Shown: piece after piece, positions 1-64,000 of the stretch | Position numbering within the stretch: the first letter of the stretch is position 1 | Layout of the letters: every line of letters starts with the position of its first letter | Virus record (IMG/VR): IMGVR_UViG_650716090_000002 | Direction: 5' to 3' (one strand) | Source: an uncultured virus (IMG/VR IMGVR_UViG_650716090_000002) | Lineage: Duplodnaviria > Heunggongvirae > Uroviricota > Caudoviricetes | DNA: 64,000 nt | Program-made: the position numbers and the translations under genes | Notes under the pieces: model-generated | Told to the model about the DNA's origin: nothing | Databases searched by the model: none | What the model saw: only the letters and a program-made list of their open reading frames with translations

Positions 1-1290
1 TTATATCTTATTAAGTTTAAATCCTTGAATGTATCGGACGTGAGCAGGATATCCTTTACTTACATATTCTGTTTGGATTCCAGTATATTGTTTTTTGATA
101 AAGTCAACTTCTGCTTTATTATTTACTTTGCTATAAGTTCCACGGTCAAAATTTAGTAATATGTAATCACCTTTTTTATATCCGTTTAAGTCCTCGTCAA
201 AGACTAATAACCTTGCACTAGTTTGTTCATTGGATGCCACTTTTTTAGTCTCCTTTGTTTGTGGTTTAGGTGTTTCTTTTTTAGTCTCCTTAGGTTGTGG
301 TTTAGTTGCTGTTACAGGTTTCTTAGTCGTGTCATTGTAATACTGTTTAACTTTTTCAATATACGCTGGTACGTCCATAGCTTGGGGGCATGCAGTTGCA
401 TAGACTGACTTGTGAGGTACGATAGTTTTATTGCTTGGTACAATTCCTAGGCGCTTACAAATTTCAGCTACTAATTTAGCTCCAGTTTCAATTGTTTGAG
501 CTGAGAAAGTGGAATTTTCTCCATTAATTTTATTGTTTACATGTTCTACACCAATGCTATTTTGGTTAGTGGTTGCGCCTGTCCCTCCACAATGCCAAGC
601 AGTGAAATTTTCGCCAACACAACCAACAATTTGATTGTCGTGTACGATGTACTGTGCGCTTGCTTCTCTTCCACCTGTCCAAGCATCAACTGCGCTTTGT
701 ACTGATAAGCCATATGTGCCATGCAATACAATATATTTAATAAATTTTATGTCACGTTCTCCCCAACTTCCAAAGATTTCAGAACGTGAACTAGTAATTA
801 AGTTTGAGTAAATATCCCCATTTATATTTTTAACTTGCATCTTTCCTCCTTTTTTAACTCTAAATGCTGTTGGATACGTTGCTGAATAAGGCAACATGAC
901 AAGATTAAATGCTGAGCCACCATTAGGGTGCGTAATCGTAGAGCCTTGGTTTTGACCAAGGAACCATCCATAAACGCCGTCTATGTCACTATCAAAAATA
1001 GCGACATGACTAGATGGCGTGACGCCTGCAACCTCTTTAAAGACTGCGACATCACCACCTTCCATGGTTTCAACCTCATCAAAATAAGTCAGCATGCCGT
1101 TTGTTTTACGTTGCTCCCATAAATCCATAGCGTAGCCAGTATGATTAATAGGGTCAGTGTTAATAATCGGAATACCATTTGCCTCGCACAATTCTGCGAA
1201 ACCGTCCCAGCACTGCCAGCCAAAAGCTCCTCCGTCATGATCATAACCATTATTTAAAACTCTACTTTTAAAATCAAGGTATGCAACCAT
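1..1290 (-). CDS. Endolysin: CHAP-like N-terminal domain, Amidase_2 domain, Lys/Pro-rich linker, C-terminal binding domain
   Basis: GWQCWD...SHVAIF...LGQNQ (CHAP-like); IVLHGT...SAQYIV...AWHCG...SIGVEH...ATACP (amidase). Confidence 0.9.
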   Translation of the reverse strand: MVAYLDFKSRVLNNGYDHDGGAFGWQCWDGFAELCEANGIPIINTDPINHTGYAMDLWEQRKTNGMLTYFDEVETMEGGDVAVFKEVAGVTPSSHVAIFDSDIDGVYGWFLGQNQGSTITHPNGGSAFNLVMLPYSATYPTAFRVKKGGKMQVKNINGDIYSNLITSSRSEIFGSWGERDIKFIKYIVLHGTYGLSVQSAVDAWTGGREASAQYIVHDNQIVGCVGENFTAWHCGGTGATTNQNSIGVEHVNNKINGENSTFSAQTIETGAKLVAEICKRLGIVPSNKTIVPHKSVYATACPQAMDVPAYIEKVKQYYNDTTKKPVTATKPQPKETKKETPKPQTKETKKVASNEQTSARLLVFDEDLNGYKKGDYILLNFDRGTYSKVNNKAEVDFIKKQYTGIQTEYVSKGYPAHVRYIQGFKLNKI

Positions 1291-1293
1291 ACG

Positions 1294-1572
1294 CTACTCC
1301 TTTGGTTTTAAATAAGACATAGCCACTGGACTATCAGATAATCCTTTAGTCGTTGGGTCTGGGATAACATTGATAATATTTACCAAAGTGATACCAACAA
1401 CATAAGGATTTGAGATAGCTTTTACAAGCAATTCTGCAATAGCATTCCAAGTTGTTAAATCTTCAGCCTTAAGACCAAAGTAGGTTAAAATTGGTACAAA
1501 AATAGCTAGGATAACCCTAGCTAGAAACAATTTATTTTCCCTGTTAAAACGTACTTTCCAGTTAATTCTCAT
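1294..1572 (-). CDS. Holin, phiLC3 family
   Basis: MRINWKVRF...DPTTKGLSDS signature, two TM segments, adjacent to lysin. Confidence 0.9.
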   Translation of the reverse strand: MRINWKVRFNRENKLFLARVILAIFVPILTYFGLKAEDLTTWNAIAELLVKAISNPYVVGITLVNIINVIPDPTTKGLSDSPVAMSYLKPKE

Positions 1573-1889
1573 CTTTTGTCTACCTTCTCTTTCCATAGTG
1601 TTTTTAATTGTTCTTCGTGACTAATAAGTTTGTCTTCCGCTACACCAATACGTTCTTCGTGTTTGTCTTGACCAGCTTGCAGCCTGTCTCTATGAGCTTG
1701 AGAGTTTGCCCATTTATAATCATTATCTTTCAGATCACTGTTAAGTTTATTGATTGCATTTTGAAGTCCGTTCATCGCTACACGGTTGTTTTCGAGTAGT
1801 GTTTTAATTGGTGCTGATATGTATTTTAAAAACACTAAAACACCAGTGATGGAAATGCACCACTGGCTAAACGTTGTAAAATCGAACAT
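1569..1889 (-). CDS. Lysis-module membrane/coiled-coil protein
   Basis: N-terminal TM segment plus coiled coil, upstream of holin. Confidence 0.7.
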   Translation of the reverse strand: MFDFTTFSQWCISITGVLVFLKYISAPIKTLLENNRVAMNGLQNAINKLNSDLKDNDYKWANSQAHRDRLQAGQDKHEERIGVAEDKLISHEEQLKTLWKEKVDKR

Positions 1890-1893
1890 CTGA

Positions 1894-2022
1894 CTACCCC
1901 TCTTTAGTGCCGACGTTGCTTAACTCAATAAGCTTTTTTACTTTGTCACGGTGTTTTGCTGGTACTTGTTCAAGTGTAATCCAACCGAGTTCAATTTGCG
2001 TTGCAAAATAATTAATTCCCAT
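1894..2022 (-). CDS. Small XkdX-like phage protein (42 aa)
   Basis: Manually translated MGINYFATQIELGWITLEQVPAKHRDKVKKLI...; GGGAG RBS upstream. Confidence 0.65.
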   Translation of the reverse strand: MGINYFATQIELGWITLEQVPAKHRDKVKKLIELSNVGTKEG

Positions 2023-2067
2023 TATATTTCTCCCTTTTTATAAATTCTAGTAATTTTTTCATACTCC

Positions 2068-4689
2068 TTACGTTAAAGCAGTATTAATCGCTTGATAAAC
2101 TGTTCTTGCAATATACTCTGTTCCTGTAATGTTAGGATGCAAGTCTGATGCCATTGGTACAGAAGCCTCTGAAATTTGATCAACAATAATATTTTTTGTC
2201 AAATAACTTTCTGAACTATTGAAATTCAAATTTAATGGTGAAATAAATACATTTGATGTACTTTCAAATTCAAGTAGCATCTCGTTAAATATTTCTACAT
2301 TATGATTTAATCGTTCAGAGTGGTTGTAGGTTGTTGAGTATGAACCTAAGAACGTATTATCAGACGTTTGTTTTGGTACAGTACCAAGTAGAATTTTAAT
2401 ATTTGGGTCGTACGCATGTATGCTATTAATAATATCAGTAACGTATTTTTTACTTTGTGCTAATTCGGTTTTAACAGCATCGACTGTCTTTTGTTGCACA
2501 TCATTTAATCCTAAGTTGATAATAACGATATCAACATTTTGGTTGCTTTGATATGTAGACATATAGTAACTAAAATCAAAGTATTTTGACGATGGGTTGT
2601 AAAACTGATTTACAGTTGAAGTTGACCCACTGTCATCACGATCTGTACGTTTGTAATCAAAAGGTGCAGTAGCATAACTTTTCCATGACCAACCAGCCCA
2701 AGTGTCGTCTTTTACACCAGTTTTGCCTGTATCATGCAAACCTATAAATTTAGCAGTCATACCTGATGCATCCGTCAAGTCACTGATACGCTTAGTAATA
2801 CCGTATAAATCCATAAAACTATCACCAATAGTGACGATTGTAGGGCTACCACTAACTGGTTTGTCTGTTACAGTAAATGCAACATCTTTGCTATCAACAA
2901 TATCACCAGTATAGGTGTTAATAATTGCAAATCGGATGGTAAAACTTTCATTCGTAGTAGGACGATAAAACCACTTACCTGAAATGATATTGCCTTTCAA
3001 TGCAGATACAACCCCATTGACAATTGTTTGCCCAGCTATGTAATAATTACCGTGTCTAAATTCTTGATAGTTTTTTATTGCACCATCAAAGAAAATATCA
3101 AATTGCATTCCCTTGTATATATTGATTTTTGATGGCAATAACAGTTCAGGTTTGTTTGCCGATGATAGAGTTTTTAATTGTGCTAAATCACTTCTACGGA
3201 TTTTTAACGCTCCAAAAGGTTCATAAGCTGTAGCAATCGTCCCTTTTTCGAGTTGGTAGTTAGATACTTTTGTGTTTGGTATTGATAATCTTACATATTG
3301 TGCATTTGTAGGGGTTTTAAAAGTGGTTGCGCTTGCTAAACCTGATATGTATGCTTTGTTAGAGTCATAAAACGCTAACTGCTGATTATCGCTTTTAACA
3401 TAATCTGTGTCTGGCAAAACTTTAATATAATCGCTAGCGCTAAACAGACTTTGAGTATATAGCTTACCATCTGGATAATTTATATAAAATCCAGTAAGAG
3501 CTTTTTCAACATCAAATAAGTTTTTAGATGTATCTGTTAATAACAAAGAATTTTCTTCCAATTCTAAAGGTTTAATTTCTTCAATCGCTGCACGTTTAAC
3601 TTTAATAGTGTAAGGTTCATAACCACCAACAACGCTGCCTTTTACTAACATCATTGTATTTATATAATTGCTTTTTACAGTCAATCTAATATATGCTGCA
3701 TTAGACGGAGATGTAAAAGTAGTTCCTATTGACAACCCAGAGATAAATACTTTCGAACTATCATAAAATGCTAATTGTTGTCCTGAACCATCATTTTTTG
3801 CGTAAGATGTATTAGGTTCAATTTTAATAAAATCGGAAACGTAAAAGTCTAATTCGGTCGAATATATTTTACCGTCCTGATATGCAACAAAAAAACCATA
3901 ATTTGCGGTTGCTTTATTAAATAGATTAACGCCTTTTTCTATGAATAAAGGATGATCAATTAAATTGTCTGGTGTGACCGTTCCATCAATGATATTATCA
4001 ATACCACTTACGCCATCTTTTCCGACAACAGCAACAGAGCCTCCTGTTAAAGCTTCTTTAACTTCTTGAGACAGATGACTTAGTTTGATAACATTGTTTT
4101 TATTATCAATCTTTGTTAAAATATCTTTTTCGTTAGTTGTAATTGCGTCAGCAAAATTAATAAGTCTATCATTTAATGTATTATGTGTGCCTCTTGCTTG
4201 GATGATTTCTGCATGGTCAGCCAATGCATTTGAGTAGATAGAAGCCATTTTGTTTAGCAAATCAGTTATACTTCCACCTTGTCTATTTAAATCACTTAGA
4301 ATGCCGTCTATTGTCATATTGACGTCATAATTTGGAATTAAGTCTTTAAGGTCGTAAGCAACTGCCCCAGCTTTAATAGAAATTAAACAGCTTCTATCAG
4401 ATGGGAAGATATAATTGTCGATTTTAATTTCAAGATAGAAAACTCCAGTTTGTACTGCTTTTTCAATATTGAATGTTACTGATGAATCTGATACTAAAGT
4501 TGTTGATTCATAAACGATATGGTTATCGTCGCAAAGTGTAATTGTTGCAGTCTTACTATTTAACTCGTGGAAATAATTTCCTTGAGCATCTTTAAGTGTG
4601 AATGTTAATTTAGAGCCGAAATCTCCTTGTTTAAGTCTATTTCCGCCCTTTTCTTGATTTAATTGTAATGTATTTTCTGGAAATGTCAT
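2068..4689 (-). CDS. Receptor-binding/baseplate protein with BppU-like N-terminus, two repeated binding modules and C-terminal SGNH hydrolase
   Basis: NLF...SD(F/Y)IK...QQLAFYDS repeat twice; IGDS, INLGLND and DLHPN SGNH blocks. Confidence 0.8.
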   Translation of the reverse strand: MTFPENTLQLNQEKGGNRLKQGDFGSKLTFTLKDAQGNYFHELNSKTATITLCDDNHIVYESTTLVSDSSVTFNIEKAVQTGVFYLEIKIDNYIFPSDRSCLISIKAGAVAYDLKDLIPNYDVNMTIDGILSDLNRQGGSITDLLNKMASIYSNALADHAEIIQARGTHNTLNDRLINFADAITTNEKDILTKIDNKNNVIKLSHLSQEVKEALTGGSVAVVGKDGVSGIDNIIDGTVTPDNLIDHPLFIEKGVNLFNKATANYGFFVAYQDGKIYSTELDFYVSDFIKIEPNTSYAKNDGSGQQLAFYDSSKVFISGLSIGTTFTSPSNAAYIRLTVKSNYINTMMLVKGSVVGGYEPYTIKVKRAAIEEIKPLELEENSLLLTDTSKNLFDVEKALTGFYINYPDGKLYTQSLFSASDYIKVLPDTDYVKSDNQQLAFYDSNKAYISGLASATTFKTPTNAQYVRLSIPNTKVSNYQLEKGTIATAYEPFGALKIRRSDLAQLKTLSSANKPELLLPSKINIYKGMQFDIFFDGAIKNYQEFRHGNYYIAGQTIVNGVVSALKGNIISGKWFYRPTTNESFTIRFAIINTYTGDIVDSKDVAFTVTDKPVSGSPTIVTIGDSFMDLYGITKRISDLTDASGMTAKFIGLHDTGKTGVKDDTWAGWSWKSYATAPFDYKRTDRDDSGSTSTVNQFYNPSSKYFDFSYYMSTYQSNQNVDIVIINLGLNDVQQKTVDAVKTELAQSKKYVTDIINSIHAYDPNIKILLGTVPKQTSDNTFLGSYSTTYNHSERLNHNVEIFNEMLLEFESTSNVFISPLNLNFNSSESYLTKNIIVDQISEASVPMASDLHPNITGTEYIARTVYQAINTALT

Positions 4690-4700
4690 TTGTACCCCTT

Positions 4701-7655
4701 CTATGCTATTCTTTCCCATTTGTATTCGCTTGGATTAGCGCTGTTATCCATAGCTTCCCAAGTCCCCCCCATTATTAATGCAGGGTTGGTATCGAGTGCG
4801 CTTGTATAAATAGTGCCTACTGAATAAAACGTATCTAATATGCCAGCGTTTCTATCTGTCCATGTATAATCACCGTAATTGGCTGATTGAGTTAGTCCAG
4901 TATAAGTTCCCTCATATCTTTTATTAGTCGAATTACTGGTGCTAAAACCAGTTGAACCATCAGCACTATCTGACCAAGCTTTCCAAACTGTCAAACCATC
5001 CTCGCCGTTAACACCATCAATTACATTTACAAATGTGATCTGTTTAGTAGCTACTAATTCACTACCGACAAAGGCATCTACTGTAATAACTAGCGACGGA
5101 TTAACGTCTGTACCATTAACAGTATAACTATCCCCACTGTTAAGCAGAACATCTCCATTTCTAAACTGGTAGGTAGCTTCAATTTGTTGAGTGCCTTTCC
5201 ACAGAAAAGCAAATACCGTTGATGTTCCAGTATTGTTTTTAAAAGTTGTTGTTCCAGCATTTAAAACCAAACTGTATGGTTGAACAGATTCCGACAATTC
5301 AGCGTAACGATCAGTCAAATCTTTACTCAACTTGTTCCGCAATGCTTTATAATTATCAAAAATCGTCTGGTTGCTTGTTGGATTTGTAAAACTTATATGT
5401 TGTTCGGATACTCTAGCAGTTAATACTAATCCATTTTGGAAACCCTCATCAACAACTTTTACAGTATCCCCGATATCTAATTCTTCGGACGAACCTTTCA
5501 CATCGTATGAAATGGATGGGTAGCAGTTTTTTCTTAATTCAGCCAACGAACTTGATATCAACAATTCAACATCTGTTGTTTGTAATTCCACGGACTTTTT
5601 AATCCAGTTATCTCCTACCTCCTCACCTGTAAAAGCTGATGGATATAAATCCCTTGAAAGTGGTGCGTACAGCGAACCATTTTTAATGTAAAACTCAACT
5701 ACACCTTCTTCGTTTTTCCACTCACGATATAAATCGGTTGGTATACGTGTGATAACTTCTTTAGATTGCGTTTCTGTAATTGTTGATGGTTCGTTATTAC
5801 CAGTTGACCCAGACGGCGCTGGTGCGCTCTCTGTGCCATCTACTCGCTTACCGTGTACAATTTCAGGCGGATAACATAATGTTTGGATAACGCCTAAATA
5901 TTGGCTTGCACTATACGTGCGTTCTTCTACGAATTGATGTCCTGCGTAGTTTTGCTCTAAGACTGTTAAGGTATCTCCTGATAATCCTTTGATGACTACT
6001 GTATGTCCCCAACCACCAGTCCAAACTGGTCCGCCTGCATTGGCTCTGATGTTGGCAATCGATCCCGGAATTAAATGCTTAACCTGTGATGGTCTGACTA
6101 CTTTCCAGCCAAATTGAGACCAACTGTAATCTTCCCCAATGTGTGAGGCACCAGCACCCGCACCTATTAGCCCTTTAAATCCGTTTGTTACACCACCACC
6201 CAACCAAGGACCGCCAATTGACATGGCATACCAAGCACTTAGCGCGTAACACTGACCAGAACCAATACGAGTTCCCTTTTTAGCAGTAAGTGCATTCAAC
6301 ACGGAAATAACTTTATCTGCTTTTTGACTTACTGGCGCAGTACCAACTGTACCTGCTGATTTCAATTGAGCATCAAGTGTATCCATAGCACCGTTTGAAT
6401 TACTGTTAATACCACCCCGAATTGAACGCATTAGTGGTGCATAATGACCATATCCTGCTGACGCATAATCATATGTAGCACCACCGACACGAAATAGACC
6501 TTTTGTATAAGCATCAATGTTGTTAGCACCTTTAACTTTGTAAATACCTTGCTCAGCTAATAAGTAAGTGTAGTCTTTCATATAGTCCGACACACTTGCA
6601 AAGTGCGTGTAATAACCGCCCTCATTGGCAGGTCTAGCAGTACCTTGCGTAACTTTAATCCCTGATGGTCTCGTTGTTGAGCCAGTCCAAGTAAGGCCAC
6701 CCCAGTTATTATCAGCTCTTGCGACTGGGGAATTACCCCACCAAGATTCTAAATATAACTGAGAAAATACACCAGACGGCAATAACTTATGTTGCACACA
6801 AAGATTTAAAATCTCATTTACAAGACTTTTAGAGATGGTTCTTCCGCCATTTGAAAGTGAACCGCCTGAATAAGTGACTGCATTGAGTTTGGGCGCTACA
6901 TATTTAGGATTTGCTTTAGTTACCTTTACATCAACAGTTGCTTTTCCTGTCGGTGTGATCATGTTGAAAATACCAGTTTTGTCTATTTTTCTAGTAACGC
7001 CACTGATGTTATACCCATAATTAAGTTGAATATCGTCACGTTTTTTGCCAACACCTTGATTCTTGTCGTCATTAGCTTTGTAGATATTCATAATGAATGA
7101 TTTCAAGCTTGAATCTTCATTTAGAATAGTTTCAAACTCAATTTCAGCATCAAACATATTAGCAATAGATAACAAACGCTTGTGCTTGGTATCTGTTCCA
7201 GTCCATTCTAACGTTCGCTCTCTATCTTCAATCTCATTATGACCAATCGTGATAGCTCCAAAAGTGAGTAAGGAGAATTTATTACAATAGTCAATAAATG
7301 ACATCTCTGTCGGCGCTTTGAATGGACCTGCCATTTCATTTAACAATTCAAGATTGAGATTTTCGCATTCACATCTAATTGTTGTTTCTGTTTCCTCTGT
7401 TTTCATAACGCTAAACAGATAAGTCTTCTGGTGATATTTGAACGAAACAAAAGACCTCTCAGATAAACTCTGATAGGCCTTTTCTTTTACTGTGTCGGAT
7501 TTAATCTTGTTTTTATAGACTGTGAATTCAAATGTTGATGATGCAGTTTCTAAATATCTTTTCCAAATATCGTCATAAAAAGAAAGTGTATCTTGCAATT
7601 CGTTATCGACATAAGCTATTTTTTGCAACTTAGAATCGTGAATAAGTATATCCAA
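4701..7655 (-). CDS. Tail-associated lysin (Tal): tail endopeptidase, glucosaminidase and CHAP domains
   Basis: QLYLESWWG...NNWGG (glucosaminidase); GSGQCYAL...GHTVVI...EQNY (CHAP). Confidence 0.85.
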   Translation of the reverse strand: MDILIHDSKLQKIAYVDNELQDTLSFYDDIWKRYLETASSTFEFTVYKNKIKSDTVKEKAYQSLSERSFVSFKYHQKTYLFSVMKTEETETTIRCECENLNLELLNEMAGPFKAPTEMSFIDYCNKFSLLTFGAITIGHNEIEDRERTLEWTGTDTKHKRLLSIANMFDAEIEFETILNEDSSLKSFIMNIYKANDDKNQGVGKKRDDIQLNYGYNISGVTRKIDKTGIFNMITPTGKATVDVKVTKANPKYVAPKLNAVTYSGGSLSNGGRTISKSLVNEILNLCVQHKLLPSGVFSQLYLESWWGNSPVARADNNWGGLTWTGSTTRPSGIKVTQGTARPANEGGYYTHFASVSDYMKDYTYLLAEQGIYKVKGANNIDAYTKGLFRVGGATYDYASAGYGHYAPLMRSIRGGINSNSNGAMDTLDAQLKSAGTVGTAPVSQKADKVISVLNALTAKKGTRIGSGQCYALSAWYAMSIGGPWLGGGVTNGFKGLIGAGAGASHIGEDYSWSQFGWKVVRPSQVKHLIPGSIANIRANAGGPVWTGGWGHTVVIKGLSGDTLTVLEQNYAGHQFVEERTYSASQYLGVIQTLCYPPEIVHGKRVDGTESAPAPSGSTGNNEPSTITETQSKEVITRIPTDLYREWKNEEGVVEFYIKNGSLYAPLSRDLYPSAFTGEEVGDNWIKKSVELQTTDVELLISSSLAELRKNCYPSISYDVKGSSEELDIGDTVKVVDEGFQNGLVLTARVSEQHISFTNPTSNQTIFDNYKALRNKLSKDLTDRYAELSESVQPYSLVLNAGTTTFKNNTGTSTVFAFLWKGTQQIEATYQFRNGDVLLNSGDSYTVNGTDVNPSLVITVDAFVGSELVATKQITFVNVIDGVNGEDGLTVWKAWSDSADGSTGFSTSNSTNKRYEGTYTGLTQSANYGDYTWTDRNAGILDTFYSVGTIYTSALDTNPALIMGGTWEAMDNSANPSEYKWERIA

Positions 7656-7658
7656 TAA

Positions 7659-9145
7659 TTACAACCACCTTTCTTCAAATGCTATTTCAATATCTGGAAT
7701 TGATTCATTCCATGACGACCTATTAATTTCTAGTGTAGACTTGCCAACTGGTATTTTTAGCCAATTTGAGCCATCGACAACATGATTAAGTTTTGCGATA
7801 TTATCAACATAAAACGTTTTATTTTCGCCGTTTATAACAACTGTAGAACCTTTGCCATAAGGGTTAGGGATATTGTAGTCAAAAGCTACATTATCTTTAC
7901 GATATTTAATACCATCGATATACATGCGAGTTACTAAAGGTTGCCCATTAATCGAACCTAAAGCTACATGCAATTTTGCTGATTTTTTACCTTTTAATTC
8001 TGGAAAAATTTTGTTGTATCTTGAACCAAACCAGAAAATTGATACTTCATCATCGACACGTCTAAAGTCAGACCAGCCTCTTGTTGGTTCAAACGGATTG
8101 TCTTTGTGCTCGTCCGTTGCTTTAAATTTCTTTTTAAAATCAGAAAACTTGTAGCCACCTTTACCATCAGTAACCATAAAATTATATTCAGTTTCTAAAC
8201 CTGCTTTGCGTTTGATTGTTTCAACACCATACAAAAAATTCCCGTCTGTATCTGAAATCATTATTTTAATAAAGCCATATTGATTCAAAGAACCTGCCCA
8301 AAAAATTTGGCGCCACCAAATATAATCATAAAGCGAACCTTCGGTGGGTAAATCAAATGTTAAAGAACCTGCGTGTGTGCCTTTTGTAAATGGTTCCCCA
8401 CCCAAAAGCAAGTGGTCGCGTCCTAGCCAGCTTCCTACGGATAACGTGTCATCTAATACTGCACTATTGTCGTTTAAAATTGCTACGTTCTTAGTGCCTT
8501 TAGTAAAGCCATCTTTTATACCAGTTCCGCTATCTGTATAGTCAAAAGGTCTTTCTGAAAAACCTCTTGTTTCACTATCGATAATCTCGCGGTCACCAAT
8601 TTCCATAACACCACTTGGATTGACTAGTCCAAAATATCCATTTTCACTGTTCATTTTCGCAGTGACGATTGGTAAAGCTTCGACATTTCCATTATTATTC
8701 AATTCAAAAACGAGCTTACCGCCTGATTCGGTATAACTCGTAACTTTTTTATATGAGATTGAATGAGCAACACCGTCTGGTATGAAGAACTCTATCGAAA
8801 CAAGACCAAGCCAAGAAATTGGATCACTAGAAGAAATTCTGTTTATTGGTCTTCCTAGGTAATATTTATCTGGTTCGTCTGAAAATTTAATTTTAACATC
8901 GGTATCAACATTAAAAATACCTGCCAACTTGTGCTTAAGTTGATTAAGCGAGTAATCACTAGTTCTATCTTTTATATAAAAATCAACTGTGATTGTCTTA
9001 GAGGATATTTTATTTTTTGTACAATAGTACCGATAAAAAGGGAATTGTTAGTCGTTAATTCAATTGGATTTCCAATATCTCTATTAACAGACATAATATT
9101 AATCATGTTTGATAAATCAATGTCATTAAACATCATTTGTACCAT
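7659..9145 (-). CDS. Distal tail protein (Dit), apparent 1-nt frameshift near 9013-9018
   Basis: Homologous to the intact 45730-47214; A6 here versus A7 there. Confidence 0.8.
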
Positions 9146-9146
9146 A

Positions 9147-11348
9147 TTAAATATCCCCCCTTAATCTTTTGATTTGAATTGCTTGATTGTTCTGATAACT
9201 ACTAAAGTCATTACCTGTTGTGTAAGCTAAATCACGACCGTTAACATTAAGCACCGTTGGGCGTTTAACTGCATCTGAAGCAACTTTCAATGCGCTTTTG
9301 GCTATTTCATCATTACCGCCAACCATTACCATTCCTGATTGAGAACGAGCACTCTCTTTTGCATATTTCATGCTAATATCATGTGGAACTACCACAGAAC
9401 CACCCGGCAAATAAGTCAATTCTCCACGTCCGCCCTCATTCATGCGAGCGAAACCACCTTGCCAGTTGTCAGTACCTCTAGCAAGATAAGGGATTGAGCC
9501 TATAGTTCCAACTTCCACTCCTGATATTTTATTGACAGTGCCTATCAAGCTATTGATTCCACTTATTGCGCCGTTTATAATGCCTATAACGCCGTTCATA
9601 GCACCTTTCATAATAGAACCAATTCCGCCAAAGATACCGCCTAGCATGTCGACAATCCCTTGCCAAGCTTTACGCCAATTACCAGTAAATACACCAGTGA
9701 TAAAGGTTATTATTCCCCCTAATACTTTAAGAAGATTCTTAACTATTCCACTTATTGTTTGAAATGAAACGGTCATTACATTTGCAATTATCGCAAATAC
9801 TCCTTTAAATTTAGCACCTAAAATTTCAAGAATTGGAGGGATAATTTTCCCGAATAGGTCAGCAAGTGTAGAAATAAATGGTTCTGCTATTTTTAGGAAA
9901 AATGACAATTCGACAGCAATATTGGTAAACATTTCTTTAAAGCTGTTGTATAAAGGAATTAACGATTCTTCAACTACTGACATAATTATTTCTTTTATTG
10001 CTTGAAAGACAGGCAATATAAAGCTATTCCAAACATTTATTAACATCGTGGATATGCTATTCCATATTTCTGTAATAGCAATATTAAAAGCCACTGAATT
10101 GTGCAGTAAATCATTTATAGCATATGCGACAATGCCAATTGCAAGTGCAATACCTGCAAAAATAGCAATTATAGGACCAGCACCTAGTGAACCAAAGACG
10201 CCAGCTAAAGCGCCTCCCTCTGCTGTAGCAGTTGCAAACCAACCTAATACAGTAGAAATAGCTCCTCCGATAATTCCAAACGCTGTAATAAGATTACCAA
10301 CGCCAACCACAATTGAACCTAGTGCTAACAGAACAGGGCCTGCTACGGCAACTACACCTATACCCCACTTTTGCCAAGGCTCGAGCGGAATATTATCCCA
10401 CATAGTTTTTAATACATCGCCTACATTCATCGAAAATTGTCTAACAGTCGCCTCTAACTCCGACACTAGTTTTTTAACATCAGCATTCTTTGAGCCAAGA
10501 TTGTCCACCAAATTTTGAGCTGACGCTTTCATTGCATTGAAAGAACCAGACACTGTCTTGCTCGCTTCTTCTGATGTCGTTCCTGCGACACCTAAATTTT
10601 CTTGAATTAAATGAATAGCTTCAATGACATCTGCATAGTTATTTAAATCGAATTTTTTACCCATCGCACCAGGTAACTTCTCTGCATCGGATAACAATCG
10701 AGCCATTTCTTCTTTAGTACCGCCGTAACCTAATTTAAGGTTATCGAGCATAGTATAATTTTGTTTTGCAAATCCTTGATATGCATTTTGAATCAATTCC
10801 ATGCTTGTGCCAAATTTATTTGCATTGTCTGACATGTCTACAATTGCTTTATCAGCATAAGCTGACGCTTTGGCGGTATCACCACCAAGCCCCTGCAATA
10901 AAGTTGCTGAGAACGATGTCACTTGTTCCATGTACTTAGTTCCTGAAATTCCTGCACGTTTATAGGCACTTTCAGAGTTCTTGATAACAGCTTTTGCGGA
11001 TTTCCCAAATAAAGTCTCTATCCCGCCAACGGCCTGTTCTAAGCCTGCAAAAGATTTAACTGCTAGAGCGACACCGCCTACAATAGGTGTTGTTATCCCA
11101 GCTGTCATGGCACCACCTATCCCCATCATAGATGAACCTACATTTGTAACAGCACTACCGATTGACTTCATTTTGTTTGACGCTTGTTCTATCTTCTCTT
11201 GCATCGCCTGAAAATCTTTAGACGTCTGATTAGATGTTTGTTTAATCTTCTCTTTTAATTGTTCAGCTTCTGCAACTGCTTTCTCAAATGCTTGTTGCAT
11301 TTTGGTGGCGTCACCAGTAACTTCAACACTTAATATATAATCAGCCAT
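9147..11348 (-). CDS. Tape measure protein
   Basis: Gly/Ala-rich with amphipathic repeats, located between chaperones and Dit. Confidence 0.9.
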   Translation of the reverse strand: MADYILSVEVTGDATKMQQAFEKAVAEAEQLKEKIKQTSNQTSKDFQAMQEKIEQASNKMKSIGSAVTNVGSSMMGIGGAMTAGITTPIVGGVALAVKSFAGLEQAVGGIETLFGKSAKAVIKNSESAYKRAGISGTKYMEQVTSFSATLLQGLGGDTAKASAYADKAIVDMSDNANKFGTSMELIQNAYQGFAKQNYTMLDNLKLGYGGTKEEMARLLSDAEKLPGAMGKKFDLNNYADVIEAIHLIQENLGVAGTTSEEASKTVSGSFNAMKASAQNLVDNLGSKNADVKKLVSELEATVRQFSMNVGDVLKTMWDNIPLEPWQKWGIGVVAVAGPVLLALGSIVVGVGNLITAFGIIGGAISTVLGWFATATAEGGALAGVFGSLGAGPIIAIFAGIALAIGIVAYAINDLLHNSVAFNIAITEIWNSISTMLINVWNSFILPVFQAIKEIIMSVVEESLIPLYNSFKEMFTNIAVELSFFLKIAEPFISTLADLFGKIIPPILEILGAKFKGVFAIIANVMTVSFQTISGIVKNLLKVLGGIITFITGVFTGNWRKAWQGIVDMLGGIFGGIGSIMKGAMNGVIGIINGAISGINSLIGTVNKISGVEVGTIGSIPYLARGTDNWQGGFARMNEGGRGELTYLPGGSVVVPHDISMKYAKESARSQSGMVMVGGNDEIAKSALKVASDAVKRPTVLNVNGRDLAYTTGNDFSSYQNNQAIQIKRLRGDI

Positions 11349-12095
11349 TTTCTACCTCCTCTCTTTGCGGTTTCTTAAGATTATTAGCCTGATAAATCAA
11401 ATCAATCCATGATTTACCTTCTTTTTCTTCCGATTGTTGAATAATGTCCATATGGGCGTTTACAACTTCCATATTTGCTGGTTGTTGTTTACGTTTCCAC
11501 AAGTCTTGGAACTTAGATCCTTTCTTGCGAAGGGCATTATTAACGGCATTTAGAACGGCATTCCTCATTGTTTCAGAGTCAGACACTTTCTTGTCTTCCC
11601 ACGCTTTCATAATAAAAAGCTTCTCACGCTTAGTTAGTTCTAGATACTCGTCCTTAGTTGTTCCAAAATTGACAAAGAAAAAAGCGAAGTCAATATCTTT
11701 TTCATATTGCTTCGCTAATTCTATATATTCATAATCGGTATTTTCTTCAGTACCGCCGAGATATTCAAACTCGACTAATCGCCTAGGAAGAAAAAAGGGC
11801 AGTCACGCTGGATAGTGCTAATCACTAACATGTTTAGATAAACAAACCCTTTTGTGTTTAGCAATTCATCAAAAATCATTGCCCCTTGAGCCGGAGCTAC
11901 ACGTCCACCTTCAAAAGCATATAATGCATTGATGAAGTATTGACGTAAGTCGCCAATCGAAAGCATTCCTTTAGAATTAACTACTGTAGCCATAAAGCTT
12001 TTTCCAGTAATGGCTTCAGCAGTTTCAACGGTTTTAGCATTATATTTAAGTTCATACTGATTACCGTTATAGATAATAATTTCTTTGTCTTCCAT
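11341..12095 (-). CDS. Tail assembly chaperone GT (-1 frameshift fusion)
   Basis: Slippery C CCT TTT at 11793-11799; the -1 frame is open into the ORF at 11341-11610. Confidence 0.8.
11775..12095 (-). CDS. Tail assembly chaperone G
   Basis: Lies between major tail protein and TMP; ends CPFFFLGD. Confidence 0.85.
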   Translation of the reverse strand: MEDKEIIIYNGNQYELKYNAKTVETAEAITGKSFMATVVNSKGMLSIGDLRQYFINALYAFEGGRVAPAQGAMIFDELLNTKGFVYLNMLVISTIQRDCPFFFLGD

Positions 12096-12108
12096 TTATT
12101 CCCCTTTA

Positions 12109-12636
12109 TTAAACAGTAGGTGTTACGCCATCTGGCATTGCAGTTACTAATAATTGTTGATCAGCTGGTAATTGAGTGATATCCACTAATGCACCATTAC
12201 CATCAAAACTAATTGAGTAAGTCATGCCATCATCGTATGGAGCTTCTAGCGAGTAGTCACTGATAAATGCTAAACCACCGAACATACCAGTAGCAGTTTT
12301 ACCATTAATAACCTTAAGACATACTGGATCGCTATTTTCAAATGCTTTACCTAGAATCTTGTGAGTTTCATCGGATGGAATATAAAGACCATCATTGTCA
12401 ATTGACCATTCTTTCATCCCTGCGATTTTAGATTTCCAACCGCCTTTGGTGTCTTTTGAAGATACCTCGATTGAGTCAGCTGAGCGGTTAATCGTTAAAC
12501 CTTGCTGACCACTAATAGCAAGCAACTTATCTCCGGTCGCATTAAATACTGCTAATACAATATCTTTCCCTGCGATAGCTTTCGTTGAGCTTGCGTCAAA
12601 ATTACAATATACATTGCTATCAAATTCTGTTGCCAT
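12109..12636 (-). CDS. Major tail (tube) protein, TP901-1-like
   Basis: IAGKDI...SIEVSSKDTKGGWKSKIAGMKEWSID...APYDD motif. Confidence 0.85.
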   Translation of the reverse strand: MATEFDSNVYCNFDASSTKAIAGKDIVLAVFNATGDKLLAISGQQGLTINRSADSIEVSSKDTKGGWKSKIAGMKEWSIDNDGLYIPSDETHKILGKAFENSDPVCLKVINGKTATGMFGGLAFISDYSLEAPYDDGMTYSISFDGNGALVDITQLPADQQLLVTAMPDGVTPTV

Positions 12637-12646
12637 TTAATTCTCC

Positions 12647-13053
12647 TTAAATTTTAGTTCTAAAGCCGTAAGAGACTTTTATTTCATACGCTATAATAGC
12701 GTGCATTTCGTTTGTTTCATCCTCTTGTAAGGACTGCATACCTGTTTCCGTCTGTCTGAGTATTTCAACGTCAGGCAGTACTAATTCTTCAGTGAGTGCA
12801 TCTTCCAAGTCTTCAATCATTTTATAGATTGCAACTTTACCAGTGCTTTCTGCAGAGATTGCGTGAATCCAAACAGTAAACACTTCGCACCACATCATTT
12901 TTGTGTTTTCAGGCCTTTTGTCCACAATCTCGATAAAATAAAAAGGCGCCGGAGCGTCTTCTGGTACTTGATCATAAGCAGTTAAGCTTGTGTTTTTTCA
13001 ATTGTTGCCTTTAATGAGGCATGCAAATCAACTAATCCTAATTTCTTAAGCAT
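12647..13053 (-). CDS. Tail terminator/completion protein, apparent 1-nt frameshift at 12993-12998
   Basis: MLKKLGLVDLHASLK start matches the homolog at 50689-51099; an A7 run would restore the frame. Confidence 0.75.
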
Positions 13054-13054
13054 G

Positions 13055-13456
13055 TTACCTCTTCTTTCTCAATTCATTCAGCATATCATTACGGTAAGTC
13101 ATCCTTTGTTTTTGCACGTTATTAAACAAGAATCTTTGACCAGATACATAACCTACCTGTCTGCCACCTCTCACTATCCTGTGACCATACTCAACATGAG
13201 GACCATAATCTTTTGAATAATAAAACATTCCGATAGCCACACCGGCACCAGAGTTTAACTCAATCTGTCTACGTGACTTCATGAGCTCTCCTGCTGAATG
13301 ACCTTTTGACTGTTTGCCAATTGGTGTTCCGGGTGGTCTAGAAGCACGATTAAAGATAGTGGTTAGATTTTTATTGACAACGGCCTCCCATTGAATTTCA
13401 TTCATCGCTCTGAAACGAGCTTCAAGAACCGGCAAACCATTAACATCTATTTTCAT
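13055..13456 (-). CDS. HK97 gp10-like neck protein
   Basis: YGPHVEYGHR motif and synteny. Confidence 0.8.
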   Translation of the reverse strand: MKIDVNGLPVLEARFRAMNEIQWEAVVNKNLTTIFNRASRPPGTPIGKQSKGHSAGELMKSRRQIELNSGAGVAIGMFYYSKDYGPHVEYGHRIVRGGRQVGYVSGQRFLFNNVQKQRMTYRNDMLNELRKKR

Positions 13457-13767
13457 AGGCGATATCCGTTCAGAATTAACAAACGCCACCGGCCTAAATC
13501 TTTAACAGATTTTATTTGGTAATATTTGCCGTCTATTTGGACACGGACGGCGTTTTTCGCTTGCTTAGGTGTAATTCTATTACAAAGCATTTTGCGAGTG
13601 CCAGACGTTAAATCTCGACCGTATATATTCACATCGTCAGCAGTCCATTCGGTAAAACGCCCAGCATATGCCGTGGCGGATAAAACTTTTTGCATGATGT
13701 CATTCCCTAACTGGTCTTTTTGACCTGTCGGGACTTCCGTTTCTAGATAAAATAATTCATATCTCAT
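13453..13767 (-). CDS. Head-tail joining/stopper protein
   Basis: Synteny; homolog at 51501-51812. Confidence 0.65.
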   Translation of the reverse strand: MRYELFYLETEVPTGQKDQLGNDIMQKVLSATAYAGRFTEWTADDVNIYGRDLTSGTRKMLCNRITPKQAKNAVRVQIDGKYYQIKSVKDLGRWRLLILNGYRL

Positions 13768-14099
13768 AAGAAACGCACCACCTTATCATCTAATGATTCG
13801 GTTTTGATTTTATCAGCTAAGTAGTTCATCAGGTCGACTTCATACTCTGCTAAAATGTTATCCACAAAGTTAGTAGTGATTGTGTCTGCTTTTTCGCTTG
13901 TTATCCCCTCATAGAATAACCTACGATACATTTTGACGGTAACCTCAACAACTATTGTTTCAAGCTTTGCATTCAATACAGTATCGTTCACACGTAAATT
14001 AATGCGGTCGGTTGCTGATTGAATAAGTTCATCAAGCAATCCGATATCTGGAACTTCGACATCAGGCATACGAGTTTTAACACGATCAATAATTGCCAT
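13764..14099 (-). CDS. Head-tail connector (adaptor)
   Basis: YRRLFYEGITSE motif, follows capsid. Confidence 0.8.
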   Translation of the reverse strand: MAIIDRVKTRMPDVEVPDIGLLDELIQSATDRINLRVNDTVLNAKLETIVVEVTVKMYRRLFYEGITSEKADTITTNFVDNILAEYEVDLMNYLADKIKTESLDDKVVRFL

Positions 14100-14100
14100 G

Positions 14101-14253
14101 TTATTCCTCCTCTACTAAATAACCCGCCTTTACTAAGTCATTAATGCGTTTTTTCGTTGGTTTATACCCTTCACGAGGAAAAGAAGCACCACTTTCGTAG
14201 TAGTGCTTTTCATCTTGTCCATCGTAAATGGCTTGTGTTGTTTTATAAGCCAT
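14101..14253 (-). CDS. Small head-associated protein (50 aa)
   Basis: FPREGYKPTKKRI matches the homolog at 52159-52440; GGAGG RBS. Confidence 0.7.
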   Translation of the reverse strand: MAYKTTQAIYDGQDEKHYYESGASFPREGYKPTKKRINDLVKAGYLVEEE

Positions 14254-14267
14254 TAATTACCTCCTAA

Positions 14268-15167
14268 TTAGACAGTTGGAGCTGGTGCAGTGATAGCAAC
14301 TTTCACAACACCGTCGATACGTTCTGGGTAAAGTAACATGCCAGATACAATAAGTGTTTGGATTGTGAGAGAAACATCTTCTCTAAAGTGGTTCATTCCG
14401 ATATATCCAGTTGCATCACCAGATAAACCAAATTCACGAGCAAGCTCAGAAGTGTTTGGATTAACGTAAGCTAAGATAAGGTTTTCTGGAACAGTTGCCC
14501 AAATTTCACCTTTAGCAATGTCATTAGTTGAAATCATAACAGTACCAGTAAAGTCTACTAGGTAAGTAAGACCAAAGGCTGTTTGTGTTGAGATTTTAGC
14601 ATTAGCCACATATTCAGCCATGTCTAATGGGTTAACAAATGCAATCATACGTTCTGAACCGAAGTCTTCAAACAACACTTGCAATTGTCCCCAAGCTGAA
14701 GCAAGAGCGCCTTGTAAGCCACTGCCTAGAGCTGTAATAGTACCAGTGCCAGTTTTAAGCGTAGTCACAAAGTTTGTGCGGATAGATTTTTGAAGTTGAC
14801 GAATAAGGGCGTCATCTGTATTTGCAACAGCTTCATCTGAACCATATTTTTGAATATCTTCGCCAGTTGTTGCTTTGCGGTATTTTTTAAGAGTGATTTC
14901 TTTTGTGTCCGCTTCTTTACGAGACACTTTTGAAAGCGGAATAACTTCACCCTCTGGGACGTCACCACTTGCAAGTGCTACTTCATAACCTGAGTAAGTG
15001 CGAAGTGTTGTTCCTGCTTGTACTGAGATTTTACGAGTAATACCAAGCATTTCAATCAATTTAGAAATATTTTCTTTGAATGTATTTGAAACATCCACAG
15101 TAATAGGATATTTTAAGTCAGTTGTTTTGATTAGTCCATCTTCTGGAAAAGTACGAGTTGTTACCAT
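14268..15167 (-). CDS. Major capsid protein
   Basis: VPEGEVIPLSKV...KKYRKATT motif, downstream of scaffold. Confidence 0.9.
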   Translation of the reverse strand: MVTTRTFPEDGLIKTTDLKYPITVDVSNTFKENISKLIEMLGITRKISVQAGTTLRTYSGYEVALASGDVPEGEVIPLSKVSRKEADTKEITLKKYRKATTGEDIQKYGSDEAVANTDDALIRQLQKSIRTNFVTTLKTGTGTITALGSGLQGALASAWGQLQVLFEDFGSERMIAFVNPLDMAEYVANAKISTQTAFGLTYLVDFTGTVMISTNDIAKGEIWATVPENLILAYVNPNTSELAREFGLSGDATGYIGMNHFREDVSLTIQTLIVSGMLLYPERIDGVVKVAITAPAPTV

Positions 15168-15182
15168 GTTTTAGTTCTCCTT

Positions 15183-15755
15183 TTAATTAAATAAAGCTTG
15201 ATTTTCTTCAATCAAGCGTAAGCGTTCTGTGCGATCTTTAACGGCCATTATAGATTCTTTAGTCAGTGTGTTAGCTGTCCCGCCCTGTTTTGGTAGTGGG
15301 TTCTTCAAGCGTTCAGTAACTGCTTTATCCAAGTGGTCGTTAAATAAAGAAATAAAGCCCTCTACGGCTTTTTTTGTATCGTCAGCACTATTTGTCACAA
15401 GCATGTTGATCAGGTCTTCTGACGGCACGACATTAGCTTCTGAGAACATTCCACGAGCAATTGAGTTCATTTCAGAGCGTGTTTTCTCTGCTTCTAGTTC
15501 AGCAATACGAGCTTCAAGCTGTTTTTTCTCGTGTTCTGCCTTTTGCTCAGCGTTCATCTTGGCTAATTTTTTAGCTTGGTCAGCTTCAGCTTCTTTTTCT
15601 GACTCCCACTTAGAGCGTGCAGTTTCCAAAGCTTTAGAAATTTTCTTATCAAATTCCGCTTGGTTCTTAGGGTCTGACAATAATTCGTCAAACGTTTTTT
15701 CTTTAACTTCCTCTTGTGCACCAGATTCGTTTAAGATTTCTTCGTTTTCGTTCAT
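15183..15755 (-). CDS. Capsid scaffold protein (DUF4355-like)
   Basis: Coiled coil with QAEFDKKISKAL; GGAGG RBS before MNENEE. Confidence 0.85.
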   Translation of the reverse strand: MNENEEILNESGAQEEVKEKTFDELLSDPKNQAEFDKKISKALETARSKWESEKEAEADQAKKLAKMNAEQKAEHEKKQLEARIAELEAEKTRSEMNSIARGMFSEANVVPSEDLINMLVTNSADDTKKAVEGFISLFNDHLDKAVTERLKNPLPKQGGTANTLTKESIMAVKDRTERLRLIEENQALFN

Positions 15756-15849
15756 TTTTTCCTCCTGCCCCACACCATTGCATAAGCCCCAGTGCATTGC
15801 GATTTTATTTAAGTAGTTTAATGTCATGCTCAGGACATAATAAAAAGAC

Positions 15850-16026
15850 CTATAAAAAAGTCTCATACATTTCTTTTGTTATTTCAGTTAAGTCACCAGA
15901 TGCATCGAATCCCCAATAATCAATAATTTTGTTTATTAGCTCAATTTTCTTAATGTGCTTTTCATTATCATTAACAATTGCTTGCGATATATCTTTGTAA
16001 TCAGATAATTCAATAACATTACTCAT
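15850..16026 (-). CDS. Hypothetical protein (58 aa), specific to prophage 1
   Basis: Manually translated MSNVIELSDYKD...MYETFL; AAGGAG RBS. Confidence 0.55.
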   Translation of the reverse strand: MSNVIELSDYKDISQAIVNDNEKHIKKIELINKIIDYWGFDASGDLTEITKEMYETFL

Positions 16027-16117
16027 GTCAACTCCTTTAGTAGTCTTTCCTACTAGTCAAGATGTTAGATCACTTCCTTTCAGTTTTCTGTCGGTTTCAA
16101 GGTGTGTCTCCTTTCTA

Positions 16118-16234
16118 TTAAATTTCAATCTTACGTTTTAAAAAGCAATAACATTTTCCAAATATATTAATTTGAAACCATGCTTCTGCATATCGTTTAC
16201 CATCTGATTCATATTTTGTGATGTAGTGATGCAT
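16118..16234 (-). CDS. Small hypothetical protein (38 aa)
   Basis: MHHYITKYESDGKRYAEAWFQIN..., conserved at 54132-54251. Confidence 0.6.
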   Translation of the reverse strand: MHHYITKYESDGKRYAEAWFQINIFGKCYCFLKRKIEI

Positions 16235-16548
16235 CAGATTTCTCCTCTCAAACGATTAATTTCTATACCTCTATCAGTTTCTTTAAAAGCTGATTTTGCT
16301 AACCCATCTGCATTGATTTTTAATTCAATTGGCTTTTCTAATTCTTTAATTCGTTTCTCCAATCGTTCAAAACGTTCAATAAAGATTTCTCTAGTTTCTA
16401 AAAGTTTTAATTCTGACTGTTCGATTTTGTTTTCTAAACACTTAATATAATTATCAACTTCTTTCAGCCAATCATTGTGTACTTCAACTAATCTATCTTT
16501 TTCTTCATTTAAATATTTATCGTATGCTATCATTTTTTCTCCTATCAT
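16234..16548 (-). CDS. Hypothetical coiled-coil protein
   Basis: ORF identical to 54251-54565. Confidence 0.7.
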   Translation of the reverse strand: MIGEKMIAYDKYLNEEKDRLVEVHNDWLKEVDNYIKCLENKIEQSELKLLETREIFIERFERLEKRIKELEKPIELKINADGLAKSAFKETDRGIEINRLRGEI

Positions 16549-16688
16549 CGTTTCTCAATAGATATAAGTGCAACACAGATACCTAATAAAATAGGCATAT
16601 ACCAGTTACCAAAATTAAAACCAGTTGTTTCACAAAAAATATAATATAATCCAATGTATCCAGTCCATTTATACCAATTTGTTTTCAC
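16545..16688 (-). CDS. Small membrane protein (47 aa)
   Basis: GTG start after GGAGG; hydrophobic; coupled to neighbours. Confidence 0.5.
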   Translation of the reverse strand: MKTNWYKWTGYIGLYYIFCETTGFNFGNWYMPILLGICVALISIEKR

Positions 16689-16993
16689 TTCATCCCTCCT
16701 TTGAGTCTGTTCAATTTTTCTTTAAATTCTTTTTCATGCAATTCATAATCAGATTTTGCTTTTTGGAATTCATCATCAAATTTTTCAAATCGCTTGTCGT
16801 GTTCAAAACGCTTAATACCTTTCTTCATTCCTTTATTAACAAATGAAATGAAAACGATGTTAGCAATAAAAATAAACACCCAGAAAATTACCATGATAAT
16901 AATCGGTAAGAATGCAATAAACCACGTAATAGAGATAATCCCCATAAGTTTAAGTGTGATTAGTAGTAATGATAACAATCCTAAAAATGTCAT
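16685..16993 (-). CDS. Hypothetical membrane protein
   Basis: Two TM segments; C-terminus shared with 54702-54986. Confidence 0.7.
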   Translation of the reverse strand: MTFLGLLSLLLITLKLMGIISITWFIAFLPIIIMVIFWVFIFIANIVFISFVNKGMKKGIKRFEHDKRFEKFDDEFQKAKSDYELHEKEFKEKLNRLKGGMK

Positions 16994-17427
16994 TAGATAT
17001 CCCCTTTCATTCGTTTCAATGCAAAATCTCTAACCTCTTGATCAGCAACTAGTCTTTTGCCAGTTGAATTAGCGATTTCTTGACCGTCAAAGATAACCAT
17101 TCTTTGATTTCTAAATTCTTTTAATAACTCAGGTGTGATTTCATCATCACGACGTAAAAATGAAAAATCGTTATCTGTAAGCACTTGATGCAGTACTATG
17201 CCTAAACGATTTACCTTATCCTCATCTTGTTCTAAGCCAGCCTCCTCAAAAATACAATGTACAATTTCATGGACTAGCGTTTGTTCAGTTCTTTGTTTAC
17301 TCATATTGGAATCTAAGGCGATTGTTGTCTTTTTTAGATTTGTTTCGCCCCAATTTCCAGTATGTCCTTCCAAATCATCTTTAATTTCAATCGGATATAC
17401 AATTCCACCTATTTTTACTTTGTCCAT
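16993..17427 (-). CDS. Putative zinc metallopeptidase-like protein (HExxH)
   Basis: TLVHEIVH motif. Confidence 0.7.
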   Translation of the reverse strand: MDKVKIGGIVYPIEIKDDLEGHTGNWGETNLKKTTIALDSNMSKQRTEQTLVHEIVHCIFEEAGLEQDEDKVNRLGIVLHQVLTDNDFSFLRRDDEITPELLKEFRNQRMVIFDGQEIANSTGKRLVADQEVRDFALKRMKGDI

Positions 17428-17558
17428 TTACTACTCCTCTTTTTCGTTTAACGCTTCTTCAATTCCTTTGTAAATGCCAACAACAATAGCCAAAATGACT
17501 AACATAGCCACTAGAAATGCAATAAATCCACATAGCTGATAAAACATATTCCAAAAAA

Positions 17559-18479
17559 TCATCTATTTTTCTCCTCGTATCGTTTTTCATAATCATCAGG
17601 AATAACCATGGCAAAAGAACTGCGACATCCTGGGTGCATAGGTGGGAAGTTAACACCTACTTGTTTTGACTTCATCGGGAATGTTTGTCCGTCAAGTCCT
17701 TTACATAACGAAGAAGTGTGGCTATCTAGAACAGCTACAAATTCAAATTCGTCATATAGCCCACTGTCTTCGAAAGGTTTCATCATAGCTTGATTGTTGA
17801 CGTACGTCCCCTCAGTTCTTAGCAGTCTATTGAGGTTATAACTTGATTGCTTGCTGAATCTATCTCTTAGTTGCTTTAACAACTTATCGAAATTATCCCC
17901 TCTAATAATTCCGGCTTTTAGATCATTAACAAGGTAGGCGACTAGCTTCTCTTTGTTATTCCAAATACTAGCTGAGAAGTTCTCTTTGTTTATCCAATCA
18001 TCATCAATGATAGTTTGAAGTGTGACCTTATCAAAAGTAAAACCCATGACCTTAGCAGTCTCTTGATAGCCATCTTTAAACGTCTTAGCCAAGTGTTTAG
18101 TCAGTTCTTCTTGCTCAATAGCACCTATTTCTAATTGTTGGCTATTGATTGATAGTTCCAAGCCTTGCAGTCTATCAAGCTTGTAGATTGAATTTCTGAC
18201 TGGTGCTAATTTCTTATACTGTTGATAACGTTCCGCAAAACCGTCAAAATTACGATAGATGACATCTTTTTCAGCTTTTGACATCTGTTGTAAAAGGTCA
18301 CGATATTCAATAATGTTACCTTTACCATACTTCGCAAAATAGCTTGCTATTTCCTTTTCTAAGCTCACTAACTGCTCAGAGTAGTATTTAGCCATCTTCT
18401 TTTGCAAGGCTTCCTCGTTGCGTTCTAGGTTATTCCACAGTTGTGTCTGACGTTGTTTCCAATACTTGTGATTGTCCAT
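17559..18479 (-). CDS. Minor capsid protein (MuF/SPP1 gp7 family)
   Basis: RLLRTE...D..TS..C..LDG...PPMHPGCRS. Confidence 0.9.
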   Translation of the reverse strand: MDNHKYWKQRQTQLWNNLERNEEALQKKMAKYYSEQLVSLEKEIASYFAKYGKGNIIEYRDLLQQMSKAEKDVIYRNFDGFAERYQQYKKLAPVRNSIYKLDRLQGLELSINSQQLEIGAIEQEELTKHLAKTFKDGYQETAKVMGFTFDKVTLQTIIDDDWINKENFSASIWNNKEKLVAYLVNDLKAGIIRGDNFDKLLKQLRDRFSKQSSYNLNRLLRTEGTYVNNQAMMKPFEDSGLYDEFEFVAVLDSHTSSLCKGLDGQTFPMKSKQVGVNFPPMHPGCRSSFAMVIPDDYEKRYEEKNR

Positions 18480-18489
18480 TATCTACCGC

Positions 18490-20028
18490 CTATTTTGTTT
18501 CAGTTATTTTAAATTCCTTGCCAGCTTCACCAAGAACCGACTCAGCTTTAGCTCTGTCAAACGGGAATGCTGATGTCAACATTTCGACAGCTGACTCTCT
18601 AGGAAGCATACCTGATGCAACTTGTTGAACGATGGCAACCATTGAAGAAATTTGCGCTCCGTTCAAACTTACTTGTTGAACTGTCTTACCGTCAGGTCCT
18701 ATCGATTGAGTGTCAATTTCTGGAGTAATAACATCATCACTAGCAGTACGTGGAATTATTGAAAGTTCCATTTCTTTTTCCAAATTGTCGACTTCTTCTT
18801 GTGGATTAGATACATTAGAGAGCACTCCGACCTGTGTTATTTTAGTTGTAATACCAGTAAGCATTCCGGCAATTTGAGCTTCTTCTAGCAAATTAGACGG
18901 CTTATTACGTGTAAACTTATACTGGATATCTACCCATTCATCACCATTGATTTTGGACTTAGGATAGTTAGCAATCAATTTATATCGTCTATTCATGCCA
19001 GACGTGAACTTACGCTCTTTGGTCTTAGCTAGATTGTCCATAGCTTGGAGTTTGTAAGCTAATGAAATACCGCTAGCGTTACCGAAGTTGTCATCAGATA
19101 GGTTGGCAACCATTGCAGTTCTGAAAATTAAGTCTTCCAAACGATTGAGTAAGTTCTCTTGTGTGCCGTCTGCATCAGGTTTTTGTAAAAACTCAATGAC
19201 TAATTTACTAGTATCGGTACTTGCCATATTAATGATACGGTTATCACGTAGTTTTTGGAGTGTCTTGTCGTCTAGCTTAGCCCCTAGGATTTTCAAATAA
19301 GCGTCTGCGTAATACTCAACATCGTTAGCCTTTTCTGAAATAGCCTTGTCAAAAGCATTGATTAGAGTAATGACGTTATCAAAGATACCTTGTTTTTCGG
19401 CATTCTCGACATATTCAACCATTGGAACATCACCAAAGAAGTGTTCCTGATTATCTTCGATTTGATAGCCTTTATCTCCAACTTTGAAGTAAGTGATTTT
19501 ACTTGCGTCTGAGTACGTTCCTTCAATTTGACCTTCACTATTAATAAAGTAACGAACCGCAAATAAAGGGCGTTCTCTAATTGAATCGTCATAGACCATA
19601 AATGCTTGCGTTGGATCTAAATAAGTGATACCAACCTCTGCATTTTCATCAGCATAAATCAATTCGTAACCATGGCCAAAAATTGAGCAAATCTTAGATA
19701 GTTCTGCATTGTTATCGTCTTGGTCGTTATATCCATCTAAAAACTCAAGATAATCACTAACTGCCTTGTTTTCGTGTGATACGTTGATTGGGTTACCAAT
19801 AAAGTAACCGTTAAATGTATCCACGATATACTTAGCAAAGTTAACCACTAAGCGATTATCAGGCTTATAGGACTCTTTTTCTTTTTGATTTAGGATTGCA
19901 TGTCTGCCCTCATACATGTCTTTGCGCTCAATATACTTTGTAATCATCGCTTGATGGCCTTGGATTAACTGACCAAGTAATTCTACCGTCATCTCTGTGT
20001 CTGACGGCTGTATAAATATATTTGCCAC
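18490..20028 (-). CDS. Portal protein, SPP1 family
   Basis: NRLVVNFAKYIVD...FGNASGISL motifs. Confidence 0.92.
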   Translation of the reverse strand: MANIFIQPSDTEMTVELLGQLIQGHQAMITKYIERKDMYEGRHAILNQKEKESYKPDNRLVVNFAKYIVDTFNGYFIGNPINVSHENKAVSDYLEFLDGYNDQDDNNAELSKICSIFGHGYELIYADENAEVGITYLDPTQAFMVYDDSIRERPLFAVRYFINSEGQIEGTYSDASKITYFKVGDKGYQIEDNQEHFFGDVPMVEYVENAEKQGIFDNVITLINAFDKAISEKANDVEYYADAYLKILGAKLDDKTLQKLRDNRIINMASTDTSKLVIEFLQKPDADGTQENLLNRLEDLIFRTAMVANLSDDNFGNASGISLAYKLQAMDNLAKTKERKFTSGMNRRYKLIANYPKSKINGDEWVDIQYKFTRNKPSNLLEEAQIAGMLTGITTKITQVGVLSNVSNPQEEVDNLEKEMELSIIPRTASDDVITPEIDTQSIGPDGKTVQQVSLNGAQISSMVAIVQQVASGMLPRESAVEMLTSAFPFDRAKAESVLGEAGKEFKITETK

Positions 20029-21251
20029 TAAATACCTCCACTAAATAATTGGACGAACGTGTTATTATTTTCGTCACTGTGTATTGCATACCTCAAAGCA
20101 TCGAGAACGTCGTCATATTCTTTTATGACTTCGTCCTTTGTGCTGTTAGGTTTCCATTTATATTGATAAATTTCATCAAAAAAACGAGGTATCGCACCTC
20201 GTAAAATATAGAGTTTCTTCTCTTTGAATTTCTTGGCTATCGTTTCAATACCAGCGATAACTTCTTTTCTTGCATTGCGTGCGTCTAGGTCTGCATCCAT
20301 TAATGCACTGACATGCTCATGACGGGCACTGTCGCACCAAAAAACTAAGTCACCGCCGTATTTTTCGTTGAATTGTTTAGCTTTATCTATCCACCAGTCA
20401 ATATAATGACCTTTTTCGGATATACCATCCACTAAATAAAGGTTGTCATCTACACCCTCACCGATTATCACAATAGAACCATAGTGATCAAAGCCCCAGT
20501 CAACGCCAGCAAAATAACGTTTCATCTCTGGTAAGCTATCCACAATGTGAATATCTTTGTTGAAATCGCTATAAACTGCACCTTCAGCAATTGTCCAAAG
20601 GCCTAAAATATCTCTATCGTAAAACTTGCCATTTGGCGTTGCTGATTTGATGTTCTCGATATATCTTTTTGAAAGAAACGTGTTGTCATCTAACTTAAAA
20701 GCAAAATCGATGATCATCTTGTCTTTATTATTGATATAGTCACGATTAAGCCAATGGTTGGGATTGTCTGGATTGCTATCCCATACTATACGCGCATCAG
20801 TCCCAGAACACCGTGAAATGATTTCTTTGAACACTACTTCATTAGCAAGTGACGCCTCATTTACATAAGCACCAAAAGCAGTGAAACCACGAGCACGTTT
20901 AAGCCCACTGATTGAACCAGTATAGACTTGAACAACTTTAACACCTCTGAAAGTGAAAGAACCATGTTTGTCATACTTAGGTTCGAAACCATATTTATTG
21001 TATAGCTCTTGTAGCACGTTGTTTTGAATACTTGTTGAAGACGTGCCAGCTAATATATACATTGGTTCATCTATGCCTAATCTATTCGCTATGGATCGCA
21101 CACGGTCAAGCTCGGTTATAAACGTGTCATTATTAACAACAGTCTTACCTGCCCGCTTAGCACCATGCAAACCGCAAATAAACCAGTCGTGGTTCCAAAT
21201 ATAACTAAGCACTTCCAATTGTCTAGGTGTGTAGATATCAGATAGGCTCAT
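20028..21251 (-). CDS. terL: Terminase large subunit, PBSX family
   Basis: GAKRAGKT Walker A; GVDWG and DDVLDALRYA nuclease motifs. Confidence 0.93.
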   Translation of the reverse strand: MSLSDIYTPRQLEVLSYIWNHDWFICGLHGAKRAGKTVVNNDTFITELDRVRSIANRLGIDEPMYILAGTSSTSIQNNVLQELYNKYGFEPKYDKHGSFTFRGVKVVQVYTGSISGLKRARGFTAFGAYVNEASLANEVVFKEIISRCSGTDARIVWDSNPDNPNHWLNRDYINNKDKMIIDFAFKLDDNTFLSKRYIENIKSATPNGKFYDRDILGLWTIAEGAVYSDFNKDIHIVDSLPEMKRYFAGVDWGFDHYGSIVIIGEGVDDNLYLVDGISEKGHYIDWWIDKAKQFNEKYGGDLVFWCDSARHEHVSALMDADLDARNARKEVIAGIETIAKKFKEKKLYILRGAIPRFFDEIYQYKWKPNSTKDEVIKEYDDVLDALRYAIHSDENNNTFVQLFSGGI

Positions 21252-21726
21252 CAGAAATAGCCTCCTTGATTTTATTCATCAAGTTCGAAATCTTATCGTC
21301 TTGTCCTTCATCGCCACCAACTTGTAATTTAAGTTTATCGATTTCAAGTTGCATTTTTTCTGCTTGTTTAGATGTTGGATAACGCTTAAGAATTTCAACT
21401 ATCGCTTTAATAACTGTGTTATTGTCAGGCTTTTTATATATCCGACTAACTTCTCCAGTTATTGGGTTCATCATTAGAATTTCTTCTTCACGCTTACCTT
21501 TTGCGATGTCAGAAAGTATCGATAAAGCTTCAGTAGCTGTTAAAATGTTTTCAGACTGCATCTTCTCGACTTGATTTTCAATATATGATTTTATCCCTAC
21601 ATTTCCCAACAATTCTTTTGATCGTTTGTTTGCATAATTTTCACTATAACCAGCTTTAATTGCTGATTGGTAAGCATTCCCAGAAGCGATATACTCATCT
21701 GCGAATTGTCTTTGTCTTTCGTTTAT
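21238..21726 (-). CDS. terS: Terminase small subunit (likely ATA start)
   Basis: (I)NERQRQFADEYIASGNAYQSAIKAGYS HTH in frame upstream of the tracked ORF; GAAAGGAG RBS. Confidence 0.85.
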   Translation of the reverse strand: MNERQRQFADEYIASGNAYQSAIKAGYSENYANKRSKELLGNVGIKSYIENQVEKMQSENILTATEALSILSDIAKGKREEEILMMNPITGEVSRIYKKPDNNTVIKAIVEILKRYPTSKQAEKMQLEIDKLKLQVGGDEGQDDKISNLMNKIKEAISDEPI

Positions 21727-21752
21727 TTTCTATCACTCCTTTCAATGCATAA

Positions 21753-21777
21753 TAAAAAGCCACTCAATGAGTGACTA
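21753..21777 (-). terminator. Intrinsic terminator ending the non-coding leader upstream of terS
   Basis: AGTCACTC-ATT-GAGTGGCT followed by TTTTATT on the minus strand; identical at 59334-59357. Confidence 0.7.
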
Positions 21778-21910
21778 AGTATGCGATATGTCAGTGCTTC
21801 CCTGACTATTACAGTTATATAGCGCTACTTTTGTAATATCCTAAGGGTTATCAGCCCGATGCTAAATATCGCCTTATATCAATTCGTGAGAGCTACTCAC
21901 ATTAATATAA

Positions 21911-22013
21911 TAGGAACAGTCGGAATCGAACCGACACTATCTCGTATAGGAAGCTATCCTATGAGCACGTATATCTATCCACGTATCAGTATTCCTCACT
22001 GATTTACATTCCT
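21911..22013 (-). ncRNA. Non-canonical tRNA-like cloverleaf RNA
   Basis: Acceptor AGGAATG/TGTTCCT, T-arm GTCGG-TTCGATT-CCGAC and three further hairpins; conserved at 59436-59538. Confidence 0.7.
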
Positions 22014-22018
22014 AACAA

Positions 22019-22165
22019 CTTCCCTCATCTTACACAATAGGCTAGTCATCCTATTTATGTGTGACAATGTATGACACTGGAAGTACAGTCAACCCCACTC
22101 GGCTTCAGCCCGTCAGCGGTTTTACCAATCGTCATTGGAAGGGATATGACTATCAACCTCAGTAA
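22019..22165 (-). ncRNA. Pseudoknotted multibranch structured RNA (unknown)
   Basis: Several hairpins plus loop ATGACTA pairing with TAGTCAT; conserved at 59544-59690 with changes mostly in loops. Confidence 0.55.
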
Positions 22166-22226
22166 TATAAACTAAGCAAGCAATCGCTCCCTAGATACGA
22201 TAGTCGGACAATGTCTGGACTATCTA

Positions 22227-22297
22227 CAGACCTTGTAAGAATCGAACTCACGATAACTGGTTTGGAGTCAGTTGTGTTACCACTACACCAAAGGCCT
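22227..22297 (-). tRNA. tRNA-Trp (CCA anticodon), no encoded 3' CCA
   Basis: AGGCCTT/AAGGTCT acceptor; GTGT-AGTGGTA-ACAC D-arm; anticodon loop CTCCAAA; T-arm GTGAG-TTCGATT-CTTAC. Confidence 0.9.
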
Positions 22298-22301
22298 ATA
22301 A

Positions 22302-22342
22302 CAACCACTGCACGAATCGAACGTGCGTCGCCAGTATGGTTA
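22302..22342 (-). ncRNA. Anticodon-less mini-tRNA (acceptor plus T-arm)
   Basis: AACCAT-ACTGGCGAC-GCACG-TTCGATT-CGTGC-A-GTGGTT. Confidence 0.65.
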
Positions 22343-22379
22343 CAGCAAATATCTAAAGCGGTCTCTTTTCAGGACCTGA

Positions 22380-22426
22380 TGAGCATAGCAGGATTCAAAC
22401 CTGCGATACTCCCGATAGATATCTCA
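22380..22426 (-). ncRNA. Anticodon-less mini-tRNA (slightly degenerate)
   Basis: TGAGATA...GG...GCAGG-TTTGAAT-CCTGC-TATGCTCA; perfect version at 59827-59874. Confidence 0.55.
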
Positions 22427-22429
22427 GCC

Positions 22430-22511
22430 AAATAGTAAGTTCGATTTATAATATGGTAATCGTCTAATCATATGTAGACCAGTTGTTAATTGTTATCTCT
22501 TCTTACTATTT
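22430..22511 (-). ncRNA. 5'-terminal multibranch RNA module of the late leader
   Basis: 10-bp closing stem AAATAGTAAG/CTTACTATTT with internal hairpins; conserved at 59906-59987. Confidence 0.5.
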
Positions 22512-22564
22512 CAATAATACTATATTACTAAATTAAATAGTATTTGTGAGTAATAGTTAGTCAA

Positions 22565-22999
22565 TTATAATACTATAGTAGTATTATTTAGTAAATCATT
22601 AAGATTTTCTATCGCTTTCCTCTTGATTGTATAGTATGTGTTGCGATTCATTTCCAATCTATCTATTGCTTCATCATAAGTTTGACAGTTAACAAACGTA
22701 GTTACCAACACATGCCGTTGAGTTATGTCAGGAAGTTGCATAATCATTTGAATGATATTGCCTTTTCGTCTGTCAAGCTCTCCAATCTGTTCAGCGTAGT
22801 ATTCACCTTTAATGATATTGTTGATATTTTTGTCAGTCTGTGATTGCTTAATCCCTCCTTGGACTTTCATATCAGACCACTGTGGACTAGACAACACAGA
22901 TTGACTGCTAGTCATATCTCTTTCAAGCTCTTTAATTAATTTTGGTATTACCCTTAATTCTTTTAACAACATATCAGCTTTTGTCTGATTTCGCCCCAT
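22565..22999 (-). CDS. Late transcriptional activator (RinA/ArpU-like)
   Basis: Sigma70 region 4-like C-terminal HTH; last early gene before the terminase region. Confidence 0.75.
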   Translation of the reverse strand: MGRNQTKADMLLKELRVIPKLIKELERDMTSSQSVLSSPQWSDMKVQGGIKQSQTDKNINNIIKGEYYAEQIGELDRRKGNIIQMIMQLPDITQRHVLVTTFVNCQTYDEAIDRLEMNRNTYYTIKRKAIENLNDLLNNTTIVL

Positions 23000-23227
23000 T
23001 TATTGCACTCCTTATGGTATAATATAGTTATCAACTAATACCAGAGCGCTCTTTCGTGGGGCGCTTTTTGTTGTCTTATCGAAACCTCTCTTTTATTTAT
23101 TTTTGGACAGGCACACAATCCGTATTGAAATTCTCACAATGCCTTATTTAATTTCAGATAACCGATAATCTGATTTAGATTTAGTATTTATGACGTAAGG
23201 AGACCTCCATTTTTTAATTTCGGTTAA

Positions 23228-23269
23228 TACCAACCGAGCGAATCGAACGCTCGTGATACCTTTGTTGGT
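23228..23269 (-). ncRNA. Anticodon-less mini-tRNA
   Basis: ACCAAC-AAAGGTATCA-CGAGCG-TTCGATT-CGCTCG-GTTGGT-A; T-stem covaries with 60710-60751. Confidence 0.7.
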
Positions 23270-23514
23270 CATAATTCCCTCACTGATACCCAAACATTAT
23301 CTGGATAATTCTCCATTGATTTTTCTTTACTGATTAAACAATCACGTTGGTAATTATGATTGTTCAACAGAATTTCACTAGCAAGTGTTTTTGGTACATC
23401 GATTGTTTCGGGTCCTACTTTTTGACCGTTTACATATTCTTTTAGGTTTTTAAACGTGTAATCAGTTTCTGTCTCACTGACTATTACCGCCCCTAACCAA
23501 TCTGGTTCGTTCAT
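23269..23514 (-). CDS. Hypothetical phage protein
   Basis: Near-identical to 61501-61746. Confidence 0.7.
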   Translation of the reverse strand: MNEPDWLGAVIVSETETDYTFKNLKEYVNGQKVGPETIDVPKTLASEILLNNHNYQRDCLISKEKSMENYPDNVWVSVREL

Positions 23515-23684
23515 TTTATTTCCTCCAAACTAACCCATTTAAACTGTGGAAACTGTTCTGCTTCTTTGCGTGTTAATAACATAGCATTGTTAAAATCATC
23601 TACTCCAAAACATAAACCGCTTTTTGTATCAATGTCTACATACTGACCATTTATACTTTTCAATACTCCTAATTCTTCGTTCAT
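23511..23684 (-). CDS. Hypothetical protein, MNEELGV...TRKEAEQFPQF family
   Basis: Ends shared with two ORFs in prophage 2. Confidence 0.65.
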   Translation of the reverse strand: MNEELGVLKSINGQYVDIDTKSGLCFGVDDFNNAMLLTRKEAEQFPQFKWVSLEEIK

Positions 23685-23855
23685 TTTTTCCACCTCTTTA
23701 ATCTTCGAATTTCTCTAAAAATGAGAAGCACATAAAGAAACTAACCATACCTAGTGGTCCACTAAGAACTCCCAAACTTAGACCAAATAAGGCCAATGTG
23801 AATATAACTAATAAATTAACAAAAATAGATAATACAAAAGCTTTTAAAAATATAC

Positions 23856-24428
23856 TCATTCCGTCACCTCTTTCTTCCATTGCCACAAACGTTCGTCAGC
23901 TTCTTTAATTTCTTTTTCGGTCAGGTCATCTTCAAATTTATAGCTACTAATTTTTGACTCTGAAGGAGTCTCATTTTCTCCAATCAATTTGTATCTTACA
24001 TGATTATCAGATGTCATTTTAAAAAGTGTGCATCCTAAAACATTTACAGTGTACAACTTCTCTTTTTCGACTGTGTAGCCGTAAAGCCATGCTTTTGCTA
24101 TAATTTCTGTGTAATCACTTTCTTGTTGCTTGATATATAAACTTAATTCAACATCGTCAAAAACGTTCTCTAAAGCATGAGATAACCTGCATCCCTGTTC
24201 CTTATATTTTTCTATCCAATCAGCCACAAATTTCGGCACTACAGGTTTTGGTTGGTCGATGTCTGTTGTCACTTTTTCCCATTTCGGATTAACACTAATT
24301 GTCCTAGCTAATGTATTTATTTTTAGAGTAGTTGTATTTTCTATGTCGCACATATTCTCAATATCTATTGCTTCGATATAGCCGTAGAGTGAAACTTTTT
24401 GACCTATTTTTAAATCTTCAATCTTCAT
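23856..24428 (-). CDS. DUF1642-type phage protein
   Basis: KPVVPKFVADWIE...AKAWLYGYTVEKEKLY. Confidence 0.8.
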   Translation of the reverse strand: MKIEDLKIGQKVSLYGYIEAIDIENMCDIENTTTLKINTLARTISVNPKWEKVTTDIDQPKPVVPKFVADWIEKYKEQGCRLSHALENVFDDVELSLYIKQQESDYTEIIAKAWLYGYTVEKEKLYTVNVLGCTLFKMTSDNHVRYKLIGENETPSESKISSYKFEDDLTEKEIKEADERLWQWKKEVTE

Positions 24429-24660
24429 TTGTAATTACCTCAAAAAATATTTCACCGCATTTATTGCATTCAAGCCTATAACCTGATTTGTCAATCACTA
24501 CTTTATAAAAATGATTATGATTATCATTGCTATTTAGTCGCTCATACGAAAAACGAATATGCTCTAAAAAATCTTCAACATTAATTACTGCATATCCATT
24601 ACTGTCAGTTCTAAACTTTAAATATTCGACTAGTATTTGTTCAATGTCTTCAATGTTCAT
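24418..24660 (-). CDS. Hypothetical protein with CxxC
   Basis: ORF with RBS in the early operon. Confidence 0.6.
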   Translation of the reverse strand: MNIEDIEQILVEYLKFRTDSNGYAVINVEDFLEHIRFSYERLNSNDNHNHFYKVVIDKSGYRLECNKCGEIFFEVITNED

Positions 24661-25043
24661 TTGCTACCTCGCTTTTTATTAAAACATGGACTTAAATTAT
24701 GATATTTCCTGTCATTAAGCGACGGCTCTGAAACAGTAACAACAATTACATTTCCATCGATCACGATGGGAGCTGTTACGAATACCGCATTTCCACCAAA
24801 ACATGCTAAGTTTTTTATACCTTTCATCAAATGTTCAAAAGTTTCTTGGTTTTTGTCTGTTTTCAAATCAGGCTCATCTAATCTAAAATCGTTTTCGTCC
24901 ATTAAATATATCTGATCTTTGAGTAAGCAATTTAATTCTTCTGTGTCTCTATACCTATTAAAAAAATCTATATTTCCGATTCCGTCGGTATAGCCTCTAA
25001 CCCATACTGGTATCCTACCTCTTCCTAAATCTTCAATCTTCAT
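24657..25043 (-). CDS. Hypothetical phage protein
   Basis: ORF with GGAGG RBS. Confidence 0.6.
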   Translation of the reverse strand: MKIEDLGRGRIPVWVRGYTDGIGNIDFFNRYRDTEELNCLLKDQIYLMDENDFRLDEPDLKTDKNQETFEHLMKGIKNLACFGGNAVFVTAPIVIDGNVIVVTVSEPSLNDRKYHNLSPCFNKKRGSK

Positions 25044-25223
25044 TTGCTACCTCCTTCTTTTTCAATATGTAATAAAGGTGTTCTTCAAATTCGTTCATCA
25101 GCATCAACCTCAGCAAAATAATCTTTAACTTCTTGAATAATTTTAATTGCTATATCCTCAGCGTTATTTAATTGCGATAAAGTGTCACCTCTATCATTGT
25201 TTGCGATTTTATCAGAGTAATAA

Positions 25224-25445
25224 TCAAGAGATTTTAATAATTCTTCTTTTGCCATCCCCTATCCCCGCAGTCTTATCAGCTGATTCTTCACTTACTTTTT
25301 TAAGCTGATACTGCGTTCTGTTTAGTTGTCTAGTTAAGCCGTCTAGTTGAGGTTGCACAGACATCTTGCCTAAATTAAAGCTGACAAACAGCATTCCAAT
25401 CCAGAAGATTGTCATTAGTAAATATGTGTAGTATTTGCGATTCAT
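25224..25445 (-). CDS. Small membrane/coiled-coil phage protein
   Basis: N-terminal TM segment. Confidence 0.55.
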   Translation of the reverse strand: MNRKYYTYLLMTIFWIGMLFVSFNLGKMSVQPQLDGLTRQLNRTQYQLKKVSEESADKTAGIGDGKRRIIKIS

Positions 25446-25624
25446 TCTTGTACCTCTACTAAGATATAAGTTCTATCTGCGTTAAACTGCTCGTATCTAA
25501 CAACTTGATAACTTACAACCCTTACGTTTGATAGTTCGTTTTTAGAAATAAAATCATTTAAATCATTTACTGCTTTGCTATCATTTCCATGCTCACCATC
25601 ATAAAATTCAATATATTTCTTCAT
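25442..25624 (-). CDS. Hypothetical phage protein
   Basis: Coupled ORF. Confidence 0.6.
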   Translation of the reverse strand: MKKYIEFYDGEHGNDSKAVNDLNDFISKNELSNVRVVSYQVVRYEQFNADRTYILVEVQE

Positions 25625-25626
25625 TC

Positions 25627-26037
25627 TTACACACTTTCTAGTAAGTCAGGGTACTCGTGAATGTTGCCTATAACCTCGATGTAATACTGCTCACTGATGT
25701 CAAATAGTCCGTTATTTACTTGCCCGTCTATGTACCACATGTAAAGATCGTCCAAACCACAAATAGTTCCAATTCCACCATCTGGGAAATCAGTTCTTTC
25801 GTCACCATCAGTCACCCTGACAATATCCCCCTCAAAAATTTCCACACCGTTTTTATCAAACAGTCCTGTTGATTGCATCAAATGGTACTCACCATCATTT
25901 AATATCGTCGTAAAAAATTCATCAAATTTATTACCCATAGGTGAGCAATGTGCAACGAGGTTGTTTTTTGTCCAAAATAAACCTCTAACTCCACGCATAA
26001 TCTGTTGATTCTTATCCCAAGCCCTAAACTTAATCAT
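25627..26037 (-). CDS. YopX family protein
   Basis: MIKFRAWDK...LMQSTGLFDKNGVEIFEGDIV...EVIGNIHE. Confidence 0.9.
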   Translation of the reverse strand: MIKFRAWDKNQQIMRGVRGLFWTKNNLVAHCSPMGNKFDEFFTTILNDGEYHLMQSTGLFDKNGVEIFEGDIVRVTDGDERTDFPDGGIGTICGLDDLYMWYIDGQVNNGLFDISEQYYIEVIGNIHEYPDLLESV

Positions 26038-26321
26038 TCCACTTCCTCACTTTCTATAAATATTTCCATTCGGTCATAAGAACTTCCAGGCATACTACTC
26101 CATTTTTCAATCTGTTCGCTTGGGACTTCATAGTCACCATCGTAATAATCTGTTCCACGATATACTGAGCTATCCCAATCATCGTACGTTCCATCTTTGT
26201 ACCATGCTGTAATTACTTCATCACCTGATAATATTAATACATGGATATAGTCAATATTTTCAATATCACCAATATCGACTTTTGTTCTTTCGTCTTTGTA
26301 ATCAACAATGTCAATAATCAT
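26034..26321 (-). CDS. Hypothetical acidic protein
   Basis: Coupled ORF, very Asp/Glu-rich. Confidence 0.65.
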   Translation of the reverse strand: MIIDIVDYKDERTKVDIGDIENIDYIHVLILSGDEVITAWYKDGTYDDWDSSVYRGTDYYDGDYEVPSEQIEKWSSMPGSSYDRMEIFIESEEVE

Positions 26322-26686
26322 TTCACTTCCTCCAAAAATTCTAAATAGCGTGGGTCAATAGCTTTAATTTCTGCTCGTGTGAATTTGGTTTTATACGCTG
26401 TGCTTTCATGATATATATCAAGCTCTTTTAAACCTGTGTTTTTGTTAATATTTAAATAACCATCATCACTATCAATTAGCTTCACATAATACAAAGGCTC
26501 TTCAACTTCCCATTTACCATCAAGGATGGCTTGGGTTGCTTTTAACCTAGATTTACTAGTTTTAAAAGTTTTTGGTAATGTTCCTTCACCGCTATAAAAA
26601 AACCCTATCACTTGTAATTTTCCAATATTGCTATCAACACTAAACTTACTTAATACTTCATCTTCCCATTTCGTCAACTTAATCAT
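26318..26686 (-). CDS. Hypothetical phage protein (DUF1642-like C-terminus)
   Basis: WEVEEPLYYVKL...KFTRAEI. Confidence 0.6.
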   Translation of the reverse strand: MIKLTKWEDEVLSKFSVDSNIGKLQVIGFFYSGEGTLPKTFKTSKSRLKATQAILDGKWEVEEPLYYVKLIDSDDGYLNINKNTGLKELDIYHESTAYKTKFTRAEIKAIDPRYLEFLEEVK

Positions 26687-26924
26687 TTAAAACCTCCATT
26701 AAATTCCTCATGCGAGTAATAACATTTTTATCTGGTAAATCTTCCTCGTTATATAACCGATTAGCTTTATTTGCTGAAACATTTAGCATTTTGCCAATCT
26801 CTACATAGTTATCAGTATTTAACCAATCTTTAAAATTCCTTAGTTCGTCCAATGGTGTTAAATACTGCTTGTTGGTGACGGTTACTGCGAACTTTGTTTT
26901 TAATTTATTACTTCCTGTAGTCAT
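26679..26924 (-). CDS. Small HTH-like protein
   Basis: Coupled ORF. Confidence 0.55.
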   Translation of the reverse strand: MTTGSNKLKTKFAVTVTNKQYLTPLDELRNFKDWLNTDNYVEIGKMLNVSANKANRLYNEEDLPDKNVITRMRNLMEVLND

Positions 26925-27370
26925 AATTCTGTAATTTCAACCTCAATTCTAGGATTAGGACTGTATACCTTTTTTGCAACCAGATAGCAGATAATGTTGT
27001 CGTCTGACCAAACATTTTTTGCTTTTGTGATACTGTCAAAAACAGACTTTACTAGATTATCAATATCAGGAAGCTTGTCGTGCCATATAAGCTCGTTTAT
27101 AAACTTAATGAACTTTTCCTTGGTTGATTGTCTTGAACGCTGTGACGGCTCTTTTTTGAGCTTCTCAGGGGCTTCCATGAAGAAAGTGACATCTACTTTT
27201 ATTGGTGTCTCGTAAAATGGCCCTTTGTAAATATTTTTGACTAGCATTGTGCAAGCACGTCGCCAAACTCTCATATTCCTATCTTCTCTGACAACAATGC
27301 GATTGTTTTTTATTGATGATCGTGGTCTACTCTGTGGTTTTGGTTCTATCGGTATTATTAATTTGGTCAT
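26921..27370 (-). CDS. rusA: RusA-family Holliday junction resolvase
   Basis: PKPQSRPR...PDIDNLVKSVFD...DDNII...KVYSPNPRIEVEI. Confidence 0.9.
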   Translation of the reverse strand: MTKLIIPIEPKPQSRPRSSIKNNRIVVREDRNMRVWRRACTMLVKNIYKGPFYETPIKVDVTFFMEAPEKLKKEPSQRSRQSTKEKFIKFINELIWHDKLPDIDNLVKSVFDSITKAKNVWSDDNIICYLVAKKVYSPNPRIEVEITEL

Positions 27371-27546
27371 TGTTTTCAAAATTTAAATGCACTTGCCTTG
27401 TATATCTGTGAGAATATTTTGGCAAAGACAAGTGCGAAATTCCTTATTCATCAGTCCTGTTAAACTTGACGTTAAGAAAATAAGTTTCCTTTCTTGCTAG
27501 GGCGATTTAATACTGCAAAGGCCTAGCTTCACTTTGCAATAAGTTC

Positions 27547-28536
27547 CTACTTAAATTTATTTTCTAACTCTTCTTGCGTTACTGGTGCGATATTTTGATA
27601 TCCTGAAATCCAATAATTTTTTTGATAATTGTAGCCACCTTCTGAAAGCGCTCGTTTGAATCGGTCTTTATCTTCGCTATTTTCAAAAAACACTTCAAGA
27701 GTCATTTTTTGCTTATACGTTTTTGGCTCTATCTTGGCGCCTGTTGGCTCTTTTTGTATTTCTTTGACTATTTGCCCGCCGTCCAGTATTTCGCCAGTCT
27801 CTGCGTCGATATGTGGCTTATTTTGCGATTCTGTTGGACGTTTCCTTTCAGCTTCTGCTCGTTCGAGTTCTAGCTTCTGCATTTTGAGTGAATAGTCGGC
27901 TTTAATTTGCCCAAGCACTTCTATTACGGTCATGTCTTTTAACATTCGCATGTATGGAAAATCATCCATTCCATATTCTGCGCATTGTCCTGCGATAGTT
28001 GCTTCAGCTTGCTTTCGCTCTTCTTGCTTTTGCAATTCAAAGCTTACTAGGTCATCTAGGCTCTTCATAGTCACTTTCTTGAGTGTGACGCCGTCTGCCA
28101 TGAAATCACCCGCTTTTGTATATTCCTGAACTTTTTCGTCAAAAATACGTGGGTCTAGTAATACTTCAGAAGCCTTGTTTGCTATATAAGCTTTGACCGT
28201 GTCAGTTTTCAACATTTTTTGGTGTTCCTCGTAAGCTTTGACATCTGTATCTATTGAGCTGATTACTGTATTTAGTGGGTCAACTGCCCGTTTTACATAT
28301 TTTTCAAAGTCGGTCACAGGAGCTGTTAGTTCTTTTTTGATTTCAATCCGTTTATCTGAAATTTGTTTGACTAATTTTCGCAAACTCGCAAGGACCTGTT
28401 TGTCGTCCTTGATAGTTCCTGCTGTTACTGTATAGCCTTTATATTTTGTGACTATTTCATTAATATTTTTTTCAAAGGCTTCTTTATCGATTATTTCGAC
28501 TTTTGCCTCGGTATGTTTGACTTGTAATTCTTGCAT
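27547..28536 (-). CDS. DUF1351-type phage recombination-associated protein
   Basis: Coiled coil; follows the annealase. Confidence 0.75.
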   Translation of the reverse strand: MQELQVKHTEAKVEIIDKEAFEKNINEIVTKYKGYTVTAGTIKDDKQVLASLRKLVKQISDKRIEIKKELTAPVTDFEKYVKRAVDPLNTVISSIDTDVKAYEEHQKMLKTDTVKAYIANKASEVLLDPRIFDEKVQEYTKAGDFMADGVTLKKVTMKSLDDLVSFELQKQEERKQAEATIAGQCAEYGMDDFPYMRMLKDMTVIEVLGQIKADYSLKMQKLELERAEAERKRPTESQNKPHIDAETGEILDGGQIVKEIQKEPTGAKIEPKTYKQKMTLEVFFENSEDKDRFKRALSEGGYNYQKNYWISGYQNIAPVTQEELENKFK

Positions 28537-28546
28537 TTTATCCCCC

Positions 28547-29317
28547 TTAATACTCGAGTGGTGCTTCTCCGAATAGTTCTGTTTGCCCATTGTCATCTGG
28601 CAATTCAGATTCTACTTGTTCAACTGGTTTAGGTTCAGGTTTAGAAGTTTGTTGTTGCTGTTGTTGATAAGCTTCAATTTCTTTCATTTTGCGAGCCTTA
28701 ACTTCTTCTTGAGTTTCGGTCGGTGTTACATCTTTAATGCGGTCGAATGTTTCTCCGCCGTCGTCTTCTGTGTACATATTGCCTAAATCCTCTGGGAATG
28801 CTTCTCTTAGTGCATTTACCAGTGCCGTTTTGCGGATCATTGTTGCTGGCATACTATTCCATGTGCTTTGGCCTTTGTTGTATTCTTTCATACCGAGATA
28901 GATTTCTACTGGTACTTTAAAGTCTTTTCTATAAACCCTTGACCATCCTCCGACTAATTCGTCGCCTGGTAATAGCAATGCCCCTTTACGTTCAACTTGA
29001 ACACCATCCTTATCTAATACGACAACTCCTGCTTCAAATCCTTCATATTTCGGGTTCTGGTTAGCTCGCTTTAAAAATGCTTCTTTAGATACAATCAGGC
29101 TAAATTCCGTACCGCCATTTTTCTTTTTATAAGCCACAATGTACACTTCATTTGCTAATGGATTTAAGTTACGCCCTTTAATTAGTGATAGTGCTTGTCC
29201 GACTTGTTTTTCACTCAATAAATTTTGTGGGTCAAAATACCGTTTAATGTCTTGAGGTGTCCAGTCGCTAGCGTTAACCGAAATATCTCGTTTTTGTTGT
29301 TGTAATTCATTGGCCAT
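28547..29317 (-). CDS. Single-strand annealing recombinase (Bet/RecT family)
   Basis: LNPLANEVYIV...WNSMPATMIRKTALVNALREAFP. Confidence 0.88.
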   Translation of the reverse strand: MANELQQQKRDISVNASDWTPQDIKRYFDPQNLLSEKQVGQALSLIKGRNLNPLANEVYIVAYKKKNGGTEFSLIVSKEAFLKRANQNPKYEGFEAGVVVLDKDGVQVERKGALLLPGDELVGGWSRVYRKDFKVPVEIYLGMKEYNKGQSTWNSMPATMIRKTALVNALREAFPEDLGNMYTEDDGGETFDRIKDVTPTETQEEVKARKMKEIEAYQQQQQQTSKPEPKPVEQVESELPDDNGQTELFGEAPLEY

Positions 29318-29539
29318 TTATTTCCTCTTTCTGTGTTTGAGCTGAAAATTCTCAGCTTTTAATCTTCTGTTTTCGTTTGCTAGTGTTAGAACTCTGTTTT
29401 GAAGCTTGTCAATTTCTTGTCCTAATAGCTTTTGGACTTCAAAATAATTGCTTTCCCAGTCTTCGCTATATTCAAAGTTTTCCGATGTGCTCATATAATC
29501 CCTCAACACTTCCGTCAATATCTGATAAGCAAGCTCCAA
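29318..29539 (-). CDS. Hypothetical coiled-coil protein
   Basis: Coupled ORF. Confidence 0.6.
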   Translation of the reverse strand: MELAYQILTEVLRDYMSTSENFEYSEDWESNYFEVQKLLGQEIDKLQNRVLTLANENRRLKAENFQLKHRKRK

Positions 29540-29672
29540 AGTATGCTGTACAAGCGTATTGCATAAGCCTTGTAAAATCTACATTAGGTCCTTGTTGTCT
29601 AAAAGCTTCATCCACATAGATATCCAAAACTTCCATTTCTTTTTTGCTCGTTCTCTGATTGCAACTTTTTCT

Positions 29673-30020
29673 TTATCTGTCACGTCTAATCTCCTCCGCA
29701 ATTGCTTTGAAATCATTGAGATCTACAGCCTCAACTTTTTTGATTCTCTTAATAGTTGTTGCGACTTGCCCTTTATTAGGTCTTAAACCTATTTGTCTTT
29801 CTTCTTCATTGTTTGGAATAAAGTATCCACCATCTTTTTCTTTAATGGCACAGACCGGAACCCCTTTGTGAATAAGTGACTCGACCGTTTTTTCAACTTG
29901 TCGTTTACTCATTTTGAAGACTCTTTCAAATTCTTTTCTAGGTCGTGGGTGTTCCATTCCATGTGGAATAAAACAAAAGAATCGCAGTTCTAAACTTGTT
30001 AATTTATCTTTTAATTTCAA
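29673..30020 (-). CDS. Winged-HTH phage protein
   Basis: SKRQVEKTVESL...GVPV...GGYFIP. Confidence 0.65.
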   Translation of the reverse strand: MKLKDKLTSLELRFFCFIPHGMEHPRPRKEFERVFKMSKRQVEKTVESLIHKGVPVCAIKEKDGGYFIPNNEEERQIGLRPNKGQVATTIKRIKKVEAVDLNDFKAIAEEIRRDR

Positions 30021-30244
30021 ATAACTTTCCTCAGTCTTTCATACCTTAACTCTTCGGCCTCGTCTGTTGTGATACCTGTCCCGAAAGCATAGAGATTTAT
30101 CCAATTTAATATTGGCTTAACTCCGTTTAATTTTTTGCCCTCTTTACAGTAATCAGTGAACTTGTTAAAGGTTTCGGCACTTGCTGTTTTTCCATAGTCT
30201 TTTTGTAACTGGTCGTTAAAAAGGTTAAAAAGCTCCTGGTTCAT
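30017..30244 (-). CDS. Hypothetical phage protein
   Basis: Coupled ORF. Confidence 0.6.
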   Translation of the reverse strand: MNQELFNLFNDQLQKDYGKTASAETFNKFTDYCKEGKKLNGVKPILNWINLYAFGTGITTDEAEELRYERLRKVI

Positions 30245-30612
30245 CTTTTACCTCGCTAGGGTCTATCTTGAGTGCGCTAATATCAGTCTCTTGGTAGTTG
30301 GGATTTGACCATTTAGGAATATTTGATCCTGTCTGCTTTTGAGATCCTTGCTGTTTTTTAGTTCAAATGCTTCTAACCGTGCTTGAACTTTCTCAATTGT
30401 GTTGTCCCCTGCTTTATGCCAGTTGATTAGTATTTTGTTGATGTATTTCCAATTAATCTTGTCATTTACAACCGCCTCTTTTAAAGCCATGTTCACCACT
30501 TCGATTGGCGTGTTGTCTACGTGTATCCATTTTTGAATATCTTCAATTTCAAAAGGAGTCATAAATCTGCCAAAACATTGATGGAAATTATCAAAAAGTT
30601 TTTTTCGTCCAC
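30225..30612 (-). CDS. DnaD-domain replication protein, two apparent homopolymer frameshifts
   Basis: TPFEIEDIQKW...WKYINKILINW DnaD motif; GTG start after AGGGGG; one extra A at about 30600 and at about 30355 restores a single ORF. Confidence 0.75.
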
Positions 30613-30639
30613 TGTTGCCCCCTTGTTGCTGTTGCTTAT

Positions 30640-30748
30640 TAAATGTTAGTTATTATTTATAGTTAGTATTTATTTAATGTTAGTAATTATTAGTGTTCGA
30701 TTTTACAAGGTTGTAAAATACAAGGTTGTAAAATACAAGGTTGTAAAA
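30640..30748. repeat. Putative phage replication origin: three 15-bp iterons plus AT-rich repeats
   Basis: (TACAAGGTTGTAAAA) x3 at about 30704-30748; adjacent GTTAGT-spaced AT-rich repeats. Confidence 0.75.
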
Positions 30749-30749
30749 C

Positions 30750-31101
30750 CTAACTCTGTATACTATCCTCAAATTTATTTATTAATTGTTCGAATGCTTG
30801 TTTGGATATTTTTCTATCTGCACAAAACCTAAAGTGTTGAACACCTTTTCCACGTCCCATAGATTTTTTATATATTCTGATATAACCAGCTCTCTCTAAC
30901 TCGGTTAATCCAGAACGAACTGATACTATACTGTCAGTAGACCTTCTAGCTAATTCTTCGGGGTAGACTCTCCAATCTTCCTTATTACGAAGTATTACCA
31001 TTAATAGGCCTTTTGCTTTAAATGAAATTTCCTGATCATCAAGAAATTCATTGCTTACTGCTGTGTAACTACTAGTAGTATTTTTGAAATATGTATTGCA
31101 T
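30750..31101 (-). CDS. Replication initiator N-terminal HTH protein (start out of frame)
   Basis: YTAVSNEFLDDQEISFKAKGLL...ELERAGYI; the RBS-associated ATG at 31101 is in a different frame. Confidence 0.75.
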
Positions 31102-31115
31102 TAAGTGCTTACCTC

Positions 31116-31340
31116 CTAAAATGCTCTATCTTTGCCCCAGACTTTTCCGCATGATCCTTGAGTTGGTAATTCAATAAAATCCGTCCGTCTTGGTTTTTCA
31201 ACCTTTCGGATGACTAAATTGTTATCAACCACTGTCTGCATCGTCTGTTCAATTGTCTTTTTGTTACTATTGCGATTACCCATATATGCAATTAGTGCAA
31301 TAAATGCTAATACTATAATCGCTGTTATTGGATTTTCCAT
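31116..31340 (-). CDS. Small membrane phage protein
   Basis: N-terminal TM segment; GGAG RBS. Confidence 0.65.
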   Translation of the reverse strand: MENPITAIIVLAFIALIAYMGNRNSNKKTIEQTMQTVVDNNLVIRKVEKPRRTDFIELPTQGSCGKVWGKDRAF

Positions 31341-31370
31341 ATTTGTTTCTCCTAAGCACTCCCCAGCGCT

Positions 31371-31625
31371 TTAATTTTTCATTAAGTGTAAAACTTCGTT
31401 AATGTCTGCTAAGCAATACATTTTGTCTTTGCCTTGCTTTCTGCTTGGTAGTCCATACGATTCCATTTGTTTGATATACTGCCAAGAAAAGCCTTTAATC
31501 TCTTTTAATTCTTTTTGGTTGTACCAAATATTTGTGTCACGTTCAGCAATTGTTTCGATCGCTTTATCTGCAATTTGTTTTGCAAGTGATTCAACTAGGT
31601 CATCAAAACTTTCTTGTAAGTTCAT
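31371..31625 (-). CDS. Excisionase-like DNA-binding protein
   Basis: MerR-like wHTH pattern (GLPSRKQGKDKMY). Confidence 0.6.
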   Translation of the reverse strand: MNLQESFDDLVESLAKQIADKAIETIAERDTNIWYNQKELKEIKGFSWQYIKQMESYGLPSRKQGKDKMYCLADINEVLHLMKN

Positions 31626-31638
31626 TGATTAATACCTC

Positions 31639-31824
31639 CTAGTCTTCAATTAAAAAGTTCATTACGCTAGCAAAGATTTTTCTAGGTGCGTCATATTCGC
31701 CCTGCTCAATCTTTTTGAGTGTGCGGGGTGTTACGTTCATTCGTTTTGCTGTTTCTCCTTTGGTTAAGTCGAGGCGTCCTCGTTTTACTCTGACTTTTTC
31801 AGCATGTTCAATAGTTATAAGCAT
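31639..31824 (-). CDS. XRE-family HTH protein
   Basis: LTKGETAKRMNVTPRTLKKIEQG. Confidence 0.8.
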   Translation of the reverse strand: MLITIEHAEKVRVKRGRLDLTKGETAKRMNVTPRTLKKIEQGEYDAPRKIFASVMNFLIED

Positions 31825-31905
31825 TTGTTATTCCTCTTTCTTCGTGGTATAATAGTGTTAATAAATTTTGTTTTGAGTCCGACTGCTATCGGACTTTTTT
31901 TGTTG

Positions 31906-32109
31906 TTATCTAAATTCGTCTAAACTTACACCTAGTACATCGGCGATTTTAACCATTTTAGAAAAGCTAGGGTCGTGATATTTAATATTTTCAATGTTTC
32001 TACGACCTAATCCAGTTGCATTTCCAAGCGATTCCATTGAGTGATTCTTACGCTTCAAAATTTGCTTAAATTTTTCCCAGTCAATCCCAAAATATTGTGT
32101 TTTTTTCAT
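31906..32109 (-). CDS. XRE-family HTH protein
   Basis: PSFSKMVKIADVLGVSLDEFR. Confidence 0.75.
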   Translation of the reverse strand: MKKTQYFGIDWEKFKQILKRKNHSMESLGNATGLGRRNIENIKYHDPSFSKMVKIADVLGVSLDEFR

Positions 32110-32208
32110 ATATATTCCTTGTCTAACCACTATATGTAGTGGTATAATTGTTTTATGAGTAAAACCTTTACACTCTTTTATTCATAAACTTATAGAGAGG
32201 AGAGTCGT

Positions 32209-32421
32209 ATGACAAAATACTGTTACAATGACAATGCCGATTTCCACGGAAACCATGAAGTTCACAAATATTCTTGTGGATATCTTCCTGATCCATATAA
32301 TCGTACCTATCTAGGTGAATATGATTATGATTTTCAAGCAATGGAAGCTGCTCGAAAAGAACGACCTTTTTGGACGTTTGACGGATGCGCATATTGCATG
32401 CCTATTTATCACACAAGTTAA
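32209..32421 (+). CDS. Counter-oriented accessory protein with His/Cys metal-binding pattern
   Basis: HEVH...C...CAYC; own extended -10 (32141) and GAGGAG RBS. Confidence 0.7.
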   Translation: MTKYCYNDNADFHGNHEVHKYSCGYLPDPYNRTYLGEYDYDFQAMEAARKERPFWTFDGCAYCMPIYHTS

Positions 32422-32668
32422 TATTCTGGGTTGCTCTATGCAACTCTTTTTCATGTTCACGATTTGCATATGTCATAGTTCTATAATTTTCAATTACGTC
32501 GTGTTTAAATGTTTCTAAAATAAATCTGCGTTCATCTGTAATCATTTTTCGCAAAAATTTACACTCTTCTCTAAGTTCCTTATTCTCGAACTCTAGTCGC
32601 TCAAAATTTGAATGCGTAACTTTTGCTTCATTAAATAAAATTTGTTGTTCGTCTGTAATTTTATTCAT
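32402..32668 (-). CDS. Hypothetical coiled-coil protein
   Basis: AAGGAG RBS. Confidence 0.6.
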   Translation of the reverse strand: MNKITDEQQILFNEAKVTHSNFERLEFENKELREECKFLRKMITDERRFILETFKHDVIENYRTMTYANREHEKELHRATQNINLCDK

Positions 32669-32878
32669 GTTCTTTCTCCTTTATGCAATTTCATCAACGA
32701 GTTCATTAACGAGCTCGTTTTTCTTATCGACTAATTCACGAAACTTGGCTTTAAAGATTTCTTTGCCGAATTTATCCTGACAATAGTTTTCAAATAAACT
32801 ATCAATGTTTTGGATATGTGTTTCAAGAATTGCTGAGTAAGCTTCAAATTGTTCTGTTTAGTTCATGATCATTCCTTT

Positions 32879-33604
32879 CTAAGCTAGGCGCTTCTGGCCT
32901 AGAAACTTGTTGATAAAGTATTGTTGCCCTTTACCAGTTACTTTTGGTGTTTTGTTAATACTGATATGACCGTCTGCGTGTTGGATATTGGTTTCTTTAA
33001 TTTCAAACAACTTTAATTCCATTGATTTTTGAGTTGGCATATTCCAACTGCTACTTTTGCGATTGATCAGATAGCCATTTTCTCGCAACCAGCTAAATAA
33101 CCGATTAGCACCAATTTTGTAGCCATTTTGACTAATCAACTTTGCTAAGTCTCCTACTAAAATAGATGTGTGACTTGCGCTTACTGCGTCTGCGAAGATT
33201 ACTTTTGGCTTATCTGCTTCAATTTGCGCCTGTAACGTATGGACCTTCTTATCAGCCATAAGCAAAGCTCGTGCCATGATTTTCTCAGGGCTGTTAAAGT
33301 CCTTTTCAACTTGAATGAAGTATTTGCGGACTTCTTTAGATTTTTCATTCCGTTGAAGCATTGCAATTTCTTTTGCCATATCCATTTTTAAAACATGGTC
33401 AGTAAATTCTGTATTGTTTCCTTGAGCTGTTAGTCTTTTTTGACTAATAGCTATATAGTCAATATTTTCTTCAAAACCATACTCTGACATTCTTTCTAGC
33501 CATTTTGTGTATTGAGTTTTAATTTCTAATACTTTGTGTAAATCACGACCACTTACGACTGGTTCGTGATTTTCGTTTAGTGTGATGTTAATTAATTCGT
33601 TCAT
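32879..33604 (-). CDS. Phage antirepressor (AntA/AntB plus KilAC)
   Basis: VSGRDLH...KPKVIFADAV...TPKVTGKGQQYF. Confidence 0.92.
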   Translation of the reverse strand: MNELINITLNENHEPVVSGRDLHKVLEIKTQYTKWLERMSEYGFEENIDYIAISQKRLTAQGNNTEFTDHVLKMDMAKEIAMLQRNEKSKEVRKYFIQVEKDFNSPEKIMARALLMADKKVHTLQAQIEADKPKVIFADAVSASHTSILVGDLAKLISQNGYKIGANRLFSWLRENGYLINRKSSSWNMPTQKSMELKLFEIKETNIQHADGHISINKTPKVTGKGQQYFINKFLGQKRLA

Positions 33605-33631
33605 ATAATGCCTTTCTATTTTTGGAGTTGT

Positions 33632-33844
33632 TTATTTTACGTAATTTTCGTATTTTTTACCTAAAAAAATATCATCAAATTTCACATTAAAAGTATCAAT
33701 ATATTTTTTTAATAACTTATATCCGATGTCAGAGCTATCTTTTTCAAGCCTAGCTATAGTTTGAGGCGAAACACCGAACAGGTCTGCTAGCTCTTGTTGC
33801 GTTAATCCTTTATTAATCCGCATGGCTTCTAAAGTCCATTGCAT
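33632..33844 (-). CDS. cro: Cro-like repressor
   Basis: XRE HTH, divergent from cI. Confidence 0.8.
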   Translation of the reverse strand: MQWTLEAMRINKGLTQQELADLFGVSPQTIARLEKDSSDIGYKLLKKYIDTFNVKFDDIFLGKKYENYVK

Positions 33845-33896
33845 CTAATCCCTCCTTTCTGTGGTATAATTTAAGTAAAAATGTTGAGGTGGAAAT

Positions 33897-34280
33897 ATGA
33901 AACTGAATTATGATTGTATCCGTGACATACTACTAACAGTTGAATCTTTAGATAGAATTGATTCTAGTGTCTATTTAGATGATTATAAAAAATATAAATT
34001 ACTGGAAAAATATTCTAACGATGAAATTCAATATCATTCAATAAAATTAATTCAAGAAGAATATGTTCAGGGATTAAAAGTATCTGGAAGCGATATTACT
34101 AACGCCATTTTCATGGAAGATTTGACTTGGAAGGGGCATGAGCTACTAAATGATATTCGATCTGAATCTGTATTTAAAGAGACCAAAACTAAAGTAATAA
34201 ATTCAATCGGTACCGTATCGCTTTCTATTTTTCAACAATTAGCCGTTGACATTGCGATGAAAACACTCGGTCTAAAATAA
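33897..34280 (+). CDS. DUF2513 (YjcQ-like) protein
   Basis: MKLNYDCIRDILL...LTWKGHELLNDIR. Confidence 0.8.
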   Translation: MKLNYDCIRDILLTVESLDRIDSSVYLDDYKKYKLLEKYSNDEIQYHSIKLIQEEYVQGLKVSGSDITNAIFMEDLTWKGHELLNDIRSESVFKETKTKVINSIGTVSLSIFQQLAVDIAMKTLGLK

Positions 34281-34436
34281 TTTTATTTCTACTCCACTAA
34301 CTAAAGCGTAAGCGTTTTGTTTATACTTTTTGAATTCTTCTAAATTAAATGATTTGATAGCTAAATTAATAGCATTGCACTCAAAAAGATAAATGTTATC
34401 ATTATTGTTTTTATAATAAACGATAATTTCTTTCAT
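34272..34436 (-). CDS. Small hypothetical protein (54 aa)
   Basis: AAGGAG RBS; first ORF of the lytic direction. Confidence 0.45.
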   Translation of the reverse strand: MKEIIVYYKNNNDNIYLFECNAINLAIKSFNLEEFKKYKQNAYALVSGVEIKLF

Positions 34437-34523
34437 AACATTTCCACTCCTTTCCTACTCCCTAATAGGAGTTTTTTTATTAGCATTAAGATTTTGTAAT
34501 CCTTAAGCTTGATTATAGTATAA

Positions 34524-34577
34524 TACGATTTTTTCGTACTGTCAACTGTTTTTCTCAAATTTTATGTTTTTTTCGTA
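34524..34577. promoter_or_regulatory. Genetic-switch operators TACG-N7-CGTA
   Basis: Palindromes at 34524-34538 and 34563-34577 (one mismatch); third copy at 33638-33652. Confidence 0.65.
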
Positions 34578-34643
34578 TTTTTTGATTGTCAATCTTTAAA
34601 AATAGATATATAATTAGCTTAATAAAAGTTAGGAGTATATGTA

Positions 34644-35399
34644 ATGAATGATAAAGAAAGAATGCAAATTATTGCCGATAATATTACTTATTACAGAAAG
34701 AGAAAAGGAGTCACTCAAAAAGAATTAGCAAAAGCTGTAGGCGTAACTCCTAGTACCATGACAGACTATATGAAATTACGTAGCGCCCCTTCTTTTGGAG
34801 TAATTCAAAAATTAGCTGATTATTTTGATATAAAAAAATCTGATATCGATACTACTTTTAAAGACTCTAAGTGCGAACTTAAAATTCCAACTTCTCCTCT
34901 CGTAAATAAAATTACAAATAAAGTTGTAGAACTTAACGTCCCAAGAAAACAAAAAGTTTTAGATTTTGCAACAAACCAATTAAAAGAGCAAAATAATAAA
35001 ATTACTTCAATTAAAGAACATTTATACGAATATAAAGTTTATGAAAAGCTATCAGCTGGAACTGGATATGGTTACTTCGGAGATGGGAATTATGACACTG
35101 TTTTCTATGACGAAAAAATGGACTATGACTTCGCCTCTTGGGTATTTGGTGATTCAATGGAGCCGGCTTATCTAAATGGTGAGGTTGTCTTAATTAAACA
35201 AACAGGATTCGATTACGATGGCGGAATTTATGCAGTTGAGTGGGATGGACAAACGTATATCAAAAAGGTTTATCGTGAAGAAAACGGATTGCGTTTAGTA
35301 TCATTAAATAAAAAATACAATGATAAGTTTGCATCTTTTGATGAAGACCCTCGTATTATTGGAAAGATAGTCGGCAATTTTATGCCGAAGGATTATTAA
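34644..35399 (+). CDS. cI: CI-like repressor (XRE HTH plus S24 autopeptidase)
   Basis: SAG cleavage site, GDSMEP, YIKKV. Confidence 0.92.
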   Translation: MNDKERMQIIADNITYYRKRKGVTQKELAKAVGVTPSTMTDYMKLRSAPSFGVIQKLADYFDIKKSDIDTTFKDSKCELKIPTSPLVNKITNKVVELNVPRKQKVLDFATNQLKEQNNKITSIKEHLYEYKVYEKLSAGTGYGYFGDGNYDTVFYDEKMDYDFASWVFGDSMEPAYLNGEVVLIKQTGFDYDGGIYAVEWDGQTYIKKVYREENGLRLVSLNKKYNDKFASFDEDPRIIGKIVGNFMPKDY

Positions 35400-35467
35400 A
35401 AACCATTTGTGACGAGCAAATGGTTGTAAATGAGTTTAGGAATTTAATATAAATAAGGAGATTTATT

Positions 35468-36235
35468 ATGAATCATCGTGTTAACAAAGTTGCTTATATA
35501 TTGCTTGCAATATTTTTGGGCGGTTTAGGAGCTCACCAATTCTATTCAAAAAATACGAAATATGGTGTTTTATATTTATTATTTAGTTTGACATTTGTTC
35601 CAATGTTGTTAAGTTATTATGATGTTTTTAAAGCTGTGATGACTAAAAGTGATGAAAATGGCAAGATTGAAATTCCATTTAATCAGAAGAAGTTTATCCC
35701 AGTATTGGTAGTTACCTCTCTTCTTGTTATTACTGCTATATTTGCACCAAAAAAAGAAGAAGCTAAAAAAGTTGCTTCTCCTGAGTCAAAAGTAGAGAAA
35801 AAAATAGAGCCTAAGAAAACTAAGAAAGTTGAAGATAAAAATGAAACGAAAGCAAGTGCTGATAAAAAAGCTAAAAAAGCTGAGCAAGAAAAGAAGATTG
35901 AAGAGTTAAAAAAAGCTGAAGAGAGTGTTCCTAGAGAATTCGCAAATGCATTAGACTCTGCCGAAAACTACGTTTTTATGTCAGGTTTTTCTAAGCAAGG
36001 GTTGTATGACCAACTAACGTCTGAATATGGTGATAAATATCCAGCTGAAGCTGCTCAATATGCAATTGATAACATAAAAGTAGATTGGAAAAATGAGGCT
36101 TTAGAGTCTGCCAATACTTATCAAAAGATAAGCCCTATGTCAAATCAGGGTCTTATAGATCAACTAACATCGCCTTATGGAGATAAATTTACTCTCGAAG
36201 AAGCACAGTATGCAGTTGAAAATTTAGACAAATAA
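35468..36235 (+). CDS. TM2-domain membrane protein with two Ltp repeats (superinfection exclusion candidate)
   Basis: FLGGLGAHQFY (TM2); SKQGLYDQLTSEYGDKY...AQYA twice (Ltp). Confidence 0.85.
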   Translation: MNHRVNKVAYILLAIFLGGLGAHQFYSKNTKYGVLYLLFSLTFVPMLLSYYDVFKAVMTKSDENGKIEIPFNQKKFIPVLVVTSLLVITAIFAPKKEEAKKVASPESKVEKKIEPKKTKKVEDKNETKASADKKAKKAEQEKKIEELKKAEESVPREFANALDSAENYVFMSGFSKQGLYDQLTSEYGDKYPAEAAQYAIDNIKVDWKNEALESANTYQKISPMSNQGLIDQLTSPYGDKFTLEEAQYAVENLDK

Positions 36236-36392
36236 AAAAGCCCCATACTCTCCACCGACCAAAGCGAAAGTATGAGGCAAAATCTGGAAAGAAAAGATAT
36301 GTCTTTTCTTGTACTCTATTTTACCATTTTTAGGAGGTGTTGCCAAATCCTATCTCAAAGCATTCCCCAGCGCTACAAGAGAGGAAAATAAA

Positions 36393-37490
36393 ATGATAAC
36401 TAAATATACAAAAAAAGATGGCTCTACAGCCTATAAATTACAAGCCTATCTTGGAGTTGACCAATCAACAGGTAAACAAGTTAGGACAACAAGGCAAGGA
36501 TTTAAGACGATCAAACAGGCTAAAAGAGCCGAGGTAAAACTTGTTGAGGATTTCAATCGGCAAGGCGTTTGGAAGAATAACGATAAGACAACGTTTGATG
36601 AAGTGGCACAGTTATGGCTTGAACAATATGCTAATACCGTCAAAGCATCAACTTACTTAACGACTTTAAATTATTATAATAGCAAAATCGCTACTACTAT
36701 TGGTCATTTGCCAATTGCTAAAATAACTATTTTAAAATTGCAAAAGTTAGTTAATGACTTATCTAAATGGTCTTGTTATGGATTATATATCAGTATTATT
36801 AATCGCATATTTAAGTATGCAGTTAATTTAGGTGTGTTGGATAGTAATCCAATGGACAAAACAATTCGTGCTAAAATTAAACATGTCCCAAAAAGTGAAC
36901 AAACTGAAAATTATTACACCAAAGATGAATTGCTAACTTTTTTAGAGGCTGTTAAAAATCAAGAGTCTATTGAGTTGTTTGCTTTTTACAGATTATTATC
37001 CTTTGGTGGTCTAAGATTTGGCGAAGCTGTTGCTTTAAATGATGCTGATTTTGATTTTAAAAATAAAACTGTCAGCATTACTAAGACTATTGCCAATACT
37101 AAAAATGGTTTAGTTATCCAAAAACCGAAGACAAAAAAGAGCATACGAGAAATATCTCTTGATGATGAGACCATGCGTATTATTAAAACTTATATCAATC
37201 AATCGATTAAACCACTGCATGGTCCGTTTAGGTTGTTTAATATAACTGCTAATGGAGCTATCTATCGACTTGATAAGATAATTAAAAAAAATAATTTCAA
37301 AAGGATCACTCATCACGGTTTTAGACACACACACGCTAGTTTATTGTTTGAAGCTGGAGTACCTGCTAAATTAACTCAACAAAGGTTAGGGCATGCTAAA
37401 ATCTCAATCACTCTTGATTTGTATACTCACTTATCAAAAACACAAAAAGATGAGGTTGCTAATAAATTTGTTGATTTTATCGCAATATAA
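36393..37490 (+). CDS. int: Tyrosine integrase
   Basis: GLRFGEA, HGFRHTHAS, RLGH, LYTH; GAGG RBS before MITKY. Confidence 0.95.
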   Translation: MITKYTKKDGSTAYKLQAYLGVDQSTGKQVRTTRQGFKTIKQAKRAEVKLVEDFNRQGVWKNNDKTTFDEVAQLWLEQYANTVKASTYLTTLNYYNSKIATTIGHLPIAKITILKLQKLVNDLSKWSCYGLYISIINRIFKYAVNLGVLDSNPMDKTIRAKIKHVPKSEQTENYYTKDELLTFLEAVKNQESIELFAFYRLLSFGGLRFGEAVALNDADFDFKNKTVSITKTIANTKNGLVIQKPKTKKSIREISLDDETMRIIKTYINQSIKPLHGPFRLFNITANGAIYRLDKIIKKNNFKRITHHGFRHTHASLLFEAGVPAKLTQQRLGHAKISITLDLYTHLSKTQKDEVANKFVDFIAI

Positions 37491-37494
37491 TTAT

Positions 37495-37712
37495 TAACGT
37501 AGTGATAAACGTAGTAAGTTAATTATAGACGACTGAAAAAGCTGATACTAAAGGCTTCAAAGGGAAATTCAAATATTATAACATAATTTTATTTCAGTGT
37601 AATTTCAATTTCCATCATTACTCAAACGGCTTTAAAATAAGCTTTTTATGTAAAAATAGCATCGATTCATTTGCTATCAATTTAAAAACAACGTATTAAT
37701 TAACGTATTAAT
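37495..37712. other. attP-like junction with integrase arm repeats
   Basis: TAACGTAGTGAT-AAACGTAGTAAG and AACGTATTAAT-TAACGTATTAAT flank an AT-rich core. Confidence 0.65.
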
Positions 37713-37771
37713 TTTAGGGGAATGTACGAGTTCAGGAGAACTCTTTTTTTATTTCCATTATAACCGCCATT

Positions 37772-38026
37772 TTAAAAAATGTCCGTTGTAGAGGACATAA
37801 ACACATAAGTATTATCTACAACTTTAAAATCAAACCGATGTCGTTTCCTATCTTTAGACATCTGTGCTTGTAAATAAAAATATGGCTTACCGCTAGAGTG
37901 CATTGTTTTTAATATGTCATCCGTTAAAAATGTCAAAGGCTCTTGCATTAATGAATACTTGTGAAATTCTGTCTCAAACTCTACGTAATTGCGTGAGTAA
38001 TAATCAAAGTCTGGTAATTTATTCAT
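37772..38026 (-). CDS. Lysogenic-conversion-position hypothetical protein (DUF5960-like), probably leaderless
   Basis: PLTFLTDDIL motif; TGCTATAAT 6 nt before ATG. Confidence 0.7.
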   Translation of the reverse strand: MNKLPDFDYYSRNYVEFETEFHKYSLMQEPLTFLTDDILKTMHSSGKPYFYLQAQMSKDRKRHRFDFKVVDNTYVFMSSTTDIF

Positions 38027-38042
38027 GTGTAAATTATAGCAC

Positions 38043-38076
38043 AAAAAAAGGCCCCCACTATTAAGTGAGGGGTTTT
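38043..38076 (-). terminator. Lysin terminator
   Basis: CCCCTCAC-TTAATA-GTGGGGG hairpin followed by a T run on the minus strand. Confidence 0.75.
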
Positions 38077-38077
38077 C

Positions 38078-39367
38078 TTATATCTTATTAAGTTTAAATC
38101 CTTGAATGTATCGGACGTGAGCAGGATATCCTTTACTTACATATTCTGTTTGGATTCCAGTATATTGTTTTTTGATAAAGTCAACTTCTGCTTTATTATT
38201 TACTTTGCTATAAGTTCCACGGTCAAAATTTAGTAATATGTAATCACCTTTTTTATATCCGTTTAAGTCCTCGTCAAAGACTAATAACCTTGCACTAGTT
38301 TGTTCATTGGATGCCACTTTTTTAGTCTCCTTTGTTTGTGGTTTAGGTGTTTCTTTTTTAGTCTCCTTAGGTTGTGGTTTAGTTGCTGTTACAGGTTTCT
38401 TAGTCGTGTCATTGTAATACTGTTTAACTTTTTCAATATACGCTGGTACGTCCATAGCTTGGGGGCATGCAGTTGCATAGACTGACTTGTGAGGTACGAT
38501 AGTTTTATTGCTTGGTACAATTCCTAGGCGCTTACAAATTTCAGCTACTAATTTAGCTCCAGTTTCAATTGTTTGAGCTGAGAAAGTGGAATTTTCTCCA
38601 TTAATTTTATTGTTTACATGTTCTACACCAATGCTATTTTGGTTAGTGGTTGCGCCTGTCCCTCCACAATGCCAAGCAGTGAAATTTTCGCCAACACAAC
38701 CAACAATTTGATTGTCGTGTACGATGTACTGTGCGCTTGCTTCTCTTCCACCTGTCCAAGCATCAACTGCGCTTTGTACTGATAAGCCATATGTGCCATG
38801 CAATACAATATATTTAATAAATTTTATGTCACGTTCTCCCCAACTTCCAAAGATTTCAGAACGTGAACTAGTAATTAAGTTTGAGTAAATATCCCCATTT
38901 ATATTTTTAACTTGCATCTTTCCTCCTTTTTTAACTCTAAATGCTGTTGGATACGTTGCTGAATAAGGCAACATGACAAGATTAAATGCTGAGCCACCAT
39001 TAGGGTGCGTAATCGTAGAGCCTTGGTTTTGACCAAGGAACCATCCATAAACGCCGTCTATGTCACTATCAAAAATAGCGACATGACTAGATGGCGTGAC
39101 GCCTGCAACCTCTTTAAAGACTGCGACATCACCACCTTCCATGGTTTCAACCTCATCAAAATAAGTCAGCATGCCGTTTGTTTTACGTTGCTCCCATAAA
39201 TCCATAGCGTAGCCAGTATGATTAATAGGGTCAGTGTTAATAATCGGAATACCATTTGCCTCGCACAATTCTGCGAAACCGTCCCAGCACTGCCAGCCAA
39301 AAGCTCCTCCGTCATGATCATAACCATTATTTAAAACTCTACTTTTAAAATCAAGGTATGCAACCAT
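38078..39367 (-). CDS. Endolysin (identical to 1-1290)
   Basis: Identical translation. Confidence 0.9.
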   Translation of the reverse strand: MVAYLDFKSRVLNNGYDHDGGAFGWQCWDGFAELCEANGIPIINTDPINHTGYAMDLWEQRKTNGMLTYFDEVETMEGGDVAVFKEVAGVTPSSHVAIFDSDIDGVYGWFLGQNQGSTITHPNGGSAFNLVMLPYSATYPTAFRVKKGGKMQVKNINGDIYSNLITSSRSEIFGSWGERDIKFIKYIVLHGTYGLSVQSAVDAWTGGREASAQYIVHDNQIVGCVGENFTAWHCGGTGATTNQNSIGVEHVNNKINGENSTFSAQTIETGAKLVAEICKRLGIVPSNKTIVPHKSVYATACPQAMDVPAYIEKVKQYYNDTTKKPVTATKPQPKETKKETPKPQTKETKKVASNEQTSARLLVFDEDLNGYKKGDYILLNFDRGTYSKVNNKAEVDFIKKQYTGIQTEYVSKGYPAHVRYIQGFKLNKI

Positions 39368-39370
39368 ACG

Positions 39371-39649
39371 CTACTCCTTTGGTTTTAAATAAGACATAGC
39401 CACTGGACTATCAGATAATCCTTTAGTCGTTGGGTCTGGGATAACATTGATAATATTTACCAAAGTGATACCAACAACATAAGGATTTGAGATAGCTTTT
39501 ACAAGCAATTCTGCAATAGCATTCCAAGTTGTTAAATCTTCAGCCTTAAGACCAAAGTAGGTTAAAATTGGTACAAAAATAGCTAGGATAACCCTAGCTA
39601 GAAACAATTTATTTTCCCTGTTAAAACGTACTTTCCAGTTAATTCTCAT
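39371..39649 (-). CDS. Holin, phiLC3 family
   Basis: Identical to copy 1. Confidence 0.9.
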   Translation of the reverse strand: MRINWKVRFNRENKLFLARVILAIFVPILTYFGLKAEDLTTWNAIAELLVKAISNPYVVGITLVNIINVIPDPTTKGLSDSPVAMSYLKPKE

Positions 39650-39966
39650 CTTTTGTCTACCTTCTCTTTCCATAGTGTTTTTAATTGTTCTTCGTGACTA
39701 ATAAGTTTGTCTTCCGCTACACCAATACGTTCTTCGTGTTTGTCTTGACCAGCTTGCAGCCTGTCTCTATGAGCTTGAGAGTTTGCCCATTTATAATCAT
39801 TATCTTTCAGATCACTGTTAAGTTTATTGATTGCATTTTGAAGTCCGTTCATCGCTACACGGTTGTTTTCGAGTAGTGTTTTAATTGGTGCTGATATGTA
39901 TTTTAAAAACACTAAAACACCAGTGATGGAAATGCACCACTGGCTAAACGTTGTAAAATCGAACAT
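39646..39966 (-). CDS. Lysis-module membrane/coiled-coil protein
   Basis: Identical to copy 1. Confidence 0.7.
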   Translation of the reverse strand: MFDFTTFSQWCISITGVLVFLKYISAPIKTLLENNRVAMNGLQNAINKLNSDLKDNDYKWANSQAHRDRLQAGQDKHEERIGVAEDKLISHEEQLKTLWKEKVDKR

Positions 39967-39970
39967 CTGA

Positions 39971-40099
39971 CTACCCCTCTTTAGTGCCGACGTTGCTTAA
40001 CTCAATAAGCTTTTTTACTTTGTCACGGTGTTTTGCTGGTACTTGTTCAAGTGTAATCCAACCGAGTTCAATTTGCGTTGCAAAATAATTAATTCCCAT
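39971..40099 (-). CDS. Small XkdX-like protein
   Basis: Identical to 1894-2022. Confidence 0.65.
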   Translation of the reverse strand: MGINYFATQIELGWITLEQVPAKHRDKVKKLIELSNVGTKEG

Positions 40100-40144
40100 T
40101 ATATTTCTCCCTTTTTATAAATTCTAGTAATTTTTTCATACTCC

Positions 40145-42766
40145 TTACGTTAAAGCAGTATTAATCGCTTGATAAACTGTTCTTGCAATATACTCTGTTC
40201 CTGTAATGTTAGGATGCAAGTCTGATGCCATTGGTACAGAAGCCTCTGAAATTTGATCAACAATAATATTTTTTGTCAAATAACTTTCTGAACTATTGAA
40301 ATTCAAATTTAATGGTGAAATAAATACATTTGATGTACTTTCAAATTCAAGTAGCATCTCGTTAAATATTTCTACATTATGATTTAATCGTTCAGAGTGG
40401 TTGTAGGTTGTTGAGTATGAACCTAAGAACGTATTATCAGACGTTTGTTTTGGTACAGTACCAAGTAGAATTTTAATATTTGGGTCGTACGCATGTATGC
40501 TATTAATAATATCAGTAACGTATTTTTTACTTTGTGCTAATTCGGTTTTAACAGCATCGACTGTCTTTTGTTGCACATCATTTAATCCTAAGTTGATAAT
40601 AACGATATCAACATTTTGGTTGCTTTGATATGTAGACATATAGTAACTAAAATCAAAGTATTTTGACGATGGGTTGTAAAACTGATTTACAGTTGAAGTT
40701 GACCCACTGTCATCACGATCTGTACGTTTGTAATCAAAAGGTGCAGTAGCATAACTTTTCCATGACCAACCAGCCCAAGTGTCGTCTTTTACACCAGTTT
40801 TGCCTGTATCATGCAAACCTATAAATTTAGCAGTCATACCTGATGCATCCGTCAAGTCACTGATACGCTTAGTAATACCGTATAAATCCATAAAACTATC
40901 ACCAATAGTGACGATTGTAGGGCTACCACTAACTGGTTTGTCTGTTACAGTAAATGCAACATCTTTGCTATCAACAATATCACCAGTATAGGTGTTAATA
41001 ATTGCAAATCGGATGGTAAAACTTTCATTCGTAGTAGGACGATAAAACCACTTACCTGAAATGATATTGCCTTTCAATGCAGATACAACCCCATTGACAA
41101 TTGTTTGCCCAGCTATGTAATAATTACCGTGTCTAAATTCTTGATAGTTTTTTATTGCACCATCAAAGAAAATATCAAATTGCATTCCCTTGTATATATT
41201 GATTTTTGATGGCAATAACAGTTCAGGTTTGTTTGCCGATGATAGAGTTTTTAATTGTGCTAAATCACTTCTACGGATTTTTAACGCTCCAAAAGGTTCA
41301 TAAGCTGTAGCAATCGTCCCTTTTTCGAGTTGGTAGTTAGATACTTTTGTGTTTGGTATTGATAATCTTACATATTGTGCATTTGTAGGGGTTTTAAAAG
41401 TGGTTGCGCTTGCTAAACCTGATATGTATGCTTTGTTAGAGTCATAAAACGCTAACTGCTGATTATCGCTTTTAACATAATCTGTGTCTGGCAAAACTTT
41501 AATATAATCGCTAGCGCTAAACAGACTTTGAGTATATAGCTTACCATCTGGATAATTTATATAAAATCCAGTAAGAGCTTTTTCAACATCAAATAAGTTT
41601 TTAGATGTATCTGTTAATAACAAAGAATTTTCTTCCAATTCTAAAGGTTTAATTTCTTCAATCGCTGCACGTTTAACTTTAATAGTGTAAGGTTCATAAC
41701 CACCAACAACGCTGCCTTTTACTAACATCATTGTATTTATATAATTGCTTTTTACAGTCAATCTAATATATGCTGCATTAGACGGAGATGTAAAAGTAGT
41801 TCCTATTGACAACCCAGAGATAAATACTTTCGAACTATCATAAAATGCTAATTGTTGTCCTGAACCATCATTTTTTGCGTAAGATGTATTAGGTTCAATT
41901 TTAATAAAATCGGAAACGTAAAAGTCTAATTCGGTCGAATATATTTTACCGTCCTGATATGCAACAAAAAAACCATAATTTGCGGTTGCTTTATTAAATA
42001 GATTAACGCCTTTTTCTATGAATAAAGGATGATCAATTAAATTGTCTGGTGTGACCGTTCCATCAATGATATTATCAATACCACTTACGCCATCTTTTCC
42101 GACAACAGCAACAGAGCCTCCTGTTAAAGCTTCTTTAACTTCTTGAGACAGATGACTTAGTTTGATAACATTGTTTTTATTATCAATCTTTGTTAAAATA
42201 TCTTTTTCGTTAGTTGTAATTGCGTCAGCAAAATTAATAAGTCTATCATTTAATGTATTATGTGTGCCTCTTGCTTGGATGATTTCTGCATGGTCAGCCA
42301 ATGCATTTGAGTAGATAGAAGCCATTTTGTTTAGCAAATCAGTTATACTTCCACCTTGTCTATTTAAATCACTTAGAATGCCGTCTATTGTCATATTGAC
42401 GTCATAATTTGGAATTAAGTCTTTAAGGTCGTAAGCAACTGCCCCAGCTTTAATAGAAATTAAACAGCTTCTATCAGATGGGAAGATATAATTGTCGATT
42501 TTAATTTCAAGATAGAAAACTCCAGTTTGTACTGCTTTTTCAATATTGAATGTTACTGATGAATCTGATACTAAAGTTGTTGATTCATAAACGATATGGT
42601 TATCGTCGCAAAGTGTAATTGTTGCAGTCTTACTATTTAACTCGTGGAAATAATTTCCTTGAGCATCTTTAAGTGTGAATGTTAATTTAGAGCCGAAATC
42701 TCCTTGTTTAAGTCTATTTCCGCCCTTTTCTTGATTTAATTGTAATGTATTTTCTGGAAATGTCAT
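40145..42766 (-). CDS. Receptor-binding protein with SGNH hydrolase
   Basis: Identical to copy 1. Confidence 0.8.
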   Translation of the reverse strand: MTFPENTLQLNQEKGGNRLKQGDFGSKLTFTLKDAQGNYFHELNSKTATITLCDDNHIVYESTTLVSDSSVTFNIEKAVQTGVFYLEIKIDNYIFPSDRSCLISIKAGAVAYDLKDLIPNYDVNMTIDGILSDLNRQGGSITDLLNKMASIYSNALADHAEIIQARGTHNTLNDRLINFADAITTNEKDILTKIDNKNNVIKLSHLSQEVKEALTGGSVAVVGKDGVSGIDNIIDGTVTPDNLIDHPLFIEKGVNLFNKATANYGFFVAYQDGKIYSTELDFYVSDFIKIEPNTSYAKNDGSGQQLAFYDSSKVFISGLSIGTTFTSPSNAAYIRLTVKSNYINTMMLVKGSVVGGYEPYTIKVKRAAIEEIKPLELEENSLLLTDTSKNLFDVEKALTGFYINYPDGKLYTQSLFSASDYIKVLPDTDYVKSDNQQLAFYDSNKAYISGLASATTFKTPTNAQYVRLSIPNTKVSNYQLEKGTIATAYEPFGALKIRRSDLAQLKTLSSANKPELLLPSKINIYKGMQFDIFFDGAIKNYQEFRHGNYYIAGQTIVNGVVSALKGNIISGKWFYRPTTNESFTIRFAIINTYTGDIVDSKDVAFTVTDKPVSGSPTIVTIGDSFMDLYGITKRISDLTDASGMTAKFIGLHDTGKTGVKDDTWAGWSWKSYATAPFDYKRTDRDDSGSTSTVNQFYNPSSKYFDFSYYMSTYQSNQNVDIVIINLGLNDVQQKTVDAVKTELAQSKKYVTDIINSIHAYDPNIKILLGTVPKQTSDNTFLGSYSTTYNHSERLNHNVEIFNEMLLEFESTSNVFISPLNLNFNSSESYLTKNIIVDQISEASVPMASDLHPNITGTEYIARTVYQAINTALT

Positions 42767-42777
42767 TTGTACCCCTT

Positions 42778-45729
42778 CTATGCTATTCTTTCCCATTTGT
42801 ATTCGCTTGGATTAGCGCTGTTATCCATAGCTTCCCAAGTCCCCCCCATTATTAATGCAGGGTTGGTATCGAGTGCGCTTGTATAAATAGTGCCTACTGA
42901 ATAAAACGTATCTAATATGCCAGCGTTTCTATCTGTCCATGTATAATCACCGTAATTGGCTGATTGAGTTAGTCCAGTATAAGTTCCCTCATATCTTTTA
43001 TTAGTCGAATTACTGGTGCTAAAACCAGTTGAACCATCAGCACTATCTGACCAAGCTTTCCAAACTGTCAAACCATCCTCGCCGTTAACACCATCAATTA
43101 CATTTACAAATGTGATCTGTTTAGTAGCTACTAATTCACTACCGACAAAGGCATCTACTGTAATAACTAGCGACGGATTAACGTCTGTACCATTAACAGT
43201 ATAACTATCCCCACTGTTAAGCAAAACATCTCCATTTCTGAATTGGTAAGTAGCTTCAATTCGTTGAGTGCCTTTCCACAAATAAGCGAATACCGTTGAT
43301 GTTCCAGTATTGTTTTTAAAAGTTGTTGTCCCAGCATTTAAAACCAAATTGTATGGTTGAACAGATTCCGACAATTCAGCGTAACGGTCAGTCAAATCTT
43401 TACTCAACTTGTTCCGCAATGCTTTATAATTATCAAAAATCGTCTGGTTGCTTGTTGGATTTGTAAAACTTATATGTTGTTCGGATACTCGAGCGGTTAG
43501 CACTAATCCGTTTTGGAAGCCCTCATCAATAACTTTTACAGTATCCCCGATATCTAATTCTTCGGACGAACCTTTCACATCGTAAGAAATCGACGGGTAG
43601 CAGTTTTTTCTTAATTCAGCCAACGAACTTGATATCAATAATTCAACATCTGTTGTTTGTAACTCCACGGACTTTTTAATCCAGTTATCACCGACAACAT
43701 CACCACTAAACGCTGATGGGTAAAGTTCTTTGGATAATGGCGCATATAAGGAACCGTTTTTTACATAAAACTCAACTACACCTTCTTCATTTTTCCACTC
43801 ACGATATAAATCGGTTGGTATACGTGTGATAACTTCTTTAGATTGTGTTTCTGTAATTGTTGATGGTTCATTATTCCCAGTTGACCCAGACGGCGCTGGT
43901 GCGCTCTCTGTGCCATCTACTCGCTTACCGTGTACAATTTCAGGCGGGTAACATAATGTTTGGATAACACCTAAATATTGACTCGCACTATATGTGCGCT
44001 CTTCTACAAATTGGTGGCCTGCGTAGTTTTGTTCTAAGACTGTCAATGTATCGCCTGACAATCCTTTGATAACTACTGTATGCCCCCAGCCACCAGTATA
44101 AACTGGACCGCCTGCATTAGCTCTGATGTTGGCGATTGATCCCGGAATTAAGTGCTTAACTTCAGAAGGTCTAACAACTTTCCAGCCAAACTGCGACCAA
44201 TTGTAGTCCTCACCGATATGTGAGGCGGCAGCACCTGCTCCAATCAATCCTCTAAAACCAGTAACTCCACCGCCAAGACCTGCACCACCTAATTTAAGTG
44301 AGTACAAAGCTGATAAAGCGTAACACTGACCAGATCCAACACGCTGACCTTTAATCGCTCCAAGTTGAGCCAAAGCATTTTTTGTTTTGGTTGCTATTTG
44401 ACTTACTGGTGCAGTACCAACCGTGCCAGCTGTTTTGAATTGGTTGTCGAGCGTATCCATAGCACCATTAGAAGCGCTATTGATACCACCACGAATCGAC
44501 CGCATTAAAGGCGCATAGTGTGCATACCCTGCTGCTGCATAATCGTAAGTCGCTCCACCGACACGAAATAGACCTTTTGTATAAGCGTCAATGTTGTTAG
44601 CACCTTTGACCTTGTAGATGCCCTGTTCTGCTAATAAGTAAGTGTAGTCTTTCATATAGTCGGACACACTTGCAAAATGCATATAATAACCGCCCTCGTT
44701 GGCCGGACGAGCAGTACCTTGAGTAACTTTAATGCCTGACGGCCTAGTCGTTGATCCAGCCCAAGTAAGTCCACCCCAGTTATTATCAGCTCTTGCGACT
44801 GGGGAATTACCCCACCAAGATTCTAAATATAACTGAGAAAATACACCAGATGGTAATAGCTTATGCTGGATACATAGATTTAGTATTTGACCTACTAATT
44901 CTTTGCTGATTGTCCGACCTGCATTTGAGATTGAACCGCCGTTATAGTTAACGGTCCCCAATTGTGGCGCTACATATTTAGGATTCGCTTTAGTTACTTT
45001 GACATCAACAGTTGCTTTCCCTGTTGGTGTGATCATGTTGAAAATGCCAGTTTTGTCTATTTTTCTAGTGACGCCACTAATGTTATAACCGTAATTAAGT
45101 TGGATATCATCACGTTTTTTGCCAACTCCTTGATTCTTGTTGTCATTAGCTTTGTAGATATTCATAACGAACGATTTCAAACTAGAATCTTCATTTAGAA
45201 TAGTTTCGAATTCAATTTCTGCATCAAACATATTAGCAATAGATAACAAACGCTTATGCTTGGTATCTGTTCCAGTCCATTCTAGTGTTCGTTCTCTATC
45301 TTCAATCTCATTATGACCAATCGTAATAGCTCCACCGATAAGTAAGAAAAATTTATTACAATAATCAATAAACGACATTTCTGTCGGCGCTTTATATGGA
45401 CCTGCCATTTCATTTAGCAATTCAAGATTGAGATTTTCGCATTCACATCTTATTGTGTTTTCGTTTTCCTCTGTTTTCATAACGCTAAACAGATAAGTCT
45501 TCTTGTGATATTTAAACGAAACAAAAGACCTTTCAGATAAACTCTGATAGGCCTTTTCTTTTACTGTGTCTGATTTGATACCATTTTTATAAACCGTAAA
45601 TTCAAATGTTGATGATGCAGTATCCAAATAACGTGACCACTTGTCATCATAAAAAGAAAGTGTGTCTTGTAACTCGTTATCAATATATGCAACTTTTTTT
45701 AATTTTGCGTCATGAATAATTAAATCCAA
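42778..45729 (-). CDS. Tail-associated lysin (Tal)
   Basis: Same domains as 4701-7655. Confidence 0.85.
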   Translation of the reverse strand: MDLIIHDAKLKKVAYIDNELQDTLSFYDDKWSRYLDTASSTFEFTVYKNGIKSDTVKEKAYQSLSERSFVSFKYHKKTYLFSVMKTEENENTIRCECENLNLELLNEMAGPYKAPTEMSFIDYCNKFFLLIGGAITIGHNEIEDRERTLEWTGTDTKHKRLLSIANMFDAEIEFETILNEDSSLKSFVMNIYKANDNKNQGVGKKRDDIQLNYGYNISGVTRKIDKTGIFNMITPTGKATVDVKVTKANPKYVAPQLGTVNYNGGSISNAGRTISKELVGQILNLCIQHKLLPSGVFSQLYLESWWGNSPVARADNNWGGLTWAGSTTRPSGIKVTQGTARPANEGGYYMHFASVSDYMKDYTYLLAEQGIYKVKGANNIDAYTKGLFRVGGATYDYAAAGYAHYAPLMRSIRGGINSASNGAMDTLDNQFKTAGTVGTAPVSQIATKTKNALAQLGAIKGQRVGSGQCYALSALYSLKLGGAGLGGGVTGFRGLIGAGAAASHIGEDYNWSQFGWKVVRPSEVKHLIPGSIANIRANAGGPVYTGGWGHTVVIKGLSGDTLTVLEQNYAGHQFVEERTYSASQYLGVIQTLCYPPEIVHGKRVDGTESAPAPSGSTGNNEPSTITETQSKEVITRIPTDLYREWKNEEGVVEFYVKNGSLYAPLSKELYPSAFSGDVVGDNWIKKSVELQTTDVELLISSSLAELRKNCYPSISYDVKGSSEELDIGDTVKVIDEGFQNGLVLTARVSEQHISFTNPTSNQTIFDNYKALRNKLSKDLTDRYAELSESVQPYNLVLNAGTTTFKNNTGTSTVFAYLWKGTQRIEATYQFRNGDVLLNSGDSYTVNGTDVNPSLVITVDAFVGSELVATKQITFVNVIDGVNGEDGLTVWKAWSDSADGSTGFSTSNSTNKRYEGTYTGLTQSANYGDYTWTDRNAGILDTFYSVGTIYTSALDTNPALIMGGTWEAMDNSANPSEYKWERIA

Positions 45730-47214
45730 TTACAACCACCTTTCTTCAAATGCTATGTTAAACGTCGGTTTAAGCTCGTTCCAACTAGATGTATTAATTT
45801 CTAATGTTGATGTTCCGACTGGTATTTTTAACCAATTAGAATAATCAACAACATGATTTAATTTAGCAATGTTATCAACTAAGAACGTTTTATTTTCCCC
45901 ATTAATTGTAATGTTTGAACCAGTTCCATAAGGATTAGGGATGTTATAACCAAATGCAACATTATCTTTACGGTATTTAATGCCATCTACATACATATAC
46001 GTAATCATTGGTTTACTTTGAATATTACCGATAGCGATATGCAACTTAGCTGACTTTTTGCCCTTTAATTCGCTAAATGTTCTTTCAATAAGACTGCCGA
46101 ACCAATAAATATAGACTTTGTCGTCTATTCGTTTAATGTCTGAAAAACCCCTTGATGGATTAAAAGGGTTGTCGTCGTCGTCATTGTTAGGTTTGAATTT
46201 TTTTCTGATATCCGTGAATTTATAACCACCCTGACCGTCAGCGGTCAAAAAGTTGTATTCGGCCTCCATTGAGTTAGAACGCTTAATCGTTTCTACACCA
46301 TACAAAAATTTTCCATCTGAATCCGAAACCATTACTTTGATAAACCCATAAGTATTAGGCGAACCTGTATAAAAAATCTGTCTCCACCAAATATAATCAA
46401 ATAAAGAACCATCTGATGGTAAATCAAAAGTAAGCGAACTTGCGTGTTGTCCGCTTGTAAATGTATTATTTAGTTGTAAATGGTCACGCCCCCACAACGG
46501 ACCGACTGACAAAGTGCCATCTAATGTAGCTGTGTTGTCATTTAAAATTGCCACGTTTTTAGTGCCTTTAGCAAAGCCGTCTTTTATACCAGTTCCGCTA
46601 TCTGTATAGTCAAAAGGTCTTTCTGAAAAACCTCTTGTTTCACTATCGATAATCTCACGATCTCCAATTTCCATAACACCAGTTTGATTGACCAATCCAA
46701 AATATCCATTTTCACTGTTCATTTTCGCAGTTATGACTGGTAAAGCTTCGACATTGCCATTATTATTCAATTCAAAAACGAGCTTCCCGTCTGATTCGGT
46801 ATAACTCGTAACTTTTTTATATGAGATTGAATGAGCAACACCATCAGGGATGAAAAGCTCTATCGAAACAAGACCAAGCCAAGAAATTGGATCACTAGAA
46901 GAAATTCTGTTTATTGGTCTTCCTAGGTAATATTTATCTGGTTCGTCTGAAAATTTAATTTTAACATCGGTATCAACATTAAAAATCCCTGCCAACTTGT
47001 GCTTAAGTTGATTAAGCGAGTAATCACTAGTTCTATCTTTTATATAAAAATCAACTGTGATTGTCTTAGAGGATACTTTATTTTTTTGTACAATAGTACC
47101 GATAAAAAGGGAATTGTTAGTCGTTAATTCAACAGGATTTCCGATATCCCTATTTACAGACATAATATTTATCATGTTTGATAAGTCAACATTGTTAAAC
47201 GTCATTTGAACCAT
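45730..47214 (-). CDS. Distal tail protein (Dit)
   Basis: FSDEPDKYY...FIPDGVAHS...FEERWL. Confidence 0.85.
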   Translation of the reverse strand: MVQMTFNNVDLSNMINIMSVNRDIGNPVELTTNNSLFIGTIVQKNKVSSKTITVDFYIKDRTSDYSLNQLKHKLAGIFNVDTDVKIKFSDEPDKYYLGRPINRISSSDPISWLGLVSIELFIPDGVAHSISYKKVTSYTESDGKLVFELNNNGNVEALPVITAKMNSENGYFGLVNQTGVMEIGDREIIDSETRGFSERPFDYTDSGTGIKDGFAKGTKNVAILNDNTATLDGTLSVGPLWGRDHLQLNNTFTSGQHASSLTFDLPSDGSLFDYIWWRQIFYTGSPNTYGFIKVMVSDSDGKFLYGVETIKRSNSMEAEYNFLTADGQGGYKFTDIRKKFKPNNDDDDNPFNPSRGFSDIKRIDDKVYIYWFGSLIERTFSELKGKKSAKLHIAIGNIQSKPMITYMYVDGIKYRKDNVAFGYNIPNPYGTGSNITINGENKTFLVDNIAKLNHVVDYSNWLKIPVGTSTLEINTSSWNELKPTFNIAFEERWL

Positions 47215-47215
47215 T

Positions 47216-49410
47216 CTATACCTCCCCTCTTAATCGTTTAATTTGTATCGCTTGATTGTTTTGGTAATTTGTGAAATCACTACCTGTCGTATATGCCAAA
47301 TCACGACCGTTAACACGTAATACATTTGGTCTTTCAAGAGCTTTTTTAGCTACTTTTAGATATTCTAAAGCGATTGACTCGGAATTATTAACGGAAACTA
47401 CGCCTGATTGTGCTCTTGCGCTTTCCTTTGCATATTTCATACTGACATCATGTGGTACTACTACCATTCCACTAGGCATATAAGCAAGCTCTCCACGTCC
47501 GCCCTCGTTCATTCGAGCAAAACCACCTTGCCAGTTGTCAGTACCTCTAGCAAGGTAAGGGATAGCGCTGATAGTCCCAATATCACCAAGCCCTGGGATT
47601 TTATTGACAGTGCCTATCAAGCTATTGATTCCACTTATTGCGCCGTTTATAATGCCTATAACTCCGTTCATAGCACCTTTCATAATAGAACCAATTCCGC
47701 CGAAAATACCGCCTAGCATATCCACAATTCCTTGCCAAGCTTTGCGCCAATTACCAGTAAATACACCAGTGATAAAGGTTATTATTCCCCCTAATACTTT
47801 AAGAAGATTCTTAACTATTCCACTTATTGTTTGAAATGAAACGGTCATTACATTTGAAATTATCGCAAATACTCCTTTAAATTTAGCACCTAAAATTTCA
47901 AGAATTGGAGGGATAATTTTCCCGAATAGGTCAGCAAGTGTAGAAATAAATGGTTCTGCTATTTTTAAGAAAGATGATAGTTCCAGAGCTATATTGGTAA
48001 GCATTTCTTTAAAACTGTTATATAAAGGAATTAACGATTCTTCAACTATTGACATTATTATTTCTTTTATTGCTTGAAAAACAGGCAATATAAAGCTATT
48101 CCAAACATTTGTTAACATCGTGGAAATACTTGTCCAAATTTCTGTTACAGCAATTCTAAAAGCTTCTGAATTGGTCCATAAATCTTTTATAGCTAACGCA
48201 ACTAAGCCAATTGCAAGTGCAATCCCTGCAAAAATAGCAATTATAGGACCAGCACCTAGCGAACCAAATACACCTGCTAAGGCCCCACCTTCAGCTGTTA
48301 ACGCTCCAAACCATCCAGCTATGCCAGATATTACTCCTCCTATAGTTCCAAATGCAGTTATTAAATTACCAATTCCAACAATAAATGGCCCAAAGACTAA
48401 TAAAACTGGTCCAGCCAAGGCAACTACCGCGATAGTCCATTTTTGCCAAGGCTCTAATGGTAAGTTGTCCCAGATTGTTTTTAATACATTGGATACATTT
48501 GTTACAAAAGTTTTAGTGGATTGTTCCAGCTCATTCATTAACTTTTTAATATCTGCATTCTTATCACCAAAACCAGCTGATAGGTTGTTTAATGATGACA
48601 ACATCTGGTTAAAAGAACCGCTTATAGTTGATTCAGCTTCTTTTGCAGTAGTCCCTGTAATACCTAGTTCAGTTTGGATTACATGAATAGCTTCAATGAT
48701 GTCTGAAAAGTTATTTATGTCATATTTAATTCCTGTTAGTTCTTCAGCTTTTTCAAGCAATCGTTGCATCTCTTGTTTTGACCCCCCAAAACCAAGCTTA
48801 AGACTATCCAACATAGTAAAATTGCCTTTTGCGAAGTTTTGATAAGCATGCTGGATTTCTTCCATAGATGTACCCATCCGATTGGCGTTGTCAGACATAT
48901 CGATAATAGCTTTATCTGCCACCTTGGCAGCCTTAGCAGTATCACCGCCAAGACCTTGTAACAAGCTTGCTGAAAATGAAGTAACTTGTTCCATATATTT
49001 AACAGATGATATACCAGCTGTTTTATATGCTTTTTCTGCATTCGAGATTACTTCTTTTGACGAACTTTTGAACAGTGTTTCAACACCGCCAACAGCTTGT
49101 TCTAAATCTGCGTAAGCTTTGACTGCATAGCCTACAGCACCAACGATAGGCGTTGTTATCCATTTGGTCATATTAGAACCAACATCTGCTATTTTTTCAC
49201 CGACACCGCTCATTTTATCGCCAAAATTTCTTAACTTTTCAGAGGATTCTCCTATGCTTTTTGACATTTCACTGAAAGTTCCCGAAGCTGTTTTATTTGC
49301 TTCTTCAGTTTTTTCTTTAAAGCTTCAACTGCTTTTTGAGCTTTTATTAACTCTTTTTCCATTTTGGAGGCATCGCCTGTTACTTCGACTCCTAATGTGT
49401 AATCAGCCAT
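47216..49410 (-). CDS. Tape measure protein, apparent 1-nt frameshift near 49310
   Basis: MADYTLGVEVTGDA start matches prophage 1; one extra A restores the frame. Confidence 0.85.
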
Positions 49411-50154
49411 TAACTACCTCCTTCCCTTTTGGTTTTGTTAAGTTGTTAGCTTTGTAAATAGCATCAACCCATGACTTGCCTTCAGTTTCTTCTGATATGG
49501 ATATAATTTCCATATGAGCGTTGACGATCTCCATGTTAGCTGGTTGTTGCTTACGTTTCCAAAGGTCAGCAAACTTACTGCCTTTTTTACGCATAGCATT
49601 GCTAACAGCGTTTAATACAGAATTGCGCATAAATTCGTTATCTCTAACAGTTTTATCTTCCCACGCTTTACGGATAAAAAGCTTTTCTCGTTTTGTCAAT
49701 TCTAAAAAATCGTTTTTTGACGTTCCAAATTCGACAAAGAAAAAAGCGAAGTCAATATCTTGTTCGTATTGCTTCGCTAACTCTATATATTCGTAATCGG
49801 TATTATCTTCATTGCTACCGAGATACTCTAACTCTACTAGGCGCCGAGGAAGAAAAAAGGGCAGTCACGCTGAATAGTAGTGATAATCAACATATTTACA
49901 TAAGCAAAGCCTTTTGTATTTAATACTTTTTCAAAAACAATAGAACCTTGTTCTGCAGATACTCGACCACCTTCAACCGCATACAATGCATTTGAAAAGT
50001 ATTGTCGCATAGCTGTCAAAGATAGCATTCCTTTATCACTTAAAATAATACTCATAAACGCTTTGCCAGTAATAGATTCAATGTTTTCAATTGTTTTTTC
50101 GTTATATTTTAATTCATATTGCTTTTCATCTACTTTGATAATTTCTTTTTCCAT
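49403..50154 (-). CDS. Tail assembly chaperones G (49837-50154) and GT (-1 frameshift)
   Basis: C CCT TTT at 49855-49861; -1 frame is open. Confidence 0.8.
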
Positions 50155-50169
50155 TTTTCCTGCTCTCTA

Positions 50170-50676
50170 TTATTTAGGCATAGCCACTACTAATTCAGCT
50201 TGTTCTGTCAATGTTGATAAGTCAACTAATGCACCGTTACCGTCTAAACTGATTGAGTAAGTCATACCATCGTCATATGGTGCTTCTAGTGAGTAATCAC
50301 TGATACAAGCTAGTCCGCCAAACATGCCTTTTTTAGTTTTACCATTAACGACTTTGATACAAATTGGATTTCCTGCTTCAAATGCTTTACCAAGCTGTTT
50401 GTGTGTTGCGTCTGATGGCACGTAAAGCCCATCATTATCAATTGACCATTCTTTCATCCCTGCGATTTTAGATTTCCAACCACCCTTTGTATCTTTGGAT
50501 GATACCTCAATTGAATCTGCTGAACGGTTAATTGTTAGCCCTTGTTGCCCACTGATTGCTAATAAATTAACTCCTGTTTCATCAAAAAGTGCTAGTACAA
50601 TATCTTTACCAGCAATTGCTTTTGTGGAGCTTGCATCAAAGTTACAATACACACCACTATCAAATTCTGTTCCCAT
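50170..50676 (-). CDS. Major tail protein
   Basis: Homolog of 12109-12636. Confidence 0.85.
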   Translation of the reverse strand: MGTEFDSGVYCNFDASSTKAIAGKDIVLALFDETGVNLLAISGQQGLTINRSADSIEVSSKDTKGGWKSKIAGMKEWSIDNDGLYVPSDATHKQLGKAFEAGNPICIKVVNGKTKKGMFGGLACISDYSLEAPYDDGMTYSISLDGNGALVDLSTLTEQAELVVAMPK

Positions 50677-50688
50677 TATTTTCTCCTT

Positions 50689-51099
50689 TTATATCTTTGT
50701 TTTAAAGCCATAAGCGACTTTTATTTCATAAGCAATAATCGCATGATTCTCACCTGTTTCATCCTCTTGTAAGGACTGCATACCAGTTTCTACTTGTCGT
50801 AGTATTTCTATATCTTTTGGCAAGTCCAATTGCATTGTTAAAGCTTCTTCTAAATCTTCAATCATTTTATAGATTGCTATTTTAGATTTCCCTTTTTCTG
50901 CGATTGCATGTATCCAAATAGTAAACACTTCACACCACATGACTTTTGTGTCTTCTGGTCGTTTATCCACAATCTCAATAAAATAAAAAGGTGAAGGCGC
51001 ATCTTTTGGGACAAAATCATACGCTACAACACCTGTATATTTTTTAATCGTTCCCTTTAAAGAGGCGTGTAATTCTGTTAAACCTAGTTTTTTTAACAC
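50689..51099 (-). CDS. Tail terminator/completion protein
   Basis: Synteny; homolog of 12647-13053. Confidence 0.75.
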   Translation of the reverse strand: MLKKLGLTELHASLKGTIKKYTGVVAYDFVPKDAPSPFYFIEIVDKRPEDTKVMWCEVFTIWIHAIAEKGKSKIAIYKMIEDLEEALTMQLDLPKDIEILRQVETGMQSLQEDETGENHAIIAYEIKVAYGFKTKI

Positions 51100-51102
51100 G
51101 TT

Positions 51103-51504
51103 TTACCTCTTCTTTCTTAATTCAGCTAACATATCTTTAAAATAAATTTGACGTTGTTTTTGAACGTTATTAAAAAGATATTTTTTACCGTTGACATAGC
51201 CAACTTGCTTGCCTTTTCTTACTATCCTATGCCCATATTCAACATGAGGCGCATAATCTTTTGTATAGTAAAAAGAACCTGTATAAGAACCATCTTTAGA
51301 TGAAATTTTTTTGACTCTTCTTGAACGTCTTAATTCCCCAGCGCTATGGTTTTTTGTTTGTTTACCAACTGGTGTGCCTGGCGGTCTAGCACCTCGATTA
51401 AACATTTGAGTAAGACTTTTATTAACAACACCGTCCCACCGAATGGAATTCATTGCCCTAAATCGTTCTTCAAGCTTTTCAGTACCTTTAACCGTAAATT
51501 TCAT
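51103..51504 (-). CDS. HK97 gp10-like neck protein
   Basis: YAPHVEYGHR. Confidence 0.8.
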   Translation of the reverse strand: MKFTVKGTEKLEERFRAMNSIRWDGVVNKSLTQMFNRGARPPGTPVGKQTKNHSAGELRRSRRVKKISSKDGSYTGSFYYTKDYAPHVEYGHRIVRKGKQVGYVNGKKYLFNNVQKQRQIYFKDMLAELRKKR

Positions 51505-51812
51505 AAGCGATAACCATTGATCAACAGCAAACGCCAACGACCTAAATCTTTAACCGATTTTATATCGTAATATTTGCCCTCTAATTTAACTTGTGATGCC
51601 TTTTTAGCTTCACCTAGTGTAATTGTATTGCTTATCAACTTACGAGTGCTAGACGTCAAATCTCGACCGTATATAATCTCATCATCAGCGTGCCACTCGG
51701 TAAATCTTCCTTTGTGATTTATGGATTCCACTTTTGCAGTGATAACATTTCCAAGGGTGTCTTTTTGTCCTGTTGATACGTTAGTTACCAAATTAAAGGT
51801 GGTATATCTCAT
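51501..51812 (-). CDS. Head-tail joining protein
   Basis: Synteny. Confidence 0.65.
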   Translation of the reverse strand: MRYTTFNLVTNVSTGQKDTLGNVITAKVESINHKGRFTEWHADDEIIYGRDLTSSTRKLISNTITLGEAKKASQVKLEGKYYDIKSVKDLGRWRLLLINGYRL

Positions 51813-52150
51813 AAGAAACGCACCACCTTTTTATTTAGTATTGCTAAACGGTCTTTTTTGTAACTTGCCAACTCTTCGCCGTATTCTGATAATAAATCAT
51901 TGACAAAAGTTGTTCTGATTGTATCTGCATCTTCGCTTGAAATACCCTCGTAGTATAATCTACGATACATTTTAACTACAACGTCCACAGCAATAGAGTT
52001 AAAAATAGGATTAAAAATAACATCTCCTACTTTTAAATTAATACGATCAATAGCAGTTTGAACTAACTCAGTAAGAAGCAATGGATTAACATTTGTTTCG
52101 TCAGATAACCTTATTTTTACACGAGCTAGAATATCTTCATTAGCACTCAT
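51809..52150 (-). CDS. Head-tail connector
   Basis: YRRLYYEGISSE. Confidence 0.8.
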   Translation of the reverse strand: MSANEDILARVKIRLSDETNVNPLLLTELVQTAIDRINLKVGDVIFNPIFNSIAVDVVVKMYRRLYYEGISSEDADTIRTTFVNDLLSEYGEELASYKKDRLAILNKKVVRFL

Positions 52151-52158
52151 AAGTCACC

Positions 52159-52440
52159 TCATTTCTTTTCAATTAATTCAATAATTTCTTCCTTATTTAC
52201 TTTTGCCGGCAATTCAATGCCTAAATCTTTAGCTTTTTCTTTTAATTCAGCCACCTTCATATCGTGCAGGCTTTCAGATACTGAAATAAAAGGCTTGCGA
52301 TAAGCGTTATTAGATGATAGCAGACTATCTAATCGTTCCTTTGTTGGTTCATAGCCTTTACGAGGAAAGACATCTCCAACCTCGTAAACAAAGCTATTAT
52401 CCAATAAGTCAAAGAAACGTTCTTCAACTTTATAAGACAT
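52159..52440 (-). CDS. Small head-associated protein with C-terminal Rho-N/HeH-like motif
   Basis: MKVAELKEKAKDLGI...KEEII. Confidence 0.7.
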   Translation of the reverse strand: MSYKVEERFFDLLDNSFVYEVGDVFPRKGYEPTKERLDSLLSSNNAYRKPFISVSESLHDMKVAELKEKAKDLGIELPAKVNKEEIIELIEKK

Positions 52441-52453
52441 ATATTATCCTTTC

Positions 52454-53344
52454 TTAAACACCAGCAGTAATAGCTACTTTAACAATGCCGTCAATACGTT
52501 CTGGGTATAACAAAATGCCAGATGCTAGTAATGTTTGGATAGTCATTGTAGTATTTTCAGTAAAGTGTGTCATACCAATGAACCCTGTTTCATCGCCTGA
52601 TAAGTTGAACTCACGAGCAACCGCAGATGAATTAGGGTTGATGTATGCCAAGATTAAGTTTTCTGGTACAGTTGCCCAGATTTCGCCCTTTGTAATGTCA
52701 TTTGTTGCAATGATTAAAGTACCTGTGAAGTCAACTAAGTAAGTTAATCCAAAAGCTGTTTGAGTGCTGATATTTGCTTTACCAACATATTCAGCAACAT
52801 CCATTGAGTTAGCAAAGATTACAGCTTGTTCAGAACCATAATCTTCAAACAAGACTTGTAATTTACCCCAAGCGGTAGCTAGTGCGCCTTGCAAACCGTA
52901 GGCAACTGCTGTTTCTGTACCTGTTCCAGTTTTTAAAGAAGTTACAAAATCTGTACGGACTTTCTTTTGTAATTCACGAATTAAAGCGTTATCTGTATTT
53001 GTTACCGCTTCATTAGGTCCAAACATTTGGATATCTTCAGCAGTGGTTGCTTTACGATATTTTTTTAATGAAATAGTTTTTTCAGAATGTGTTTTACGAG
53101 CAACTTTAGACAATGGAATTACTTCGCCTTCTGGTACAGCCCCGTCACCTAAAGTAACATCATAACCAGAGTATGTGCGCAATGTCATGCCTTCATTAAC
53201 TGAGATTTTACGTGTGATGCCAAGCATTTCAATTAATTTATTTAGATTGGCTTCAAATTTATTTGCTACGTCAATTGTAATTGGATATTTCAAGTCAGTT
53301 GATTTGATTAAGTTTTCTTCTGGGAATGTGCGTGTTGTTACCAT
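52454..53344 (-). CDS. Major capsid protein
   Basis: Homolog of 14268-15167. Confidence 0.9.
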   Translation of the reverse strand: MVTTRTFPEENLIKSTDLKYPITIDVANKFEANLNKLIEMLGITRKISVNEGMTLRTYSGYDVTLGDGAVPEGEVIPLSKVARKTHSEKTISLKKYRKATTAEDIQMFGPNEAVTNTDNALIRELQKKVRTDFVTSLKTGTGTETAVAYGLQGALATAWGKLQVLFEDYGSEQAVIFANSMDVAEYVGKANISTQTAFGLTYLVDFTGTLIIATNDITKGEIWATVPENLILAYINPNSSAVAREFNLSGDETGFIGMTHFTENTTMTIQTLLASGILLYPERIDGIVKVAITAGV

Positions 53345-53359
53345 GTGTTATTTCTCCTT

Positions 53360-53932
53360 TTAATTAAATAAATGTAAGTTTTCAGAAATTAAGCGTTGAC
53401 GTTCGTTTGTGTCTTTCACTGCAAAAATGTCAGCTTTTGTAAGACTGTTGTTGCCTTTACTTGTTTTTGGTAAAGGAGATTTCAAACGTTCATTAACTAC
53501 TTTTTCTAAATTTTCGTTAAATAAGTCAATAAAGCCTTCTACGGCTTTTTTAGTGTCATCTGCATTGTCAGCCACTAATTGATTAATTAAGTCGTCACCG
53601 ATTGACAAGTTAGCTTCATTTAACATCCCACGAGCGGTTGCAGTCATTTCTGACCGTGTGCGTTCCTCTTTAAGTTCAGCAAGCTCTTTGAGGATTTGGT
53701 CTTTTTCGTGCTGTGCTTTTTCCTCTGCATTCATTCGAGCAAGTTTTTTCGCTTCATCTTCTTTCTGAACTTGTTCTTGCTCCCATTTACTACGTGCAGT
53801 TTCCAATGCTTTAGCTACCTTCTTATCAAATTCAGCTTGATTCTTAGGGTCTGACAATACATCATCAAACGTTGGTGTTTTAGTTTCCTCTTGTGCACCA
53901 GATTTATCTAAAATTTCTTCGTTTTCGTTCAT
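53360..53932 (-). CDS. Capsid scaffold protein
   Basis: Homolog of 15183-15755. Confidence 0.85.
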   Translation of the reverse strand: MNENEEILDKSGAQEETKTPTFDDVLSDPKNQAEFDKKVAKALETARSKWEQEQVQKEDEAKKLARMNAEEKAQHEKDQILKELAELKEERTRSEMTATARGMLNEANLSIGDDLINQLVADNADDTKKAVEGFIDLFNENLEKVVNERLKSPLPKTSKGNNSLTKADIFAVKDTNERQRLISENLHLFN

Positions 53933-54250
53933 TTTTTCCTCCTGCCCCACACCATTGCATAAGCCCCAGTGCATTGCGATTTTATTTAAGTAGTTTAATG
54001 TCATGCTTAGGACATAATAAAAAGACCCGTCAAGGTCTGTAAGTGTGGTATAAAGTAGTCTATTCCTACCAGTCAAGATTTTAGATCACCGCCTTTCAGT
54101 TTTCTGTCGGTTTCAAGTGTGATGCTCCTTTCTATTTAATTTTAATCTTACGTTTTAAAAAGCAATAGCATTTTCCAAAGACGTTAACCTGAAACCATGC
54201 TTCTGCATACCGTTTACCATCTGATTCATATTTTGTGATGTAGTGATGCA

Positions 54251-54565
54251 TCAGATTTCTCCTCTCAAACGATTAATTTCTATACCTCTATCAGTTTCTT
54301 TAAAAGCTGATTTTGCTAACCCATCTGCATTGATTTTTAATTCAATTGGCTTTTCTAATTCTTTAATTCGTTTCTCCAATCGTTCAAAACGTTCAATAAA
54401 GATTTCTCTAGTTTCTAAAAGTTTTAATTCTGACTGTTCGATTTTGTTTTCTAAACACTTAATATAATTATCAACTTCTTTCAGCCAATCATTGTGTACT
54501 TCAACTAATCTATCTTTTTCTTCATTTAAATATTTATCGTATGCTATCATTTTTTCTCCTATCAT
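54251..54565 (-). CDS. Hypothetical coiled-coil protein
   Basis: Identical to 16234-16548. Confidence 0.7.
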   Translation of the reverse strand: MIGEKMIAYDKYLNEEKDRLVEVHNDWLKEVDNYIKCLENKIEQSELKLLETREIFIERFERLEKRIKELEKPIELKINADGLAKSAFKETDRGIEINRLRGEI

Positions 54566-54701
54566 CGTTTCTCAATAGATATAAGTGCAACACAGATACC
54601 TAATAAAATAGGCATATACCAGTTACCAAAATTAAAACCAGTTGTTTCACAAAAAATATAATATAATCCAATGTATCCAGTCCATTTATACCAATTTGTT
54701 T

Positions 54702-54986
54702 TCACTTCATCCCTCCTTTGAGTCTGTTCAATTTTTCTTTAAATTCTTTTTCATGCAATTCATAATCAGATTTTGCTTTTTGGAAATTTCTATCCATTTC
54801 TTGCATACGGATATCGTGCTTAAACTTCGCAACATATTTCCCGGCGTTATAATTCATGATTAAAATAAATACGATAAAAGAAATTATCAGTGCCATAACT
54901 ATCAAAAACGGCACAAATACAATAAACCAAGACACTTTAATAACTCCAAGCGCCTTAAGCAAAAATAATATAAAAGTCAATATCAT
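54702..54986 (-). CDS. Hypothetical membrane protein
   Basis: TM segments; shared C-terminus with 16685-16993. Confidence 0.7.
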   Translation of the reverse strand: MILTFILFLLKALGVIKVSWFIVFVPFLIVMALIISFIVFILIMNYNAGKYVAKFKHDIRMQEMDRNFQKAKSDYELHEKEFKEKLNRLKGGMK

Positions 54987-55274
54987 CTATTGTCCACCCC
55001 TTACAAATGAAAAGTCATTATCTTTAAGAACTTGATACAATACCTTTCCTACACGGTCAATCACTTCTTCTTGATCATCATAACCAGCCTCTTTAAAGCA
55101 ACCATGGAGTATTTCATGCACTAGTGTTTGTTCCTCGACTTGTTTAGATAGCCACTTTTCAAGTTCTATCTTAGCTTCATAATATTTAATTCTACCAATA
55201 ACATCTTCTTTAATTGCTAAATCATTGACTTTTACTATCTCATATGTCAAACCTCCAATTTTAACGTTTTTCAT
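54987..55274 (-). CDS. HExxH metallopeptidase-like protein
   Basis: TLVHEILH. Confidence 0.7.
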   Translation of the reverse strand: MKNVKIGGLTYEIVKVNDLAIKEDVIGRIKYYEAKIELEKWLSKQVEEQTLVHEILHGCFKEAGYDDQEEVIDRVGKVLYQVLKDNDFSFVRGGQ

Positions 55275-55394
55275 TTTTATCCCCTAACTGTTCTTTAATA
55301 ACATTGTAAGTACTCACAATAATTGCAAGCGCAATTACTAATGCAATCAAAAATAAAATAAATCCACATAATTCACTAAATAAAGTCCAAAACA

Positions 55395-56315
55395 TTAGCT
55401 ATTCTCCTTTTCGTATCTGTCTACATAATCATCTGGGATAACCATTGCAAAAGTGCTCCGGCAATTAGCGTGCATTGGTGGGAAGTTTACTCCGACTTGC
55501 TTAGTTTTCATTGGGAATTTTTGTCCATCAAGCCCTTTGCATAATGAAGAGGTATGACCGTCTAACACAGCTACGAACTCGAACTCGTCATACAGCCCAC
55601 TGTCTTCAAATGGCTTCATCATTGCTTGGTTGTTGATATAAGTACCTTCGGTTGTTAACAACCTATTTAAATTACTGTTTGACTGCTTGTTGAACCTATC
55701 TCGTAATTGTTTTGTTAACTTGTCAAAGCTATCTCCTCGGATAATGCCATTTTTAAAGTCGGTTGTTAGATAATTAACCAACTTTTGTTTATTCCCCCAA
55801 ATCGCTTCGGAAAAATCTCCTTGACCAGTCCAATTATCACGGATTAAAGTTTCAACTGCTACGTCATCAATCTTAAAGCCCATTGTTTTTGCTGTTTCTT
55901 TATAACCTTTTTTAAACGTCTTAGCTAAATGAGCACTAACAGCTTCTTGTTCAATTGCTCCAATTTCTAATTGTTGCATCTTGATACTTAATTCAAGCCC
56001 TTGAAGTCTATCTAATTTATAAATAGAACCACGGATAGGAGCTAAATCTTTGTACTGTGGATATTTTTTAACAAAATTATCATAATTCTTATAGAGCAAG
56101 TCTCTATCTTCTTTTGATAGTTTTTGCAATAAGTCCCTATACTCGATTACATTATCTTTTCCATACTTGCTAAAATACACCCCTATTTCACGTTCTAAGA
56201 GCGTTTCTTGTTTAGAGTAGTATTTGTTCATCTTATCTTTCAAAAGGCTCTCGTCATGCTCTAAAGAGGTCCACAGTTCATTCTGTCTTTTTTTCCAATA
56301 ATTATGTTTGTTCAT
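55395..56315 (-). CDS. Minor capsid protein (MuF)
   Basis: PPMHANCRS. Confidence 0.9.
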   Translation of the reverse strand: MNKHNYWKKRQNELWTSLEHDESLLKDKMNKYYSKQETLLEREIGVYFSKYGKDNVIEYRDLLQKLSKEDRDLLYKNYDNFVKKYPQYKDLAPIRGSIYKLDRLQGLELSIKMQQLEIGAIEQEAVSAHLAKTFKKGYKETAKTMGFKIDDVAVETLIRDNWTGQGDFSEAIWGNKQKLVNYLTTDFKNGIIRGDSFDKLTKQLRDRFNKQSNSNLNRLLTTEGTYINNQAMMKPFEDSGLYDEFEFVAVLDGHTSSLCKGLDGQKFPMKTKQVGVNFPPMHANCRSTFAMVIPDDYVDRYEKENS

Positions 56316-57612
56316 TAGCAATTACCCTTGGGATATATGGACTGATTTCTTCTTGTTCTTTTTTGATGCGCTCTAATTCTGACTTTGGATTATCTATATT
56401 AGATAATATAGCAAACAATGCTTCGTCAGAAATAATGCCTTTCAATGCACCTACAATTTGACTTTCCTCTAACAGGTTAGATGGCACGTTACGAGTGAAT
56501 TTATATTTAATAGATGCCCATTCATCGCCTGAAATATCAGATGTCGGAAACGTTGAGATAATCTTGTATCGTCTATTCATCCCAGACGTGAATTTACGCT
56601 CTTTTGTTTTTGCTAAATTATCCATAGCCTGCAACTTGTATCTTAGTGACACTCCACTAGAATTGCCAAAGTTTTCATCCGATAAATTAACCACCATAGC
56701 AGTTCTAAAAATCAGATCTTCTAAACGATTGAGCAAATTTTCCTGCGTTCCATCTGCATCTGGTTTTTGTAAAAACTCAACTATCAAATTTTTTGAATTA
56801 TCATCTTTCAGATTAATAATTCTGCTATCCCGTAAAGTTTTTAGGTTTTCTTCTTCTAATTCTGCACCTAATACCAACAAATAAGCATCTGCGTAGTATT
56901 CGACATCATTAGCTTTCTCTGAAAGTGCTTTATTAAATGCATTAATCAAGGTGATAACATTGTCAAACGCGCCTTTCTTTTCCTCGTTTTCAACATATTC
57001 AACCATTGGCACACCGTCAAAGTTATGCGCTTGAGGTTCACTAAAATCATATCCGTCTTTACCTAAAATAAAATAGGTGATTGTACGATTGTCTGAAAAA
57101 GTACCCTCAATCAGTCCGTCTTTATTTTTAAAGTATCGAACTGCAAAGAGAGGTATCTCTCTAATTGAGTCATCATAAATCATAAATGCGTCCATTGGTG
57201 TTAGATATGTCATACCAATCTTTGCAGTTTCATCAGAAAATATAAGCTCATATCCATGACCATAGATGGAACATATCTTAGATAACTCTGCATTATTGTC
57301 GTCTTGGTCATTATATCCATCTAAAAACTCAAGATACTTATTAACTTTATCATTATCGTGACTTACTTTAATTGGATTCCCGATAAAATACCCATTGAAT
57401 GTGTCAACAATATACTTTGCAAAGTTAACAACCAATCTGTTATCTGGCTTATATTTTTCTTTTGCTTCTTGTTCTAAAATGTCATGCAAGCCCTCATACA
57501 TTTTCTTTCGTTTTAAATAGTGTGGAACAAGTTTTGAGTGCTCAGCAATTGCCTGTGTCAGCAACTCACTTGTCATTTCTGTATCTCTTGGTTGTATAAA
57601 AATATTTGACAC
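56302..57612 (-). CDS. Portal protein, SPP1 family
   Basis: Homolog of 18490-20028. Confidence 0.92.
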   Translation of the reverse strand: MSNIFIQPRDTEMTSELLTQAIAEHSKLVPHYLKRKKMYEGLHDILEQEAKEKYKPDNRLVVNFAKYIVDTFNGYFIGNPIKVSHDNDKVNKYLEFLDGYNDQDDNNAELSKICSIYGHGYELIFSDETAKIGMTYLTPMDAFMIYDDSIREIPLFAVRYFKNKDGLIEGTFSDNRTITYFILGKDGYDFSEPQAHNFDGVPMVEYVENEEKKGAFDNVITLINAFNKALSEKANDVEYYADAYLLVLGAELEEENLKTLRDSRIINLKDDNSKNLIVEFLQKPDADGTQENLLNRLEDLIFRTAMVVNLSDENFGNSSGVSLRYKLQAMDNLAKTKERKFTSGMNRRYKIISTFPTSDISGDEWASIKYKFTRNVPSNLLEESQIVGALKGIISDEALFAILSNIDNPKSELERIKKEQEEISPYIPRVIANEQT

Positions 57613-58832
57613 TAGATCCCCCCTCTAAATGTTTTAACTATTGTTTTACTGTGCGCATCGCTATATATTGCATATCTCAAAGCATCAAGAACATCATCAT
57701 ATTCTTTTAACGGTTCATCTTTTGTGCTATTAGGTTTCCACTTATACTGATAAATCTCATCAAAAAAGCGAGGAATTACTTCACGCTTGATAAATAACTT
57801 ATTTTCTTTAAACTTTTTAGCAACATCTTCTATACCAGCGATTACTGCTTTTTTTGCATTTCTTGCCTTTAGCTTTTCTTTTTTAAACCTAGCGACATGC
57901 TCTGGCCTTGCTGAGTCAGCCCAAAAGACTACATCGCCATATTTAGCTTTGAACTCTTTTGCTCTATCAACCCACCAATCGATTTCTTTGTACTGTTCTG
58001 ATATGCCATCAACAAGATATTGATTCCCTTTGATGTCTTCGCCAATAATCACAATTGAACCGTAGTGGTCATAACCCCAGTCAACGCCAGCAAAATAACG
58101 CTCCATCTCTGGTAAGTTATCCACAATGTGAATATCTTTGTTGAAATCGCTATAAATTGCACCTTCAGCAATTGTCCAAAGGCCTAAAATATCTCTATCG
58201 TAAAACTTACCGTTGGGAGTTGCTGATTTGATGTTCTCGATATATCTTTTTGAAAGAAACGTGTTGTCATCTAACTTAAAAGCAAAATCGATGATCATCT
58301 TGTCTTTATTATTGATATAGTCACGATTAAGCCAATGGTTGGGATTGTCTGGATTGCTATCCCATACTATACGCGCATCAGTCCCAGAACACCGTGAAAT
58401 GATTTCTTTGAACACTACTTCGTTAGCAAGTGACGCCTCGTTTACATAAGCACCAAAAGAAGTAAAACCACGAGCACGTTTTAGTCCACTGATTGAACCA
58501 GTATAGACTTGAACGACTTTAACACCTCTAAAAGTGAAAGAGCCATGTTTATCATACTTAGGTTCGAAACCATATTTATTGTATAGCTCTTGCAACACGT
58601 TGTTTTGAATACTTGTTGAAGACGTGCCAGCTAATATATACATTGGTTCATCTATGCCTAATCTATCCGCTATGGATCGCACACGGTCAAGCTCAGTTAT
58701 AAACGTGTCATTATTAACAACAGTCTTACCTGCTCGCTTAGCACCATGCAACCCGCAAATAAACCAGTCGTGGTTCCAAATATAACTAAGCACTTCTAAT
58801 TGTCTAGGTGTGTAGATATCAGATAGGCTCAT
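57612..58832 (-). CDS. terL: Terminase large subunit, PBSX family
   Basis: Walker A and nuclease motifs. Confidence 0.93.
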   Translation of the reverse strand: MSLSDIYTPRQLEVLSYIWNHDWFICGLHGAKRAGKTVVNNDTFITELDRVRSIADRLGIDEPMYILAGTSSTSIQNNVLQELYNKYGFEPKYDKHGSFTFRGVKVVQVYTGSISGLKRARGFTSFGAYVNEASLANEVVFKEIISRCSGTDARIVWDSNPDNPNHWLNRDYINNKDKMIIDFAFKLDDNTFLSKRYIENIKSATPNGKFYDRDILGLWTIAEGAIYSDFNKDIHIVDNLPEMERYFAGVDWGYDHYGSIVIIGEDIKGNQYLVDGISEQYKEIDWWVDRAKEFKAKYGDVVFWADSARPEHVARFKKEKLKARNAKKAVIAGIEDVAKKFKENKLFIKREVIPRFFDEIYQYKWKPNSTKDEPLKEYDDVLDALRYAIYSDAHSKTIVKTFRGGI

Positions 58833-59307
58833 CAGAAATAGCCTCCTTGATTTTATTCATCAAGTTCGAAATCTTATCGTCTTGTCCTTCATCGCCACCA
58901 ACTTGTAATTTAAGTTTATCGATTTCAAGTTGCATTTTTTCTGCTTGTTTAGATGTTGGATAACGCTTGAGAATTTCAACTATCGCTTTAATAACTGTGT
59001 TATTATCAGGCTTTTTAAATATTCGATTAACTTCTCCAGTTATAGGGTTCATCATCAGGATTTCTTCTTCACGCTTACCTTTTGCGATGTCGGAAAGTAT
59101 CGATAAAGCTTCAGTAGCTGTTAAAATATTTTCAGACTGCATCTTCTCGACTTGATTTTCAATATATGATTTTATCCCTACATTTCCCAACAATTCTTTA
59201 GATCGTTTGTTTGCATAATTTTCACTATAACCAGCCTTGATTGCTGATTGGTAAGCATTCCCAGAAGCGATATACTCATCTGCGAATTGTCTTTGTCTTT
59301 CGTTTAT
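58819..59307 (-). CDS. terS: Terminase small subunit (likely ATA start)
   Basis: Same as 21238-21726. Confidence 0.85.
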   Translation of the reverse strand: MNERQRQFADEYIASGNAYQSAIKAGYSENYANKRSKELLGNVGIKSYIENQVEKMQSENILTATEALSILSDIAKGKREEEILMMNPITGEVNRIFKKPDNNTVIKAIVEILKRYPTSKQAEKMQLEIDKLKLQVGGDEGQDDKISNLMNKIKEAISDEPI

Positions 59308-59435
59308 TTTCTATCACTCCTTTCAATGCATAATAAAAAGCCACTCAATGAGTGACTAATTGCATATTAAGTTAGAGCGATATGCTATTCTCTAACCCCT
59401 TCGCGCTATGACCTCGTAAGGATTCATACGCTCTA

Positions 59436-59538
59436 TAGGAACAGTCGGATTCGAACCGACACTATCTCATATAGGAAGCTAGCCTATGAGCACGTATATC
59501 TATCCACGTATCAGTATTCCTCACTGATTTATATTCCT
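59436..59538 (-). ncRNA. Non-canonical tRNA-like cloverleaf RNA
   Basis: Acceptor AGGAATA/TGTTCCT; T-arm GTCGG-TTCGAAT-CCGAC. Confidence 0.7.
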
Positions 59539-59543
59539 AACCA

Positions 59544-59690
59544 CTTCCACCATCTTACACAATAGGCTAGTCATCCTATTTATGTGTGACAATGTATGAC
59601 ACTGAAAGCATAGTCAACTCCACTCGGCATTTGCCCGTCAGCGGTTTTACCAATCGTCATTGGAAGGAATATGACTATCAACCTCAGTAA
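59544..59690 (-). ncRNA. Pseudoknotted multibranch RNA
   Basis: Homolog of 22019-22165. Confidence 0.55.
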
Positions 59691-59749
59691 AAACCAACAC
59701 GTCAGTACGTAACTGCCTTTCGGAATGTTGGGTAGCTCTTTCGAGCAGA

Positions 59750-59790
59750 CAACCATTGCACGAATCGAACGTGCGTCGCCAGTATGGTTA
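59750..59790 (-). ncRNA. Anticodon-less mini-tRNA
   Basis: AACCAT...TGG...GCACG-TTCGATT-CGTGC-A-ATGGTT. Confidence 0.65.
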
Positions 59791-59826
59791 CAGCAAATAT
59801 CTAAAGCGGTCTGTTTTTAAGACCTA

Positions 59827-59874
59827 TTGAGATAGCAGGAATCGAACCTGCGATACTTCCAATGATTATCTCAA
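59827..59874 (-). ncRNA. Anticodon-less mini-tRNA
   Basis: TGAGATA-ATCATTGGAAGTATC-GCAGG-TTCGATT-CCTGC-TATCTCA-A: perfect 7+5 bp. Confidence 0.72.
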
Positions 59875-60024
59875 CTGGTTCCCGTTGGGGTACCGTTCCA
59901 ATTCAAAATAGTAAGTTCGATTTATTTATAAGTAATCGTCTAATCATATGTAGACCAGTTGTTAATTGTTATCTCTTCTTACTATTTCGATAATATAATA
60001 ATAACACGTATTATTATGCATAAA

Positions 60025-60474
60025 CTATTCATTTACTGTATAAAAACTAGCCTCTTTCTCCACAATTAGAGAACCCTCTCGATACAGTTCCGCAAAGGCT
60101 AATAAAGCTATTTCTAGCTCATCATAATACATGCTCTCAGATATACATAATTCTGCATAAATCATCTTATCAGATTTTTTATAATTACTTAGATACTTGT
60201 CGTATAAGATTTTTCTTCTTTCCGCTTCAAGTATATTGCTTACCGCTTGTTCAATTGCTTCAAGTTCGCTCTCTGCATCCACTCTAGTAATTGCCAATCT
60301 CTCAACTGGTTTACTAGGTGCGCCGTGAGCTTGTCTTGGCTCAAATGAATAAGTAGCTGTTATCTTTTGTTTGTCCACATCTTGAGCGATTCGTCTCCAA
60401 CGTGGATATTCTCTTAGTTTACGCTTTGCATTTGCTTTGGTTTTCTTTTCGTCAATCTCTGGAAAAAACATCAA
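60025..60474 (-). CDS. ArpU-family late transcriptional activator
   Basis: KTKANAKRKLREYPRWRRIA...ALLAFAELY. Confidence 0.88.
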   Translation of the reverse strand: MMFFPEIDEKKTKANAKRKLREYPRWRRIAQDVDKQKITATYSFEPRQAHGAPSKPVERLAITRVDAESELEAIEQAVSNILEAERRKILYDKYLSNYKKSDKMIYAELCISESMYYDELEIALLAFAELYREGSLIVEKEASFYTVNE

Positions 60475-60709
60475 TCAGCCCCCATTTATGGTATAATATA
60501 GTTACGAACATATACCAAGGCGCTCTTTCGTGGGGCGCTTTTTGTTGTCTTATCGGAGTAGCTATACCTCTTTTCTTTTTTATTTTCGGACAGGCACACG
60601 ATCCGCATTGAAATTCTCACGATGCCTTACTTAATTTCAGATAACCGATAATCTGATTTAGATTAGTATTTATGGCGTAAGGAGACCTCCATTTTTTAAT
60701 TTCGGTTAA

Positions 60710-60751
60710 TACCAACCGCAGGAATCGAACCTGCGTGATACCTTTGTTGGT
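60710..60751 (-). ncRNA. Anticodon-less mini-tRNA
   Basis: ACCAAC...CGCAGG-TTCGATT-CCTGCG-GTTGGT-A. Confidence 0.7.
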
Positions 60752-60927
60752 TATAATTCTTTAAGTGGCACAAATTTAAATTGTGGAAACTGTTCTGCTT
60801 CTTTACGTGTGATATGACGTGCTTTATTGATATTCATTGTCATGACTAAAAAACCAGCCCTACTTCTCCACAGAACGTAATAATTTTCATCTATTTTTGA
60901 CTGCAACACTCCTAATTCTTCGTTCAC
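60751..60927 (-). CDS. Hypothetical protein, MNEELGV family (58 aa)
   Basis: Manually translated; GTG start. Confidence 0.6.
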   Translation of the reverse strand: MNEELGVLQSKIDENYYVLWRSRAGFLVMTMNINKARHITRKEAEQFPQFKFVPLKEL

Positions 60928-61292
60928 TCCTCTACCTCTTTTACTTCGTAGTTAGGATTTTCAAACACTTCTTCAAATCCTATTCTTTTTAATTGTGTAC
61001 GTGTAAATTTATGACTAAATTGAGGTGCATAATCGTCAGTATCAGACCAAAAGCATTTGCCTGTTTCGCTGTCGTAATTAAGAACATTGACACATTCATC
61101 CAATCTTTTATCAACAACTATGTATCTTGTTTCATCAGCCATAAGTTCCAAATAAAGTTCAGGGATTTCAAATCTTGTTCCGTTTGGCAACTCTAGAACA
61201 AGTTTTGGATTAGACCAAGAAGAATCAAGAAAACTTCTCTCTTCTTCAATGACTCTTGCAGTTAGTTTAACTTCTTTTCCTAAATAGCTCAT
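60924..61292 (-). CDS. Hypothetical phage protein
   Basis: Coupled ORF. Confidence 0.6.
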   Translation of the reverse strand: MSYLGKEVKLTARVIEEERSFLDSSWSNPKLVLELPNGTRFEIPELYLELMADETRYIVVDKRLDECVNVLNYDSETGKCFWSDTDDYAPQFSHKFTRTQLKRIGFEEVFENPNYEVKEVEE

Positions 61293-61504
61293 CCCTCTAC
61301 CTCCTCAATCTCAAACCAATGTTTATTCCCACCGTAATCAATCCGTGTAACGTTTTTATCCTCTACTAAGTCAAATCCATAGGCACCAAATTTAAACTCG
61401 TTACGGCACACGTCGTGGAATCCTTGGATTGCTTGATCCTTAGTTTCAAAGCTACCTTTTAAAATGCGTTCTGCATCGTCACAGTAATATAAGTTGTATG
61501 TCAT
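61289..61504 (-). CDS. Hypothetical phage protein
   Basis: Coupled ORF. Confidence 0.6.
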   Translation of the reverse strand: MTYNLYYCDDAERILKGSFETKDQAIQGFHDVCRNEFKFGAYGFDLVEDKNVTRIDYGGNKHWFEIEEVEG

Positions 61505-61746
61505 AATTCCCTCACTGATACCCAAACATAATCTGGATACTTCTCCATTGATATTTCTTTACTGATTAAACAATCACGCTGATAATTATGATTATTCAAC
61601 AGAATTTCACTAGCAAGTGTTTTCGGCACCTCAATTGTAGGTGGTCCTACTTTCTGACCGTTTACATATTCTTTTAGGTTTTTAAACGTGTAATCAGTTT
61701 CTGTCTCACTTACTATAACCGCTCCTACCCAATCTGGTTCATTCAT
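61501..61746 (-). CDS. Hypothetical phage protein
   Basis: Homolog of 23269-23514. Confidence 0.7.
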   Translation of the reverse strand: MNEPDWVGAVIVSETETDYTFKNLKEYVNGQKVGPPTIEVPKTLASEILLNNHNYQRDCLISKEISMEKYPDYVWVSVREL

Positions 61747-61961
61747 CTTAACTCCTCCAATTCTTTAAGTGGAACAAATTTAAATTGTGGAAACTGTTCT
61801 GCTTCTTTGCGTGTGCAGTGGTAGGCGTATTCTAAACACTCTTCTTTTTCATCTGTTTCCAAAATCGTAAATTTTTCTCTTTTTGTAAGCGTAGTTAATA
61901 AAACATATCTAAACCAACTATTTTGTAACTCTAGCAATAACACTCCTAATTCTTCGTTCAT
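61743..61961 (-). CDS. Hypothetical protein, MNEELGV family
   Basis: Shared termini. Confidence 0.65.
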   Translation of the reverse strand: MNEELGVLLLELQNSWFRYVLLTTLTKREKFTILETDEKEECLEYAYHCTRKEAEQFPQFKFVPLKELEELR

Positions 61962-62145
61962 TCTTGTTTCTCCTCGAATTTTATTGTTGATATTTGATTT
62001 GAATTAAAAATTGTTTTTTCACCTTTTGAATGATTTATTTCAAAAATATAATTTCTGATAAAACAGTCACTAATATATTTTATAGATTCGTCATCAATAT
62101 TGTGGAATTCAAAAGTATCGTTATTAGTCATTCTTATTGTTGCTT

Positions 62146-62712
62146 TCATTCCGTCACCTCTTTCTTCCACTTCCACGCCCACTCGAAATCTTTGCGGATT
62201 TCTTGTTCTGTGAGTTGATATCGACTATTATTTTTCCAACAAGTATCGAATTCGTTGCACATCACAACGTCTCCAACGATAGACCTTGCAAGTACTGTAA
62301 TTGCAGGTGTGTTCGGATTCGGAATCTCCACAGTATACAACTTCTCTTTTTCGACTGTGTAGCCATAAAGCCATGCTTTTGCTATAATTTCTGTGTAATC
62401 ACTTTCTTGTTGCTTGATATATAAACTTAATTCAACATCGTCAAAAACGTTCTCTAAAGCATGAGATAATCTGCATCCCTGTTCCTTATATTTTTCTATC
62501 CAATCAGCCACAAATTTCGGCACTACTGGTTTTGGTTGGTCTAGTTCTGTTGTCACTCCTTCCCATTTTGGATTAACACTAATTGTCCTAGCCAATGTAT
62601 TTATTTTTAGAGTAGTTGTATTTTCTATGTCATGCATATTCTCAATATCTATTGCTTCGATATATCCGTAAAGTGAAACTTTTTGACCTATTTTTAAATT
62701 TTCAATCTTCAT
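62146..62712 (-). CDS. DUF1642-type protein
   Basis: Homolog of 23856-24428. Confidence 0.8.
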   Translation of the reverse strand: MKIENLKIGQKVSLYGYIEAIDIENMHDIENTTTLKINTLARTISVNPKWEGVTTELDQPKPVVPKFVADWIEKYKEQGCRLSHALENVFDDVELSLYIKQQESDYTEIIAKAWLYGYTVEKEKLYTVEIPNPNTPAITVLARSIVGDVVMCNEFDTCWKNNSRYQLTEQEIRKDFEWAWKWKKEVTE

Positions 62713-62715
62713 TTT

Positions 62716-63351
62716 CTACCTCCATTCAATATATGGGCTTTCAACATGCACTATTGCATCTCCAATCCACTTACGGACGTTAAACTCTTTTTCTGCTAAC
62801 TCATTTCGTGGCATTACGTTCAAATCACTAAATTTCATATAGTCATCTTTTGTGTTCTGAATAAAGTACACGTTTTTAATTTCTCTAGTCAGTGCATCAC
62901 CATGGACTACAATGCCATTCATCCCACGTATCAGCATGTTAAAAAGTAGAAAAGGTATAGCTCTGTCAGATAATTCTTCTACGTGATACCAATAGTCAGA
63001 CGGTTTATAAGTAAGCAGGCTGTCATTCTTCCTTTGCTCATGCCACGCTTGAATCATAATGCTTCCAGTCCCTGCTGCGACTTCAAAGTAACTGTTCCCA
63101 CCAACTATTTTTGAAAGCATCTTACTTAGCGCTTGTGGTGTAAAGTCCTGCTTCTTATTCTTTCTATCAGCTTGTTCTTCTTCAAAGTATTGCATAAACC
63201 ATTCATACGACATGTCCCATTCATGCTCTAAAAACTGTTTGAATAGTTCCTCGCGATCTGACTTGTTAAACAGTATCTCCATTAGCCTGTTTGGTGCTTT
63301 GAATACTTCATCAATGCCTAGTAGTTCGTGTATAATTTTAGTTGTTAACAT
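62716..63351 (-). CDS. N6-adenine DNA methyltransferase-like protein (short, SAM-binding part)
   Basis: QDFTP...FEVAAGTGS...VVHGDAL; no clear NPPY/DPPY catalytic motif. Confidence 0.8.
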   Translation of the reverse strand: MLTTKIIHELLGIDEVFKAPNRLMEILFNKSDREELFKQFLEHEWDMSYEWFMQYFEEEQADRKNKKQDFTPQALSKMLSKIVGGNSYFEVAAGTGSIMIQAWHEQRKNDSLLTYKPSDYWYHVEELSDRAIPFLLFNMLIRGMNGIVVHGDALTREIKNVYFIQNTKDDYMKFSDLNVMPRNELAEKEFNVRKWIGDAIVHVESPYIEWR

Positions 63352-63388
63352 TTATCCCCCATTTCTAGTAAGTTCATTTGCTACCTCT

Positions 63389-63811
63389 TTAAGCTTCTAC
63401 CACAGGGAAGTGAATGTTTCCAATAACTAGAGAACCAACGCTATAATAATATCCGTTATGTTCTGCTTCACACTCTGCTAATGCGATTGTATTTTGATTA
63501 TGATAAATGGTAACTTTGTTTATATGCCTTACACTCCAATCATCATCATCACTAACTTGTTCTCCAATTTCTACATCTGTTATTACAGCGTCAAGTTTTA
63601 CGTTTTCAAACTTGCCACCTGCATAAGCACAACAATCACTTTCTGATAATTCAATTGTTACTTCTGTGCCATCTTCTAAAGTTAAATGTTTTTCATCCCA
63701 TTCCACGATACGTTTGAATAAAAGAATTTCTTTTAATTCATCAATAGTGCCATATCGTGTATTTTTACCATCTGGCGCATAATAATCTGGTAATTCAATT
63801 GTGTATTCCAT
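63389..63811 (-). CDS. Hypothetical phage protein
   Basis: ORF with SDCCA and GYYYS motifs. Confidence 0.65.
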   Translation of the reverse strand: MEYTIELPDYYAPDGKNTRYGTIDELKEILLFKRIVEWDEKHLTLEDGTEVTIELSESDCCAYAGGKFENVKLDAVITDVEIGEQVSDDDDWSVRHINKVTIYHNQNTIALAECEAEHNGYYYSVGSLVIGNIHFPVVEA

Positions 63812-64000
63812 CTCTATCCCCCATTTCCAGTAAGCTCTGCAATCCTCGCAATTATATTTTCAACAGATGTTTCAGTATGAAAATATCCTTGACTTTCACA
63901 TTGTATCACTGTGTATTTCCCGCCATTTTTAATGTCGTTTTTCTTATAAATAGAAATAATCTTATCAACATTTATATACATTCCTTCTACTTCTAAAAAC

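What the first reader, a model, noticed from the sequence alone, without database searches (positions are those of the whole stretch)
21753..22520. Modular array of small structured RNAs in the late-operon leader (both prophages)
Seen: about 760 nt here (about 650 nt at 59334-59990) with no credible ORF, bounded by the late activator gene and an intrinsic terminator just before terS. It is tiled with self-contained folds. Five modules are shared in the same order: the 5' multibranch module, two mini-tRNAs, the pseudoknotted RNA and the cloverleaf. Others are swapped. tRNA-Trp, 22171-22226 and 21783-21872 occur only in prophage 1; 59371-59433, 59694-59746 and 59877-59895 occur only in prophage 2. 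T-loops and GAAA tetraloops read on the minus strand. Inference: an exchangeable RNA-gene cassette expressed at induction, possibly anti-defence or translation-modulating. Known large prophage RNAs of Lactobacillales (GOLLD, ROOL) also lie near tRNAs, but this region looks like separate modules rather than one fold.
Basis: partly seen in the sequence, partly recalled or inferred. Interest (0 to 1): 0.88.

Follow-up and report, generated by a model that had tools for sequence, protein, structure and literature searches.

The report
Phage tRNA-like RNA cassette array
The gene-free stretch ahead of the DNA-packaging genes in two Streptococcus parauberis prophages is a string of small folded RNAs (one real tRNA, several tRNA look-alikes and other folds) that related phages swap like cassettes, and in some relatives the same slot holds the giant GOLLD RNA.

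Summary
Window 22564-21727 (minus strand) is about 838 nt without a credible ORF, between a DUF1492 (LtrB-type) late activator gene and terS, in prophage Javan383. A second copy lies at about 60024-59306 and matches Javan384. Rfam and ARAGORN recognise only tRNA-Trp.

Comparison with more than 100 streptococcal phage contigs shows selected RNA structure in four kinds of module:
- an 86-nt 5' motif directly behind a conserved promoter-like block;
- tRNA minihelices (acceptor stem plus T arm);
- a 128-nt motif ahead of a conserved terminator.

Modules are exchanged with breakpoints at the tRNA-like elements. In 6 of 40 related leaders scanned, the same slot carries GOLLD RNA between a minihelix and a tRNA. 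The window has neither GOLLD nor ROOL.

Best reading: a phage tRNA island laid out as an RNA-gene array in the late-operon leader, with tRNA-like elements serving as RNase P/Z cutting signals and recombination joints. Expression, processing and any anti-defence role are untested. The "pseudoknot" label is unsupported.

Verdict: a new variant of a known kind. Interest 0.62.

The parts
22565..22999 (-). Late transcriptional activator gene (DUF1492 = LtrB family)
   Evidence: Pfam DUF1492 E 9.8e-18 and phrog_36 E 1.5e-25. DUF1492 is named family III LtrB of late activators in PMC3753634 (passages).
22514..22564 (-). Activator-type-specific block plus a conserved AT-rich -10-like block; presumed Ltr binding site and late promoter (inferred)
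   Evidence: A -10-like block directly precedes the 5' module in all 38 distinct contexts, while the sequence further upstream differs by activator type. It is also kept where the downstream module differs. A promoter-like TTGACT-16-TACTAT lies at 22564-22537.
22428..22513 (-). 5' leader motif: an 11-bp closing stem, a 3-bp stem and an inner hairpin
   Evidence: RNAalifold on 32 distinct sequences gives 20 pairs, 99.7% of cells paired, 3 pairs with changes on both sides, 0 of 500 shuffles reaching the covariation score, and no slid register above 53% paired.
22378..22426 (-). tRNA minihelix 1 (acceptor-like stem plus T arm). The copy in prophage 1 is slightly off consensus, with T loop TTTGAAT.
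   Evidence: The prophage 2 copy, 59873-59827, scores 22.2 bits on Rfam tRNA with the D and anticodon arms deleted. The family recurs with acceptor variants that compensate each other.
22302..22341 (-). tRNA minihelix 2 (6-bp acceptor, 9-nt linker, T arm GCACG/CGTGC)
   Evidence: T arm found. It is shared by both prophages. A relative has a perfect 7-bp acceptor.
22226..22298 (-). tRNA-Trp (anticodon CCA), prophage 1 only
   Evidence: ARAGORN. Rfam tRNA 58.4 bits. About 78% identical to host tRNA-Trp genes over 51 nt.
22171..22226 (-). Two hairpins, prophage 1 only
   Evidence: MFE -17 kcal/mol, z -2.1. One metagenome contig joins this hairpin to minihelix 2 without the tRNA-Trp (table 5). No comparative test was done.
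22014..22158 (-).
   Evidence: Shared by both prophages at 94% identity. z is only -0.78. There is one compensatory pair between the two copies in the long-range stem (read). The 33-mer occurs in 23 IMG/VR stretches with different sequence behind it. Pseudoknot not shown.
21911..22013 (-). Non-decoding tRNA-like RNA (TLS): acceptor stem, D-like arm with a GG loop, extra hairpin, small hairpin with a 5-nt UAGCU loop, canonical T arm
   Evidence: Model R1 scores 57 bits, E 2.5e-9; the second copy at 59538-59436 scores 58.3 bits. Across 40 distinct sequences 96.2% of cells are paired, 5 of 5 D-arm pairs change on both sides, and 0 of 500 shuffles reach the score. ARAGORN does not call it and Rfam tRNA-Sec gives only 18.3 bits.
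21783..21910 (-). 'Pre-terS' structured motif (long hairpin plus multi-helix domain), prophage 1 only
   Evidence: 45 pairs, terminator included, over 10 distinct sequences in two clades: 99.6% paired, 13 pairs with changes on both sides, slid registers give at most 2. z -2.96. No Rfam match.
21753..21776 (-). Conserved intrinsic terminator-like hairpin and U tract, about 25 nt ahead of terS
   Evidence: BLAST hits to it in 109 fetched loci. A variant with a compensated inner stem was read.
21238..21726 (-). terS (Terminase_2); the frame opens at ATA 21726 after an in-frame TAG
   Evidence: The ATA sits where S. mitis-group homologues have TTG.
59306..60024 (-). Second copy of the array (prophage matching Javan384). 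Parts: 5' motif 59989-59904; extra hairpin 59895-59877; minihelix 1 59873-59827; minihelix 2 about 59789-59750; GNRA/terminator-like module 59746-59694; two-domain module about 59680-59539; TLS 59538-59436; own module 59433-59371; terminator about 59355-59337.
   Evidence: The 59746-59694 module has a homologue with two compensated pairs in other phages.
23215..23262 (-). Further tRNA minihelix upstream of the activator gene; counterpart at 60744-60697
   Evidence: The two copies differ by three compensated pairs in the T stem. z -2.1.

Best explanation
The interval is a phage tRNA island arranged as a co-oriented array of RNA genes. It lies in the leader between the late activator gene and terS of two S. 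parauberis siphovirus prophages.

Shown:
- It is non-coding.
- It holds one canonical tRNA-Trp.
- It holds a conserved, non-decoding tRNA-like RNA, two minihelices made only of an acceptor stem and a T arm, and at least two non-tRNA motifs whose helices are kept by compensatory changes.
- It ends in a conserved terminator-like hairpin.
- Modules are swapped between phages, with breakpoints at the tRNA-like elements.
- Related phages carry GOLLD RNA in the same slot, flanked by a minihelix and a tRNA.

Inferred:
- The array is transcribed from the Ltr-dependent late promoter, which sits directly behind the activator gene.
- The host's RNase P (5' side) and RNase Z (3' side, CCA-less precursors) cut at every tRNA-like element. 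This releases the tRNA, the tRNA look-alikes and the RNAs between them.
- The terminator acts as an attenuator, so the RNA genes are made in excess over the late mRNA that reads through into terS.

What the released RNAs do is open. The most likely roles are supplying or replacing tRNAs and engaging factors that recognise the tRNA body.
For: Non-coding status.

tRNA-Trp.

tRNA-like element (TLS):
- The exact 25-mer of its T arm plus 3' acceptor strand occurs in 106 IMG/VR stretches.
- The covariance model hits both window copies at E about 1e-9.
- All 5 D-arm pairs and 3 of 4 small-hairpin pairs change on both sides. Acceptor changes always keep the pair.
- A copy found without the 25-mer bait has two compensated T-stem pairs.
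- No host tRNA lies within 3 mismatches of the 23-mer in the 5 genomes searched.

Minihelices: 58 of 303 distinct T-arm contexts have a 7/7 acceptor within 20 nt, against 22 with a shuffled 3' strand. Families show compensating acceptor variants.

Processing hallmarks: no encoded CCA. A purine then T follows the acceptor in 15 of 19 distinct minihelices and 53 of 66 distinct full tRNA(-like) elements, and in all 8 window elements listed.

5' motif. Pre-terS motif.

Promoter-like block at the 5' edge. Ltr binding blocks lie just distal to ltr genes in the phages studied (PMC3753634, passages).

Cassette exchange. Contig breakpoints fall at 21937, 22226, 22299-22303 and 22377.

GOLLD in the same slot: 6 of 40 leaders scanned. 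The order 5' motif, minihelix, GOLLD, tRNA-Ser, TLS was read.

GOLLD expression rises at lysis, and GOLLD lies near tRNA islands (preprint 10.1101/2024.12.08.627333, passages).
Against: - There are no expression or end-mapping data. No RNA run holds the stretch.
- Single-sequence fold energies are unremarkable for several modules: z -0.49 for the piece 22499-22413 (it lacks the 5' strand of the 5' motif's closing stem) and for minihelix 2, and -0.78 for the two-domain module.
- The T arm was invariant in 40 of 40 baited sequences by construction. Its extreme DNA-level conservation could also reflect a DNA function.
- Pre-terS covariation rests on essentially one contrast between two clades.
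- A terminator sits between the presumed promoter and terS, so co-transcription with late genes needs read-through that has not been shown. A promoter-like match overlapping the terminator (21777-21749, 9 of 12) could instead start the late mRNA.
- The 40 leaders scanned for GOLLD were chosen by me and include near-duplicates.
Confidence: 0.6

Rival explanations
1. The stretch is chiefly a cis-acting regulatory leader of the late operon. In this reading the 5' motif, placed right behind the promoter, modifies RNA polymerase or binds a factor. This would resemble the HK022 put RNAs or the Bacillus EAR element (both recalled from memory). Transcription could then pass the internal terminator-like hairpins and the conserved terminator before terS.
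For: - The 5' motif starts within a few bases of the conserved -10-like block in 38 of 38 distinct contexts and is structured.
- A conserved terminator lies about 25 nt before terS.
- A second hairpin followed by a U run sits inside the leader of prophage 2 and of relatives.
Against: - It does not explain a functional tRNA, tRNA look-alikes or GOLLD in the same slot.
- Phages with the same promoter-like block carry different 5' modules.
- No antitermination factor or assay is at hand.
- It is compatible with the best explanation rather than exclusive of it.
Confidence: 0.2
2. The conserved pieces act as DNA rather than RNA. They could be recombination linkers between phage modules, binding sites of the activator or of TerS (pac), or remnants of attachment sites.
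For: - A 25-nt stretch is identical in 106 IMG/VR stretches.
- The terminator is identical over about 30 nt across species.
- A 33-nt linker is conserved with unrelated flanks.
- Homology breakpoints coincide with these pieces.
Against: - Compensatory changes keep helices in the D-like arm, small hairpin, 5' motif, pre-terS motif, minihelix acceptors and T stems (minihelices upstream of the activators).
- All elements share one strand.
- The tRNA-like pieces have both acceptor strands, unlike att-site tRNA 3' fragments.
- A role as recombination joints can coexist with RNA function.
Confidence: 0.12
3. The tRNA look-alikes are decaying tRNA genes. The rest is neutral spacer of a degenerating tRNA island without present function.
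For: - S. mitis-group phages have ordinary-looking tRNAs with a similar acceptor at the TLS position.
- Some TLS types sit at the edge of tRNA detection: 31.1 bits in L022 and ARAGORN 'Ile' calls.
- Minihelix 1 of prophage 1 is off consensus.
Against: - Non-decoding forms are kept in many phages of several host species with compensatory changes and no broken acceptor pairs at positions 3-7.
- Minihelices keep perfect 7-bp acceptors and the purine-T 3' context.
- The phage keeps more than 800 nt of it in a compact genome.
Confidence: 0.08
4. The whole interval is one large ornate RNA, a divergent GOLLD or ROOL relative.
For: The size is about 0.8 kb. It holds many helices, T loops and GNRA loops. 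Its position is identical to GOLLD in related phages.
Against: - No GOLLD or ROOL match even at E<=10.
- BLAST against three GOLLD regions finds only T arms.
- Modules occur independently and in other combinations.
Confidence: 0.04

Closest known systems
GOLLD (RF02032) and ROOL (RF03087) loci in phage and prophage tRNA islands
   Same: Prophage location next to tRNAs. Same strand and the very same slot: 6 of 40 related streptococcal leaders scanned carry GOLLD between the 5' motif/minihelix and a tRNA plus TLS. tRNAs sometimes lie in the GOLLD linker, and expression rises at lysis (preprint passages; PMC5737381 passages).
   Different: The window has no GOLLD or ROOL. Its cargo is several small independent modules. 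I found no paper among those listed that describes the position in the Ltr-controlled late leader or the minihelix/TLS flanks.
tRNA (RF00005) and tRNA minihelix model substrates of RNase P (recalled: McClain, Guerrier-Takada and Altman 1987)
   Same: A 7-bp acceptor stacked on a 5-bp T stem with a canonical T loop; purine discriminator; TLS also has a D-like loop with GG.
   Different: TLS has a 5-nt loop where the anticodon loop should be, plus extra hairpins. The minihelices lack D and anticodon arms altogether. No CCA is encoded. Cleavage is untested.
Phage T4 tRNA gene cluster with stable 'species 1 and 2' RNAs; E. coli tufB operon (tRNAs co-transcribed with a protein gene). Both recalled, not looked up.
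   Same: Non-tRNA stable RNAs, or an mRNA, share a transcript with tRNAs and are separated by tRNA-processing enzymes.
   Different: A different phage group. Here the array sits in the late-operon leader, and the tRNA-like elements are mostly non-decoding.
Viral tRNA-like processing handles: murine gammaherpesvirus 68 tRNA-miRNA units; MALAT1 mascRNA (recalled)
   Same: A non-decoding tRNA mimic joined to another RNA, with RNase P/Z releasing the partner.
   Different: Those are eukaryotic systems. No evidence here for processing.
Phage-encoded tRNAs that counter tRNA-cutting defences (PARIS: PMC11464382; Septu: PMC13096335; OLD: PMC12445682; search listing and abstracts only)
   Same: Related leaders carry tRNA-Lys(UUU), Tyr(GUA), Ser(GCU), Thr(UGU) and Trp(CCA). 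The window's tRNA-Trp differs from host tRNA-Trp by about 22% over 51 nt.
   Different: No defence system or assay links to these tRNAs here. A decoy role of the non-decoding mimics is speculation.
Streptococcus sRNA SpF41 (RF02435)
   Same: The Rfam consensus shows an outer stem enclosing a T-arm-like hairpin, followed by a terminator hairpin. This is the layout of minihelix 1 plus the hairpin at 22376-22360 (alignment).
   Different: 19 bits against a gathering score of 52, so not a member.

Membership tests
tRNA (RF00005 / ARAGORN) - tRNA-Trp 22298-22226 | Full cloverleaf with a 7-nt anticodon loop, scoring above the family threshold | tested here: met
   58.4 bits against gathering 29. ARAGORN calls tRNA-Trp with anticodon cca.
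tRNA - TLS 22013-21911 | Score above the Rfam tRNA threshold, or an ARAGORN call | tested here: not met
   No tRNA match. tRNA-Sec gives 18.3 bits against 47. ARAGORN finds nothing there. One other TLS type reaches 31.1 bits (L022).
tRNA - TLS 22013-21911 | 7-nt anticodon loop able to decode | tested here: not met
   The small hairpin has a 4-bp stem and a 5-nt loop in the consensus and in the window copy.
tRNA - TLS 22013-21911 | Acceptor stem, T arm with T-loop consensus, D loop with GG | tested here: met
   The D-like stem covaries at 5 of 5 pairs.
tRNA minihelix (RNase P/Z, CCA-enzyme substrate) | Acceptor stem stacked on a T arm, without D and anticodon arms | tested here: met
   Rfam tRNA alignment with both arms deleted, 22.2 bits. 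58 of 303 distinct T-arm contexts qualify, against 22 in the control.
tRNA minihelix (RNase P/Z, CCA-enzyme substrate) | Cleavage by RNase P / RNase Z | not testable with these tools
   Only the sequence context could be checked: no CCA, and purine then T after the acceptor.
GOLLD RNA (RF02032) | Match to the conserved 3' domain model | tested here: not met
   No match in the window at gathering or at E<=10. BLAST against GOLLD regions finds only T arms. Relatives L027, L088, L052, L057, L060 and L080 score 245-274 bits.
ROOL RNA (RF03087) | Match to the Rfam model | tested here: not met
   No match in the window or in the 40 related leaders scanned.
SpF41 sRNA (RF02435) | Score at or above gathering 52 | tested here: not met
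   19 bits, E 5.3.
Intrinsic terminator | GC-containing hairpin followed by a U run | tested here: met
   8 pairs, 4 of them GC, loop of 3, then a T run. Termination itself is not testable here.
Ltr late activators, family III LtrB (DUF1492) | DUF1492 domain; gene directly upstream of the terS region | tested here: met
   E 9.8e-18; position. Family naming from PMC3753634 passages. The prophage 2 activator has no Pfam match and only phrog_248.

The most novel reading that the evidence does not exclude
The tRNA minihelices and the non-decoding tRNA-like RNA form a phage-borne punctuation and cassette-exchange system with three functions:
- They direct RNase P/Z to excise cargo RNAs from the late transcript, including the cage-forming GOLLD RNA in relatives.
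- They act as the joints at which phages swap these cargos.
- The conserved tRNA mimic is itself an effector. It could be a decoy or sponge for host factors that recognise the tRNA body, such as tRNA-cutting defence nucleases.

If so, the late-operon leader would be a programmable RNA payload bay of streptococcal phages.
Probability: 0.3. Interest if true: 0.8.

Novelty: new variant of a known kind. Interest (0 to 1): 0.62.

Why it matters
GOLLD and ROOL are among the largest bacterial RNAs of unknown function. What is in print (passages read) places them only loosely 'near tRNA islands' in prophages.

Streptococcal phages give a defined, genetically tractable setting:
- a fixed slot between the Ltr late activator and terS;
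- a conserved promoter-like block and 5' motif at the start;
- tRNA-like elements on either side of each cargo;
- a conserved terminator at the end.

This makes testable how such RNAs are expressed, cut out and exchanged. It also adds at least three structured RNA motifs that Rfam 15 does not hold: the tRNA-like RNA, the 5' motif and the pre-terS motif. Finally, it shows that automatic annotation leaves about 0.8 kb of these prophages blank.

Tried and rejected
- Whole-genome tools for the window: no genome is held. I worked from a related genome handle instead.
- terS-based locus search gave few loci: 1 genome and 11 viral contigs. The RNA modules do not travel with terS type, so I switched to DNA motifs.
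- Expression: no RNA holder listed. The four runs laid are metagenome contigs, probably DNA, and say nothing on transcription.
- Host tRNA 3' fragment or att-site idea for the 25-mer: no host copy within 3 mismatches in 5 genomes.
- Hidden protein genes: none of the 5 ORFs matches Pfam or PHROGs.
- Divergent GOLLD in the window: rejected.
- Alanine-tRNA or tmRNA-like reading of the TLS (UAGC loop, G3:U70 in some copies): dropped. Most copies have A3:U70 and a 5-nt loop.
- MAFFT alignment of the TLS misregistered the D-like arm, so pairs were counted on a model-fitted alignment, which leans towards the model's structure.
- Pseudoknot in 22158-22014: only two near-identical sequences exist, so no test was possible.
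- Earlier notes of this scan by place and by sequence: nothing.
- Literature searches listed no paper on tRNA-like elements in streptococcal late leaders. Subscription journals and supplements were not seen.
Full report
**1. Where we are**

The 829-nt query 22564-21736 (minus strand) is 100% identical to Streptococcus phage Javan383, whose host is S. parauberis KCTC 11537. The stretches of Javan384 that I compared match the second copy in the window.

All genes here are on the minus strand.
- Upstream lies a 144-aa protein with DUF1492 (E 9.8e-18) and phrog_36 'transcriptional regulator'. In the second prophage the upstream protein is a 149-aa phrog_248 'transcriptional activator' with no Pfam match.
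- Downstream lies a Terminase_2 small terminase.
- Passages of Quiles-Puchalt et al. 2013 (PMC3753634) name DUF1492 as family III (LtrB) of the Ltr late activators. They place the Ltr binding block 'just distal' to the ltr gene in the phages studied.

The deposited records annotate nothing between these genes.

**2. The observation**

The interval 22564-21727 is about 838 nt.
- Its longest ORFs are 74, 49 and 47 aa.
- These, and the two longest of the second copy, match nothing in Pfam or PHROGs at E<=0.1.
- ARAGORN finds one tRNA in the whole 64-kb window, tRNA-Trp(CCA) at 22298-22226.
- Rfam at gathering thresholds finds only that tRNA.
- At E<=10 there is no GOLLD or ROOL match. There are only sub-threshold tRNA-type matches: 22.2 bits for a 47-nt piece in which the D and anticodon arms are deleted, and 18 bits on tRNA-Sec.
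- A terminator-like hairpin with a T run lies at 21776-21758.
- All eight T arms with a TTCGAWT loop in the window are on the minus strand, in or beside the two leaders.

Single-sequence folding is only modestly better than shuffles, with z from -0.49 to -2.96. The case therefore rests on comparison with other phages.

**3. The 'cloverleaf' is a widespread non-decoding tRNA-like RNA**

Its T arm plus 3' acceptor strand is an exact 25-mer found in 106 IMG/VR stretches. Together with other loci this gave 99 distinct contexts and 41 distinct elements.

Constrained folds show a common plan:
- a 6-7-bp acceptor stem;
- a D-like arm whose loop carries GG;
- a small hairpin with a 5-nt UAGCN loop in the place of the anticodon arm;
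- one or more variable hairpins;
- a canonical T arm.

A covariance model built from 38 sequences (R1) hits the window at 22013-21911 (57 bits, E 2.5e-9) and at 59538-59436 (58.3 bits). Ordinary tRNAs score 27 bits or less.

Counts on 51 matches, 40 of them distinct:
- 96.2% of cells are paired, against 90.1% in shuffles (0 of 500 shuffles reach it).
- All 5 pairs of the D-like stem, and 3 of 4 in the small hairpin, change on both sides.
- The acceptor varies only on its 5' strand and stays paired through G-U.
- The alignment was fitted to the model, which favours the structure.
- The T arm is invariant because it was the bait.

An unbaited search of 151 species genomes of the genus found the element in 5. 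One copy has a T stem with two compensated pairs.

No host tRNA lies within 3 mismatches of the 23-mer in the 5 genomes searched.

In S. mitis-group phages the same position holds ordinary-looking tRNAs with a similar acceptor. The element therefore probably descends from a phage tRNA gene.

**4. Minihelices**

The 'mini-tRNAs' consist of an acceptor stem placed directly, or after a 9-17-nt linker, on a T arm.
- Of 303 distinct T-arm contexts in all fetched DNA, 58 have a perfect 7-bp acceptor within 20 nt. A shuffled 3' strand gives 22.
- The recurrent families show compensating acceptor variants.
- No CCA is encoded. A purine followed by T comes after the acceptor in 15 of 19 distinct minihelices, in 53 of 66 distinct full tRNA(-like) elements, and in all eight window elements listed.
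- From memory (Pellegrini et al. 2003, not looked up), this is the context of CCA-less precursors cut by RNase Z in Bacillus.

A further minihelix lies upstream of each activator gene, at 23262-23215 and 60744-60697. These two differ by three compensated T-stem pairs.

**5. The non-tRNA modules**

*5' module, 22513-22428.*
- It occurs in 32 distinct forms.
- RNAalifold gives an 11-bp closing stem, a 3-bp stem and an inner hairpin.
- 99.7% of cells are paired, and 3 pairs change on both sides.
- 0 of 500 shuffles reach the covariation score, and slid registers stay at or below 53% paired.
- It begins right after a conserved AT-rich -10-like block. The sequence further upstream changes with the activator type.
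- The block is kept even where the downstream module differs. This fits a promoter with an activator-specific site, though that is an inference.
- In nearly all contexts a minihelix or tRNA-like element follows directly.

*Module 21910-21783, prophage 1 only.*
- It has homologues at about 73% identity in S. mitis-group phages.
- The consensus fold has 45 pairs, terminator included. 99.6% of cells are paired, and 13 pairs change on both sides. Slid registers give at most 2.
- Only two clades exist, so this is essentially one evolutionary contrast.
- A model of it (R2) finds 3 of 151 species genomes.

*The prophage 2 module at 59746-59694.* It has a homologue with two compensated pairs and ends in a U run.

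*The roughly 145-nt shared module, 22158-22014.*
- It opens with a 33-nt linker found in 23 IMG/VR stretches with other sequence behind it.
- Its own fold has weak support: z -0.78 and one compensated pair.
- No pseudoknot could be tested.

**6. Cassette behaviour**

Homology to other phages is piecewise.
- Between the two copies, divergence starts at the 3' end of minihelix 2 and at the 3' end of the tRNA-like RNA. It ends at the 33-nt linker and at the terminator.
- Contigs of four metagenome runs break at 21937, 22226, 22299-22303, 22377, 22120/22168 and 22430. One contig joins minihelix 2 to the next hairpin without the tRNA-Trp.
- These contigs say nothing about expression.
- Leaders of 69 distinct loci carry one to seven T-arm elements. 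ARAGORN calls include Trp, Lys(ttt), Ser(gct), Tyr(gta), Thr(tgt), Leu, Val, Gly, one 'Stop(tta)' and several undetermined.

**7. GOLLD in the same slot**

I scanned 40 related leaders against Rfam. I chose them myself, and they include near-duplicates. Six gave full-length GOLLD matches of 245-274 bits on the same strand. None gave ROOL.

In L052 the order is: promoter-like block, 5' motif, minihelix, GOLLD, tRNA-Ser, tRNA-like RNA. L027 has a 1.4-kb leader with GOLLD followed by the tRNA-like element, the pre-terS motif, the terminator and terS.

The window shares nothing with these GOLLD regions except T arms.

Published passages place GOLLD and ROOL in prophages near tRNA islands, mention tRNAs in the GOLLD linker, and report a rise of GOLLD at lysis.

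**8. How it most likely works**

Shown: the anatomy, selection on RNA helices, exchange of modules, and the equivalence of the slot to a GOLLD locus.

Inferred:
- Transcription starts at the Ltr-dependent promoter directly behind the activator gene.
- RNase P and RNase Z cut at every tRNA-like element. Minihelices are sufficient RNase P substrates (recalled: McClain, Guerrier-Takada and Altman 1987).
- The cuts release tRNA-Trp, the mimics and the RNAs between them.
- The terminator 25 nt before terS works as an attenuator.

Possible roles of the products:
- The tRNAs found in related leaders belong to species that known defence nucleases cut (abstracts only).
- The window's tRNA-Trp differs from host tRNA-Trp by about 22% over 51 nt.
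- A replacement or decoy role is therefore plausible, but it is speculation.

**9. Rivals**

- A purely cis-regulatory leader (antitermination or attenuation) explains the 5' motif and the terminators. It does not explain tRNA, mimics and GOLLD.
- DNA-level functions explain the extreme conservation of three short blocks but not the compensatory changes. They may coexist with RNA function, for example as recombination joints.
- Decaying tRNA genes are contradicted by the kept pairing.
- One giant RNA is contradicted by the independent occurrence of the modules.

**10. Novelty**

The kind is known: phage tRNA islands with ornate RNAs.

New here, as far as my searches show (subscription journals and supplements not seen):
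- the non-decoding tRNA-like family, the minihelices, and the 5' and pre-terS motifs, none of which is in Rfam 15;
- the placement of the array, and of GOLLD, in the Ltr-controlled late leader of streptococcal phages.

Earlier notes of this scan report tRNA mimics trailing GOLLD, and GOLLD-containing RNA arrays, in other phage groups. They are AI notes that I did not check. I treat them as leads that lower the surprise, not as support.

Noticed in passing
window 23215-23262 (-) and 60697-60744 (-): A further tRNA minihelix sits between the last early gene and the activator gene in both prophages. The two copies differ by three compensated pairs in the T stem. This lies outside the finding's coordinates.
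   Followed up: partly
window 22544-22571 (+) and 23043-23077 (+): The best promoter-like match of the region (10 of 12, TTGTGA-16-TATAAT) points antisense into the activator gene. A terminator-like hairpin with a T run on the plus strand lies just beyond the gene's start. Together they would bracket a roughly 500-nt antisense RNA over the late activator. The hairpin is also present in prophage 2.
   Followed up: no
window 21724-21726 (-); likewise about 59305: The terS frame with the Terminase_2 domain opens right after an in-frame TAG at ATA, 9 nt behind GGAG. Homologues in S. mitis-group phages have TTG at that codon. GenBank starts the gene about 38 codons later at an internal TTG. This is either a non-canonical start codon or a misannotated start.
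   Followed up: partly
L027:1750-2144(-), L088:1583-1967(-), L052:1195-1570(-), L057:1503-1878(-), L060:1200-1575(-), L080:456-831(+): Full-length GOLLD RNA matches (245-274 bits) lie in streptococcal prophage leaders between a minihelix and a tRNA, upstream of the tRNA-like RNA and terS.
   Followed up: partly
L088:1497-1572(-): ARAGORN calls a tRNA with anticodon tta ('Stop', would read UAA) directly downstream of GOLLD. Rfam tRNA gives it 49.9 bits. Several leaders also hold tRNA-like genes with an undetermined anticodon.
   Followed up: no
window 21955-21971 and 21883-21897 (-); TLS small hairpin in many loci: Hairpin loops with a conserved UAGC core recur in the small hairpin of the tRNA-like RNA and in the first hairpin of the pre-terS motif (forms such as UAGCG, AUAGCUU, GUAGCUC, GUAGCUA). 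Several contain short self-complementary words, which could allow loop-loop contacts. Not tested.
   Followed up: no
L042:1690-1760; L027:2690-2730(-): Another conserved roughly 40-nt motif, enclosed by a 9-bp stem, follows the tRNA-like RNA in many pyogenic-group phages. It also occurs upstream of GOLLD in an S. mitis-group phage, so it is one more member of the cassette pool.
   Followed up: no
L004 (Javan623) 482-1039: In this S. uberis phage, the gene ahead of the same kind of leader is annotated 'integrase: site-specific recombinase' (185 aa) rather than a DUF1492 protein.
   Followed up: no
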